DNA of 64,000 nt from Glaucostegus cemiculus. Its lineage: Eukaryota. The number at the start of each line of letters is the position of its first letter. Position 1 is the stretch's first letter. The position numbers were made by a program, and so were the translations under genes. Of the stretch, positions 1 to 64,000 are shown piece by piece. The notes beneath the pieces are model-generated. The model searched no databases, had not been told where the DNA came from, and was given only the letters and a program-made list of their open reading frames with translations. The stretch spans positions 37,448,001 through 37,512,000 of the forward strand of contig CDPCPM010000010.1 in the NCBI GenBank assembly GCA_976551045.1. The letters are read 5' to 3'.

Positions 1-1242
1 GATAGGCACATTCATTTCGTTGTAACCTGAATGGTGGGTGAGTGTAATAAGTGAGAAAGTGGTGAAATAATGCAAACACGCAGAATCTTGCTGGCTCAGC
101 CTACCATCAGTAATTGCAGTCGCGTTCTCTTCACTCCTGGACTTAGCAGGTCCAGAAATGGAATGCTTTGTTTGTTGAACATGCTTCTCCGACATTTCCA
201 CCCACGAAATCATCCCGAAAGACTTGATGGCAGGTCAATCTTTGCCAGATGTCGTAGATGTCACTTAATAGCTGTTAAATATATTTGAAGCTAGACCATA
301 CAAATATCTAAAAAAATAAAGCAATTTTTAAAAACGAAGGGTTGAAAACTGAGCGAAAATTAGTTGCGAACAACCTCAAGCAGCCAAAAAGACATTTTTA
401 AACACTGAACTGAACCAAGACAATGAAAACATGTTTCAAACATTGCTTTCTCCGGGCGTTTCATCAGCTCATCGCAATAAGGTCGGAAATATGGATATTT
501 GTTGATGATCATATAGTAATAACCTGTTTTCAAAAGTCCTCTGCAGCAACCAGTATTCGCTTGGTGAAAGTCCAGGACTACTTTCAGGTATGCAGTGAGA
601 AATAACATTCAATCATAGCAACGATTGGGTACTGGCCATCAGAAACAACTGAAGGGTATTGAACACCTCTTAAATTCCATCACATTATATGGTTGAAGTC
701 ACATGCAGTAACATCCTGGATTTCAATACGGATTAGGACCTTAAACAAGACAGGTAGATAAATATAAGTAAAACAAAAGGCCAGAGTGCGGATCCTTAGC
801 ATTGATAGTCCCACTTCCTTATTGCCTGTAACTTTTCTATCAGCTGGAAGGAACTGGTCAGTATTATGATTGAGCAATTTACAGCTGTTTGGATAAGTAA
901 CTTCAACAACATTCAAACCGTACGGCACCGTCGAAGACAAAGGTTCCCTCTTTTTCATCACTACAAAGACAAAGGTTGCTTTGTCTTCTTGAAGTATATT
1001 GTGGTAAATGCTAGCGGTGCTTCAAGGGCATATTTTAAATCTCTGCATCTGCAACCTTGGTGCATTAGGGCAACAAATTTATGATAGCACAGCAATATGC
1101 AAAGGTCCTTTGAGGCAGATTATTCGGACGAGATATATATTAGTATCTCACTATAATCACTGTCAAAATCCCAGAACTCACAACAAAATGCGTATGTCTG
1201 TGAGTGTACTATCACCACAATGACTACGGGAACTCAGGAAAA

Positions 1243-2060
1243 TCATAGAGTCATAGTTCACAGTACAGTCTCTTTGTCCATGCCAATTTGCAACAATCCA
1301 TCTACATTCATCCCATTTACACGAATATGGCCATTAGTCTTCCGTGTTCTGATAGTTCAAGCACTGGCACGCATATTGCTGAAATGTTGAAACTCTTGCT
1401 GGGTGTTCCTGATTACCACCACACTCTGGGTGAATAAATATTTTTCCAGATATCGTCTAAATCTCTTGCCCATCAAAACAAACAACTCCGCTCTACACTC
1501 TTCTCAGTCCTGATGTAGGGTCTCGACCTGAATACCCTACTATCTATTTGCTTCCACCGATGCTGCTTGACGCACTGAGCCCGTCCAGCAACGTTCTGCT
1601 CCAGATTCCAACATCTGGTGTTGAAACACAAACCTTTGTTCTCTCGTTTTCGACACTTCCGTTAGAGGGAAATGTTTCCACTTATTTCCCCTCTCTGTAC
1701 ACTTTATGACTTTGCATACCTGAATGATGGTCTCCTTTAGACTCTGCTGTTCCAAGGAATAAAACTCCAGCATCTATAGTCATTCTTATAAGTGGAAATC
1801 TCCACTCAAGGCATACCTGGTGAATCTTATTTGTACCATTTGCAGTTGAATTGTGTCATTCCCATCTTCATGTGAGCAATACTACACATAGTACTTCATT
1901 AGTGGCTTAACTAATGTTTTATAAACTTGTAGTATAACCTTCCTGCTTATGTCCTAAGCACCAGCAAATGAGATCTTCCATCACTAACATCATAACCCCC
2001 ACGTATCTCTCCGTGCTGCCACCTCCGGGGCCTTTGGATTTGTGGAGCATGATCATCATG
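1243..2060 (-). mobile_element. Degraded CR1-type LINE 3' fragments with an embedded Penelope-like terminal repeat; shared with duplication copy 2 (~18610-19480)
   Basis: Begins with atcatagagtcatag, the reverse complement of a CR1-like microsatellite tail, followed by decayed CR1 3' sequence. No intact ORF. Confidence 0.5.
1505..1620 (+). repeat. Penelope-like element terminal repeat with degenerate hammerhead-ribozyme core
   Basis: cagtcCTGATGTAgggtctcgacctGAATAc...gatgctgcttgacgcactgagcccgtccagca resembles the CTGATGAAGGGTCTCGACCCGAAAC-type PLE end. Paralogous copy at 18824-18950. Confidence 0.55.
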
Positions 2061-2309
2061 CCCTCAATATTCAGCGATAACGGATAAACAACATTGTATT
2101 GTTCAATGGTACCTCCCATGACTAAGTAACGAAAAGCTCAAAACTCATTCTGAGATGCATTGAAACTGAGAGGAATTGTGGCAATTAATTATTGAATTGA
2201 GGTGAGAAAAGTACATCTTGGAAATAATCAAACGACAGTATCTGAATTGAAATTATAATTAGCTCTTCGCAATTGCACTCTGTTTGCCTGTGAAGTGTAC
2301 GCACAAGTA

Positions 2310-3285
2310 GGGTCGCCCATGTCTTCACATTTCATCCGACTAGCCTACGTATCTGTATCCAAAACATCATTTTCCGCCACTCCTGTCATCTCCAACGGGA
2401 CCTCACCACCAAGCACATCTTTCCTTACCAACCCCTTTCTGCCTTTTGTAGGGACCGCTCTCTTCGCGCCCCACTAGTTCACTCTTCCACCAACCCCCCA
2501 ACTCATCCTGCTCCCACCCAGGGAACTTTCCACTGCTCCCGCCATAGGTGCAACACCTGTCCCTACACTACTTCCATCGCCTCCATCCAGGGAACCAAAC
2601 AGTTCCTTCAAAGGAGACAGAGATTTACCTGCACCTCTCTTAATATCATCTACTGCATTTGCTGCTCCAAGTGTGGCCTCCTCTACATTGGCAAGACCAA
2701 ACGCAGACTGGGTGTACTTTTCACAGAACACCTGCGCTCCGTCCAGAACCGCGATCTGCATCTCCCCGTTGCCAGTCACTTCAACTCCACCTTCCATTCC
2801 ATCACAGATATGTTAGTACTCTGCTTTCTCCACTGCCAGGCGAATTCCAAGCGCTAACTGGAGGAACAGCACTTAATTTTCCGTTTTGTAACCTTGCAGC
2901 CTAACGGCAGGAGCATTGAATTCTCCCATTTTAAGTAACTCCCACTCCCTCCACACCTACCATGCCTCTTTTGTTTTCTCTTTCCTCGCCGATCTATTTT
3001 TGCCACCCCTCCTTACATTTGACACATCCCCCAGTGGATATTCTCTCCCCTCCTCCCCTACTACTGCCTATCACTGTCACTTGCCTGCATCTCCTTTCCA
3101 CCACCTTGTGCCCACCCCACCTCCCCTCACTTCTCCACCTATCACGGCTCTGCTTTCCCATTGTTCTACTCCTTTTCCTATATTTATTCCTGAAAAAGGG
3201 TCCTGTCCTGAAACATTGACCACCAGCTTTTTTCCGTGGGCGCTGCCTGGTCTATCGAGTTCCTCCAGCATCATTCTGTTTTTCA
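2310..3285 (+). mobile_element. Penelope-like retroelement 3' fragment (GIY-YIG endonuclease and terminal repeat)
   Basis: From ~2643 it translates as NIIYCICCSKCGLLYIGKTKRRLGVLFTEHLRSV, a PLE-type GIY-YIG motif. A pyrimidine-rich linker follows, then the terminal CTGAAAAAGGGTCCTGTCCTGAAAC...gagttcctccagcat at 3190-3272. Absent from duplication copy 2. Confidence 0.8.
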
Positions 3286-3434
3286 AAAGGAATTGGCGCA
3301 TTGATTGGCAGTATTATGAACATCGATACTTTGCACGCATTGTTAATTTAATCCAAATAATTTAAACAGCACAATTACACAAATGCACAAATGTAGTTAA
3401 ATTATGTGCATGACGATTAGTCTTGATTTTAGAA

Positions 3435-5884
3435 TCACCTCACCTCATTATTTACGTTGTAGTTGGAGACTTCGGACTTTATCATTCTTGCAATTTCATG
3501 ACCAATAGATTTATTCTGGGCAGAATGCTTTGCTGTAGATGGCCCGCAAGTCCGTGGCGTCGAGAAGTCTCTCTTCACCGACTGCAATGTTGAACACGAT
3601 TCGTAACGGAAACTCTGAGAATGTGGATCACCCCCGAATACCTCAGCATAGTTTGGTGGTATCTGAAGACTTCCAATGGCCTTTTGAATTCCAATTAGAG
3701 AATTCCCTGTTTTCAGACAACAGCAGACATTCTGAGAAACACAATGGACCCCACTCCATTTCTGTTTTCATGAACAGCCAGAATAACTAAAACCACGAGG
3801 AAAATGGTAGATCTTGTCCCCAAGGATATGACCAAGTAAAAGTTCAGATCAGGAGAGAACTCCGGATCTGTAGACAAACTAGTGGCACTGAAGATCGTTT
3901 CGTTTCCTTTGACAGTTAACACTATAGTCACAGTGGCAGAAAGGAGTGGCGGTCCATTATCTTTCACGACAATTAAAAGCCTTTGCTGAGAAGCGTCCTT
4001 GCTCCCAATAGCACGAATAGTGAAAACTTCTCCTGTGTCTGCTGAAATAGTGAACAGATGGCGATGGGTAGCCTGCAAAATGTGGTAAGACAGGCGGGCA
4101 TTCTTACCAGCGTCGGTGTCAGTAGCTGATACCTTGACAACGAGGTATCGCGGCTCAGCAAACCTGGATATTGTCTCCATTGCTGTTGAGCCGTATTGGG
4201 GTAAAGGATGCACGATCACTGGGGCATTATCGTTCTGATCAAGGATAACAACATCTACTGTAACGTTACTGGCGAGGGGCGGGTCTCCAGAATCCTGCAC
4301 CCGAAATTGAATCTGGAAGTTTTTCAATTTCTCGTAATCAAACGATCTCTTAGTAAGCATTACGTCAGTCTGTGAGTTGATGGAGACATATGGGGCTACC
4401 GATCAGTTCAGGATTGTAAAATTCATTCGGGCATTCTGTCCCATGTCTGGATCGAAGGCTGTCATGGAGAATATGGAATCCCCAATAATATTGTTTTCCA
4501 GGACCCTTGCTTTGTATACGTGCTGCGTCAACCTTGGTGCGTTATCACTTACATCTGAAACCTCCACGCGAATTGTTTTCTTCGATGTGAGGGGAGGGAT
4601 CTCTGTATCTGTGGAAGTCACAGCAATGTCATAACTGGACGTAGTTTCGCGATCCAATGTATGCTGTGTAAGGAGACGACAAATGTTTTTCAGAGAAGAA
4701 TCTAGCTTAAAGGGCAGCTTGCTTGAAATTTGACATTGTACTTGCCCATTTTGTCCAGAGTCTTTGTCATCTACTCCGAACAGTGCCACAACTGTTCCGA
4801 TCGAGGCATCCTCTGAGACTCTACTTGACGTGGATGTCAGGGTCAGGTAATGAGCATTGTCATTCACATCGATAACATCCAGTAACACATCACAGTGCTG
4901 GGGAATTGCGTCAGGACCATTGTCGATTGCTTGAATATTAATCTCAATAAACTTGTTTTCTTCGTAGTCCAAACGCCCTTTCAGTCTGATTTCCCCATTT
5001 CGGGAATTCACGCCAAATACTCCACGGAATCTTGCTGAATTATGCCCAGTGAGGGAGTACGTTATCTCGCCGTTAGAGCCGTCGTCCAAATCAGTGGCGT
5101 TTAACGTAATAATCAAAGTTCCTATGGGAGCAGATTCCAATAGACTTACGCTATAAACAGCCTGCGAAAAAACAGGAGCGTTGTCGTTCGCATCCTTCAC
5201 TGTGATTGTTATTTGAAGCTTTCCTGATCTTGCAGGGACTCCGCTGTCTTCGGCAAACAACATTAATTCATGGGCTGATATTGTTTGTCTATCAAAAGGG
5301 CTCTGCAGCACTAATACCGGCAACTTTCCTTTCCTGATGCGTTCCTGTACTTCAAGAATAAAATATTCATTGTGAAGTAGCTGGTATGACTGCAAGGAGT
5401 TATTTCCCATGTCCGGATCGTGTGCGGCCTCGAGTGGGAATTGCGCTCCCGGTGCATTAATTTCGGAGATTTCCAGGCGGATTTGGCTTTTGGGGAATCT
5501 GGGAGCGTTGTCATTTACATAGAGAATCTACGCTTCCACCTGGTGCAGACTGAGGGGATTTTCAAGCAGAAGGTTTGAGGATAAAACACAATCGTTGCTC
5601 GGCCCGCAAAGCTGTTCCTTGTCGATTCTTTCATTCACAAATAAAATCCCATTCTCTAAATTTACGGCAACGTGCTGCTTCCTCGGAATGGGCGCCACCC
5701 GTAAACTGCGAGCCGACGGCTGCTTTAAATCTTACCCCATATCAATGGCGATATTCCCAACAAAGGCGCCCAGTTACAATTCCTCGGGAACAGAATAACG
5801 TATCTGGCCATAAGCAAGATTCCAGCGGGAGAACAAACAGGAAATCAGTAGGCATTTCAGCAGCCAATGTATGTTATATCTCAT
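3435..5884 (-). pseudogene. Clustered protocadherin variable exon pseudogene (paralog of 20347-22836)
   Basis: ATG at 5884 (MRYNIHWLLK...GQIRYSVPEEL). In-frame stops at 5774-5776 (CAA>TAA, codon 37), 5732-5734, 5528-5530 and 4403-4405, plus a 1-bp frameshift near 3750. Cadherin motifs (DxNDNAP, LDYE, LDRE) occur in ORFs 4403-5410 and 3713-4360. Donor GAG|GTGAGG at 3444/3443. Confidence 0.93.
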
Positions 5885-6067
5885 TTCCAGGAGACATCAT
5901 TTCAATGGTTTGAACCCGAGACAATGTCTTTCAACGGTAGCTTGATACAAACAGGAGAAATTCAACGCAGGAAATACCTACATCTCTTTTGCGAATCATT
6001 GGATTGCTTTCCTTCAAATATTTTTTCCCTTATCTCCAATTCGAACGGAAGTGTGAGCAAATCCTGC

Positions 6068-6280
6068 GGAGCTGCTGGGCCGCCAGTTTCACGGCGTCTG
6101 AGCTTACGCGAAGGCGGCTGGGTATTGACGGTCACCAGATCATCAGTCACATCTCAGCTTCTGATTGGTTGACAATGTAGTAATCATATTTGACCAACTG
6201 GAGTTAATCTCATTTCTTAAAGCAAGTCGTGGATAATTTGGAGAAGTGTTTTCATATTTATTGCTGCAAAACTGAAATTT
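6068..6280 (-). promoter_or_regulatory. Pcdh promoter cassette (decayed copy)
   Basis: Plus strand: gagctgctgg...gaaggcggctg...ATTGG(6164)...CCAAC(6194, CCAAT mutated)...TTCTTAAAGC(6214)...ttgctgcaaaactgaaattt. Same block as upstream of the other five units. Confidence 0.7.
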
Positions 6281-6637
6281 CTCTCATCATTTTGGATTCT
6301 TCGGATTTTTTTTTGCAAAATGTTAACATTAAATACCAACGTTCAAGTAGAATGGTAACCTAAAATATTATGTAGATCAAATGCCAAAAAGAATGTTTTC
6401 TAAAAAGAATCGTGGCGAAATGAGCAATGTAAGCCATGATGCTAACAAGCCAATTAGATTTATCCTCCTTTCACCATTATCCCACTATCATTTGCAATTA
6501 TAAGAATCTTTTTAGTACTACATTTACCCGTCTCAAGACAGAAACAAAAAGATTGTTTCAGCAAAATAAAACAAACGTTTCTGCGTCATGCCGAAATGAA
6601 CCTGTCAAAGGCAATTTCCTTTCAATTCTGCAATTTG

Positions 6638-6762
6638 AGGAAGTTGTGGGCATGATATGTTGGTGCTGGAAGCGTGGCAACACTTGCGGGCTGCCCCCAG
6701 AACACGCAACGCAAAAGATGCATTTTACTGTGTGTTTCGATGTACATGTGATCTCATCTTAA
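6638..6762 (+). mobile_element. 5'-truncated copy of the tRNA-derived SINE at 8885
   Basis: aggaagttgtgggcatg...ctgcccccagaacac...gcaaaagatgcattttactgtgtgtttcgatg is nearly identical to 9050-9155. Absent at the paralogous site (~23590). Confidence 0.8.
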
Positions 6763-8884
6763 CTTAATTATTAGCTTTATGTTCAGTTCTTCTTGTATCT
6801 AGAATAAATAGTGTATTATCAATTTGTATTTGTAGTTCCAAAAAAATTTAAGGGGTTGGTTGTAAAAATGTACCATCGCTTTTTTTGAAGCGAAAAATAA
6901 TGTGACTGCCGTTGTTTAAAGTCATTATGTTTACTATTGTATGTCTTTCCAGTCTTTATATTACAGCTACATTGTAGGTAATATGCCAGAATTGACCACA
7001 GGATTAATTTGAACGATAGTAGTGTACTGAATCGAATTCCAGTATTCTCCCAGGTACCGTTTCATGCTCTTTTAAAAATTATTGTACAGATTTAATTTTC
7101 CTGGTATTTGCAGGACACAGTCTATAACCACTCTGGTAGCTATATGCATTGGCGTTATTTTCAGTGTATGCTACTGCTTTGCTGCTTTGTTGCAAAATTA
7201 TTAAAATTAAAATACACATTCGAGATATCAACATGACTTCACTACTCTGGCGTGTGCAATATATATAAAAAAAACGAGGTTACTCTTAAATCTTCATTTA
7301 TGCATATGCCTTGTTTCTTTAGGAAAACGAAAACGTTACCCAATGTCCGTTCACTTACAAAGTTAAGAATACGACAATAGATTAATCGATAATAGTGTGA
7401 CATGAAGCACTCCTCCGATCTTGGAACTGATTCATCTATACTGGAGCTATGAAACAACGACTCACGTTTTGCTTGTTATTCTGCGCATTTTAGTTACTGC
7501 TCAAATAGTTCACATAAACTGATTTTTAGTGGCTCATCCTTGCATCTGGAATATCCAACTGCGGTTTCAATGCGCGTGGACTATACTGGCTTGCATTCCA
7601 CTTGAAAGGCTTGGCGGAGGGTGGCTTCTCTGACAGCACAGGTATCAAAACTATTAGACTCATGCTAAAACTTTTAAATATCTCTGTCAAAAACAATCAT
7701 AAATCATTTAAATCTATTAAAATATTTGAATGCATTAAATAGTCTGCTCGTTTTGGAGTAGGGAAAGGCAAATGCGTAAATGAGAGAAATAATTAATAAC
7801 CTCTATAGAAGACAAAACTGCATCTTTTTCCTTGCTCGGTCGGCAGCCTTGTGATAAATAAAATTAATGGGAGCTGAGATCACGTATTAGATCTTGCAAG
7901 ACGCAATATCCAATTCACGATTTACCTTTGCATATTCTCTTTTATTCAGCACAGTCCAGCTCTATGGTATTGGACGCCATGTGGAGTTCAATGGCATACG
8001 AAACTGAACATGTTCTGAAACGGTCAGTAAGTTTGAACTGTCTTCTTTTCAGAACATATTTATGGAAATCCAAGACTTGCTTTCATTTTAAATTCACCGC
8101 TCTTTTCTGATCTCCGACCTTATCCCAACAGGATCCGGATGTTGATAAGGCTCATGCTATCATTTCTGAAACTCTCTTGCGGAATCTGTACAGTTATGCC
8201 ATTATTAGCAACATTATCTGAACAGGAAAGGCATTGTATCCTATCGACACCAGGCTATGGGTAACTGTGGGTAATAAGCCCTTGGGTTAATACACGACTG
8301 GTATACTTTTTACGTAGGAGTCCGTAGCAGAACTGCAGCTCTTGTAAAATAGCACTGTGCCTTTGTACACTTTGTACTTTGTACTTTGTACATTTTACAC
8401 TTTGTAGAATAGCACAGTTAGATAACGTCCTTGAAAAGCGGTCATTCTAATCCATCCAGCTGCTATCACTTCAATCTCCCCTCATAATCCATAAGGCAAT
8501 GGACGCTATTGTCAGCTGTGCTGTCAAGAGACAAACGTATCTACTCATGTGTACACGTTTGGTTCCATCATAACACACAATTTCAGTGACATTTCAGATT
8601 TTGTCAAAACATGGAAAATATTCTTGTCCAAAACTAATAGCGAGACTGACATTATTTGAATATGTATGACATCAAACAGCCCATGCAGACTCACAAGGAA
8701 TACTTCACTATCCGGAGTCGCAGCTCATATAAGCCACTTACTTAACCTATTTATACCTCTCTGTAGACCCTCCGCATCCTCTGCTACATCTATGTCTTGG
8801 TTTATTGCCTGTGCCACTGTAGTTTTATTATTTTTGGCCTAAAGACAACTCCCACCAGTTATTTCTTCCCTTTACTATTCCTAA

Positions 8885-9187
8885 GGGCAGGCACAGTAGT
8901 GTAGCGTTTATCGTAAGGTACCACAGCGCCAGAGACCCGTGTTCAATTCCGGACGCCGTCTGTCAGGAGTTTGTACGTTCTCCCCATGTCTGTGTGGGTT
9001 TCCTCCGGCGTACTCCGATTTCCTCCCACATTTCAAAGACATACGGGTTAGGAAGTTGTGGGCATGCTATGTTGGCGCCAGAAGAGTGGCGACACTTGCT
9101 GGCTGCCCCCAGAACACTCGACGCAAAAGATGCATTTCACTGTGTGTTTCGATGCATATATTTGACTAATAAAGATGTCTTGTCTTG
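8885..9187 (+). mobile_element. Full-length tRNA-derived SINE (V-SINE/HE1-like)
   Basis: Pol III box A-like tagtgtagcgttta and box B GTTCAATTCC (8941-8950). V-domain ggagtttgtacgttctcccc...tgggtttcctccgg...tttcctcccaca. Tail aataaagatgtcttgtcttg. Absent from duplication copy 2. Confidence 0.85.
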
Positions 9188-10100
9188 GTTAGCCCAAAGG
9201 GAGCAACAGAGCACGGCTTGTTCTCCTCGAAGTCAATTACAAACCTGATTTGGAAATATATCACTATTCCTCTTTGCCACTGGATCCAATTCCTGGATCG
9301 TCCACCAACAACATTACCGAGATGAAATGGCTGGAAGTGCTCTCGTGGTTCGAGAGCTGTCTGCACCACTTTCTCAAGGATGCCCAGATAAGGGTAAAAT
9401 ATTGGCTTTGTCTGTGAAAATCATCCCAGAGAAAATAATACCTGACAATGCCAAAATCATCATCTGAGTAATTCCTCAAGCATAGCACAGGCTGCTCCAT
9501 CACAGTCAGTTCATGAACAGCTAGTACAGTTTTATACGTGGAATTTTACTGATGTCTACAAATAGTTAAATTATATTCAATATTCTTCAGATAAAGAGGC
9601 TGTGGCCACGTGCACAAAGCCTTCGACAAAGTGTCTGCATTTTAAACGATGCAACATTCGTATTTGACTCAAACTCTGTGCATTGGTTATCTCCAGCAAC
9701 AAGAATAACTACTTTCCCTCGAACTGTATAGCACTCGCTTTATTGAGTACATATCCGATGAACCTGAGTCTGGGAAGTTATCAGCCGTATTTGAACATGA
9801 TACATGAAAGTTATGTTTATAACATAGAAGCAGAAATATTTTTGTCGTCTTTACACGTAAATAGTTGGTCAGAATATCTTTAGAACAATTTTCGTTTGCT
9901 TGGATTTGTAACTCTTATAATACTTGGAGTGCACAGCACTTTTCAGGAGAAAATTGCAGAGTGATTTAAAATGCATACAATTCTCCAAATGTTCATGCCA
10001 TCCGCCACAGAATATATCGACATAACTCACTGAAATCTGTCCAAACAAGAAGCAGAAGGGCAACAGTATACTAACAACCTCCCATGACCCAGTGACAACA

Positions 10101-10405
10101 AAGAACATTGAACATTATAGCACAGTACAGGCCCTTCTGCCCACGATTTGTGCCTACATTTTTTTACTGCTCTAAGATCTATTTAACCCTTCCCTCCCAC
10201 ATAGCCCTCCATTTCACTATGATTCATATGGCTATCCAAGCGTCTCTAAAATGTCCCTAATTCATCTGCCTCCTAAACTCCCGCAGATAGTGCGTTCAAC
10301 GCACATACCATTCTCTGTGTAAAAAACGTACCCCTGACATCCCCCTTGTACATTCCTACATTCACCTTAAAATTATGCCCCATGGTGTTAACCATTTAGC
10401 ATTTG
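10101..10405 (-). mobile_element. CR1 LINE 3' end
   Basis: gaacattgaacattatagcacagtacaggcccttc... is the reverse complement of a CR1 3' UTR and tail; it resembles the 3' end of the element at 37780-38872. Empty site at ~27080 in copy 2. Confidence 0.75.
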
Positions 10406-11714
10406 ACCTAAACAATAAAACAAACTACATAAATAGTTTGGCTGTGACAGAAGATCAGAAGCTGGCCTTCATTGTATTCTTCCCACTACGACGAAAGGGG
10501 AAATCGATATTTCATTTGGAAATTCTCCATTTCTTTCTTAACAGGAAACCAAACTACCCTCACAAAGCTGAACACAGTTCAAATATAACTTCGAGTTAAA
10601 CACTTCAGCTGACACTTAAATGCGTTGGAAGCTCATCTATTCCACCACAAAGTGCACCTCAAATTCGCACTGATGCCTCTTCAAAAGCATTTTCAAAACG
10701 TGTACTATTCTCTTGCTCTCAGAAGAACAACAATGAACTGACAGAACCACGAAATGCATTGCATTTTATCCAAACTTGAAACTCGTAATCACCAAGTGAA
10801 AACTATGGAACGCGCTCTACGACTTAAAGGTGATTGACCCTGACCACGAAGATCATGGTGGGTCATGAATATCGCTCAACATCACGTTCCATGGAGCAAA
10901 ATATATGGGCAGATGAAAAAAAGAATTAGCTTAACGACATTCATTTCGAAACACGGGTTAAACAGGCAATCGTTTCAATTTGTTATGCCCTGCCTCTGAT
11001 AAACCTCTGGATATTTTAGTGTTAAATCCCGGCATCCTACCCCTTTACAATGTCTAAACTGGAACTGAATTGTGCTCAAGGCATATGTTCAGTTCTTGGC
11101 TGGATAACTGCAGAGAGTTTCGCACATGAACATGCAAATGTTTGAGTGCAGACGGCCATAACTTTTGTTACGCATATGAAGAAAGTCCAGTTAAAGGTCT
11201 TAGGCTTTGATGTTTCCATCAGGACATCCCAGTGAATTGTACAGCCAAACAAACACGTTTGGAGATTTATCACTGTTTCAGTTTCGGAAATATAGCAGCC
11301 ACATTTTCTGTAGCCAGTGCCCAAAAACAGTATGAAAATTACTTGGTAATCGGTGCTGATTGAGGACTGGACATAATCCTCACCCATAGCTACTCTAATC
11401 TTCCTCCAAAGACTCAGCAAAACTTTTTTTGCGTGGGCCTGGGAAACGAAATGATGTGCCAAGGCACCATCATCTGTAAAAGTGGTTTCACCGAATGTTT
11501 GCCACAGTCGCAGTGCTGCCACGGGATTCTTGTGCGCATGCCTCTAGAATAGCATTTAAACTGGTAAGGCATAATTCAAAGGGGGGGAAAGCAGGAAACT
11601 CACCAGGTAGGGCAACGTGTGGATCGTGGAATAGAGGTAGCATTTTGATATTACATGAGAACTAAATAAATGTGAGAAACCAGGTAGACTTAGCTACAAA
11701 ATAGGAAGCTATCA

Positions 11715-11975
11715 TTTAAATCTGAGGTGTGTGGAAATTTCTTTTCTCAGAGGCATGTGAATTGCTAGGAATTTCAGCCCCTGAGGGTGGTACAGGCCAG
11801 ATCATTCGATATATTTGAGTTGGAGATAGATAAAACATTTGAAAGGTCACGGAATTGATGGTTATAGAGAACTGGCACGGATAGCCAGCATTAATCAAAC
11901 ATGATTGTACTGAATGGCGGGACAGGTTTGAGGGGCCATCTGACGCACTCCTCCTATATATTTTTTTTGCCTTGT
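11715..11975 (+). mobile_element. Old CR1 3' fragment, shared with ~28480-28730
   Basis: tttaaatctgaggtgtgtggaaatttcttttctcagagg...gaatggcgggacaggtttgaggggcc...ctcctcctatat, typical CR1 3' end. Confidence 0.55.
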
Positions 11976-12284
11976 TATGTCCTTGTGAACAGTCCTGATT
12001 CAGGGTACAGCGAGGTTGTAGTGCGGTAGCAGGTAAAGGGGGGTGAGAGTAAAGGACATCTTTGTGATATGAAGGGCAGTGCTGCCTATGTGAGGTTTGC
12101 AGAGGTATAACTATAAGAAGAGGAATGAGGCCAGTTAATGAGGAAACAACAACGCTGAAACGGTGAGGTACAGAACACATAAGTTGCAGAAAATCTCAAA
12201 TAAAGGGGACTGCTCATGAGTTCAGGATGCATCAACAGAGACAGAAAAATGCAGGTTATTTAGCAGGTACAGGTAGGTCCTTAT

Positions 12285-13001
12285 TGTCATGATTCTGAGT
12301 ACTGGCGCTTGATTTGGTTCCTTAGATGCCTCGTTGTACAGCACATGGATTCCATGCTGGACTGATTGCATAATGACACACACCTGAGCCCCATCAGGGG
12401 CCTACACCGAATACTCTGGCCATTATGAACCCAGCGGACAGTAATCCACTGTATGAAGCCCTCACCAGCCAGGGCTCACTTCTGGGCCAGCATGACCGGG
12501 ATCTCAGGGGGGTTGTGGCAGACTTCCATACCCTTTCTGCGACAGCTGGACAGCTCAGCGAACAGGTCAGCCAAGTCTGTGCTCTCCTTGCTTCTGTCAC
12601 AATGTTGATTGAATAGCAAGCTCACAGAGAACCCAAATGCAGCACACTGGTACAAGACTGGGGTCAGGATACTTCCTCAGGACTGGACACAGGCAACACT
12701 GGAAGGAATCTTGCCTCGGAGATCTGAGTAGTAATCCCAACACGAACTGAATCTTCAAGCAGGACTAGAGAATGTAGGACTGCTCTAGAGTAGACCACTC
12801 TAAGCAGCTAGGAGCCAAAGTATACCGGAAGGTTGACCAGTACTCTGGAAACTAGTGCTACAGAAACCCAGGTACTTATGCTAGGCCCCTGATGGGGCTC
12901 AGGTGTGTGTCATTGTGCAATCAGTCCAGCATGGAATCCATATGCTGTACAACGAGGCATCTAAGGAACCAAATCAAGGGCCAGTACTCAGAATCATGAC
13001 A
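12285..13001. mobile_element. Gypsy (sushi-like) LTR-retrotransposon derivative with 120-bp inverted termini and a 5-bp TSD
   Basis: 12285-12404 and 12882-13001 are reverse complements with 3 mismatches. Ends are TGTCATGA...TCATGACA, with CTTAT on both sides (12280-12284, 13002-13006). Internal ORF 12425-12616 (MNPADSNPLYEALTSQGSLLGQHD...) resembles a sushi-type Gag N-terminus. 12595-13001 looks like a complete minus-strand LTR (TGT...ACA). Confidence 0.8.
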
Positions 13002-13029
13002 CTTATAGCAATATTGGACGGTTCTAATC

Positions 13030-13350
13030 TGGAAAGGAAATGGTGGTTATCTGATATTTTTGAATTGAGTTCGTGGGGAGATGGTGTGGGCAGAAACTTG
13101 CAGGGATGGACTATGAGGTGGTATTCTTTGAGCTTAAATTGAGCTTCGTTGGAAGAAGGAATAGAGTGGGAAAATAAAGTGAAGGCACCGTGAACTGCAA
13201 AACGGGATATTCTGCAAAGTGCTCATTCGATCTACATTTACATTTGTCAATGCAGAGGACACCACATCATGAGCAGCGAACACAGTGTGCTAAATTGGAT
13301 GAAGATCAAGTGAATTGCTACTTCACCCGAGAGGACTGTAGTTTCTTAGA
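13030..13350 (-). mobile_element. Old Penelope-like fragment (GIY-YIG region), shared with ~29080-29360
   Basis: catcatgagcagcgaacacagtgtgctaaattggatgaagatcaagtgaattgctacttcacc is a decayed reverse complement of the 2600-2680 segment. Confidence 0.55.
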
Positions 13351-13646
13351 GACGTGCTTGTTACCAACTGATCTACAGCTGAGACAATTATTCAGTAGGA
13401 TGTAAAGTACCCTTCAAAATCATGGAGACCTCGAAAACATTGCTGAGGGAGTGTCCACAACACTCGTTAGAAACAGTGATTGTTTGAGAAAACATAGCCA
13501 CAAGATTAGAACGTTGTCTAGAAATAAATTTTACACAGAAAACAAAATTTTACATAAAGAACTCTCTTCTCTACGAATATTGGAAGTTCAGATACACACT
13601 CGTGTTTCCAAATACAAGCTTTGAGAATTTCGTTCTCTGCTTAAAA

Positions 13647-16115
13647 TCACCTCACCTCTGGCGTACTGTATTTTTCAGAATTCGCCATTCCAGCATTTTC
13701 TTTCCCGGCAGATCCTTTCAACACAAAATTCTCGTCTGCAGAAGATTTGCATCTGCTGGGGACGATGAAATCTCTCTTTGTTGACTGTAATGTTGAACAT
13801 GACTCGTAACGGAATCTTTGGGAGAGAGGATCGCCCCCAAATACCTCAACATAGTTCGTTGGTATCTGAAGGCTTTTACTAGCCTTCTGAATTCCATTCA
13901 GAGAATTTCTTGAGTGGAGGCAACAACATGTACCCAGGTAACGGTGCTGGTATACCATACCATTCTTATTTTTGTGAACTTTAATGGCAAGAATGATTAA
14001 AATTATGAGGAAAATGCTAGATATCATTGCCAAGATTATAACCAAGGAAAGGCTCAGTTCAGGAGCAAATCTCGGATCAGACGACGAACTGCTGACACTG
14101 GAGAATGTTTCGCCATCAGTCCCAACGACAGCTAATATTACAGTCACAGTGGCAGAGAGTGAAGGAACTCCATTATCTTTTACCACAATTACCAGCCTTT
14201 GATTGGAAGCATCTCTGTTCAAAATTAGACGTGTGGTCCAGATTTCGCCAGTGTCTGCAGAAATAGTAAAGAGATCATGATGGGTGGCTTGAAAGATCTG
14301 ATAAGTGAGTCGAGCATTCTGACCAGAGTCAGCATCAGTGGCCGATACCTTGACAACCAAGGATCCTGGTTCTGTGAACCTGGATATTGTTTCTGTTGCT
14401 GTTGACCCATATTCGGATAGAGGATGTGTAATCACTGGAGCATTATCATTCTGATCAAGGACAACAACATTTACTGAGGCATTACTGTAGAGTGCTGGCG
14501 CTCCAGAATCCCGCACTTGAACTTGCATCTTGAAGTTTTTCAATTGCTCATAATCAAAAGCCCTCTGAGCATAGATGACACCACTCGCCGAATTAATTGA
14601 GACATAAGTGTTTATTGAGGAATTCTGAAACTGAGACTCCAGGATAGAAAAGGTCAGACGGGCGTTTTGTTCAACATCTGGATCGAAGGCCGTCACAGAA
14701 AATATTGAAGCCCCAATAGCGTTGTTTTCCGTAACATTTGCTGTGTAGACCGGGCGAGAAAATGCTGGTGCGTTGTCATTTATATCTGAAACCTCTACCC
14801 GGATGGTTTTCTTGGAAGTGAGTGGAGGATTCCCGGCATCCGTGCAAATTAGAGTAATATCATAGTTAGGGGTATGTTCGCGATCCAACACATGTTGTGT
14901 AAGTATTCTGTAATAGTTTTTTATGGTGGAGTCCAACCTAAAGGGTAACTGATTTGATATTTGACAATGTACCTGACCATTTTGTCCGGAATCTCTGTCC
15001 GCTGCACTAAACAGAGCCACTGCTGTCCCAAGTGGAGCATTCTCGGGGATTGTGTTTGAAGAAGACCGTAAATTCACCTCTGGCGCGTTATCATTCACAT
15101 CTGTAATATCCACCAATACATCACAGTAGTCGGGTATAGCGCCCGACCCCTTATCCATTGCCTGCATGTTAATCTCAACGGCACTGCTTTCTTCGTAGTC
15201 CAAGTTCCCCTTGAGTCTGATTTCACCTGTTTTGGGGTTCACATCAAAGAGTTTACGGGCATTTGCAGAACTGTGGCTGCTGAAAGAGTACATTATATCT
15301 CCATTTACACCATCATCCAGGTCAGTGGCGTTTAATCTGACGATCAGCGTCCCTTTCGGTGCATTTTCCAACAAACGGACCCTGTAAACCGACTGAGAGA
15401 ATACGGGAGCGTTGTCGTTTACATCCTTCACCGTAATTATAACCTGAACCATTCCCGATCTCGGAGGCAAACCGCCGTCCTTGGCTATTAGCGTTAAATT
15501 GTGGGTTGATATCATTTCTCTATCCAAAGACTTCTCCAGCAACATCACTGGCCGCATCTCCTTGCCTCTGCGCGTTTGTACGTCCAGAGCAAAATGTTCA
15601 TTCGGCTGTAGCTGATAGGTTTGCAAGGAATTCGTGCCAATATCCGGATCCTGTGCGGGTTCAAGAAGAAATCGCATACCTGGTGTTGCAGTCTCTGAGA
15701 TTTCAAGCTGAAACTGGCTTTTTGGGAAAATGGGAGCATTATCATTTACATCGAGAATCTCCACTTCCACTGGGTACAGGTTCAAGGGATTGTCAAGCAC
15801 GACATCCAAGGATAAGCGGCAATCGTTGTTCGAGCCACAAAGCAGTTCTCTGTCGATTACTTCCTTCACAAATAAAATCCCATTCTCCAAATTGACGTCG
15901 AAATACCGCTTCCTTGGACTGGGCGCGATCCGCAAATTGCGAGCCTTCAGCTGCTTTACATCTAAACTTAAATCGGCTGCGATTTTCCCAACAAAGGCTC
16001 CAAGCTGCAGTTCTTCAGGAACAGAATAACGAATCTGACCAAAAGAAATATCCCAGGAGGAGAATACGTAGCACAACAATTGGCATTTTAGCAACCAATA
16101 TATTTTATACTTCAT
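13647..16115 (-). CDS. Clustered protocadherin variable exon, intact (822 aa to read-through stop; exon probably ends at donor 13656)
   Basis: Signal peptide; EC1 GQIRYSVPEE...DRELLCGSNNDC (C-X5-C); six cadherin repeats (DVNDNAP, LDRE/LDYE, ATDxDxG); TM LSLVIILAMISSIFLIILIILAI; cytoplasmic CCC...NYVEVFGGDPLSQRFRYESC; ends GAG|GTGAGG. Confidence 0.96.
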   Translation of the reverse strand: MKYKIYWLLKCQLLCYVFSSWDISFGQIRYSVPEELQLGAFVGKIAADLSLDVKQLKARNLRIAPSPRKRYFDVNLENGILFVKEVIDRELLCGSNNDCRLSLDVVLDNPLNLYPVEVEILDVNDNAPIFPKSQFQLEISETATPGMRFLLEPAQDPDIGTNSLQTYQLQPNEHFALDVQTRRGKEMRPVMLLEKSLDREMISTHNLTLIAKDGGLPPRSGMVQVIITVKDVNDNAPVFSQSVYRVRLLENAPKGTLIVRLNATDLDDGVNGDIMYSFSSHSSANARKLFDVNPKTGEIRLKGNLDYEESSAVEINMQAMDKGSGAIPDYCDVLVDITDVNDNAPEVNLRSSSNTIPENAPLGTAVALFSAADRDSGQNGQVHCQISNQLPFRLDSTIKNYYRILTQHVLDREHTPNYDITLICTDAGNPPLTSKKTIRVEVSDINDNAPAFSRPVYTANVTENNAIGASIFSVTAFDPDVEQNARLTFSILESQFQNSSINTYVSINSASGVIYAQRAFDYEQLKNFKMQVQVRDSGAPALYSNASVNVVVLDQNDNAPVITHPLSEYGSTATETISRFTEPGSLVVKVSATDADSGQNARLTYQIFQATHHDLFTISADTGEIWTTRLILNRDASNQRLVIVVKDNGVPSLSATVTVILAVVGTDGETFSSVSSSSSDPRFAPELSLSLVIILAMISSIFLIILIILAIKVHKNKNGMVYQHRYLGTCCCLHSRNSLNGIQKASKSLQIPTNYVEVFGGDPLSQRFRYESCSTLQSTKRDFIVPSRCKSSADENFVLKGSAGKENAGMANSEKYSTPEVR

Positions 16116-16297
16116 TGCCAGCAGAAGTCATTCCAATGGTTTTAGGCCCTGACTGTATTCTTCATTGTCCTCTTAGCGGCGTTAAATAGAACAAAACGAT
16201 ACAGAAAATACTAGTCCCTCTTGCCAATCGCTCGCATTATTTCATTCAAATACTTGCATTTTTCCGAGCTGCGGGAGCAATCCTGCTAAAATCCCAC

Positions 16298-16511
16298 GGA
16301 GCTGCTGGCTGTTCAGTTTTCACTGTGTCTGATGTTACGTGATGGCGGCTGAGTCATAAAGGGGGCTGTTCGGATCACTCATCACATCTCAGCTCCCGAT
16401 TGGTGGAAAACTCATTAGTATACGACCAATCAAGACTTTGCTTGTTTCTTAAAGCTGTAAGGACTTAAAGTTGGGCAGAACCGTTGTATTATTGTTGCAC
16501 AACTAAAATTT
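16298..16511 (-). promoter_or_regulatory. Pcdh promoter cassette
   Basis: Plus strand: gagctgctgg...acgtGATGGCGGCTGAGTCAtaaagggggctgttcggatcac...ATTGG(16399)...CCAAT(16426)...TTCTTAAAGC(16446)...ttgttgcacaactaaaattt. Confidence 0.8.
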
Positions 16512-19500
16512 ATTTCAGCCTTGTGGAAAAATCATTGTTCTGGTTTATGTTCGATAAATCCAGTTCTCGTATCTATCTATGAATTATTTACTTAAAGACC
16601 AAGTGTGAAGAAACAGTGAATGGAGGTAAAATAGATATAAGGAATAATAAGATGCTTAAGAATGCAATTCTATTTTTGAAACACATAATCTCATTCTTTC
16701 TTGACTTTCCTGCAGCCCAGAAAGGCAGATGTATCCATATCATTCAAGAAAGGCATCAATTGATCTTATCGAGTGTTTCTCGTTTTTCGAAAGGAAGTTT
16801 ATTGGGACGACTATTCATACCTGGATATTTAAATGAACAAAATATGCATGTGGAAATACGCAGGTGTTGCAACAGAAATAATCTTGGAAATATTCGTTTG
16901 GTCAGGCAACATCAGTGAAAGGTAAACTACTTCTGTATCATGCTTTAAAGAATTTGTTGGAAAGGAAGTGTCAATATCGAACACAAAATTATGTCCTAAG
17001 ATGGCGTTGACTATTTTCATGACTTGAAACAGAGTACCTACCAAGACTGTTTCTCCGGTGTTTATCAGCAATAAACACTGAAAATCAACCAGGTGATTTA
17101 AACTTATATTGTTTGATCACCACAGAAGTCGGGTTTATTTAATTATTTAGCCTCCGTCTGTAGATCTTCAGGACGATACCATCTTAGTCATTGCGTGAGG
17201 TCCACTTAACAAGTGGACCTCAAGCTTTTGTTTTCCTCAGCATCCAAGTGGCAGTAATTTTGAAGTTCGGAAGGTAGTTTGCCTGAAACATCCTGTGAAG
17301 TCCAGAGATCATAGGGTTCACAAGTTGGGGACCATTTGAATGACCCTCGCATGTATTGGGAGTACTTATTTCAACCTTAGTTCGAAAACTTAAGCTACTG
17401 AGTCTTGCAAAGGAAGACCACTTTTTTGTTGCAGTGTGAATGGTGGGTGAGTTTGACAAGTGGGCAAGCAGCTCACGTCTACCATCAGATTTGCGGTTGT
17501 GTTTTCCTCACTCTGAACTTAGGAGATCCCGACAGGGAATGATTTTCTTGCTGGTCAGGTTTCTTGGTCGCTTCCGCTAACGAAACTCCTCTGAAAGCTT
17601 TGTTGGCAGGTAAAGCTTTGCCAACTGTCGTAGATGCCATGCCATTTAAAAGCTGTTAAATATATTTGAAGCTAGAACGTAAATATATCGAATAATTAAG
17701 TAATAATTTCTATGAATGAACGCTTGAAAACTGAGTGAAAATTAGTTGCAAAGATCTTCAGTCAGTCAAAACGACTTAGAAACTTTGAACTAAATCAACA
17801 CAATGAAAAAGTTCTGAAACATTGCCTTCTTCGGGGACTTCTTTGGCCCATCAGGATAAGATTGGAAAAATGGACATTTGCTGCTAATCACATAATAACC
17901 CGTTTTCAGAATTCCTCTGCAACAACCAGTGCTCGCAGGGAGAAAGTCCAGGACTACTTACTTTCAAGTATGCAGTGACAAATGACATTCAAACATGGCA
18001 ACGGTTGTACATTGGGCGTCACTACAACTGAAGAGTATCCAAGCTCCCTTTGCATTACATCACATTACACGGTTGAAATCATGGGCATTAACATCCGAGA
18101 TTTACCTTAAACAAGGTAGGTTGATAAATATAGATAAAAGGAAAGGCCAAAGTGTGGATACTTAGCAATGGTAGTCTCACTTCCTCATTGTCCGAAACTT
18201 ATCGATTAACTGTAAGGAACCTGGCAGTATTGTGATTGAGCAATTTATAGTTGTTTTGATACGTAACTTCAACAACATTCAAATCATACGAAACCATCGA
18301 AGACAAAGGTTCCTTTACTTTAAATCACCACATCAGAGACCGAGATTTCTTTATCTCCATAACACGCATTATGATATCTGCTTGCACTGCTTCAAGCGCA
18401 AATTTTAAATATCTGTATCTGTAACCTCAATGAATCAGGACAACAGACTGGTGATAGCATGGTAACATCCAAAGGTCCATTCAGTCAGACTATTTGGAAT
18501 TGAAATATACATCACTGCCTCAGTATAATCACGGTCAAAATCGAAAAACTCACAACAAAGTGCGTATGTGTGGGAGTGTATTATCAACGTCTTGACGACT
18601 GGAATTCAAGATAATCATAGAGTCACAGAGCAAGGGAATAGGTTCTTTGGTCAACCATGTCCGTGCCAACTTTCAACTACCCACCTATATTAACTACATT
18701 TAAAAGCCTTTGTCTTCCGCGATTTGACAATTCGAGTGCTGGCATGCATACATCTGAAAGATTGTTGGAGGACCAATTTCAGCCACTCACTATTGTTGTG
18801 TGTTCGCATTATCACAATAATCTCAGTCCTGACGCAGAGTCTCGACCGGAATCATTGACCACCCATTTTCCCCCGTAGATGTTGCTTATCCCGCTGAGTT
18901 CCTGCAGCGGTTTCTCTTTTTTTCTTTTCCAGTTTCCAACGCCTGGTGTTGGAACATAAAGTTATGTCACCTAGTTTTTGACACGTTTGTTACAGGGAAA
19001 CATTTCCAACTACCTAGTCTTGCACGTCATAACTGAAAGAGGTCCTTCCTCAAACTCCGCTGCTCCAATAAAAACAAATCTGACACCAGTAGTCTCTCTT
19101 CATAACTGGAACTCTCTAGAGAAGACATTATATGGCGAACCTCATTTGTAATATTTCTAGTACCATCAGGAGTTCCCATTTTGTTTTGACCAGTACTGCA
19201 CACGGTACTGCATTTGAGGCTTAACCATTAAACAATGTAGCAGACCTTTTTGTTTCTATCCAATACTCCAGCAAACGAGATCTTCTATCACGCACATTTT
19301 ATACACCACAAATCAAATGTGCTGCCAGTTTCAGGGATCTCCATGTTCCCAGTGCTCACTGGAGTAATACTATTCAGTGAGAATGCTATTCCCTTGTTTT
19401 TCCTCCCAGAGTGCATCACCATGCATTCATCAGGATTAAATTCTGTCTCCCATTGGTGTTCCTCGTTAATGCTTTCTCAAGGGGATAACGGATAAATAAC

Positions 19501-20346
19501 ACTATTATTCAAAGGAACACTCTACAACTAAATAACTAAAACCTAAATATTCATTCTGAGATGCATGGCAACTAAGGAGCGTTCTGACAATTAATTAATG
19601 AATCAAGGAGAGCAAAGAACATCTTGGAAATAATCAAACGACTGTATCTGGATTGGAATTAAATTAAGATGATCACAATTGCGCTAAATTTGCCCGATGA
19701 AGTGTACGCAAAATTGCCTCGCATGATCAGTAAAGTGCAAATTCGTTGGACATGAGAAACAGTCATCATTTAGAACAAACATGTAGAGAGGAAAATGGTG
19801 AGAGTGTTCAGACTGATACTCTTCCATTTTTCTAATGTAAATTCATCGATCTGAAATGCTAACTCTTGATTCAACCTCCATGGATGTAGCACGTCCTGCT
19901 GAGTATTTTCCAATAAGTTTTATTTTCAGTTCAGCTTTATCAAGCTTGGATGTGCTGAAAACATGCCGACTATCAATGACCATAGGTTTTAAAGTACCCA
20001 GCTATGTTACTTACAAAGGAAGTGTTCCAAGAATGCTTGCTTGTTTCTAATTACATGCAGGACAGACTAAGTACAAATTACAGAAAATGGGTGCCTGTGT
20101 TAACACTTACTGAATATTTGGATCAAATCCAGTTGGTTTACAACGCCTCAAACAAGTCATGGGGGCTTCCAGGACAGTTAGTAAGGCCGGTATGACAATG
20201 CATTGGAGTTACGTATAAACGACAGGCAGTAACGAATAAGCACATTTATTAGAAGTGGTATGCACATCCGTACTTTTCCCACACTGTTAATTTCATCCAA
20301 GTAATTTAAATGACCCAATTAACCCAAGTGCACAAATATAGCTGAA

Positions 20347-22836
20347 CTAACTGTATGTCAATTTCGATTGTTTTTGGAAGCACCTCACCTCAGTGTTTAC
20401 ATTGTAGTTGGAGGCTTCAGACATTATCATTCCTGGCTTCTCTTTCCCAATAGGTTTCTTCTGGGTACAACTCTTTGCAGTAGATAGCCCACACGTTTGT
20501 CGCGGCGTGAAGTCTCTCTTCACAGACTGCAATGTTGAACACGATTCGTAACGGAAACTCTGAGAAAGTGGATCACCCCCGAATACCTCAACATAATTCG
20601 GTGGTATCTGAAGACTTCTGCTGGCCTTTTGAATTCCATTCAGCGAGTTCCTTGTTTTGAAACAACAGCAGACATTCAGAGTACCACAATGATGCCCCAC
20701 TCTAGTTCTGTTTTCACGAACCTTAACAGCCAGAATAACTAAAACCACGAAGAAAATGATAGATGTTGTCGCCAAGGATATGACCAAGTAAAGGTTCAGA
20801 TCAGGATTGAACTCTGGATCTGTAGACAAACTAGTGGCACTGGAGAATGTTTCACTCCCTTTGACAGATAGCACTATTGTCACAGTGGCAGAAAGTGATG
20901 GTGATCCGCTATCTTTTACGACAATCACCAGCCTTTGTTTTGAAGCATCCTTGCTGCCAATACCACGGATAGTCCACACTTCTCCCGTGTCTGCTGAAAT
21001 AGTGAACAGATCGCGATGGGTAGCCTGAAAAATGTGGTAAGACAGACGGGCATTTTGACCAGCGTCGGCGTCAGTAGCTGATATCTTGACAACGAGGTAT
21101 CCCGGTTCAGCAAACCTGGATATTGTCTCCATTGCTGTTGATCCATATTGGGGTAAAGGATTCACGATCACTGGAGCGTTATCGTTGTGATCAAGGACAA
21201 CAACATCCACTGAAGCGTTACTGGTGAGGGGCGGAACTCCAGAATCGTGCACCTGAACTTGGATCTGGAAGTTTTTCAATTGTTCGTAGTCAAACGATCT
21301 CTGAGCAAACATGACACCAGTCTGTGAGTTGATGGAGACATATGGGGCTGCGGATGAACTTAGGATAGTAAAGTTCAGTCGGGCATTCTCTCCCATGTCT
21401 GGATCGAAGGCTGTCAGAGAGAATATGGAATCCCCAATAACGTTGTTCTCCATGACGCTAGCCGTGTATACGGACTGCGTAAAGCTTGGTGGGTTATCAT
21501 TTACATCTGAAACCTCCACACTAATCGTTTTCTTGGACGTGAGGGGAGGGCTCCCTGCATCCGTGCAATTTATAATAATATCAAATCTGGAGGTAGTTTC
21601 GTGATCCAGTGTATGCTGTATAAGTAGTCTGTAAATGTTTTTCTCAGATGAATCCAGCTTAAAGGGCAGTTTGTTTGAAATTTGACACTGTGCCTGCCCA
21701 TTTTGTCCAGAATCTTTGTCATCGACACTGACCAGTGCCACAACCATTCCGACCGAGGAATCCTCTGGCACTGTACTTGACGTGGACGTCAGGGTCATAT
21801 CAGGGGCATTGTCGTTCACATCGATAACATCCAGCAACACATCACAGTACTGGGGCATTGCGTCAGGACCATTGTCGATCGCTTCTATGTTAATCTCAAA
21901 AAAAGTGTTTTTTTCATAGTCCAAATGGCCTTTGAGTGTGATTTCACCTTTTTTGGAATCCACGCGAAATAATTCACGAACGTTTGCTGAATTATGGCTG
22001 CTGAGTGAATACGTTATCTCGCCATTAGCGCCATCGTCCAAATCAGAGGCATTTAATGTAATAATTAAAGATCCTATTGCAGCCGATTCCAACAGACTTA
22101 CGCTATAAACCAACTGAGCGAAGACGGGAGAATTGTCGTTCGCATCCTTCACGGTAATTGTTATCAGGACCTCACCCGATCTCACAGGGACTCCGCCATC
22201 TTCGGCTAACAATGTTAACTCGTGTGCTGGTGTTGTTTCTCTATCCAAGGGTCTCTGCAGCACCAACACTGGTAACTTTCCTTTCCTGCTGCGTGAGCGC
22301 ACATCAAGAATGAAATATTCATTGGGAAGGAGCTGGTATGACTGCAAGGAATTAGTCCCAGTGTCCGGATCGTGTGCGGTCTCGAGTGGGAATCGCGCTC
22401 CCGTTGCCATAATCTCGGAGATTTCCAGGCGGATCTGGCTACTGGGGAAACTGGGAGCATTGTCATTTACATCGAGAATCTCCACTTCCACCTGGTGCAG
22501 ACTGAGGGGATTTTCAAGCACAACGTTGAAGGTTAAAACGCATTCAGCTCTCGGCCTGCAAAGTTGCTCTCTATCGATTCTTTCATTTACAAATAAAATC
22601 CCCTTCTCCAAGTTTACGTCAACATACTGCTTAGTCGGACTGGGCGCTACACGTAAACTGCGAGCAGACAGCTGCTTTAAATCTAACCCCAAATCAATGG
22701 CGATATTCCCAACAAAGGCGCCCAGTTGCAATTCCTCGGGAACAGAATATCGAATCCGCCCAGAAACAAGATTCCAGCGGGAGAACAAATAGCAAAGCAG
22801 TTGGTATTTCAGCAGCCAATATATGTTATATCTCAT
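20347..22836 (-). CDS. Clustered protocadherin variable exon, intact (829 aa to read-through stop; donor at 20389)
   Basis: Signal peptide; EC1 GRIRYSVPEE...DREQLCRPRAEC; six EC repeats; TM LYLVISLATTSIIFFVVLVILAV; conserved VCD; GAG|GTGAGG donor. Confidence 0.96.
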   Translation of the reverse strand: MRYNIYWLLKYQLLCYLFSRWNLVSGRIRYSVPEELQLGAFVGNIAIDLGLDLKQLSARSLRVAPSPTKQYVDVNLEKGILFVNERIDREQLCRPRAECVLTFNVVLENPLSLHQVEVEILDVNDNAPSFPSSQIRLEISEIMATGARFPLETAHDPDTGTNSLQSYQLLPNEYFILDVRSRSRKGKLPVLVLQRPLDRETTPAHELTLLAEDGGVPVRSGEVLITITVKDANDNSPVFAQLVYSVSLLESAAIGSLIITLNASDLDDGANGEITYSLSSHNSANVRELFRVDSKKGEITLKGHLDYEKNTFFEINIEAIDNGPDAMPQYCDVLLDVIDVNDNAPDMTLTSTSSTVPEDSSVGMVVALVSVDDKDSGQNGQAQCQISNKLPFKLDSSEKNIYRLLIQHTLDHETTSRFDIIINCTDAGSPPLTSKKTISVEVSDVNDNPPSFTQSVYTASVMENNVIGDSIFSLTAFDPDMGENARLNFTILSSSAAPYVSINSQTGVMFAQRSFDYEQLKNFQIQVQVHDSGVPPLTSNASVDVVVLDHNDNAPVIVNPLPQYGSTAMETISRFAEPGYLVVKISATDADAGQNARLSYHIFQATHRDLFTISADTGEVWTIRGIGSKDASKQRLVIVVKDSGSPSLSATVTIVLSVKGSETFSSATSLSTDPEFNPDLNLYLVISLATTSIIFFVVLVILAVKVRENRTRVGHHCGTLNVCCCFKTRNSLNGIQKASRSLQIPPNYVEVFGGDPLSQSFRYESCSTLQSVKRDFTPRQTCGLSTAKSCTQKKPIGKEKPGMIMSEASNYNVNTEVRCFQKQSKLTYS

Positions 22837-23019
22837 TTCCAGGAGAAATCATTCCAATGGTTTCACTGCCAGACAATATCTTTCAAGGGTAGCTTGATTC
22901 AAACAGGACAAATTCAACACAGAAAATATCTCTACCTCGTTTGCGAATTGTTCGATTGCTTTCATTTAAATATTTTAACCTTGTCTCTCATTCGAAATCA
23001 TACGTGCACAAATCCTTCC

Positions 23020-23236
23020 GAGCTGCTGGCTAGGCAGTTTTCACGGCGTCTGAGCTTAAGCGATGGCGGCTGAGTAATGAAGTGGGCTGTGCAGATCACC
23101 AGTCACAACTCGGCTTCTAATTGGTTGAATATGTAGCAATCATATTTGACCAATTGGAGTGCAGCTCATTTCTTAAAGCTAGCCGTGCATAATTTGGAGC
23201 AGAAGTGCCATATTTCTTGCTGCACAACTGAAATTT
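23020..23236 (-). promoter_or_regulatory. Pcdh promoter cassette
   Basis: Plus strand: gagctgctgg...GATGGCGGCTGAGTAATgaagtgggctgtgcagatcacc...ATTGG(23120)...CCAAT(23150)...TTCTTAAAGC(23170)...ttgctgcacaactgaaattt. Confidence 0.8.
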
Positions 23237-24099
23237 CTTTCATCACTTTGGATAGTTCGGATTTTTTGCAAAATGCTTGCAGTAAATCCCAATGTTCAAG
23301 AAGAATGGTACACTTAAAGTATTTTATACATTAAATGCGAAGAATGAATGGTTCTTAAAATCACTGCGAAATAGAACAATGTCCGTCATCATGCTAATAA
23401 CCCAACATTTCTCCTACGCTTCCTATTAATCCATCATGATTTACAATCATGAGCATCTGTTAATTACTATATTGACAAGTCTCCGAACAGAAACAAAATG
23501 ACAATTGCTTAATGAAAATTAAAAATAAATGTGTTTCTCTCTAATGCGGAAATTAACTTGTCAAAAGCAATTTCCTCTGGATTCTGAAACTTGATTCTTG
23601 ATTATTAGTTTTATTTTAATTTCGTCTAGTTTGCAGTATCAGAAGCGAATTATCAATTTGCATTCATAGCTTTCAAATTTTTAAGAACTTTCTTGAAAAT
23701 ACTTCTCATCTCTCCTGGTGAAGCGAAAATTAGTGTGTCTGTCTTTGTTTAAAGTCATTATGTTTATCATTATGTCTCCTTCCTGTCTTTATATTACAGC
23801 TACATTTTAGGTAGTATTGCACAACTGACCATAGAATTAATGTGTATGATGGTAGTATACTGAATCGAATTCCAGTATTCTCCGAGGTACCATTACATTA
23901 AAAAAATAATACCCTAGATTTAAAATTTTCCTGGTAATTTTAGAATTCAATCTGGTAACGAGATAATAATCACTCTGGTAACGAGATGCAGTTGCCTTTT
24001 TTTTTCAGAGTATGCCGTGACTTTGCTGTTTTGTTCCAAAACTTAATAAATTAAAATACACTTTTGAGATTTCGCAATGATTTCACTGCATTGGCAGAT

Positions 24100-24663
24100 T
24101 TAGAATCAGGTTCATTATCACTTTCTTATATGACATGAAATTTCTTGTTTTGCAGCAGCAGGAGTGCAAGGACATAACATTACGATAAAACATAAAATAA
24201 AAAAAGTGCAAAAAGAAAAGAATGAGGGAGTGTTCATCAGTTCAAGGACCTTTCAGAAATCGGAGGACAGAGGGGAGAAGTTTCTGAATCGTTGAGTGTG
24301 GGTCTTCAGGCTCCTATACCTTCTCAGAGAAGAGGGCATGTCCCAGGTGGTGTGGGTAAAATGATGGATGCCGCCTTCTTGAAGATGGCCTCGATGGCAG
24401 CGAGGGTTGTGCCTGTGATGGAGCTGTCTAGGCCTATAACCCTCAGCAGCCTATTGCCACCTGGTGATTTGGAGCCTCAATACCAGGCTGTGATGCAACC
24501 AGTCAGAATGTTCTCCACTGTATATCTATAGAAATTCGCAAGGAGTTTTTGGTGACATACAAATCTTCGCACATTCCTCACAAGTAAAGCCGCTGGCGTG
24601 CCTTCTTCGTGATCACATCAATGTGTTGGGCCCAGGACAGGTCATCGGAGAAATTCACACCCA
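24100..24663 (-). mobile_element. Rex1/Babar-like LINE 3' fragment
   Basis: Minus-strand translation contains RQRLYL...NFYRYTVENILTGCITAWY, typical of the Rex1/Babar C-terminal region. 3' tail agaatcagg...ttatcact. Absent in copy 1 (~7245). Confidence 0.7.
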
Positions 24664-27600
24664 CACTTCTGTCTGTGCAACTTGAAGTATAAACGATGTT
24701 TCTCTCATTTATTCATATACCTCTCGACGAGGAAAAGTAAACGTGTACACGATGTCCACCCACTTATAAAATGAAGGACCCGACTACAGAGCAATCAAGA
24801 AAAATCCGACAGAAAGCAATACTCACGTGATGGAACTGACTCATCTATACTGGAGCCGTGAAACTACTGTTCATGTTTTGTTTGTTATTCCACGCATTTT
24901 AGTTACTGCTCGAACAGTTCCAGTAAATTGATTCTTAATGGCTCTTCCTTGCATCGGGAATAATCAACAGCGGTTAACATGTGCGTGGATTTACCTTGAT
25001 GTGTCTACTTTAGTGGCTTGAATTCCACTTGAAAGGCTTCGGAGTGGGGGGGGGGTGGTGGTGTCACCCTGACAACGCAAATATCAAAGCTGTCAAGCTC
25101 ATTGCTATAAATTTTAAATATCTGTACCAGTCAAAAACATACAAAAACAATAATAACATATTTGAATATACTAAATATATTTTTTAACGGAGAACAAAGC
25201 AAACGATTAAATCACAGAAATAATTAATATTTGTAGAAGACGAAATCTTGTCTTTTCCCTTGCTGTTTGTCAGCAGCCATGTGATCACCTATAAAATCAA
25301 TGGGAGCTGAGATCATGTGCACGACCAAACATCAAATTGACTATTCACCTGTACAAATTCTGTTTTACTCAGCAACACTCCATGGTGTTGGACTCCATGT
25401 GGAGTTGAATGGTACAGGAAACTGGGAATGCTCTGAAGCGGTCAGTTAGTTCGAACTTCCTTCTTTTCAGAAGATACGTATGGAAATACAGGACTTGCTT
25501 TCAATTTAAATCCACTGCTCTGTTGCGATCTCCTCCCTTAGTCCAGCGTGATCCGGATATTTATAATGTATTCATTTCTGAAACTCTTTTGCGAAACCCG
25601 TGCACTTCTGCCGTCATCAGTAACATCATCTGTATACCAACGGCATTGTATCTGAGCAGCATCCAAGCTATGGATAACGGTGGGTCATAAACCCTTAGAT
25701 TAAATTATCAGAATACCTTCTACGTAAGAGGCTTTAGTAGAGCTGCAGCTCTGTGTTTTACCCAACATGTTGTAAAATTGTACTGTTAGATAATGTGCTT
25801 GAAAATCAGTCATTCTAATCCAGCCAACTACTATCACTTCAGTTTTGCCTCAGTCATCCATGAAGCGATGGAAGCTCCTGTCAGCAGTGCTGTCAAGAGA
25901 CAAATATATCTGCTCTCCTTGTGCTTTCAACACAGCACGCCAGTTCAGTGACATTTAACTTGTCCAAACATGGAAAAAATTCTAATCCAAAAGTAAAGGG
26001 AGACTGACACCGTTTGAATGTGAATGGCATTAAACAACCTCTGTAGAATCACAAGCAAATTTTCTCTATCTGGAGACGCAGCTCATATCAAGTACTTAAT
26101 GTAAAAGGGTTAGCTCAAGGGGAGCAACACTGCATAGCCCTTTCCACTATAAGTCAAATACCAACCTGATATGGAAATATATCACCATACCTCATTGTCA
26201 GTGGATTGAATTCCAAGAACGTTCTACCAACAACATTACGGAAGGACAATCAGCAGAAGTATTTTCGCTGTTCAAGTGCTATATCAACACTTTTTCAAGG
26301 ATACTCAGATATGGGTAAAATAACGGTCTTGTCTGTGAAAAGCATCCCAGAGAAATTAATACCTAGAACAAGCAACATTGATTGTCGAGGACAGACAATA
26401 CCAAAACCAATGCATCATCCGAGTAATTCCTCAGAGCATTGACTAGGCCCCTCCATCTCTGGAACTTCATGAACAGACAGTACAATATTATGTGTGCAAT
26501 TTTGCTGGTCCACAAATAGTTGAATTAAATTCAATTTTTTTTCAGATAAGGAAGCTGTGAGTGGCCACGTGTATAAAGTCTTAGACAAAGTGGCTGCCTG
26601 TTAAGCGATGTAACATTCATATATGACTGTGCATTGGTTACTTCCAGCAACAAGAATAATCACTTTTCCCCGAACTGTATGGCACCCTCTTAACTGAGTA
26701 CATATTCTATTAACCTGAGTCTCAGAAGTTATCAGGTATAATTGAACATGATGCATGAAAGCTTTGTTTGTAAAATGTAAGGAGAAACTTTTTAGTAGTC
26801 TTTCCGCCTATGAGGATTAGCAAATCGGGATTTCTTCATAATATTCTTCATTTGCCTGAATTTGTAACCCTAATAATCCTTAGAGTGCCCAGTAATTTTC
26901 AGGTAAAAAACTTTAGTTGTTTAAAAATGCGCACAAATCTCCAAAAGTTCGTTCCATCCGCCACCGAATGCATTGACTCAACTCTCTGACTTATTCAAAA
27001 CCTCCGGAAAACTGGCCAACCAAGAAGTAGGATAGCAACTGCGAACGGACAGCACGACAAACTCCCATGCCCCAGTGACGTGGCTGTTAGCATTGGACAG
27101 AAATTACAAAATCAACTGCATAAACGCTTTGGCTATGCCAGATGGTCAGAAGCTGGACTTCTATGGGATATTGTAGTTCCCAGTACGTCGGAGGGGGTAG
27201 TAAATATTTCAATTGGATATTGGGATATTGTCAATTTTTTTCTGAGCAGAAAACCCAATCCCATCACAAAGATGAACAAAATGCAAGCAATGATTGCAGA
27301 TTGCTTCTCAATGATTAAATGCTTTAGAAGCTCATCTAGTCCACCACAAAGTGCACCACAATGTCTTTTCAGAAACAATGTCAAAATGTGTATCATTCTT
27401 TTGTTCTTACAAGAACAATGAACCGACTGAACCGAAAATCTATCTCATATTATCCTGACTTGAAAACATACCTTCGTCCCTTCATGATCACTAAGTGAAA
27501 ACTATGGAACACTCTCACACATGAAGGTGATGGACCCCTACCACGCAGATAATGGTGGGTCAAGAATGTCGCTCACTATCACATCCCCCTGGGTCATTAT

Positions 27601-29663
27601 ATACGACAAATGAAAAAAAAAATGCTAGCTTATTGACACTCATTTCGAAACAAAATTTAAATGGACAATCGTTTCAATTTGGATGGCCTGACTCCAATTA
27701 ACCTGTGTATTTAAGTGTTAAGTCACGGCATCCAACCCTTTTACAATATCTAATCTGGAACGGAATTGTGCTGAAGGCATAACTTCAACTCTTGGCTACC
27801 TAACTGGACGGAGTTTCTCGCATGGAAATATAAAGGTTTGTATGGAAACGGTCAGAGTTCTTGTTATACATTTGCGCAAAGTTCAGGTAAAAGGATCTAA
27901 AGTTTTAATGTTCCCATCAGGACATCCCAGTGAATGATGCAACCAAAGAAACATGTTTGAAGAGTTATCACTGCAGCAGCATAGGAAATATAGCAGCCAA
28001 CTTTTGCATAGCTTGTTTTCCAAAACGTAGAGTTAAAATGACCAGGTAATCTATTTTTATAAAACTGCTGATTGGGGACTTGACCTGATCCTCACGCATA
28101 ACTACTCTAATTTTCCTCCAAAGGCTCCGCAAGTTTTAAAGACTTCGAAAGCCTGCAAAATATTTTGCAAGACTCGAAAGACTTCGCAAGCAGCAGAAGA
28201 CAGGATCCGCCCAAGCACCATCTCCTGTAAAAGCGGTTTGCCCGAATGTTCAACAATGTCGCAGTCGTGCATTGAGATTTTTATACGCATGCCTCTAGAA
28301 CAGCATTTGAACTAGTCAGGTGTAACTGGAAGTGTGCTGGACGTGGGGAAAGCAGGAAACTCATTAGGCAAGGCAACGTGTGGAGAAGGGAAAAGAGGTA
28401 ACATTTTGATGTTTCATTTGAATTGAATACATGTGAGAATTCAAGAGCATTTAGCTGCAAAATAGGAGGCCAGTCATTTAAAAATGAGGTGCGTGGAAAT
28501 GTCTTTTCTCAGGGACATTCTAATCGCTGGAACTTTCTGCTCCTGTGGGTGTCAGAGGCCAGATCGTTAGATATAATAGACATGAGGTGGAGATAGATGA
28601 ACTTTTGAGAGCTTAAGGAATTGATGGTTATGGGCATGTGGTAAGGAAGAGGCCAGCATAGGTCAAGCAATATCTCATTGAATGGCTGGACAGGTTTGCG
28701 AAGCCTTCTCCTTCTCCGATTTTCTTGCCTTGTGTGTTCTTGTGAACAGGCCTAATTTAAAGTACATAGAAATTGTGGTACTGGCTTAGGTGAGGGGAAG
28801 TGAGAATGACGGTCATCTTTGTGATGGAAAGGAGTATGCTGCCTATGGGAGGTTTGGAGATGGATAAATATATTTTTTTAAAAAAAGATGAACGAGACCA
28901 GTTCGTAAAGAAAAAAATAACAATGGAACCGTGAGGGACAAAACACATAAGTTACAGGACATCTCAAACAAAGGGTATTGCTCATCCAACCACTGGCTAA
29001 CAACGGAGAGAGAAGAGAAGAAACGAGTTATTGTTGAAGGTGCAGGTCATTTTTATCTGCACTGGATGGCTCTACTACGGAAAGCAAATGGTGGTTGTCT
29101 GACATTGTTCATTGATTTCAGAGGGTAGAAAAATGCAGGGACAAAATCTGAGGTGCTGATCCTGGAGCTTAAATTGAGCTTATTTGGAAGAAGGTGTAGA
29201 GTGGAAAAATGAAGTCCTTCTAAACGGAAAAGTGTTCATTCAATTGACCTTTAACTTGTAAATGCGAGGAAGACATCATGAGCACTGAACACAATGTGCC
29301 AGTTTGGAAGAAGAACAAATGAATTGCTTCTTCATCTGGGAGAGTTGATTGTTTGTTAGATACGTGCGTGTTACCAACTGATCTACAGTCGAGAGAATCC
29401 GTAAGAAGGATTAAGAATGCCTCTCAAAATCAGAGAGACTTTGACAACATTGCCGAGAGAGTGCCTTACAACACGGAGAGTCCCTGTCCGAGAAAACTTC
29501 ACCACTATACCAAAATGTTGCCTGGAAACAATTTTAGCACAGAAAACAAAATACTACGTCAATATCTATCGTCTCTATCCCATACCTTGCTATATTATTG
29601 GTTCATATAAACACTCCTGCTTCCAAAGAAAACCCATGAGAATTTATTTTTCTCTGTTAAAAT

Positions 29664-32126
29664 TCACCTCACCTCAGGAACAATGTATTTTTCAGAATTC
29701 AACATTCCAGTATTTTCTTTCCCAACAGATTCACTCAGTACAAATTTCTTCTCTGCAGAATTTCTACATCTGCTGGGGAAGGTCAAATCTCTCCTGGTAG
29801 ACTGCAATGTCGAACATGACTCGTAACGGAATCTTTGGGAGAGAGGGTCGCCCCCAAACACTTCAACATAGTTCGCTGGTATCTGAAGGCTTTTACTTTC
29901 CTTCTGAATTCCATTCAAAGAATGTCTTGACTGAAGACAACAACAAGTACCCAGAGAATGGTGCTGGTAAACATTCCTGTTTTTGTGAACTTTAACGGCG
30001 AGGGTGACTAAAACTATGAGGAAAATGCTGGATATTGTTCCCAAAGCTATAACCAAGGAAAGGCTCAGTTCAGGAGCGAACGCCGGGTCTGAAGACGAAC
30101 TGCTGACACTGGAGAAAATTTCACGATCGGTTCCAACCACAGATAATACTATAGTCACAGTGGCAGAGAGTGATGGAATTCCATTATCTTTCACCGCAAC
30201 CACCAGCTTTTGTTTTGAGAAATCCTTGTTTAAAATTCGACGGATAGTCCAAATTTCGCCAGTGTCTTCGGAAATAGTAAAAATATCACGATGGGTGGCC
30301 TGAGCAATTTGATAAGTGAGACGAGCATTCTGACCAGAGTCAGCATCAGTGGCCGATACCTTGACAACCAAAGAACCTGGATCTGTGAACCTGGATATTG
30401 TTTCTATTGCTGTTGACCCATATTCAGGTAAAGGGTGTGTAATCACTGGGGCATTATCATTCTGATCAAGGATAACAACATTCACTGAAGCACTACTGTT
30501 GTGCGCTGGTGCACCAGAGTCCCGGACGTGAACTTGGATCTGAAAGTTTTTCAGTTGTTCATAGTCAAAAGATCTCTGAGCATAAATGATACCACTCGAC
30601 GAATTAATTGAGACGTAAGAAGTTATTGATGAATTCTGAACCAGAGACTCGAGGATAGAAAAGTTCAGTCGGGCATTTTGACCGATATCTGGATCTAAGG
30701 CCGTCAGGGAAATTATGGAAGCCCCAATAACATTGTTTTCCATAACATTTGCCGTGTAGATTGGCAGCGAAAACCTTGGTGCATTGTCATTTATATCTGA
30801 AACCTCGACCCGGATTGTTTTCGTTGAACGGAGAGGAGGGTCCCCCTTATCTGTGCATATTATGGTAATATCATACTTGGGGGTACTTTCGCGATCCAAC
30901 GCACGCTGTATAAGGATTCTGTAATAGTTCTTTATGGAGGGATCTAGCTTAAAGGGTAATTGGTTTGAAATTTGACAATGAACCTGACCATTTTGTCCTG
31001 AATCTCGGTCTTCTGCACTAAACAGAGCCACGACAGTCCCAAGTGGAGCGCTCTCTGGAATGGTATTTGAGGAAGACCTTAAAATCACCTCTGGCGCGTT
31101 ATCATTCACATCGACAATTTCCACCAATACGTTACAGTACTCGGGTATAGCGCCAGCACCCTTATCTATTGCCTGTATGTTAATCTCATAGACACTGCTT
31201 TCTTCATAGTCCAACTTTCCTTTGAGTCTTATTTCACCTGTTTTTGTGTTCACCTCAAAATATTTACGGGCCAAGGCAGAAATATGGCTACTAAAAGAGT
31301 ACATTATTTCTCCATTTGCACCATCATCCAGGTCTGTGGCGTTTAATCTGAGGACCAGCGTGCCTTTCGGTGCCGTTTCTAACACACTGACCCTGTAAAT
31401 CGACTGAGAGAATACAGGCGCGTTGTCGTTTACATCTTTTACTGTGATTGTAATCTGAATGGTTCCCGATTTCGGAGGCAAACCGCCGTCCTTGGCTGTT
31501 AACGTTAATCTGTGTGTTGCCATCATTTCTCTGTCCAAAGGCTTCTGTAACAATAATACTGGCAACTTGTCTTTCCCACTGCGCGTTTGGACATCCAGAA
31601 TAAAATATTCATTCGGCTGCAGCTGGTATGTTTGCAAGGCGTTAGTGCCAATATCCGGATCCAGTGCCGGTTCAAGAGGAAATCGCATTCCCGGTGATGC
31701 AGATTCAGAGATGTCAAGACTGAACTGTTTTTTGGGGAAAATGGGGGCATTATCATTTACATCGAGAATCTCCACTTCCACTTGGTACAAACTCAGGGGG
31801 CTTTCAAGCACAACGTCTAAGGATAAGCGGCAATCGAGATTCGACCCACAAAGCAGTTCTCTGTCGATTATTTCCTTCACAAATAGAACCCCATTGTCCA
31901 TATTTACGTCGAAATACTGCTTCCTTGCACTGGGCGCCACCCGCAATCGGCGAGCCTTCAGCTGCTTTGCATCTAAACCTAAATCTCCTGCGATTTTTCC
32001 AACAAAGGCTCCCAGTTGCAGTTCTTCAGGAACAGAATAACGAATCTGCCCCGAGACAATACCCCACGAGCAGAACACACAGCACAACAATTGGCATTTT
32101 AGCAACCAATATATTTTATTTTTCAT
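29664..32126 (-). CDS. Clustered protocadherin variable exon, intact (820 aa to read-through stop; donor at 29673)
   Basis: Same architecture as 13647-16115, its closest paralog. DRELLCGSNLDC; six EC repeats; TM; VCD; GAG|GTGAGG TGA. Confidence 0.96.
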   Translation of the reverse strand: MKNKIYWLLKCQLLCCVFCSWGIVSGQIRYSVPEELQLGAFVGKIAGDLGLDAKQLKARRLRVAPSARKQYFDVNMDNGVLFVKEIIDRELLCGSNLDCRLSLDVVLESPLSLYQVEVEILDVNDNAPIFPKKQFSLDISESASPGMRFPLEPALDPDIGTNALQTYQLQPNEYFILDVQTRSGKDKLPVLLLQKPLDREMMATHRLTLTAKDGGLPPKSGTIQITITVKDVNDNAPVFSQSIYRVSVLETAPKGTLVLRLNATDLDDGANGEIMYSFSSHISALARKYFEVNTKTGEIRLKGKLDYEESSVYEINIQAIDKGAGAIPEYCNVLVEIVDVNDNAPEVILRSSSNTIPESAPLGTVVALFSAEDRDSGQNGQVHCQISNQLPFKLDPSIKNYYRILIQRALDRESTPKYDITIICTDKGDPPLRSTKTIRVEVSDINDNAPRFSLPIYTANVMENNVIGASIISLTALDPDIGQNARLNFSILESLVQNSSITSYVSINSSSGIIYAQRSFDYEQLKNFQIQVHVRDSGAPAHNSSASVNVVILDQNDNAPVITHPLPEYGSTAIETISRFTDPGSLVVKVSATDADSGQNARLTYQIAQATHRDIFTISEDTGEIWTIRRILNKDFSKQKLVVAVKDNGIPSLSATVTIVLSVVGTDREIFSSVSSSSSDPAFAPELSLSLVIALGTISSIFLIVLVTLAVKVHKNRNVYQHHSLGTCCCLQSRHSLNGIQKESKSLQIPANYVEVFGGDPLSQRFRYESCSTLQSTRRDLTFPSRCRNSAEKKFVLSESVGKENTGMLNSEKYIVPEVR

Positions 32127-32320
32127 TTCCAGTCGAAGTCATTCCAATCGTTTTAGCCCCCGACTGTATTCTTCACTGTCCTTTTAACCGTTATTTCGTA
32201 ATAAATTGAACAGAGGCAGTATAGAAAATACTCGTACCTTTTTCAAATCGTTTGAAGTACTTCATTCAGATACTCGCATTTTGAATGCAATTGCCCGAGT
32301 ATTCTTGCAAAAATCCGACG

Positions 32321-32529
32321 GAGCTGCTGGATATCCAGTTTTCACTGTGTCTGATCTGACGTGATGGCGGCTGAGTCATGAAGGGGCTGTTCGGATCACC
32401 AATCACATCTCTGCTCCTGGTTGGTGGAGAAACTCATTGATATTCCGCCAATCAGAAATATGCCATTTTCTTAAAGCAAGTCAGACTTAAAAGTCCACGG
32501 ATACATTTATTGTTGTACAATTAAAATTT
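32321..32529 (-). promoter_or_regulatory. Pcdh promoter cassette
   Basis: Plus strand: gagctgctgg...TGACGTGATGGCGGCTGAGTCATgaaggggctgttcggatcaCCAAT...GTTGG(32420)...CCAAT(32448)...TTCTTAAAGC(32468)...ttgttgtacaattaaaattt. Confidence 0.8.
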
Positions 32530-34206
32530 CTTTCAACATTGAATCAATTTATCTTTTGTTCTAACGAGTGTTCTGTCGATACATGTTCTTGGCAACTATA
32601 GTTGTATCAATATTTTCAAGACGAAATATGAAGAACATGTTTAGGAGCGGTAAAAAGCAAATATAAGAACAGCTTGGGGCTCAAGAATGTAAATCTCTTC
32701 TTCATACAGCTCTGATTATTCATTTTCGATTTTCCAATCATACGAATGTTGATTATCACTCGACGAAGTCAGGTTTCTTCTTTGTATTCTGGACGGAATT
32801 GTCAGTCTATATTATTCAGCTCTACAGATTTTTCGGACGGTATGTTATTTGGATGATTTACCACTAAATGAATGAACTACTTGCATAAAAAAAGACGACA
32901 GTTGTTGGAAATCAGAATTAAAGCTATAAAATGCTGTAAACACTCAGCAGGCGAGAGAGCAAATGCGGAAAGATAATGCTAATTCTGCGCCATGCTTTAC
33001 TTAACATGTTAAAGCATGTACATTCGAATGCATACTAATTATCATTGTATCCTCTCATGACCTGGATACTAAATGTTTGCAATGAACTGCAACTGCAGTG
33101 TTCATCAGTTCTAAGCTGTTAATTGAATCCTGGTAGTTTGAATTATAATATTTAATAAACTACCAATAGCATTGTAGACAGCCGAAGAGAGCAGAAAGAG
33201 TTAAATGGAAGACTTAAAAACACTAGAAGACACCTGGTCAGTATGAAGTTGAAGTGATAGTGTGGTAACGCTGACATTTGAACAATTGGTTAGTGTCAGT
33301 GTGGGAACGTAGCTGCAGTAAGTTTTCACCTGAGACAATTTTACAGTGCTGCGTCCACCCCCACCCCCCCCCCCCCCACTCCTGATACCGAGAGACACAA
33401 ACAATTTTGAGATACAGTATACCAGGGAAAGTTTTCTCCAAGTCTAAACTCCGATAATTTTGGACCAGATGGCTCAGATGATCTCGCAAACCAGCAGGGA
33501 TTTGTAAGTTTCAGATAACACGTACATGCATGGAAGATGAGTCGACTCATAGCGATATAATACGTACGAAAGATTTACAAGGAAATCCAGGAAAGGCGCC
33601 TCACAAAATAATCGATAGCAATAACTTCGGAGACTAACAATTGCAGGAGAAGCTACAAAGTGTATGACTCGGAGAGGAAGTTGCCACGTCCAAAACAGGC
33701 CAGGTTCATCGATAGGGGCTAATATCCGAATGGACTTAGTGAATTTTGGAGGTTGTAAAACTGCTCAAAAAAAGTCGTGTAATCAAAGTATTGTGCAACA
33801 AAACAGTTTATATTGGGACTACGTAGTGAACCTTTGAGTTGATGTAACTAATCGCGTTTAATAAAGAAATACAGTTAATCGACAACTTGATCTTGTGGTA
33901 TGGTTTATCGTTTACTGCATTTAATTTGGTTTAATTGGCATAGACATTTTTATTTACCCATTCAGTCTCTGTCAGTGGCTTTATTATATGAGATCATCCA
34001 AATCTCTGTTTCCTCAAATCACTGCTTCATTCCAGTTTCTGTAAACTTACAAAAATAAGTCATTCATTTCCCTCACAACTCCGTTCTGCAATTTGAGTGG
34101 CGAATTTTATTTGTCGCAGAGATCTTAGGCATGTGGTGAGAATATGTGAGTTGTCCTCGCATATGTTGAAGTAAAATCCGGCGGTAACTTATAAACAGAT
34201 AACTAA

Positions 34207-34433
34207 NNNNNNNNNNNNNNNNNNNNNNNNNNNNNNNNNNNNNNNNNNNNNNNNNNNNNNNNNNNNNNNNNNNNNNNNNNNNNNNNNNNNNNNNNNNNNN
34301 NNNNNNNNNNNNNNNNNNNNNNNNNNNNNNNNNNNNNNNNNNNNNNNNNNNNNNNNNNNNNNNNNNNNNNNNNNNNNNNNNNNNNNNNNNNNNNNNNNNN
34401 NNNNNNNNNNNNNNNNNNNNNNNNNNNNNNNNN
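34207..34433. other. N-run (227 bp; assembly gap or masked repeat)
   Basis: Run of n characters. Confidence 0.98.
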
Positions 34434-35156
34434 GGCATGCAAAAGTTTGGGCACACCTAGTCAAAATTTAAGTTACTGTGAATAGCTATAGGAGTAAAAT
34501 ATGACCTGATTTCCAAAAGGCATGACACATTTCTTTAATATTTTAAGCAAGATTACTTTTTTTTAATTTCCCTCTTTTACAGTTTCAAAATAACAAAAAA
34601 AAGGGCCCGAAGCAAAAGTTTGGGTTACCATGATCAGTACTTAGTAACAGCCTCTTTGGCAGGTATCAGGGCTTGAAATTGTTCTCTGCAGCCAGTTAGG
34701 TGTCTTTCAATTCTTATTTGGGGGATTTCAGCCAATTTCCTTGCAAAATGCTTCTAATTCTGTGAGATTCTTGGGCCGTCTTGCATGCACTGCTCTATTG
34801 AGTCCTATCCACAGCTTTTCGATGATGTTTAGGACAGTGGACTCTGAGGGCCATGGCAAAGCCTTCAGCTTATGCTTCTTGAGGTAGTCCATTGTGGATT
34901 TTGAGATGTGTTTAGAGTAGTTATCCTGTTGTAGAAGCCATCCTCTTTCCATCTTCCGGTTTATTTTATAGACAGTGCGATGTTTGCTTCCAGAATTTAC
35001 TGGTATTTAAATGATTTAATTCTTCTCTCTACCAGTGAAATGTTCCCCTGTTCCACTTGCTGTAAAACAAGCCCAAAGCATGATCGATCCACCCCCGTGC
35101 TTAAAGTTGAGGAGGTGTTCTTTTCATGAAATTCGGCAAACTTTGTTTCTCCAAAC
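34434..35156 (-). mobile_element. Tc1/mariner DNA transposon fragment (one TIR and C-terminal DDE transposase)
   Basis: TIR-like ggcatgcaaaagtttgggcac at 34434, with an inner repeat gcaaaagtttggg at ~34612 (IR/DR type). ORF 34728-34952 has QQDNYSKH...WPSESTVLNIIEKLW, matching the Tc1 QDNDPKH/WPSQSPDLNPIE motifs. Confidence 0.85.
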
Positions 35157-35227
35157 TTTCCTGCCTCTTCTATAGATCGATATAGATATACTATATTATT
35201 TTATATGTATGTTTATGTATGTATAAT

Positions 35228-35421
35228 NNNNNNNNNNNNNNNNNNNNNNNNNNNNNNNNNNNNNNNNNNNNNNNNNNNNNNNNNNNNNNNNNNNNNNNNN
35301 NNNNNNNNNNNNNNNNNNNNNNNNNNNNNNNNNNNNNNNNNNNNNNNNNNNNNNNNNNNNNNNNNNNNNNNNNNNNNNNNNNNNNNNNNNNNNNNNNNNN
35401 NNNNNNNNNNNNNNNNNNNNN
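35228..35421. other. N-run (194 bp; assembly gap or masked repeat)
   Basis: Run of n characters preceded by TA/TATG-rich sequence. Confidence 0.98.
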
Positions 35422-37519
35422 AGGTGGTATGTCTGGGAAAGGTAGGAGATTGCCATCTGTTTTTATTTGAACGAATGGTTTGTGATTGTGTAAGTGACGT
35501 TTACTTGCCAGTAGTCGTCTCAGCTCTTTGTACTTTTCGGCTCCCAATACCGAAAGATTTTCTTGCAAGTTCTAAGCATCTCGGACGCTACCGTCACGAA
35601 ATTCCACTGAAACGTTTAAAGGAGACAAAACCTTGTTCCTAACACCTTGCCAAAGCCTTGCCTTGAAACCAAGAGACATACTGACAACTGAAAAGTGAAT
35701 CAAGGTGAGAACAGAACAACTTAAGTAAAAACAATTAAACGACGGTGCCCAGGTTATAATTAATTTTTGCTGATTCATCGATGTTCTGGGGTAAGGTTTA
35801 TGCATAAAGTTCCTTGCATGATGACAAAAATATAAAAGCATAGAGCCTGGGGAATAGTCAAAGTACCATTGTCATTGATGCATCGATCTGCGAAGGGGTA
35901 AAGAACGTGCATATTGCAGTGCCTTTTCCGTCCTTATTAGGTTAACCCAAAGCATTTTTCAGGGAATGATATACTTTGGAAATGTCATTTTAATTTATGG
36001 AAAGCAGAAGCAAGATATTTCACAACTGGCACCCACACATGGTATGATAATGAATCGATGGTAGATTTTTACTTGACATTTCAATGGTCTTATGTTGTGT
36101 TTCGTTGGCAAAAGATCTGCACAGACATCCAACAAAGCTTTACAATTTGTATTGCGTATAGTCTTACCCGACATTATCTGGGCAGTGAAGGGGGATGTTC
36201 AGATCGGTGCTCATATCTACAGATCAGTTCACATTAATGTTCAGACGAATGTCCTCCTTCTTAAGGTCTGGATGTCGGAAAACAACGTCGTTTTATTGGT
36301 TGTTGTGCAATTAAACTTGCGTCACCGTGTTGTTGATTCAGTTCTGCGCTGAATCTTATTGTCTTGGACTACAAAAGCACAGTGATTAAATTGGGGATCA
36401 AATGCAGATTAACTGCTTAAAAAAACCCCGAAGAACACGACGAACTAAAACATCGGTTTCGGGTGCTGGAGAGATGAAATTCATCACCATTCCGTTATGA
36501 TTCCGTTCCATGAATTTGCACCCACTCCAAAATGATAAATTCTACTGAAGGACGATAAATTTATTCCCGAGACTTCCAAAGGAAACCAGACAAATAGTCT
36601 GTTGCTTTTACATGTTCTACGGCACATTTCATATTGGATATTTACTTGGCTGTTTTATAAAATTGTATCAAATGCTTCTGTGAATGCATTCATTACTTGC
36701 GAAAAACATATTTTCTGATCTGCAAACGTCTTAATTGTCAAGAACTACCACCACCGGGTGTTCCAAGGTAATTGACGTGTCAGTTTAAAAAAATATTTAT
36801 AATTTTGCAGATATTAAGCACTCTCAAAAATGTAACACATCTTGATTTCTCAGATGAAAGTGAATCTAGTGCTCTTTGGATAAATGCATAAAATCATCGC
36901 GTTTGCTCTGAACCACTTTAAAGCTGGTATAAGATCTTAGACTAAAACTTTAGACTTCTTCATAAGATGAAATTTTATTGTGGCATTATAAAGCGTCTTG
37001 ACTTGAAACTAATTATCTCTCCCCCAGAAAATTCTGCATTTCCATGTTTCATTGTTATTAAATATTTAACCTTGACTAAATGTTTTAAGGATACGTCTGT
37101 AGCAACTTTCTTAACCATATCATTTTGCTCGTCTGACATATGATCTCTTCGAGTTTTTCACGTTGAACAGCAGCCTACCAATTTTACAAATTAAGATCTT
37201 ATTAACTATGTCACAATGCACATATAATACGCCACGATATTTCGAAAAATGTCACGGTTATTCAAAAAATAGTCATCTTTCTTTTCTGCTTGCCACTTTT
37301 AAACGCGTAACTTTGTGGAATTTATAAACTCATTAACAAGCTCGTACAATTTTCAAAATGAAAAAAAAGACCAAAATATCAATCAGCAATAAATCAAGTT
37401 ATATCAGCTTTCAGCTCTAGCACTGATCCAAATCTCATCCGATGACATAACGTGACACTTAAACCAGAAAACTTCGAATTCCATTGCCTAACTGCATGTC
37501 TTTTCAAAGATACATTGAA

Positions 37520-40100
37520 AAACTGCCAGCTACATCCCCAAAGTGTCACCGTTCTGTCCTAACTCAGTTGATGAATTAGTTCTCTTCCAATGCTCTGAAG
37601 AAGCATTGGAAGTAGCGAGAGCACAGAACGTACTTTTGTGCGTGGCGTTTACGCCCATCAGCAAGAATGGCTTAGTAGCACTAGAACATCCCTCACCGAG
37701 GGACATGGTTGGAAGACTGGGCTTGCGTGAGCGGTGACTGAACAAAAACATGGGACGGACTTAGGTGAACTCGCGTTCAAGGGCTGTGTGGATCAGGAAT
37801 TGGCTTGCCTGCAGAAAGCAGAGGGTAGTGGTGGAGGGAGTGCCCTCGGATTGGAGGGCTGTGACTAGTGGTGTCCCGCAGGGATCGGTTCTGGGACCTC
37901 TACGCTTTGTTATATTTGTAGATGACTTAGATGAAGGAGTGGAAGGATGGGTTGGTAAGTTTGCGGATGACACCAAGATCGGCGGTGTGGTGGATAGTGT
38001 GGAGGACTGTCGGAGCTTACAGAGGGATATTGATAGGATGCAGAGCTGGGTGGACAGGTGGCAGATGGAGTTTAATCTGGAGAAGTCTAAGGTGGTGCAC
38101 TTTGGTAGGACAAACTCCAGGGCAGAGTATGAGGTAAGTGGCAAGGCACTTGGCAGTGTAGAGGAGCAGAGGGATCTGGGGGTTCATATCCACAGTTCAC
38201 TCAAAGTTGCCTCACAGGTGGATATGGCAGCTAAAAAGGATTATGGGATGTTACCTTTTATAAATCGTGGGATTGAGTTCAAGAGCAGAGAGGTGATGAT
38301 GCTGCTTTACAAAACTCTAGTTAGACCGCACTTAGAGTATTGTGTAGTGTTCTGGTCGCTGCATTATAGGAAGGATGTGGAGGCGTTGGAGAGGGTACAG
38401 AGGCGATTTACCAGGATGATACCTGGAAAGAGTGTATGGAATATGAGGAGAGGCTTAAGGTGCTAGGGCTTTACTCATTGGAGAGGAGGAGGGTGAGAGG
38501 GGACTTGATAGAGGTGTATACTATATTGAGAGGAATAGATAGAGTTGACAGCCAGCGTCTCTTTCCCAGACCACAGATGCTCAAGACGAGAGGGCATGGC
38601 TTTAAGATATTGGGTGGAAAGTTCAGTGGAGATGTCAGAGAGAAGTTTTTCACCCAGAGAGTGGTTGGCTCATGTAATGCGCTGCCTGGCGTGGTGGTAG
38701 AGCCAGATACGTTGGACAGGTTCAAGAGATTGTTAGATAGGCACATGGAAGAATGTGGAATAGTGGGATATGTGGGAGGAAAGAGTTAGATTGTGTGACA
38801 TTTGAAGGACGGCACAACTTGATGGGACGAAAGGCCTGTTTTGTGCTGGATTGTTCTATGGTTCTATGGTTCACCAATCTACACGTAACAGATGCAACTG
38901 TCCATGCTGTCATTAGTAGAAGTAACGACAACAAATTCCTGTCTTCACACCAAATTGTGTTGTGGAGTACCACACACTTGCTCAGTGTAATGGACTCAAA
39001 TCAAATCTAGTAGCTCAAACCTGTGAACCCAGCATTCGATGTGGATCATCAAGACCAGTTGTTTCCACTGTCGCAATCGGTAATCTCATTGCCAAGTATA
39101 TCTATGGCCTTTCCATTATTATCACATCTGACTGACTGAAGAGTCAGAGTGCCACGCCAAGTGTAGAGCTAGGCATACCCACTAATGATGAGATACCAGC
39201 CCAATGAAGCTGCAATGTTGAATTGCATACGTTCTAAACAAGAATACATCATGCACTAGAGAGTGCTAAGCATTCTCATAATGAAGAATTCTGAACAAAA
39301 CCCGGCAGTCCGACTTAATCTCGTCATTAACGGCGGTGTACAATTAGGAGTTCTCTTAGAATAATTAAGGATTATCTAAGAACATCCCCACCCTCGGTCA
39401 TGGTGGGGCTCGGCAAGTAAAGACTTAAGGATTCCGAAGCATGTTCAGCCAGAGATGCCGAAGAAATAATCCATTCCATCTTCCTCCTAACATTCCCATC
39501 ATTACAGAAGCTAGTCTCCAGCCAATTCCTTCCACTCTACGTGATATTAATAAATGGCTGAGTGCACTGGATGTTGCAAAGACTGCGGGACCAGAAAACA
39601 TCTCAACTGTAGCGCTGAAGAGCAGCGCTACGGAACTAACGACACCAAGCTCTTTCGATAATATGGGCAAACCGGTCATGAATATCCTGTTCACAAGATG
39701 CATAAAAATCTGGCTGATCACTGCCGAATTAGTCTATTATCAATTATCAGTAAAGTGATGTCATTGATAGTACGATCAAGCAGCACTTACTCTCCAATAA
39801 TATATTCACTAATGCCCAGCGTGAGTTTCACCTGAACCATCTGCTGCAGATCTCATCGTAGCCATGGACGAAATGTGCACTAAAAAGCTGAATTTCAGAG
39901 GTGAAGTCGGTGTTACTGGCCCTAACATCAAGATCACTTTACGACAAGTGTGGCATCAAATGTACTCTGTTAAAACTGAAGTGAAAGGGCATTAAATGGC
40001 AGATACACCAATGGTTACATACATACCTTACACAAAGAAGATTGTTTTGGTTTTTAGAGGTTTAACATCCCTGGGCAGCGCGGTAGGAGTTTCCTAATGG
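37520..40100 (+). mobile_element. Old degraded non-LTR retrotransposon (L2/CR1 group), interrupted by the CR1 at 37780
   Basis: ORF 39441-39758 has LRDINKWLSALDVAKTAGPENIS, an RT domain-0 KAxGPD-like motif. The sequence before 37780 appears to resume at 38870 (tcaccaatctac...gatgcaactgtccatg). Confidence 0.55.
37780..38872 (+). mobile_element. 5'-truncated CR1 LINE (RT C-terminal half, frameshifted)
   Basis: ORFs 37765-38466 and 38436-38789 contain SGVPQGSVLGP, KFADDTK, EQRDLG, RPHLEYC, LERRRVRGDLIEVY and FFTQRVV. Tail ttctatggttctatggttc. Confidence 0.93.
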
Positions 40101-41229
40101 GGTTATGCATTTATGAGATGAATGTTACTACTTCAAAAACCTTGCATAAATATGCCCTTTGTTTATCGTTGACAGAATCATCCAAACTGTGTTGAAACTT
40201 CCGAAGTGGATGGATGTGTGCATTATTGAAACAAATTCCTAAGAGTATGTGTATTGGCCATCACATCACAAAGTTGACCTGATGGTATTAAGGAGGTTAA
40301 AGAGGAGGGCTACTTGGATGTTCTGATAGCCTACAGCAATTGGGTATGGGGATTAATATTTTGCTTATAAATGTTTTCTTTATAATAAAGCTGGTTGAGT
40401 TATGTTTTGCATCCGTTTTGAACAATTTAGAGAAAGTGTGCTGCTCAATATTCAAATACAAATAAAAAAGGACAACTAATTTCACTGCAAAGTTTGATCC
40501 ACGAAATGGGCTTCAATTAATTCCAGACACATTAAAGCACATTATTAACCCATGTATGCTATTCAGAAAGGAAAGTGGTGTCTCGGTTTTCTGCAAAATC
40601 CAGAGGAGAACTGGTGTTGGTTTGCGTCGACAGTAAGTGGGTACAGGAATTGGATGGCGGTTTCCCTTGCAGTTTCCCCAGAAACAATGTCTTCTTATGT
40701 TCAGGCAGATGGGGAGAATCTTATGTAATGGAACCAATGTATCTGTCAGAGGAGATATGATTTTGACATCCATGTAGTACTAAAATGATTAAAAATGAGT
40801 ACTATTGTATTATTGAGTTGACCCGCAGTAATTTTCCTTTACCCAAGCAAAGGATCTTTTCCTGATGAAATGCGACTTTGCACAATTACCTCCTATCCAC
40901 AAAAAGCAAGAGCAATTTGACCAATGACCATCCTATCAGTCCATATTCAATTATGTCAAATGATGGAAAGTATCGTTTATATCGCTATACAGGAAAGTTT
41001 TATCAATAATCTGCACACATACGTTTAATTTGGTTTGAACAAGATCAACTCCCATTGTATCTGTGGTTGGATGTTAAAAAGCGAACGTAGAAGTGAGGTG
41101 AAACTGGGTGCCCTTGGCATCATGATGAAACTGCACTGAACAGAGTATCAAATGGGATCAATAAAATTGATACCATAAAGAATCAGATGAAAAAAGAGAA
41201 AAGAAAGAAGAGACTGTACACTGCCTGTA

Positions 41230-44200
41230 CTCATACCAGTGGAAACGTAAGGTTTCGGTGTTTAGATGCTTCAAAAGGTATAGGGAAGGGGGTCGAAAGG
41301 GTGGGGGAATGCCTTTGATAATCGGGGTTAATATCACAGCTGTAAAAAGGGTGGACATTACAGAAAGATCGTCTATTGAGTCAGTGTGGGTGGAAGTCAG
41401 AAACAGGAAGGGAGCAGTCAGTCTATTAGGTGTATTGTATAGGCCCACAAATAGCTATTGGAACACTGAGAAGAAAACACGTATGCAGGCTTTGGAAAGG
41501 TGACAAAATAACAGGGTTGTTTTCATGGGTGACTTCAACTTCCCTAATATTGATCAGCACCTCCTTAGTGCAGAAGGTTTAGATGGGGCAAAATTTGTCA
41601 GGTATGTACAGGAAGGATTCCTAACACACTATATGGACAGGCCCACTAGTGGAGAGGCCATGATGGATCTGATATTAGGCAATGAATCTGGTCAGGTGAA
41701 AGACCTCTCATTAGGCAAGTATTTCGGGGATAAAGACCACAACTACCTGAACTTTAGCATGGCCATGGACAAAGATAGATTACGGGAAGCATTTAATTGG
41801 GGGAGGGCAAATTACAAAGGTATTAGACAACAACTTCGGAACAAAAACTGGGAACATATTCGCTGGTAAATGTACCACAGAGATGTGGAGGTTGTTTACA
41901 TGTGGTTCTAGATAAGTTTGTCCAGCTAAGACAAGGAAAGGATGGTAGGATGAAGGAACCATAGTTAATAAGAGAGGTGAAGTGTTTAGTCAAGAGGAAG
42001 AAAGAGGCATATTTAAGGTTCAAGAAGCAAAAATCAGACAGGGTTCGTAAGAATTATGAGGTAGCCAGGAAGGAGCTCAAGAAGGGACTTAAGAGAGCTA
42101 GAAGGGGACATTAGAAAGGCTTGGTAAGTAAGGTTAAGACAAACCCTAAGGTGTTCTGCACATTTGTGAGGAACAAGAGGATAACTTGGGTGAGGGTAGG
42201 GCCGCTCTGGGATAAGGGGTAAAAATAATTCTGGATGTGAAGGAGGTATTGGAGGACTTAAATGAATAGTTTGCTTCGGTGTTCACCGGGGAGAGGGACT
42301 TAGATGAATGTGAGGTCGGTGTAGAACAGGCAAATATGTTGGAGCATGTTGAGGTTGAGAGAGAAGCAATATTGGTGCTCCGAAATGCATTAGATAAGTC
42401 CCCAGGATCTGGCAGGATATGATGCAGGTTACTTTCTTTTTCAATCTTTTTATTGATAACAAATCAATACAGGTTAATATATATAACAACAATGTTTACA
42501 CATGTATTATAGAGATATCAGGTAATAATCATAGGTAATTATTTTAAAAAAGCAATAAAATATGATATATATAAAAGAAATAGTTCCAACAATCTCTTGG
42601 TTCGTAAGTATAATGTAAAAGATAGGAAAGAAAAAAGATTTGTTATATAATAAGAAAAAAATCAAGAAAAAACCCAGACCAATAAAAAATTTATAACATT
42701 ACAAAGTAAACTGAACCAAAAATTACTTTAAAAAAGGAAAAACAAAACAAGAAAAAAAAACTGGGCTAAAAATTTCAACAGAAACAGAGCAATATAATGT
42801 CGTCAGCTCCGTTCCTCTGAATTTAATGCAGGTTACTATGGAAGGGAGGGAAGAAGTTGCTGGAGCATTAACGATGATCTTTGAATCCTTCCTGGCCGCA
42901 GGAGTGGTACCGAAGGTATGGAGGATGGCAATCGTTGTTCCATTGTACAAGATAATAGGGATAATCCTGGGAATTGTAGACCAGTGAGTGTTCCATCAGT
43001 GGTGGGCAACTATTGGAGAGGATTCTTAGGGACAGGATTTGTGAACATTTGGAGAAGCATAGTCCTAATAGGGATAATCAACGTGGCTTTGTGAAGGGTA
43101 TGTCGTGCCTCACAAGCCTAGTCGTGTATTTTCAGTAAGTGACAAGACAAATTCATGAAGGTGGTGCGATGGATGTGGTTATATATGGATTATAGCAAGG
43201 CGTTTTACGATGATCCCCATGGTATGCTCATTCAGACAGTTATGAGGTATAGAAAATTGACTGCGTGGATTCGAAATTGGCTTGGCCACAGAAGGCAGAG
43301 GATGGTTGTAGAAGGGAACTATTCACCCTGGAGATCTGTAACTAGTAATGTTCCTCAGGGATCTCTTCTAGGACCCCTGCTGTTTGTAATTTTTATATGT
43401 GATTTGGACGAGAAAGTGGAAGGATGCGTTGGTAAGCTTGAAGATGACACGAAGTTTGGTGGAGTAGTAGATAGTGAAGAAGGTTGACGGAGGTTGCAAC
43501 AGGATTTAGACAGGATGCAGAGCTAGGAGGAGAAGTGGCAGGTGGAGTTCAGTCTGGAGAAATTATTAATTATACACTTTGGAAGAAAGAGCTTGAAGGC
43601 AGATTACATGGAAAATGGAAGGATTTTTAGCAGTGTGAAGGAACAGAGGGATCTTACGATCCAAGTAGACAGATCCCTCAAAACTGCTGTAAAAGTGGAT
43701 AGGGCGGTTAAGATGGTAGATGGTGTGCTGACCTTTATTAGTCGGGGAATTTATTTCAATATCCATGAGCTAATGTTGCAGCTCCATAGCCGTCTGCTTT
43801 GCCCAAACTTTGAATACTGTGTTCACTTCCAGTCACCACATTATGGGAAGGACGTGGAAGCTTTGGAGAGAGTGCAGAAGGGATTTTCAAGGATGCTACC
43901 TGGGTTGGAGAGCATATCTTATGAGGAGGGTTTGAGCGAGTTAGGGGGTTTTCTCTTTGTAGCAATAGAGGATGAGAGGAGAATTGATAGAGGCATATAA
44001 CATTATGAGAGGCATATACAGAGTGTACAGCCAGTATCTTTACCCCAGGCCAAAACTGGGGCCTGGTCAATGGCCAATATTGACAATGGCCAATACTGGA
44101 GGTCACCCGTTTAAGATGCGTGGAGCGAAGTTCAGGGGAGATGTCAGAGGTAGTTTGTTTTTTACACAGAGAGTCGTGGGTGCCTGGAATTCGTTGTCAA

Positions 44201-44392
44201 GTGTGGTGGTAGGGGCTGATACGATAGGGTTATTGAAGAGACTACGAGGTGGGCAGACAGACGAAAGAAAACTATGGGAGGTGAAGTAGAGAGGCGTATA
44301 AATTGAATGGGATAAGGTATATATAGATCAGCACAACATAGTGGTCCGAAGTCCCGTACTATGTTGTATTTTTCTAACTTGTACGCTCTATG
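41230..44392 (+). mobile_element. Long decayed CR1 LINE (APE endonuclease and RT ORF2 remnants)
   Basis: ESVWVEVRNRKG...LGVLYRP and MGDFNFPNID (APE); [29 protein letters not shown] and FFTQRVVGAWNSL (RT and C-terminus). Multiple stops and frameshifts. Confidence 0.9.
42434..42825 (-). mobile_element. L1/Tx1-like 3' end inserted in the CR1 with a 12-bp TSD
   Basis: ATGCAGGTTACT duplicated at 42422-42433 and 42826-42837. The minus strand ends tcAATAAAaagattgaaaaagaa (polyA signal and A-rich tail). AT-rich body. Confidence 0.75.
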
Positions 44393-45559
44393 AACACACT
44401 TTTGCTTTTTGAAGGTTTATAATACTAACCCGCACGCAGGTCACTGGACCTCACCTTTCCGAGGTAGTTCACCAATCATTTTCTCTTTTCTCTAAGGCTA
44501 AAAATATGGAATATCGATCATTACATGGAATTTACTTCATTCAAAATTCCTTAAAACCAAAACAATCTCTGCTCGTATTCCCAAGACCTTGACAAGTCCA
44601 GATCTCGACTGAATATTCATACAACCGAAGCGTCAGGTGTTGATCATCTTCAAGAACAAAAGACCTAACCAGACTCCACGAGGTTCAGTAGCAGTTCAAT
44701 CCCTGAATTCTCATCCACTAACTTCTCGAACCTTGCTACTGGCAAAATATTTAATTATTTCAGCGAATTTAATACCAAAGAAATAAAGACTGTGCAGTGT
44801 GTGCAAATGATCCGTCTACTAATTGCCTGCGCCTTGACACCACGCACAAGGAGCAACTGAGTGCCTTGGAGGAATATTCTTTGCTTATCAGTATAAATGT
44901 GAATCTTCCTCTGTGGATGGACTAAAATACAAATCGGATATTTTACCTCTGCTGACGACAAGATCTACTGCAGCAACTCACCAAGAGCTCTGCAAATTCA
45001 CCTTTCAAACGTCTATTACCAACAATGTTCGGAGCAGCTGACGCATAAGAACAATGTCATCTCCAACTTTCCCTTCATGTCGCCCATCCTATTAACCTGA
45101 CAACATATCACAGTGTTCTCATAATTATTGATTCAAAATTATGCTAACCGCATAACGGGAATGTGGGTGTGCCCTCATCAGAAGGACATAAGTATATTCT
45201 CGATTTTGTTTTCCATGGACAGTAAATCATGTCCCAGGCAGCAACGCCAATGTTTGATGACTGAATAGATTGATAACCAGATCGACTTGAAATTCAGAAT
45301 CATCTGATAATTAAGTCTTAATCCACAGTGAAAATATTCATTTTATATAACTGTGAATCTATTTCTACTGCCTCGGAAAATATTTTTCATTCCATGATGA
45401 CGCGGATGATTAGAAATCCACACACCAAAACTGTAAAATTTGGTGAATGTCTTACAAACTCAGTAATTCCAAGGCATTTAATTAAAGTCCAGCGCCTCTT
45501 TGGCCACTTGCAGAGCACTTAACTCACTCGATAACCAATAGAGTACATCTGCAGTGCAG

Positions 45560-45830
45560 TGTGGAAAACACAGCATTCAGACTGCACAAAGAGCAGTGAG
45601 GAAATGACAAAGTAATCTGTTTGCAGACACTTTAATGGAAGACAAAATGTCATGCTTACCACCAGAGAAATATGTCCCGTTCCTCTACAACTTTATACTA
45701 TTAACAACTTTACGTCCAACCACGGGGACAGAAGGGCCCTCACTTTACCATTTCATCTGTAAATTGGACTCTCCATTCACGCACAAGATTCTCAGTACTA
45801 TTTGCGCATTTAGCCCATATTTTTGCACAC
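45560..45830 (-). mobile_element. Old Deu-domain (SacSINE1/AmnSINE1-like) SINE remnant
   Basis: cacaaagagcagtgaggaaatgacaaagtaatctgttt...tttacgtccaaccacggggacagaagggccctc...catttcatctg resembles the Deu domain as recalled; not database-verified. Confidence 0.45.
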
Positions 45831-46163
45831 AGTAGGACTTAAAAGCAGAACTTTCTGACAGAGACAAGAATGGCCTCAACTGCGTCACTCAGGGGAATAA
45901 AGCAGAATACAGAGACTATAAAAATCCATTGGACTTCGCGCGAGCCTTTGTTTAACATGATGTGACAACAAAACGGAGTGTATACGTGCAGAAGAAGAAA
46001 GATATCCCTGCAGATAGGAACGTAAAACCAATTCGCAGGCATGTTTATTTAGAGCAAACAAAAATAGCCAACAAGCTGGGTTTCAGGTACTTCCACACTG
46101 AATCTGTTAAGGTGTAAGTGATCTCGACACCAATAAGAAATTTCCCTCTAGAAAAATCCCACA

Positions 46164-46345
46164 AAATTCTGGAATACTCAATGGGTCAGGAAAAATCTGT
46201 GGGAAGACAATCAGTTGATATTTCAGGTCGACGACGCTACGATATTGACTGCACGTTAATCCCCAAATAACTCTTTCACCTGAAACATTAACTCTACTTC
46301 GTTTCCCACCGATGCAGCTTGACCTGATGAGTATTTTCAGCATTT
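46164..46345. repeat. Inverted pair of Penelope-like terminal repeats (hairpin)
   Basis: 46164-46228 is an imperfect reverse complement of 46278-46345 (acctgaaa...aact...ttcccac.gat...tgacc..tgagtatt..cag.attt). Confidence 0.7.
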
Positions 46346-46351
46346 CTTATT

Positions 46352-48853
46352 TTAGAGTTTGCCTTTTGTTTTGAAAAACCTCACCTCATTGTCTTCAGTC
46401 TTACTGTAATTATCAGAATTTGTCACTCTGATGTATTCCTTCCCAATGGACTCATTCCTGACGCAATCATTTCCGGGAGATGATCTGCGCGTGTTTGGAT
46501 TGACCAAATCTCCTTTCATCGACTGTAATGTTGAGCATGATTCGTACCGGAAACTCTGGGAAAGTGGATCTCCCCCAAATACCTCAACATAGTTCGGTGG
46601 TATGTGAAGGCTTCTACTGGCCTTCTGAATTCCATTGAAAGAATTTCTTGTTTCTAAACAGCAACAGATACCAAGGAAACCGTGCTGGTCTCCCAAACCT
46701 CTCCTATCTTTATGAAGTATTGAGGCGAGGATAATTAAAACCATCAGGAAAATGGCAGAGATTATCCCCAAAGCGATTACCAATGAAAGGCTTATATCAG
46801 GAGTTAACCCAGCATCGTTAGACAGACTGGTAACACTTGAGAACGTTTCACTATCCCCGTCTACCACAGTTAATAACATAGTCAATGTGGCTGAGAGTGA
46901 CGGAGTTCCATGATCTTTTACCACAATCACCAGTCTTTGTTTAGTGGCATCCGTGTTCGCAATTTGACGGATAATCCAAATTTCACCAGTATCTAACGAA
47001 ATAGTAAAAAGATTAGAATGTGTAGCCTGCAGAATATGATAAGAGAGACGAGCGTTCTCTCCGGCATCCGCATCGGTAGCCAATATCTTTGCAACCAAGT
47101 ATCCTGGTTCTGCAAATCTGGATATTGTTTCTGTTGCTGTTGACCCATATTCGGGCAAAGGATTCACGATCACTGGGGCGTTATCATTCTGATCTTGGAT
47201 AACAACATCCACTGAAGCGTTGCTGGTGAGCCGTGGGACTCCACAATCCTGCACTTGAACCTGAATTTGAAACTTCTTTAATTGTTCGTAGTCAAGAGTT
47301 CTCTGAGCAAATATTTCGCCACTCTGTGAATTAATAGAGACAAAAGTAGAAATTGGGGTGCCCTGGAAATGCGTCGGTAATATAGAAAAAAATAATCGAG
47401 CGTTTTCCCCCACATCTGGATCAAAGGCTGTCACCGAAAATATAGAAGCACCAATTATATTGTTCTCCTTAAAACTTGCTGTGTATACAGGCTGCGTAAA
47501 TCGCGGTGAGTTGTCATTTATATCCGACACTTCTATCAGAATATTTTTCTTGGAAGTTCGTGGAGGGTTACCTGCATCCGTGCATGTTATAGTAACATCA
47601 TACCTGGAGACATTTTCGCGATCCAGCACATGATTAATGACTAGTTTATAGTAATTTTTCTTGGATGAATCCAGTTTAAATGGTAGTTTATTCGAAATTT
47701 GACATTGTACGTGTCCATTTTTTCCCGAATCTTTATCAGCTGCAGTGAATAAAGCCACTATACTCCCAAGAGGGACGTCTTCAGGAACGGCACTTGAAAT
47801 CGATCTTAATTCCACATCAGGTGCGTTATCATTCACATCAACGATGTCCACGAAAACATCACAGTGCTCCGGTATTGCCCCAGAACCCTTGTCTATTGCT
47901 TGTACGTTAATCTCAAAGGCACTGTTTCTTTCATAATCTAAAACTCCTTTAACTCTGATTTCACCAGTTTTGGAATCCACGTCAAATAGTTCACGCACTA
48001 TCGCGGAACTGTGGCTACTGAAGGAGTACGTTATCTCGCCATTGGGACCATCGTCCAAGTCGGTGGCGTTTAATCTGATGACTAATGTTCCCTGGGGAGC
48101 AGATTCCAGCAAAGTAATCCTATACACTGACTGGGGGAAAACAGGCGCGTTGTCGTTTACATCTTTCACGGTGATTGTAACCTGAACCGTGTCCGATCTC
48201 AAAGGAACACCGCCGTCTTTCGCTATTACCATTAATTTATGTTTTGATATCCTTTCTCTGTCCAAGGGTTTCTGTAGAACCAATACGGGCAGCATTCTTT
48301 TGTCACTGCGCATTTGTACATCCAAAGCAAAATATTCATTCGGAAGAAGCTGATACGTTTGCAATGAGTTAGTCCCAATATCCGGATCGTGCGCGGACTC
48401 GAGAGTAAAGCGCGTTCCCGTGGCGGCAATCTCAGAGATTTCAAGGCGGATATGGTTCTTCTGAAAACTGGGGGCATTGTCATTTACATCAAGAATCTCC
48501 ACCTCCGCCTGATACAGGCTTAATGGATTTTCTAACACCACGTCCAGGGATAAAACACAATCGAGATTCAGCCCACAAAGCTCTTCCCTGTCGATCATTT
48601 CCTTCACAATTAAATTGCCATTCCTCAAATTTATATCGACATATTGTTTGCTCGGCCCAGCCGTTACTCGTAAACTGCGAGCTGACAGCTGCTCCACATC
48701 TAAACCCAAATCGGCAGCGATGTTCCCAACAAAGGCGCCTAAATGCAGTTCTTCAGGAATTGAATACCGAATCTGCCCAGAGCACATGTTCCCGGCGGAA
48801 AGCACAAAACATAGCAGTTGGTATTTCAGGAATATATGTATTTTATAACTCAT
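46352..48853 (-). CDS. Clustered protocadherin variable exon, intact (833 aa to read-through stop; donor at 46385)
   Basis: Signal peptide; GQIRYSIPEE...DREELCGLNLDC; six EC repeats; TM LSLVIALGIISAIFLMVLIILASIL; VCD CCC...NYVEVFGGDPLSQSFRYESC; GAG|GTGAGG donor. Confidence 0.96.
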   Translation of the reverse strand: MSYKIHIFLKYQLLCFVLSAGNMCSGQIRYSIPEELHLGAFVGNIAADLGLDVEQLSARSLRVTAGPSKQYVDINLRNGNLIVKEMIDREELCGLNLDCVLSLDVVLENPLSLYQAEVEILDVNDNAPSFQKNHIRLEISEIAATGTRFTLESAHDPDIGTNSLQTYQLLPNEYFALDVQMRSDKRMLPVLVLQKPLDRERISKHKLMVIAKDGGVPLRSDTVQVTITVKDVNDNAPVFPQSVYRITLLESAPQGTLVIRLNATDLDDGPNGEITYSFSSHSSAIVRELFDVDSKTGEIRVKGVLDYERNSAFEINVQAIDKGSGAIPEHCDVFVDIVDVNDNAPDVELRSISSAVPEDVPLGSIVALFTAADKDSGKNGHVQCQISNKLPFKLDSSKKNYYKLVINHVLDRENVSRYDVTITCTDAGNPPRTSKKNILIEVSDINDNSPRFTQPVYTASFKENNIIGASIFSVTAFDPDVGENARLFFSILPTHFQGTPISTFVSINSQSGEIFAQRTLDYEQLKKFQIQVQVQDCGVPRLTSNASVDVVIQDQNDNAPVIVNPLPEYGSTATETISRFAEPGYLVAKILATDADAGENARLSYHILQATHSNLFTISLDTGEIWIIRQIANTDATKQRLVIVVKDHGTPSLSATLTMLLTVVDGDSETFSSVTSLSNDAGLTPDISLSLVIALGIISAIFLMVLIILASILHKDRRGLGDQHGFLGICCCLETRNSFNGIQKASRSLHIPPNYVEVFGGDPLSQSFRYESCSTLQSMKGDLVNPNTRRSSPGNDCVRNESIGKEYIRVTNSDNYSKTEDNEVRFFKTKGKL

Positions 48854-49061
48854 TTCAAGTGCAAAGCCTTCCTATTGCTTCACTACAAGACAGTACTATG
48901 CATTGTCCTTGACACAGTTCTTCAGATTCCCGTTTGTAAAGCTCGAAAAAACACAGAATATAAAATACCTTTCCATTTTGCGAACCGATCGGATTAGTTC
49001 ATTTGTAATTTTCCTCTAAAGTGCTTTACAATTGCGGTAAGATCCGTGAACAAAAGGGACA

Positions 49062-49275
49062 GAGCTGCGCACTACCCGATTTCATTCTCCTTCTGATTTT
49101 ACGTGATGGTGGCTGAGTAATGGAAGGGGCCGTCCGGATCACCAGTTTCCTTGCAGCTTCTGATTGGTGAACGTAGGCACAGTGTTTATCGGCCAATCAG
49201 AATTCCCATTACTTCTTAAAGCTGCAGTGCCTCAAAATTGGACAGTGCAACTGTATTTAATGTTGCACAACATAA
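49062..49275 (-). promoter_or_regulatory. Pcdh promoter cassette
   Basis: Plus strand: gagctgc...acgtGATGGTGGCTGAGTAATggaaggggccgtccggatcacc...ATTGG(49163)...CCAAT(49193)...TTCTTAAAGC(49213)...tgttgcacaac. Confidence 0.8.
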
Positions 49276-51269
49276 AAACCAATGAAGCCTTAATTTCAGT
49301 ATTTTGACAATTCTGCCCAAGGAAAACTTGCCCGGAGCAAATTTAATTCTCTTATGCTGATTACCTCCCTAAATTCTGCAATATATAAAACAAAACCAAT
49401 GCAAACGCATTGGGAGTCACAATGGATCACCAATTTTGCTCCAGCTGCAATCTAAGTGCAATTTTCGCATGAAGCGTCTCCAATTTTAAAATATTGTAGA
49501 CTTCTAGTCAAGGTAGATTGCATTACATAATTCAATGATTGCTTCCAATGAAAAAAAAACCAATAAGAATACTCAAGGTGCAATTCATCACTTTTCATTC
49601 AAGCGGATATCCATCGCTTCATTTACGTGTACTCGACCTCATGTCCTCGAATAAGTAAAATAAAACAATCTTTTTCATATAATACATCGGTCTTTTGAGT
49701 ATTTGGTTTTTGGAATGTCCGATGTTAGAATCCGTGATCAAGCGGTGCCGTACACTGGATAATTTGTTTTATTGTATTCTACACAAATTTGCCCAATATT
49801 TGTGTGGTTGCACCTTTTTTTTATGAAATAAAAGTAAGTTTTCTAAGCCTCTATTGAAACATTGTTTCGAAATAGTTAGCTTAATCATGAACACTTCCAA
49901 AATGTTTTTAATGTACATATCAATTTGGGGAACGGACATAACGTCGGCACAACTTGAAAATCAATCCCTCTGAGGAGCTTCACATTTTCACCTTGCGTAA
50001 TGGCCAGGTGTTTTTTAAATGCATAATGTTCCTTCCATGTCTGTTTGTTCTTTATGGTGGTGATCTTTTCTTATATTCCACAAAATTATTGATGTTATTT
50101 CCATAATCATTACAGTTAGAACCTTAACGAATGCAGGTTTTAAAGGTAAGCCCGATTTTAAAAGTTTGTCCTGATTACTGTGAAACGAGTTGCACTTACT
50201 TCAGCTCGCTAATTGTCCATCCAGCTTTATTCCAGTCCACATATAAGGTCCCTTCTTTGATCATTAGATTCAGAAATACAGCGAAGAGTAGGGATCGAAG
50301 AAGACCCTTATCAGAAATAAGTGTGCTATCTACCTCTGCCTTCTCATGCTTAACATAAGTTCCGAGGATATTATGGTGAGGAATAACGACAAGCAACTCG
50401 CACTCCCAGTTAAAATATACATGTTTTACTTAGTTTTATAGGGGTATATAAGCGTAAGTTTAGGGATAGGGCGCACAGGGGTTTAAATTAACTCTCTATA
50501 GGAGGGACACATACATACATCCTTAACGTTAACCCTCACACGCAATGTCTAACTGTGCAAAATATTGTCATAATTTATTGGGGGAGAGCTGTAGCCTGAC
50601 TTTCATGAACCTGGATAGAACAAATATAATAAATCTGAAAATCCAAAGTTTTCTGCCAATGATTTGTTGCTTCTCCATTGGCAGCACAGTTTTGTAACCT
50701 TCTTTGATGTAACCTGCAGGTATTATTGAACTATTCAGCACTCGGGAATTTACCAATTATTTCAAATCAGGGAACTCTGAAAAAAGTTATGCTGTAATGT
50801 CTGGGTAAAGGGAACGTTTCAGTAATCTATCAAGGCACAATTACTAATCAACCACCCCAGCATATTGGACGGAAAATAAATCGTGTGTCTTTCCATTCAG
50901 ATTGGCAGTCCATGAAATACATAGCTTAATATTCCACGGATTGTAACCTAGTTGAATTACTTTAAATTTTAGTTTTGTTATGATATTTCAAGTTCCATCT
51001 TGAACACTTGTATGAATTCTAGTTTTTATTTACACTATGAATGTTTAAAGTGGTGCATAAAGATTGTGATTTTTGTTTCCGGATAAACACTGAATATTCT
51101 TCAATGATTTTGGCTGCTCGTCTCCTTGATAACAACAATGATAATGGTTGCCAGAGTCCTCATTGAATTAAAGTCCAACAGGCGAAATACGCGTGACAGG
51201 GAATGCATGTAAACGAGAGGAGCCATCGCCTGTCGTATTCACTGAGCTGTAAACCTCGGCATCTTATAG

Positions 51270-53200
51270 AAGCAGGGATATTACTAGCAGGAGGAGACTA
51301 TTTGGTTGTTCGAGTCTAATGTTTCATTCACTATGATCACAGCTAACGTTCAAATTCAGAACGTGTCCCTGCTTTCTCCTCGCATTTCTTCGGCCAACAA
51401 CATTAACTTTTATCGGTTCTTGTGTGTATTTAATGATTTAACCTCAGTTGCCTTGCAAAGTGGAGAATTCCACAGGTTCACCCACTCCTTGGTTGAAGTA
51501 ATTTCTCCCGAGCTAAGTCCGACATGGCTTATAGTATATATTTTCTCTTTGACCACTGATTCTGGATTTTCCCGCCAGCGGGAACATATAATTTGTCAGG
51601 TCCTGTTAAAAGAATTGCACGTTTTTATCACGTCCTTTCATTCTTCTGAACTCCAGCGAATTTGAGCATAATGGACCCAATTTCTTGAAACATGTCAGTT
51701 CTGCCTTCCAGGGAATAAAAGTGATAAACATTCGCAGCACTCCATACATCTTAAGAATGTCCATTTTGAGAGAAGTAGAACAACAAACACTTCACATAAT
51801 ACTTAAGGAATGAGACTATCAATGTCCCATAAAATGCAGTAGCAGATATCTGTTCCTGTATTACCTTCCTTTTGAAATGAAGGTTAACATACCAGATGCG
51901 TTTCATTAACTAGTGCACATATACTACCTCGGCTTCTGTGCAACTTATGTTTCATAGATATTGCTATTCAGATAACAACCTGTCTTCCTGCGTTTTAAAC
52001 AAAATGGATAACCACATTTATCCACATTACATGGCATCAGTTATACTGTACACTTGCCAGCCCACTCAACATGCCTAATTCAATCTGAAATATTGCTCCT
52101 TGCTCTGTATTATATTCAGTTCCACCAACAAAACATGTAAAACTGAGGGGCAAACACAAAGCCCCGTGTACATCACAGGCGCTTCCTGCTATTCGGTAAA
52201 GGATCTGCTTATTGTTACTGTGTTATTTCTTGTCTGTCAACCATCTCTCTATCAATGACAGTACATTAGTTCTATTCCCATGTTCTTTAACTTTGCACAC
52301 TTATCACCGATGATGCATCTTGTGAAGGGCCTTCTGGAAATGCAAACCTATTGATTCTCCACATATTCAAAATATTCTGGTAACTTTGTCAATTATAATC
52401 TCACTTTTGTAAACCCATGCTGAATTTGTTTGAACTTATCGTTGTTTTCCAAATGTTCTGCTACGGAATCGTTATAATGGATGCTGGATTTTTTCCACAA
52501 TCAATATCATACGAAGTGAGTTATAATTAGCAGTTTTCTCTCCTCTTCCCCCTTTTAAATCATGGAATGACTGTAACTACGCTCCAGTGCGTGGGAACTA
52601 AAGAATATTGCAAAATGACTGCTAAGGCGTTCACTGTTTTTAGGACTACTTTTTTTTTTACAGACTCTGAGATGCAGGCTGTCAGAGCCTGGAGATTTAT
52701 TAGCCTTCACTTTCATTAATATCTTATACTCCGTTTACCATATGATACTGATTTCCTTCGGTTCCTCCCTTCCGCTGGACTTTAGGTCCCCTTACATTTC
52801 TGAATATTATTTTTGTCCTCCTCTGAGAAGATAGAGACAAAGTATTTGTTCCAGTGGTTTGCAAATTTTGGGTTCCTCATGATGTCTTTCTGTCTTTGTG
52901 TCTCTCATTGTTTTTAATGTGACCAGCACCTTGATCTGTGGAGTACGGTATTTCGCTTCTATGCATGCTGAATGTGTATATGGAAATGACAATAAAATTG
53001 ATTCTGATTCTGATAAATTTCCACTGTTTCTGATAGTACGCGGCCTACATTTGTGTTCACCTATTTTTGTTGACGTCTTCACACAGCTACAGGAGAGTTT
53101 GCAGTCAGTTTTACATCCCCTGCAGCTTACTTTGTATTGATTTTTCCGTGCACACTGTTCTCACCAGTTCTATTGTAACTATCATATGCATTAATGCATT
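51270..53200 (-). mobile_element. Highly degraded CR1 LINE
   Basis: Starts with a decayed CR1 3' end (agcaggaggagactatttgg...cattcactatgatcacagct). Internal CR1-like motifs (ggagaattccacaggttcaccc, gccttctggaaatgcaaa, aaacccatgctga). No ORF. Confidence 0.5.
52895..53012 (+). mobile_element. Short LINE/SINE 3' end with (GATTCT)n tail
   Basis: gacaataaaattgattctgattctgat: polyA signal followed by a hexamer tail. Confidence 0.45.
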
Positions 53201-54129
53201 CCCAGTTGAGTTAGCAGTTATATTGATTTGCTTGTCCAAGACGAGTGTCTTAATATTTGACGAACTGAACTACGTGTCATATATGTCTGTATAAAAGCTG
53301 TTTAATATGTCTATATCATTTTAACGGTGAATTCAAGTGTTTCCACAAAGTTCAAAACTGTTTTCCGTGATTACGCATACAATTTATTCCTTCAGTCATT
53401 AGGCAGTAGCTTTTTGATGACTTCAAATTAATGGAGAGAAGAACAAAGGAGGAAAGCCCATGCTTGTGGTGTCAAAAGCCTAGGAAAATTTTAAGCAACT
53501 GATATATTTCGTCAACAGTTGACTTTGCGCAGTGTTATAAGAGAGACCAATTTGTTTGTATTTGTGATCCGAAGATCACTCCAACGTTAATTCGAACACC
53601 GCGGTTGACTGACTCAGTCCGACATAATATAAACAATGGGATTTAGTGACTGAGAAACTGAATTTATGATGGGGACAAAAGGCGATAGCTTCGGTCTTTG
53701 CAGGAATTAATATGACGAAATACCTGACCACCTGACAATGAATGATGGTGAAACAGTCTCAAAATTTAGCAGCAGTGCACCAGTCAGGAGAATTTAATAC
53801 AAAGAGGATGAGTGTTGTCAGTGATGGGAAGAAACTGTTATTTCTTTTTTGAATGATGGTGTGGAGTGATAGCATATCGATGAGAAATCAGAAGAAACCA
53901 ATTTTTAATACTTGAGACATCAGACGTGGTGAATCTTTGCAATGAAAGCGATGTCGACTTTGGCAATGCCTATACAGAGAAAAATGTAACTAAGTGAATG
54001 TTTTCTCATCCACCTCGGCCAAAATGGATCAGTGCTAGAAAATTATCATGTGGTCATCTTTGCCAAAGGTGCCGGATAAACCGTGAAAGCTGGAGGACAT
54101 AGAATGAGTGGAGATCTTAGTGAAGCAGT

Positions 54130-54400
54130 AGATTCTCATGGAGCTTAATATCGTAGACACTGAGAGGATTTCCCTTCGTGAGCAAATTCAAGAGGAGAGG
54201 CGCAGTCTCAGAAAACGGAACACCGTTTTAAGACTGAGATGAGAAAGAGTTTTTCTCTCATAGAGGTCTGCAAGTCTTTTCAAATCTTTGACACACAGAG
54301 CGACGGATAGGGGCAGAGTGTATATTCAAAGCTGAGATGGAGAGATTCCTTTTTTTAGTGGGGTTTTTGGGGAAAGGACAGGAAAGTGACTTAATTATTG
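54130..54400 (+). mobile_element. Old CR1 3' fragment
   Basis: tttaagactgagatgagaaagagttttttctctcatagaggt...tatattcaaagctgagatggagagattc. Confidence 0.5.
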
Positions 54401-55084
54401 AATCATCGATAATTCCACTGAATGTTGGTGTAGCAGGCTCGAGCGACACACGCTCCCACTTCTGACAAGGCTGCAGAATATTCGCGTGGTTTGGAAAAGT
54501 ATGGGTTTGGAGTTGTGCGGTAACTCGAAAAGTCAAAGTTCAAAGATTTTCTTCTGGTGTAAGAGCTCGGGAGAGTAACGATAGATTTGTAGGAGATATT
54601 GGATAGTATCTGAGTGGAAACAAATGTTGACATTATCCATAAAGGCAGAATTGGAAGTTTGCGATGAACAATTTCATAGGAATAGACTTGAGAGAGCTGG
54701 TCGTGAGTCTCATGACCAGGGTGAGTTTGGATATTACAGATACTAATAACCACCGTTTATATTGTGGTGGGATGCTCGTGTATTATACCAGAGACTCCTG
54801 TACTCACTTTCAGAAATAAAGATATTTCTTAAGAACGCACTTATGCGTGTGAGCTCCATTGAAAGACTGTGGAGAAATATGAAAAAGTCATTTCCTATCC
54901 CCACCTCCAATACTCTCTTAACTAAAACTATTGAATACGAATGATTCTTCAATATTAATGCGTGCTGAGTTCTTTTTATTCCGCAATGAAATGGCTGATT
55001 AAAAATAATAATGTGGATCAAAAATAATCTTCTTCATATCTGCTAGAGCTGTTATTCTGAGGCAAAATCCAGACAGGGAGAAAC

Positions 55085-55960
55085 CTATTGGTGTAGGGGC
55101 AAGTATTGCATCTACGACGTTGCAGGGGAAAATGCTGGGGTAGGGCAGGGTGTATGCGAGAGTGGGTGATGAGTGGATCAGAGACTCACGGAGACAGTGG
55201 TTCCTGCAGAAAACAGAAAGCTGAATGGCAGAAAGGGAGATGTGACTAGTGGTTGGACCCATTGCAGCTGGCGCAAATGGCGAAGGATGACATGTTGGAT
55301 GCTGAAGCTAGTTAGGTGAAGAGCCAAGAGAATTCCACCTCCATTCAGCGTGTGGGAGGATGTGAGAGCAGACTTCAGTGACATGGAGGAAGTACGAGTG
55401 AGGGCCTCATCAGCTACTGTGGAGGGTTGACATGTTTCCTGAAAATGGAGGATGTTTCAGAAGTCCTGGAATGGAAAGCCGCACATTGAGAGCAGGTGTG
55501 GCAGAGGTGGAGTAACTGAGAGAAGGAGCGGTGTCCTTTCAGGAAATCGGGTGGGAGGAGACTCACACCAGGCAACTGTGGGAATTTGTGGGTTTATTGT
55601 AGATGTCCGTGGATTGTTTATCTTCTGAGATGGAGACGGAGAGATCCAGAAAAGGGAGAGAAGTGTCAGAAATGGTTGAATTGCATTTGAGGGCAGGGTA
55701 GAAATTAAAAGAAAATGTGATGAATTTGACGAGCTCCACACGAATGCAGGAAACAGTACCAATGCAGTCGTCGATGCAGTGGAGAAAAAGTTGGTGAGGG
55801 ATGTCATATGTAATTTGGAACAGGAACTGTTCTAGGTAGCTGATAAAAAAGACAAGCACAGCTGCGGCGTAGGAGAGTGCTCATGGCTAACTTTTGATTA
55901 GTAGAAAATGGGCCGAATCAAAATAGAGGTTACTGAGGGTAAGAACAAGTTCTGCCAAGC
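55085..55960 (-). mobile_element. Penelope-like element reverse transcriptase fragment
   Basis: ORF 55563-55859 (YLEQFLF...QLFLHCIDDCIG...FYPALK...SDTSLPFLDLSVSIS...TDIYNKPTNSH) matches the PLE RT YIDD, LPFLD and YxKPT motifs. Confidence 0.85.
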
Positions 55961-56859
55961 GATCAGGTTGCTGGAGCAGGGGAATCAGTTGGTCTTTGCA
56001 TGCACAAATGTTCTATTTAAGACCATAAATTCGGCGTTCTGTTGAAACATGATTGAAATTGATTGTTTGCTCTCTGTGCAGTCTGTGAGTAAAGAGTAAG
56101 ATTTTAAAAAATATATTAATGCATACTAGCAACACTCCCTGTTTGAAAGTGTAAAATGTCCAGATCTGAAGGCGCCAATTTCCGTTGATAGCAAATGAAA
56201 GTCAAAATGAATAAATTATTGAAATTTGCCATATATTTTGCCAACAGATTCTTTGAAGAATAAGACGATTTTATCAACTTAAAGTACTGTTGGAAGCTTA
56301 TCAACCGATCTTCTGGCTTTTATTATTAGATCTCGTTCGGCATATTTTCGGTATAATTCCGTGGTGGCTATTGTAGCACTAAGTGCTAAAGATCGCCGTT
56401 TTCTCAGTGGCCAAGCAAAAGCACAGTTGATATTGATTAGAAAATGTTTAGCTCATACTGCTGGTAATGTGTGAATTAGAATTTTACGAAGTAGCATTAG
56501 TATTAGGAAAAGTTAAATACATTTTGCCTCAGTTATTCTTTGGTCAACATGGCGCGATCAAACCACTCAGCATCTTAGCAGGAATTTCATCACGTGTGCA
56601 ATATTTGGCCACCAATTTAAGCAATTTTTTGAGTTAGCCGAGATTATGCTCACTGCTAACACTAAAAATTAATCAACAATTATCAAGAGTCATTGAATGC
56701 TGAATATAATTTCAATACTGAACCAGAACTCAACATAACCTCGAAACGCAGCAAGATATAATTCCCCATTCAACCATTGTCAGTTGTCGCTCATGGAAAG
56801 CAAGTGGTGTAAGTAGGTCATGGCAGATTGAGAAACCACCATAAGAAAAAAATAAATAA

Positions 56860-57630
56860 AGCTAACATTTAAGTAATTGATGCATAGTTTACAAATAACT
56901 CTTGTCCTGTCCAGGCAAAGGGGTACAGACATTAGGGGAAGTTAAAGTTGGTATTAGATCAAATGAGAAAAAAATGAACAAAACTGCTGAATAACAGGAA
57001 TTGACAGAGTTGTCAAAATTGCAGAGAAGACCAGTTAATGAAGCAAGGGAAAGCAGAATAAGAGAGTAGTTCGGCGAGAAACATATTGAGCGACTAAATG
57101 GAGATCTGTAGATGTCAGAAAAGGAAAAGAGTTGACAAAGTTAATGTGGGCCATTTACAGATTGAGGAAGGAGAAGTTATGTTTGGCGTAAGGAAACGGC
57201 AGAGAAATTATCCAACTATTTTATGTATATCTTCCCAGAAGGTGCAGGAAGTCTTACAGAAATAATAAACCACCGCAAATTCAGAGAAACTGAACATCCT
57301 AAAACAATGATCATTATTATAAAACGTATTGTAGAAATTAATATGGCAAAATATAATAATGGCGAGCATCCTACGTTTTTAAAGGTGGAGCTATGGATGC
57401 AAGAATGGCCAATTTCTGTTCGAAATCCTAGAAGGAAGTGAATATAATCTTGTGTTTAAGGAAAGTGGTAGAGAGAAAATAGGGAAATATAGACAAGTTA
57501 GTCTTATATCAACTGGAGGAAAAGGCTGGACTTTATTTTAATGACACGTGGCACATGGATAATAATAATGCGATTGGGCAAAGGCAAGATATTTATAAAA
57601 TGGTAACCATGTTTTACAAATCTTATTGCA
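56860..57630 (+). mobile_element. Degraded CR1 internal fragment
   Basis: ttaatgtgggccatttacagattgag...ggagaagttat...ggaaacggcagagaaatta and agagagaaaatagggaaatatagacaagttagtcttatatc, a GNYRPVSL-like remnant. Confidence 0.45.
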
Positions 57631-57789
57631 ATTTAAGTTGCAATACATAAATGATTTTTTAAACGTAAATTATTATTTTTACAAAAAATGATATTGATAG
57701 ATGGTTTTAAGCACAGAATAAATAACTGTAATATCGTAACGAGAGCAAAGCAGTGTTTAAATTCCTGGAATTAGACACATTCTCTAAAA

Positions 57790-57990
57790 CGGTAGCCGGG
57801 TTATTGTAGAAACCCAACCAGGTCACCAATGTCCTTCACATCCTCAGCTGGTCTGACGTATATATTACTCCAGTCCCAAAAATCTGGTTGCTCACTGACT
57901 GCTTTCTCAGTTCAGGGGCAATGAGGATAGGGAAACAAATGCTGACGTTATCAGCGATATTCACGCACTCATGAAGGAATAAATTTTAAA
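57790..57990 (+). mobile_element. Shark-type SINE/LINE 3' tail remnant
   Basis: gtagaaacccaaccaggtcaccaatgtcctt...ggggcaatgaggatagggaaacaaatgctg...catgaaggaataaa; related tails at 9240-9420 and 26160-26340. Confidence 0.45.
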
Positions 57991-59180
57991 AACTTAAGAA
58001 AACATTTTTTCAAAGGTGAGTGCCTTCACAGATTTCAACACAATAGTGGCTGATCCGTTAATTCAGTACCACTGTTTTATACTAACCCCAGGGACTTCGA
58101 TTTTCTTTACATTTAACACATCTGTCAATCGTTAACCAGTTTACTCTACGATTATGACTCTACAGCCTACCTGACATTGTATGAAGACATACTTGAATTT
58201 CGTATGTTTCCGTGAGAACACTTCTTCTAAACTACGGGGTATGTAGATCTAGTCGTAAAACTTCTCCTCTCAGGGCAACCTCCATTCCCATATTCCAGAG
58301 ATACATCTGGTGGCGTTTCATTTATTGCCTTTTTAAAAATATCCTATTCGAGGCAAGGCAACCGTCTATATACAGTATTCCAAGTGTTGTGTTACCAGAG
58401 TCATATTTAATTGCAGAAAGACATGTTTGCATGTTTATTGAAACCTTCTTTCAATATTGTTTCCTTTTCAAATTGCTTGCTGTAGCTACATGATAAAGGT
58501 CAGGGATTCATGAACAAGGACGTTGTCGTTCATCTCAACCTGAACACTTCTCAGTCTCTCATTATGAAAAAAAATACATTATGTTTTTCAGCCAATATGG
58601 ACGACCTCACACATTTTATTTAAAATTGCATCTGCCATACTATCGGATTCACTTACCTTGTCTGTATCCCCTGAAAGACTTGGTATTACCCCATAACTGA
58701 GACTGCCAGGAAGCCTTTCATGATCTGTGTTCAATTATGTTGTTTATTCTCCTCAGTACTTACTTCCCCTGACAGTACGTCATCCATAAATGATTACTTT
58801 TGTTGATTATAGTTCCTCAACCTTTCGCTTGCTCATTTTTATAAAATATGTCTTCTTCTTCAGGATTTAATTCCTCACGTGGCTTTTTCTTAGACATATT
58901 TCCAATATTGCTCTACTCTATCTAGGTTTTCACAATGTGCTTTTCCTCTAGTTTCACGTTGTTTTATTACGGATATTGCTTGCATCGTGGTACAGATAGT
59001 TTCCTTCCTTTTAATACGTGTCATTTATTGAATTTTAACCCATTTGTTTATATTATTTTACTATTCATTCTCCTTACACCCAATCCAAACTGGCATTGCA
59101 ACTTTAAGCATTTCAATAAGTATTGCACTAATGTGACTCTCGTTGCTAATGAGTTTCATCAAACTTATGAGTGTTCACCA

Positions 59181-61641
59181 TTATCTTACCTCGCCACTTA
59201 CAGTGTTACTTTTGCTTAAGGACCTTGTATTCAATGGGTTTTTCTCTTTTCCCATGATTTCGCAGTCGATGTAATTCTCCCCAGTTAATGAACTGCTCGG
59301 TTTGGGAAACGACGCAGCTCTCTTCTCCGAATTTAAAGTTGAACAGGCCTCATAGCGGAACCTTTGAGAAAATGGATCCCCTCCAAACACATCAATGTAA
59401 TTAAGAGCTATGTGAATATTTCGGCTGGCGTTTTGAATCCCATTCAGAGAATTACTTTGTCCAAAGCAGCAACATATTTCCATATAGAATCCGGTATCAG
59501 CAAAACTACGCCTCTTCTGTTGAATTTTAAAAGCCAAGTTAATTAAAATTACGAGGAAAATCGACGATGTTATCCCCAAAGATACAATTAGGTGAAGACT
59601 TACGTCAGAATTAAAGTCAAAAATTTCAGACCGAGTACTTGTACCAGAAGTGAACTCGACAACCTGGCCCACGACTGACAAAGTTATGGTCACTGTAGAA
59701 GTTAATGATGGCGTTCCACTATCCTTGACTAAAACCAATAAGCGCTGTTTACTGCCATCGTGGCTTACCATCCGACGGGTAGTCTAGATATCGCCTGTGT
59801 CAGCTGAAATGGTAAAAAGTTCCGGAACGGCTACTTGCTTAATTTCATAAGACTCCGGCATTTTGGCCGGAGTCTGCGTCAGTAAAGATACCTTAGCAAC
59901 CAGGTATCCAGGTTCAGCGAAGCGAGGCACTGTCTCTGTTATTGTTGATCCAAACCCAGCCACTGGCTGCACTTTCACGGGGGCATTGTCATTCTGATCG
60001 AGAATGTAAACATCCACGGAAGCTTTGCTGTTAAGTTGTGGAACTCCAGAGTCTTGGACTTGAATTTGGATCTGGAAGTTTTGAAGTTGCTCTTAGTCCA
60101 GAGACCGTTGAGCAAATATGATTCCACTCTCTGAGTTAATGCCAACATAGGAGGTCGCTACCTCGTGCAGAATATGTGTCTCAAGGATGGAATAGGTTAG
60201 TAGAGCATTATGGTTTAAATCTGCATCGATGGCTGACACTTGGAAAATTGAGGTCCCAATGATATTGTTCTCCATAATGTAAGCGGTATATGAAGGTTGT
60301 GTGAAGCGCGGAGAGTTGTTATTTATATCAGAAACCTCCATCAAAATTGTTTTGTTGGAAGATAGTGGTGGGTTCCCTGCGTCACGGCATGTGACAGTGA
60401 CGTCGCATTCAGAGACGATTTCGCGGTCCATTTGTCGCTGTTTAAGCAGTCTTTAATAGTTCTTTAAAGATGATTCGAGCCTGAAGAGAAGTTCATTCCC
60501 GATTTCACATTCTACTTGTCCATTTTCACCAGAATCCTTGTCGGCTGCGCTGAACAGGGCCACAACAGTACCAGATGGAGCATGTTCACTAACTGGACTG
60601 CACAAAGAAGTGAAAGTGACTTCAGGGGAGTTGTCATTCTCATCAATGATATCCACCACAACATCACAATACACGGGCACTGCAGCAGAACCCTTGTCGA
60701 CAGCTTGCACGTTAATGGCGTAGACATTGCTTTCTTCGTAGTCCAGAGAGCCTTCAAGAATAATTTTACCAGTTTTAGAATCTACCGAAAACAGCTGCAA
60801 CACTTTAACTGCTGTCCGGCTGCTGAATGAGTATTCAATTTCTCCATTAGAACCAGCATCGAGATCAGTTGCACTTACTTGGATCACCATTGTCCCTTTC
60901 CAATAGTGTGACGTTGTAAGTCGATTGCAGGAAAATAGGGAAGTTGTCGTTTGCATCCTGTACTTTCACAGCGATCTCTGCCGTACCTGATCTTTCGGGA
61001 GATCCGCTGTCTTTGGCTACAAGAACTAACCTGTGGATTGACTGCTTTTCTTTATCCAGAGAGCTTTCCAAAACCAAAAGCGGAAACATCCCCAAACGTG
61101 TCTCTACATCCACAATAAATTAATCGTTCGGAAGGAGATGATACTTTTGCACCGAATTGACTCCGACGTCTGAGTCGTGGGCGGATTCGAGGGGAAAGCG
61201 CGCACCAGGTGCCACAACCTCAGAGATTTCAAGGCTGAGGTCGGTCTTTGGAAATCTGGGAGCATTGTCGTTGATATCCAGAATCCACACTTCAAAATGG
61301 TACAAATTAAGTGGGTTTTGAATCACGGCCTGTATCGATAGGACGCAAGCGAGACGAGGCCCGCAAAGCTGTTCTCTGTCTATTTTCCTATTCACGAATA
61401 AAATCCCGTTGTCTAAATTTACTTCCAAATACTGTTTATTGGTTCCGGCCACAATTCGCAACCTGAGAGACGAGAGCTGGTTTACATCTAACCCCAAATC
61501 GACGGCGATATTCCCAACAAAGGCTCCTGGTTGCAGCTCTTCAGGAATTGAATACCGAATCTGCCCCAAAACTGGATACCATAACGACAATATGTGGAAC
61601 AATAATTTCCATTTTAGCCACAGTATTATTTTATATCTCAT
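59181..61641 (-). pseudogene. Clustered protocadherin variable exon pseudogene (divergent subtype)
   Basis: ATG at 61641 (MRYKIILWLKW...GQIRYSIPEE...DREQLCGPRLAC). In-frame stops at 61120, 60453, 60093 and 59784; frameshifts near 60900 and 59850-59885. TM and VCD in ORF 59181-59771. Donor GAG|GTAAGA at 59190/59189. Confidence 0.92.
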
Positions 61642-61864
61642 TTCTATACCGATCCATACCAATATTTTTCAGGCCAGACGGCGCCCTTTATAATCTCCAC
61701 ATTAGCGATTGGAATATCGCTTTTTAACTGTAAATAACGTGTTGTATAACTGTAACCTGCTATTTTGAGAATCGCCACTATCACTTCATTTAAGACATTT
61801 GATTTCGCCTACGTTTGCCGGAGAAACTATGCGCAGCAGTTTGCTACTGTGGCTTATGCCGGCT

Positions 61865-62032
61865 TGATGGATGATGGGAAGAGAAGGGGGCAGTCCAGAT
61901 CACCAACCAATTTTTAGTTTCTGATTGGTTGCTAGATGAACTCGCGTATTCAACCAATCAGTATACTTCTCACTTCTTAAAGCAATGATGATGCATCATT
62001 GCTTCGCATTTGTTGTTGTACAATTAAAAATT
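61865..62032 (-). promoter_or_regulatory. Pcdh promoter cassette (divergent proximal half)
   Basis: Plus strand: gaagggggcagtccagatcacc...ATTGG(61924)...CCAAT(61954)...TTCTTAAAGC(61974)...ttgttgtacaattaaaaatt. Confidence 0.75.
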
Positions 62033-62936
62033 AATTCGGCAGTTTAGTCATTAGTTCTCTTTCCTCACAGTCGGCTCCATAGGAATCTCGCTAAAATTCA
62101 CGTCTTAATAAAGATTTAATTGTGGGACACTTCAGTGAGTGAATTGAGGCCCTAATTACGTGATATATATTTCGTTAACTTATGTTATTTCAGTGCAGTT
62201 TTGCCCCTTGTAACATATTCATGGAGCTAACGTTGGCATCGACTGGAGCCTGGTGTTGCAGTGGGATCTCACACATGATTATGTATTGAAATCCAATGTA
62301 TGCTGACTAGGAGTATGGGATAGATTTACAAGAGGAAACGGACTCATGCCGTAATGATAAACGAGAGGAACGAGCAATAAAGCTGCCTTGTTCCCATGGA
62401 TCACAGGAACCAAGTCCTATGCATTCCTTATAAATTTACAAAGTGTGAGATTCAAGGCCGTTTTTAATTGCTTTCTATTTGTAATGGCGCAACACCTTCT
62501 TGAACAGGTCGGAGTTCATGAATGAATGCGCCACACTGCATCTCGCATTGTAATGCAAGTGAATGGCTTGTCTGGCGGATTGTAAGGATAATTAAATGAA
62601 TTAACATTAGATATATTGATCTGACTTTCAGCTGCTAAAAGGACAGCTAACTGCTGCCTCTGTGTCAATTCTGTTCTGAATTTCTCCTTTCCGCATTGCA
62701 ACACGGAAGCCAGAGACGAGATTAGGTCAGGTGGTGGGATATCAGAGTCAGCATTGAGTTCAAAACGCAAAACATATTTATTCTGAACTGAAAGGGCCGA
62801 TGAAGTACGCATCCAATCTCTCAGCTTCAGGCCAAAGGCGGCCATTGTCTCTAGTGCGACTCCAACCTAGATAAAGAAGGTGATGGCTTGTCACTTTTTA
62901 TTTATTTTGTTTGTAGTCTTACTTCTGTTCTATCAG

Positions 62937-63155
62937 TATCAGAATCAGATTTATTATGGCTGACGTATTTCGTGAAACTTGTTGTTTTGTGGCAGCAGTA
63001 CAATGCAAGACATAAAGGCATAAATTTACTAAAAGTTACAAAAATAAATAAATCGTGCAAAATAGGAATAACGATGCATGGGTTCATGGGTTCGTGGACC
63101 ATTCACGAATCTTATGGTGGAGGGGAAGAAACTATGACTGAAACGTTGAGTAGTA
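62937..63155 (-). mobile_element. 3' end of the Rex1/Babar-like LINE family seen at 24100
   Basis: agaatcagatttattatggctgacgtatttcgtgaaacttgttgttttgtggcagcagtacaatgcaagacataa is similar to 24102-24180. Confidence 0.65.
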
Positions 63156-63654
63156 CTTTAGGACTTATATTATTCCATGAGATTCGTAGAAGGTATACAA
63201 CAATTAAATTTCATCGGGCCAGCCTGACTGCAGACCATCAAGTACTACCTGTACTGATCCCTACACAGTTCCAGCACCAACTTCTGTGGTACAATACTAG
63301 TCACATGCTGCGATTTACAAAAGCACCCTCCCACAATCAACCTCTGCCTCATAAAGCCAAGCCAATTTTGAATGCAATTTGCCAGCATGTCCTAGATTCC
63401 GTGAGTTCGAAATTTTTGGGGAGTTTCCACAAGGAACCGTGTCAAAGGTTTTACTAAATTCGATGCAGAATACATAAGCTTACTTTCTCTCATCAATGCA
63501 TTTTATTACCATTAAAAAACACAATCACACTGGTCAGCCTGGACCTACCCACAACATACCAACGCTGACAATAGTTGATTAATCCCTGCCTCTCAGCATT
63601 TTTCCAATAACTTCCCTGACACTAACAGGAGGCTCACAGTTAAATTGAAACAAT

Positions 63655-64000
63655 CTGCCGGAGGGTCTCAGCAGTATCGAGCGGTGTCTGTGTGTCGGGA
63701 GGAATGGTCGATGTTTTGGATTGAAACACTGCATTAGGACAGAGTGGAGAGGCAAGACCCATAAAAATTGGAGAGGGGGAGTAGTGCGACATCGGCCAAA
63801 TTTTGATTGCTGGACCCAGGATGAAGGATGACGGTCGGATGGAGCCTGGCAAAGGAGGGGGCGTATTTTGGAAACAGAGGCAGGTGGATGGTAGAGAGAT
63901 GGCAGACGGAGCCAGGTGGGAGGAGGAGAGTGTGGGGAAAGGTGGAGACAGTTAGGAGGTGATAAACTGGAACAGAAGAGCTATCACTGCTGGAATCTGA
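63655..64000 (-). mobile_element. Penelope-like terminal repeat and purine-rich linker (runs off the window)
   Basis: ggagggtctcagcag...ggtcgatgttttggattgaaacactgcattaggac is a decayed reverse complement of the PLE hammerhead-bearing end, followed by a G/A-rich tract. Confidence 0.55.

Follow-up and report, generated by a model that had tools for sequence, protein, structure and literature searches.

We analysed a 64,000-nt stretch of the Glaucostegus cemiculus genome (the window; contig CDPCPM010000010.1, here C10, positions 37,448,001–37,512,000), which belongs to nu, the last subcluster of the clustered protocadherin (Pcdh) locus. The window contains six clustered-Pcdh variable exons, all on the minus strand, of which four are intact (820–833 amino acids) and two are broken. 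Its promoters sit directly 5′ of these large cadherin-repeat exons, which form part of a tandem array closed off by shared constant exons. Ray and skate proteins are the nearest to those of the window exons (up to 80% identity); the 120 matches listed for the window proteins include C. milii Pcdh nu8, nu9, nu13, nu15 and nu17. In a protein search of the genome, Pcdh exons span 37.33–38.72 Mb of C10, a lower bound because 150 of 503 candidates were scored, with constant-region tails at 37.265, 37.670 and 38.691 Mb. The nu constant exons lie at 37.319, 37.307 and 37.265 Mb and match the P0001 and C. milii nu17 tails. In the last of them (C10 37,264,680–37,275,690), one reading frame matches the tail of C. 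milii and a different frame that of a predicted isoform from a batoid, and two extra exons lie near it, at 37.276 and 37.268 Mb; this arrangement suggests alternative C-terminal tails.

DNA was read continuously over 37.05–37.79 Mb and as 4-kb stretches around 40 further exons, the whole locus measuring about 1.4 Mb. Seventy-two promoters were anchored and, with one pseudogene that has no recognisable promoter (37,566,195) left out, 71 were scored: 27 of the nu clade, defined below, and 44 others. Two singleton exons and one orphan promoter were treated apart, outside these counts. The features of one intact nu-clade promoter, on which the analysis is centred, and the promoter cores of the other five units of the window are listed in Table 1.

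Table 1 Parts of the focal promoter and promoter cores of the other units, in window coordinates
Feature	Position	Strand	Remark
Intact nu-type variable exon behind the focal promoter, 822 amino acids	13647..16115	-	Open reading frame; closest to Pcdh proteins of batoids (80% identity)
nu-specific proximal element, sense CCRCCATYRCRT then AGATCAG	16329..16357	-	CCATYRCRT in 19/27 nu-clade, 0/44 other promoters
GATC (16373-16376), 27 bp after sense CCAAT, then C-rich box	16359..16376	-	Spacing of 27 bp in 26/27 nu-clade, 34/45 other promoters
Sense CCAAT, 3′ end kept from the ancestral CSE; predicted to bind NF-Y	16399..16403	-	Same position as CCAAT of CGCTGTCTACCAAT in upstream subclusters
Hinge: eroded CSE/CTCF-core zone; former CGCT position 16409-16412 reads AGTT	16404..16425	-	Identity 0.31, variable length
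Antisense CCAAT (sense GATTGG), predicted NF-Y site	16426..16430	+	Identity 0.76 among deep paralogs
GCTTTAAGAA (plus-strand TTCTTAAAGC), locus-wide invariant box	16446..16455	-	Exact in 26/27 nu-clade promoters
Distal TGYRCA(A) box, in most cases 46-52 bp 5′ of GCTTTAAGAA	16493..16502	-	TGYRCA in 24/27 nu-clade, 23/44 other promoters
Promoter core, pseudogene unit 1 (ATG 5884; codon 37 is a stop; part of the C-rich box deleted)	6138..6223	-	
Promoter core, unit 3 (exon 20347-22836, intact)	23094..23179	-	
Promoter core, unit 4 (exon 29664-32126, intact)	32394..32477	-	
Promoter core, unit 5 (exon 46352-48853, intact)	49137..49222	-	
Promoter core, pseudogene unit 6 (ATG 61641, stop after 173 amino acids, frameshift near 60898)	61898..61983	-	

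An earlier reading of the window, made from its letters alone (the sequence-only reading), had described a rigidly spaced promoter cassette in all six units, and each copy indeed lies upstream of a minus-strand Pcdh variable exon. The box that it called invariant, TTCTTAAAGC, is exact in 6/6 units, with 0.21 expected and 0 of 100 shuffles reaching six, and the composite CCAAY-N15-TTCTTAAAGC likewise occurs in all six with 0 expected. The ‘20 bp’ given between CCAAT and TTCTTAAAGC is right as a start-to-start distance but not as a gap, as 15 bases lie between them. The CCAAT pair departs from its consensus in two units, with CCAAC in unit 1 and GTTGG in unit 4. The distances from ATTGG to CCAAT measure 30, 27, 30, 28, 30 and 30 bp, within the 27–30 bp reported, and the position of CCAAT at 310–340 bp from the ATG was also borne out in the window units. 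Two further motifs ascribed to all six units, GATGG(C/T)GGCTGAGT and TGTTG(C/T)ACAA, were each found in exact form in four. Of two proximal motifs said to have decayed in the pseudogenes, only the most proximal has done so in unit 6, where the C-rich box is intact. Genome-wide, the composite has 39 matches, 22 of them in the Pcdh cluster and 17 scattered, several of the 17 being one repeated sequence. In both window pseudogenes, GCTTTAAGAA, the CCAAT pair and GATC are almost intact, so that either the inactivation is recent or the promoters still act.

A promoter scaffold common to the locus

Most of the 71 promoters share one scaffold, which in the sense direction consists of TGYRCA, GCTTTAAGAA, CCAAT, GATC and the C-rich box. 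Among the 44 promoters outside the nu clade, the DNA between GCTTTAAGAA and CCAAT follows the consensus TGYAG...TTGTGTCGCTGTCTACCAAT at a fixed length: TGCAG (at most one mismatch) stands at −37 in 30/44, and CGCT stands 9 bp before CCAAT in 38/44 (CGC in 41/44). Three exons on the 5′ side of the nu subcluster itself (two intact, one broken), which fall outside the nu clade, also retain CGCT. The exact 18-mer of the CSE is present in 28 copies genome-wide, all of them in the Pcdh locus and all on the gene strand. GCTTTAAGAA is exact in 21 of the 44 promoters and within one mismatch in 33, CCAAT and GATC are 27 bp apart in 34 of 45 other promoters, and the C-rich box is also present beside intact CSEs.

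In mammals, the CSE of Pcdh promoters is described as a forward CTCF site (PMC3333863 and bioRxiv 2023.09.27.559875, both in excerpt). From the CGCT box, the upstream motif and this mammalian literature, we infer that the TGCAG...CGCT element is the CSE, and thus the CTCF site, of the ray. By our own count the CC position of the CTCF core follows the first base of TGCAG by 17 nt, and the count is equal on the IL3 CTCF site, which has been footprinted and whose probe sequence is printed in PMC12885311 (excerpt). A CGCT element in the elephant shark cluster is mentioned in an excerpt of PMC2926608, citing Yu et al. 2008. Against a generic CTCF matrix, used for all generic scores below, the intact ray CSE has a median score of −2.8 bits (p ~2e-3 to 7e-3); because even an intact CSE scores poorly, a low generic score does not by itself exclude CTCF at nu promoters. 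Further searches gave six metagenomic loci with the CSE 19-mer, none of which carries a Pcdh exon, and no match within two mismatches to the NRSE motif of PMC2926608 (excerpt) over ~744 kb, with an exact CAG.ACC seed required.

A few promoters and exons stand apart from this pattern. A complete CSE-bearing promoter at C10 ~38,112,930 (L109) has no N-terminal Pcdh match behind it, and its downstream DNA resembles a truncated, broken cadherin exon. Singleton exons at C10 38,515,632, 38,721,820 and 37,651,066 group together (support 95, with a Pcdh on contig C248), and the three (L107, L108 and L034) carry degenerate CSEs, much like C-type exons. The promoter of the 38.516-Mb singleton has a short downstream element that is also seen in nu promoters.

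Loss of the CSE in the nu clade

The 27 exons that lie closest to the nu constant region, including all six of the window, form one clade in a quick tree (SH-aLRT 99). Two such trees were built, a first with 58 intact exons, 23 of them from the nu clade, and a second with 47 rows, from which 23 near-duplicates were left out. In the second, five C. milii nu proteins and three shark proteins nest inside the nu clade and the CSE-bearing genes lie outside it on several branches. None of the 27 nu-clade promoters has CGCT at the homologous place, as against 38 of the 44 others, and the copies being related, this count stands for one inherited event and not for 27. TGCAG at −37 is found, with at most one mismatch, in 1/27 compared with 30/44, and remnants such as CGTT and CATT persist in the clade. 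In the six window units, where the absence of CGCT had already been pointed out, the place reads CATT, AGTT, CATA, GTTT, CTAC and ATCT. The description of these units as being without a CSE holds for the part 5′ of the plus-strand ATTGG, which is eroded, but not for ATTGG itself, which is the 3′ end of the CSE (CGCTGTCTACCAAT in other subclusters). A CSE model trained on the other promoters gave at least 28 bits to 39 of 44 held-out promoters; on this model trained at the locus, nu promoters score −4.2 bits or less on either strand, like upstream control DNA. The generic matrix finds no forward CTCF-like site at p<1e-4 in any of the 27 nu promoters between −120 and +110 of CCAAT, in keeping with the sequence-only reading.

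Around the lost element the cassette is conserved. We compared 12 nu promoters that represent deep paralogs, with an identity at fourfold sites of 0.41 over the ten intact ones. Identity among the 12 is 0.98 for GCTTTAAGAA, 0.76 for RATTGG, 0.88 for ACCAATCAG and 1.0 for GATC; it is 0.31 in the old CGCT zone, 0.27–0.38 in spacers and flanks and 0.27–0.28 in far upstream DNA. The cassette aligns at 0.63, against 0.51 when shuffled, and upstream windows align at 0.52–0.54, against 0.52–0.53 when shuffled, so that the cassette is more conserved among distant paralogs than adjacent non-coding DNA, the reverse of what the sequence-only reading had said would refute it. These sequence comparisons support strong purifying selection on the cassette among distant paralogs. 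Contigs of two other organisms cover window positions 16,270–16,530 at 80% or more, and one of them has nil depth over 16,566–16,750, which, paralogs being included in the depth, is a weak hint in the same direction.

The spacing of the cassette divides it into parts. In 25 of the 27 nu promoters GCTTTAAGAA and ATTGG are 25 bp apart, and in 26 CCAAT and GATC are 27 bp apart. The ATTGG-to-CCAAT stretch, by contrast, measures 27–30 bp in 23 exons, 19–20 bp in three and 25 bp in one pseudogene, in which the anchor is uncertain, and the old CSE zone within the clade takes deletions of 1–11 bp. Because the arms are fixed in length and the hinge is variable, two rigid halves flank a flexible hinge located exactly at the former CSE. 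‘Rigidly spaced’ is therefore apt within each half but not between the CCAAT boxes (19–30 bp over the clade), and the proposed structure, in which TTCTTAAAGC keeps a constant distance from a pair of opposed CCAAT boxes, extends over the nu clade. The antisense CCAAT has been sharpened in this clade from an ancestral TTATTGG, which overlapped the upstream CTCF motif, and the proximal element CCATYRCRT is new in it (Table 1). Observed/expected CpG ratios are similar, 0.88 in nu promoters and 0.98 in the others, and thus give no sign of methylation-driven decay of whole nu promoters. The labels that the sequence-only reading attached to other words of the cassette find little backing, since TGACTCA (AP-1) occurs in 2/27, TGACGT (CRE) in 4/27 and the full YY1 consensus word in 0/27 nu promoters.

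In these sequences the loss of the CSE is specific to the clade and not an alternative common to cartilaginous fish, because 38 of 44 neighbouring promoters keep CGCT on the same scaffold. The most parsimonious course, which rests on the quick tree, is that the CSE was lost once at the base of the clade, before the chimaera–elasmobranch split.

Driving nu-clade promoters

We consider it probable, from the sequence comparisons above, that the nu-clade core promoter is the locus-wide Pcdh scaffold with a decayed CGCT/CSE, and that it works without a CTCF anchor, under the control of two CCAAT boxes (predicted NF-Y sites) placed back to back. Since a 27-gene family has lost the promoter element bound by CTCF in mammals, the family is likely switched on in another way, via the CCAAT pair. 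We assign the CCAAT boxes to NF-Y presumptively, from the consensus. Each box would be bound by NF-Y facing outward, with a partner just beyond the NF-Y footprint, so that each half would comprise NF-Y and an adjacent factor on a CpG-rich promoter; NF-Y would in that case open the nu promoters, and enhancers would contact them with no loop anchored at the promoter. NF-Y contacts are reported to span −7 to +17 of the first C (PMC4982600, excerpt), and with these limits the first base of TTCTTAAAGC falls 3 bp outside the stretch that NF-Y would cover at the antisense box. The shortest hinge, 19 bp, leaves 14 bp, enough for two −7 contacts, and 19 bp would be the minimum for two back-to-back NF-Y trimers if the contacts reach −7. 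Known NF-Y CCAAT-dimer promoters, as described in the same excerpt, resemble those of the nu clade in that a C-rich box lies close to two CCAAT boxes separated by some three helical turns; their 31-bp peak, however, concerns direct repeats, whereas the nu boxes stand back to back at 19–30 bp, with outer partners at fixed distances.

If so, the locus might, in cartilaginous fish, harbour two systems of promoter choice side by side, one CTCF-anchored and serving most subclusters, the other free of CTCF and still stochastic, serving the nu-clade exons through NF-Y pairs and a GCTTTAAGAA-binding factor that would be a core component of Pcdh promoters over the whole locus, and both maintained for ~400 million years. 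We put this forward tentatively and think it unlikely. Stochastic choice of Pcdh promoters is a textbook case of CTCF/cohesin looping, and 27 exons without the anchor beside ~40 with it constitute an internally controlled natural experiment, which could tell whether stochastic, monoallelic choice depends on the anchor or whether the anchor just adjusts how promoters are used. The comparison also points to GCTTTAAGAA as a strongly conserved, so far unnamed box of Pcdh promoters. Frog, zebrafish and mammals, however, offer precedents that restrict the impact. A literature search by topic, not by the letters of the boxes, returned no description of a CSE-less nu clade or of GCTTTAAGAA, and a prior description is possible.

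One alternative is that nu promoters keep a functional CTCF site that has moved or been reversed, in the C-rich box 33 bp after CCAAT or in the exon, and that choice remains CTCF/cohesin-based. At +33 the C-rich box is the best reverse CTCF position in 16/27 nu promoters and reaches 7.7–8.1 bits (p<1e-4) in five, but all five belong to one young subclade, none of the six window units passes that threshold (best reverse scores of the four intact units, −0.4 to −5.4) and, as noted above, the box accompanies intact CSEs as well. We take this box more readily for a GC-box-type site than for the reversed CTCF half-site of the sequence-only reading. A forward CTCF-like 19-mer of 13.8–14.0 bits lies at +335 inside the coding exon of 10/27 related nu genes and could anchor those genes; it is, however, confined to one young subclade, it codes for ordinary residues, and conservation is as high in 9% of the 19-bp windows there. 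Strong sites over the nu array number 16 forward and 4 reverse, an excess due for the most part to this single paralogous site. Also in favour of this alternative, a CTCF orientation code is described for skates, which have genes for CTCF and cohesin (PMC10115646, excerpt). Overall, we judge a relocated CTCF site unlikely.

Some CTCF-like sites deserve mention in their own right. In the window the exonic 19-mer falls at 22483–22501 and 5531–5549, as a possible site or by chance. Three reverse CTCF-like sites (18.4, 13.3 and 14.8 bits) lie within 1.3 kb at C10 37,174,700–37,175,990 (L093), ~90 kb 3′ of the last nu constant exon, and are a candidate anchor for an enhancer, comparable to the downstream super-enhancer of mammals; the excess of reverse sites 3′ of the nu constant exons, 16 versus 8, is not significant (p=0.15). 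A strong forward CTCF-like site (10.9–14.9 bits) is present in EC2 of four upstream genes at C10 38.319–38.344 Mb (L077–L080), at the position of the mammalian exonic CTCF site. At that position the nu clade has no conserved site (scores −15 to 6), and these four genes are the only ones to score high.

Alternatively, the nu clade could be an expanded C-type group, like alphaC2, gammaC4, gammaC5 and Xenopus gamma2 15–36, expressed broadly and deterministically and not chosen. The nu clade stands last before the nu constant exons, and its promoters have a short downstream element similar to the one of the 38.516-Mb singleton. The mammalian CSE is described as absent from alphaC2, beta1, gammaC4 and gammaC5, mostly C-type exons, and C-types as constitutive and hypomethylated (PMC7811963, excerpt). 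A precedent is Xenopus tropicalis pcdh-gamma2 15–36, a block of 22 CSE-less exons sharing a 13-bp motif (PMC4978886, excerpt): as in the nu clade, a contiguous monophyletic block of more than 20 exons has another common motif in place of the CSE, with CSE-bearing exons alongside in the same cluster. The two may differ in that the Xenopus block groups with gammaC4/C5. When compared with mammalian isoforms in the PDB, nu and CSE-bearing protein profiles rank nearly alike, alphaC2 coming first among EC1–3 constructs for both, so that this ranking does not set nu apart, and nu is described as lacking a bony-vertebrate orthologue (an excerpt of PMC2764143). An expanded C-type group seems improbable to us, although its broad-expression half is compatible with a CTCF-free NF-Y pair promoter.

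Other known promoters can be set beside those of the nu clade in the same way. The mammalian CSE (PMC7811963 and PMC3333863, excerpts) is, like the ray cassette, a shared module at a fixed distance before each variable exon, and the ray promoters outside the nu clade resemble it in carrying CGCT on the gene strand, together with an upstream TGCAG at CTCF spacing; the 27 nu promoters differ in lacking CGCT and TGCAG, in tolerating deletions, and in their sharpened antisense CCAAT and new proximal element. YY1 binding beside the mammalian CSE is reported as well (PMC3333863, excerpt). Promoters without CGCT also include alpha promoters of zebrafish and Xenopus (PMC4978886, excerpt). The CSE-less mammalian cases are single exons, unlike the 27-exon nu clade, and the zebrafish and Xenopus alpha promoters are said to retain a CSE in divergent form; the nu zone, in contrast, has drifted to background.

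The sequence-only reading had gone further and proposed that cartilaginous fish as a group select Pcdh promoters by a composite of NF-Y and a TTCTTAAAGC-binding factor instead of the CSE. The composite is real and strongly conserved, but we regard this proposal as very improbable: CGCT is kept in 38/44 promoters outside the clade, including the three exons at the 5′ side of the nu subcluster, the exact CSE 18-mer is confined to the gene strand of this locus, and the CGCT element cited for elephant shark (PMC2926608, excerpt) lies in another member of the group. Nor is a role of TTCTTAAAGC as a substitute for the CSE supported, the box being locus-wide and adjoining intact CSEs (within one mismatch in 33/44). 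Finally, the idea that the copies are alike only passively, through tandem duplication of recent date or through gene conversion, as the short branches of several young nu subclades might suggest, is hardly credible and is refuted by the motifs of the deep paralogs, 0.76–1.0 identical against 0.27–0.38 in spacers and flanks, with upstream DNA no different from shuffled.

A second non-coding block, at window positions 16760–16980, ~650–850 bp 5′ of the ATG, can be aligned in each of the four sequence sets compared. It is separated from the cassette by poorly conserved DNA, and its part near 16880–16920 draws many contigs, in the manner of a repeat or a shared motif.
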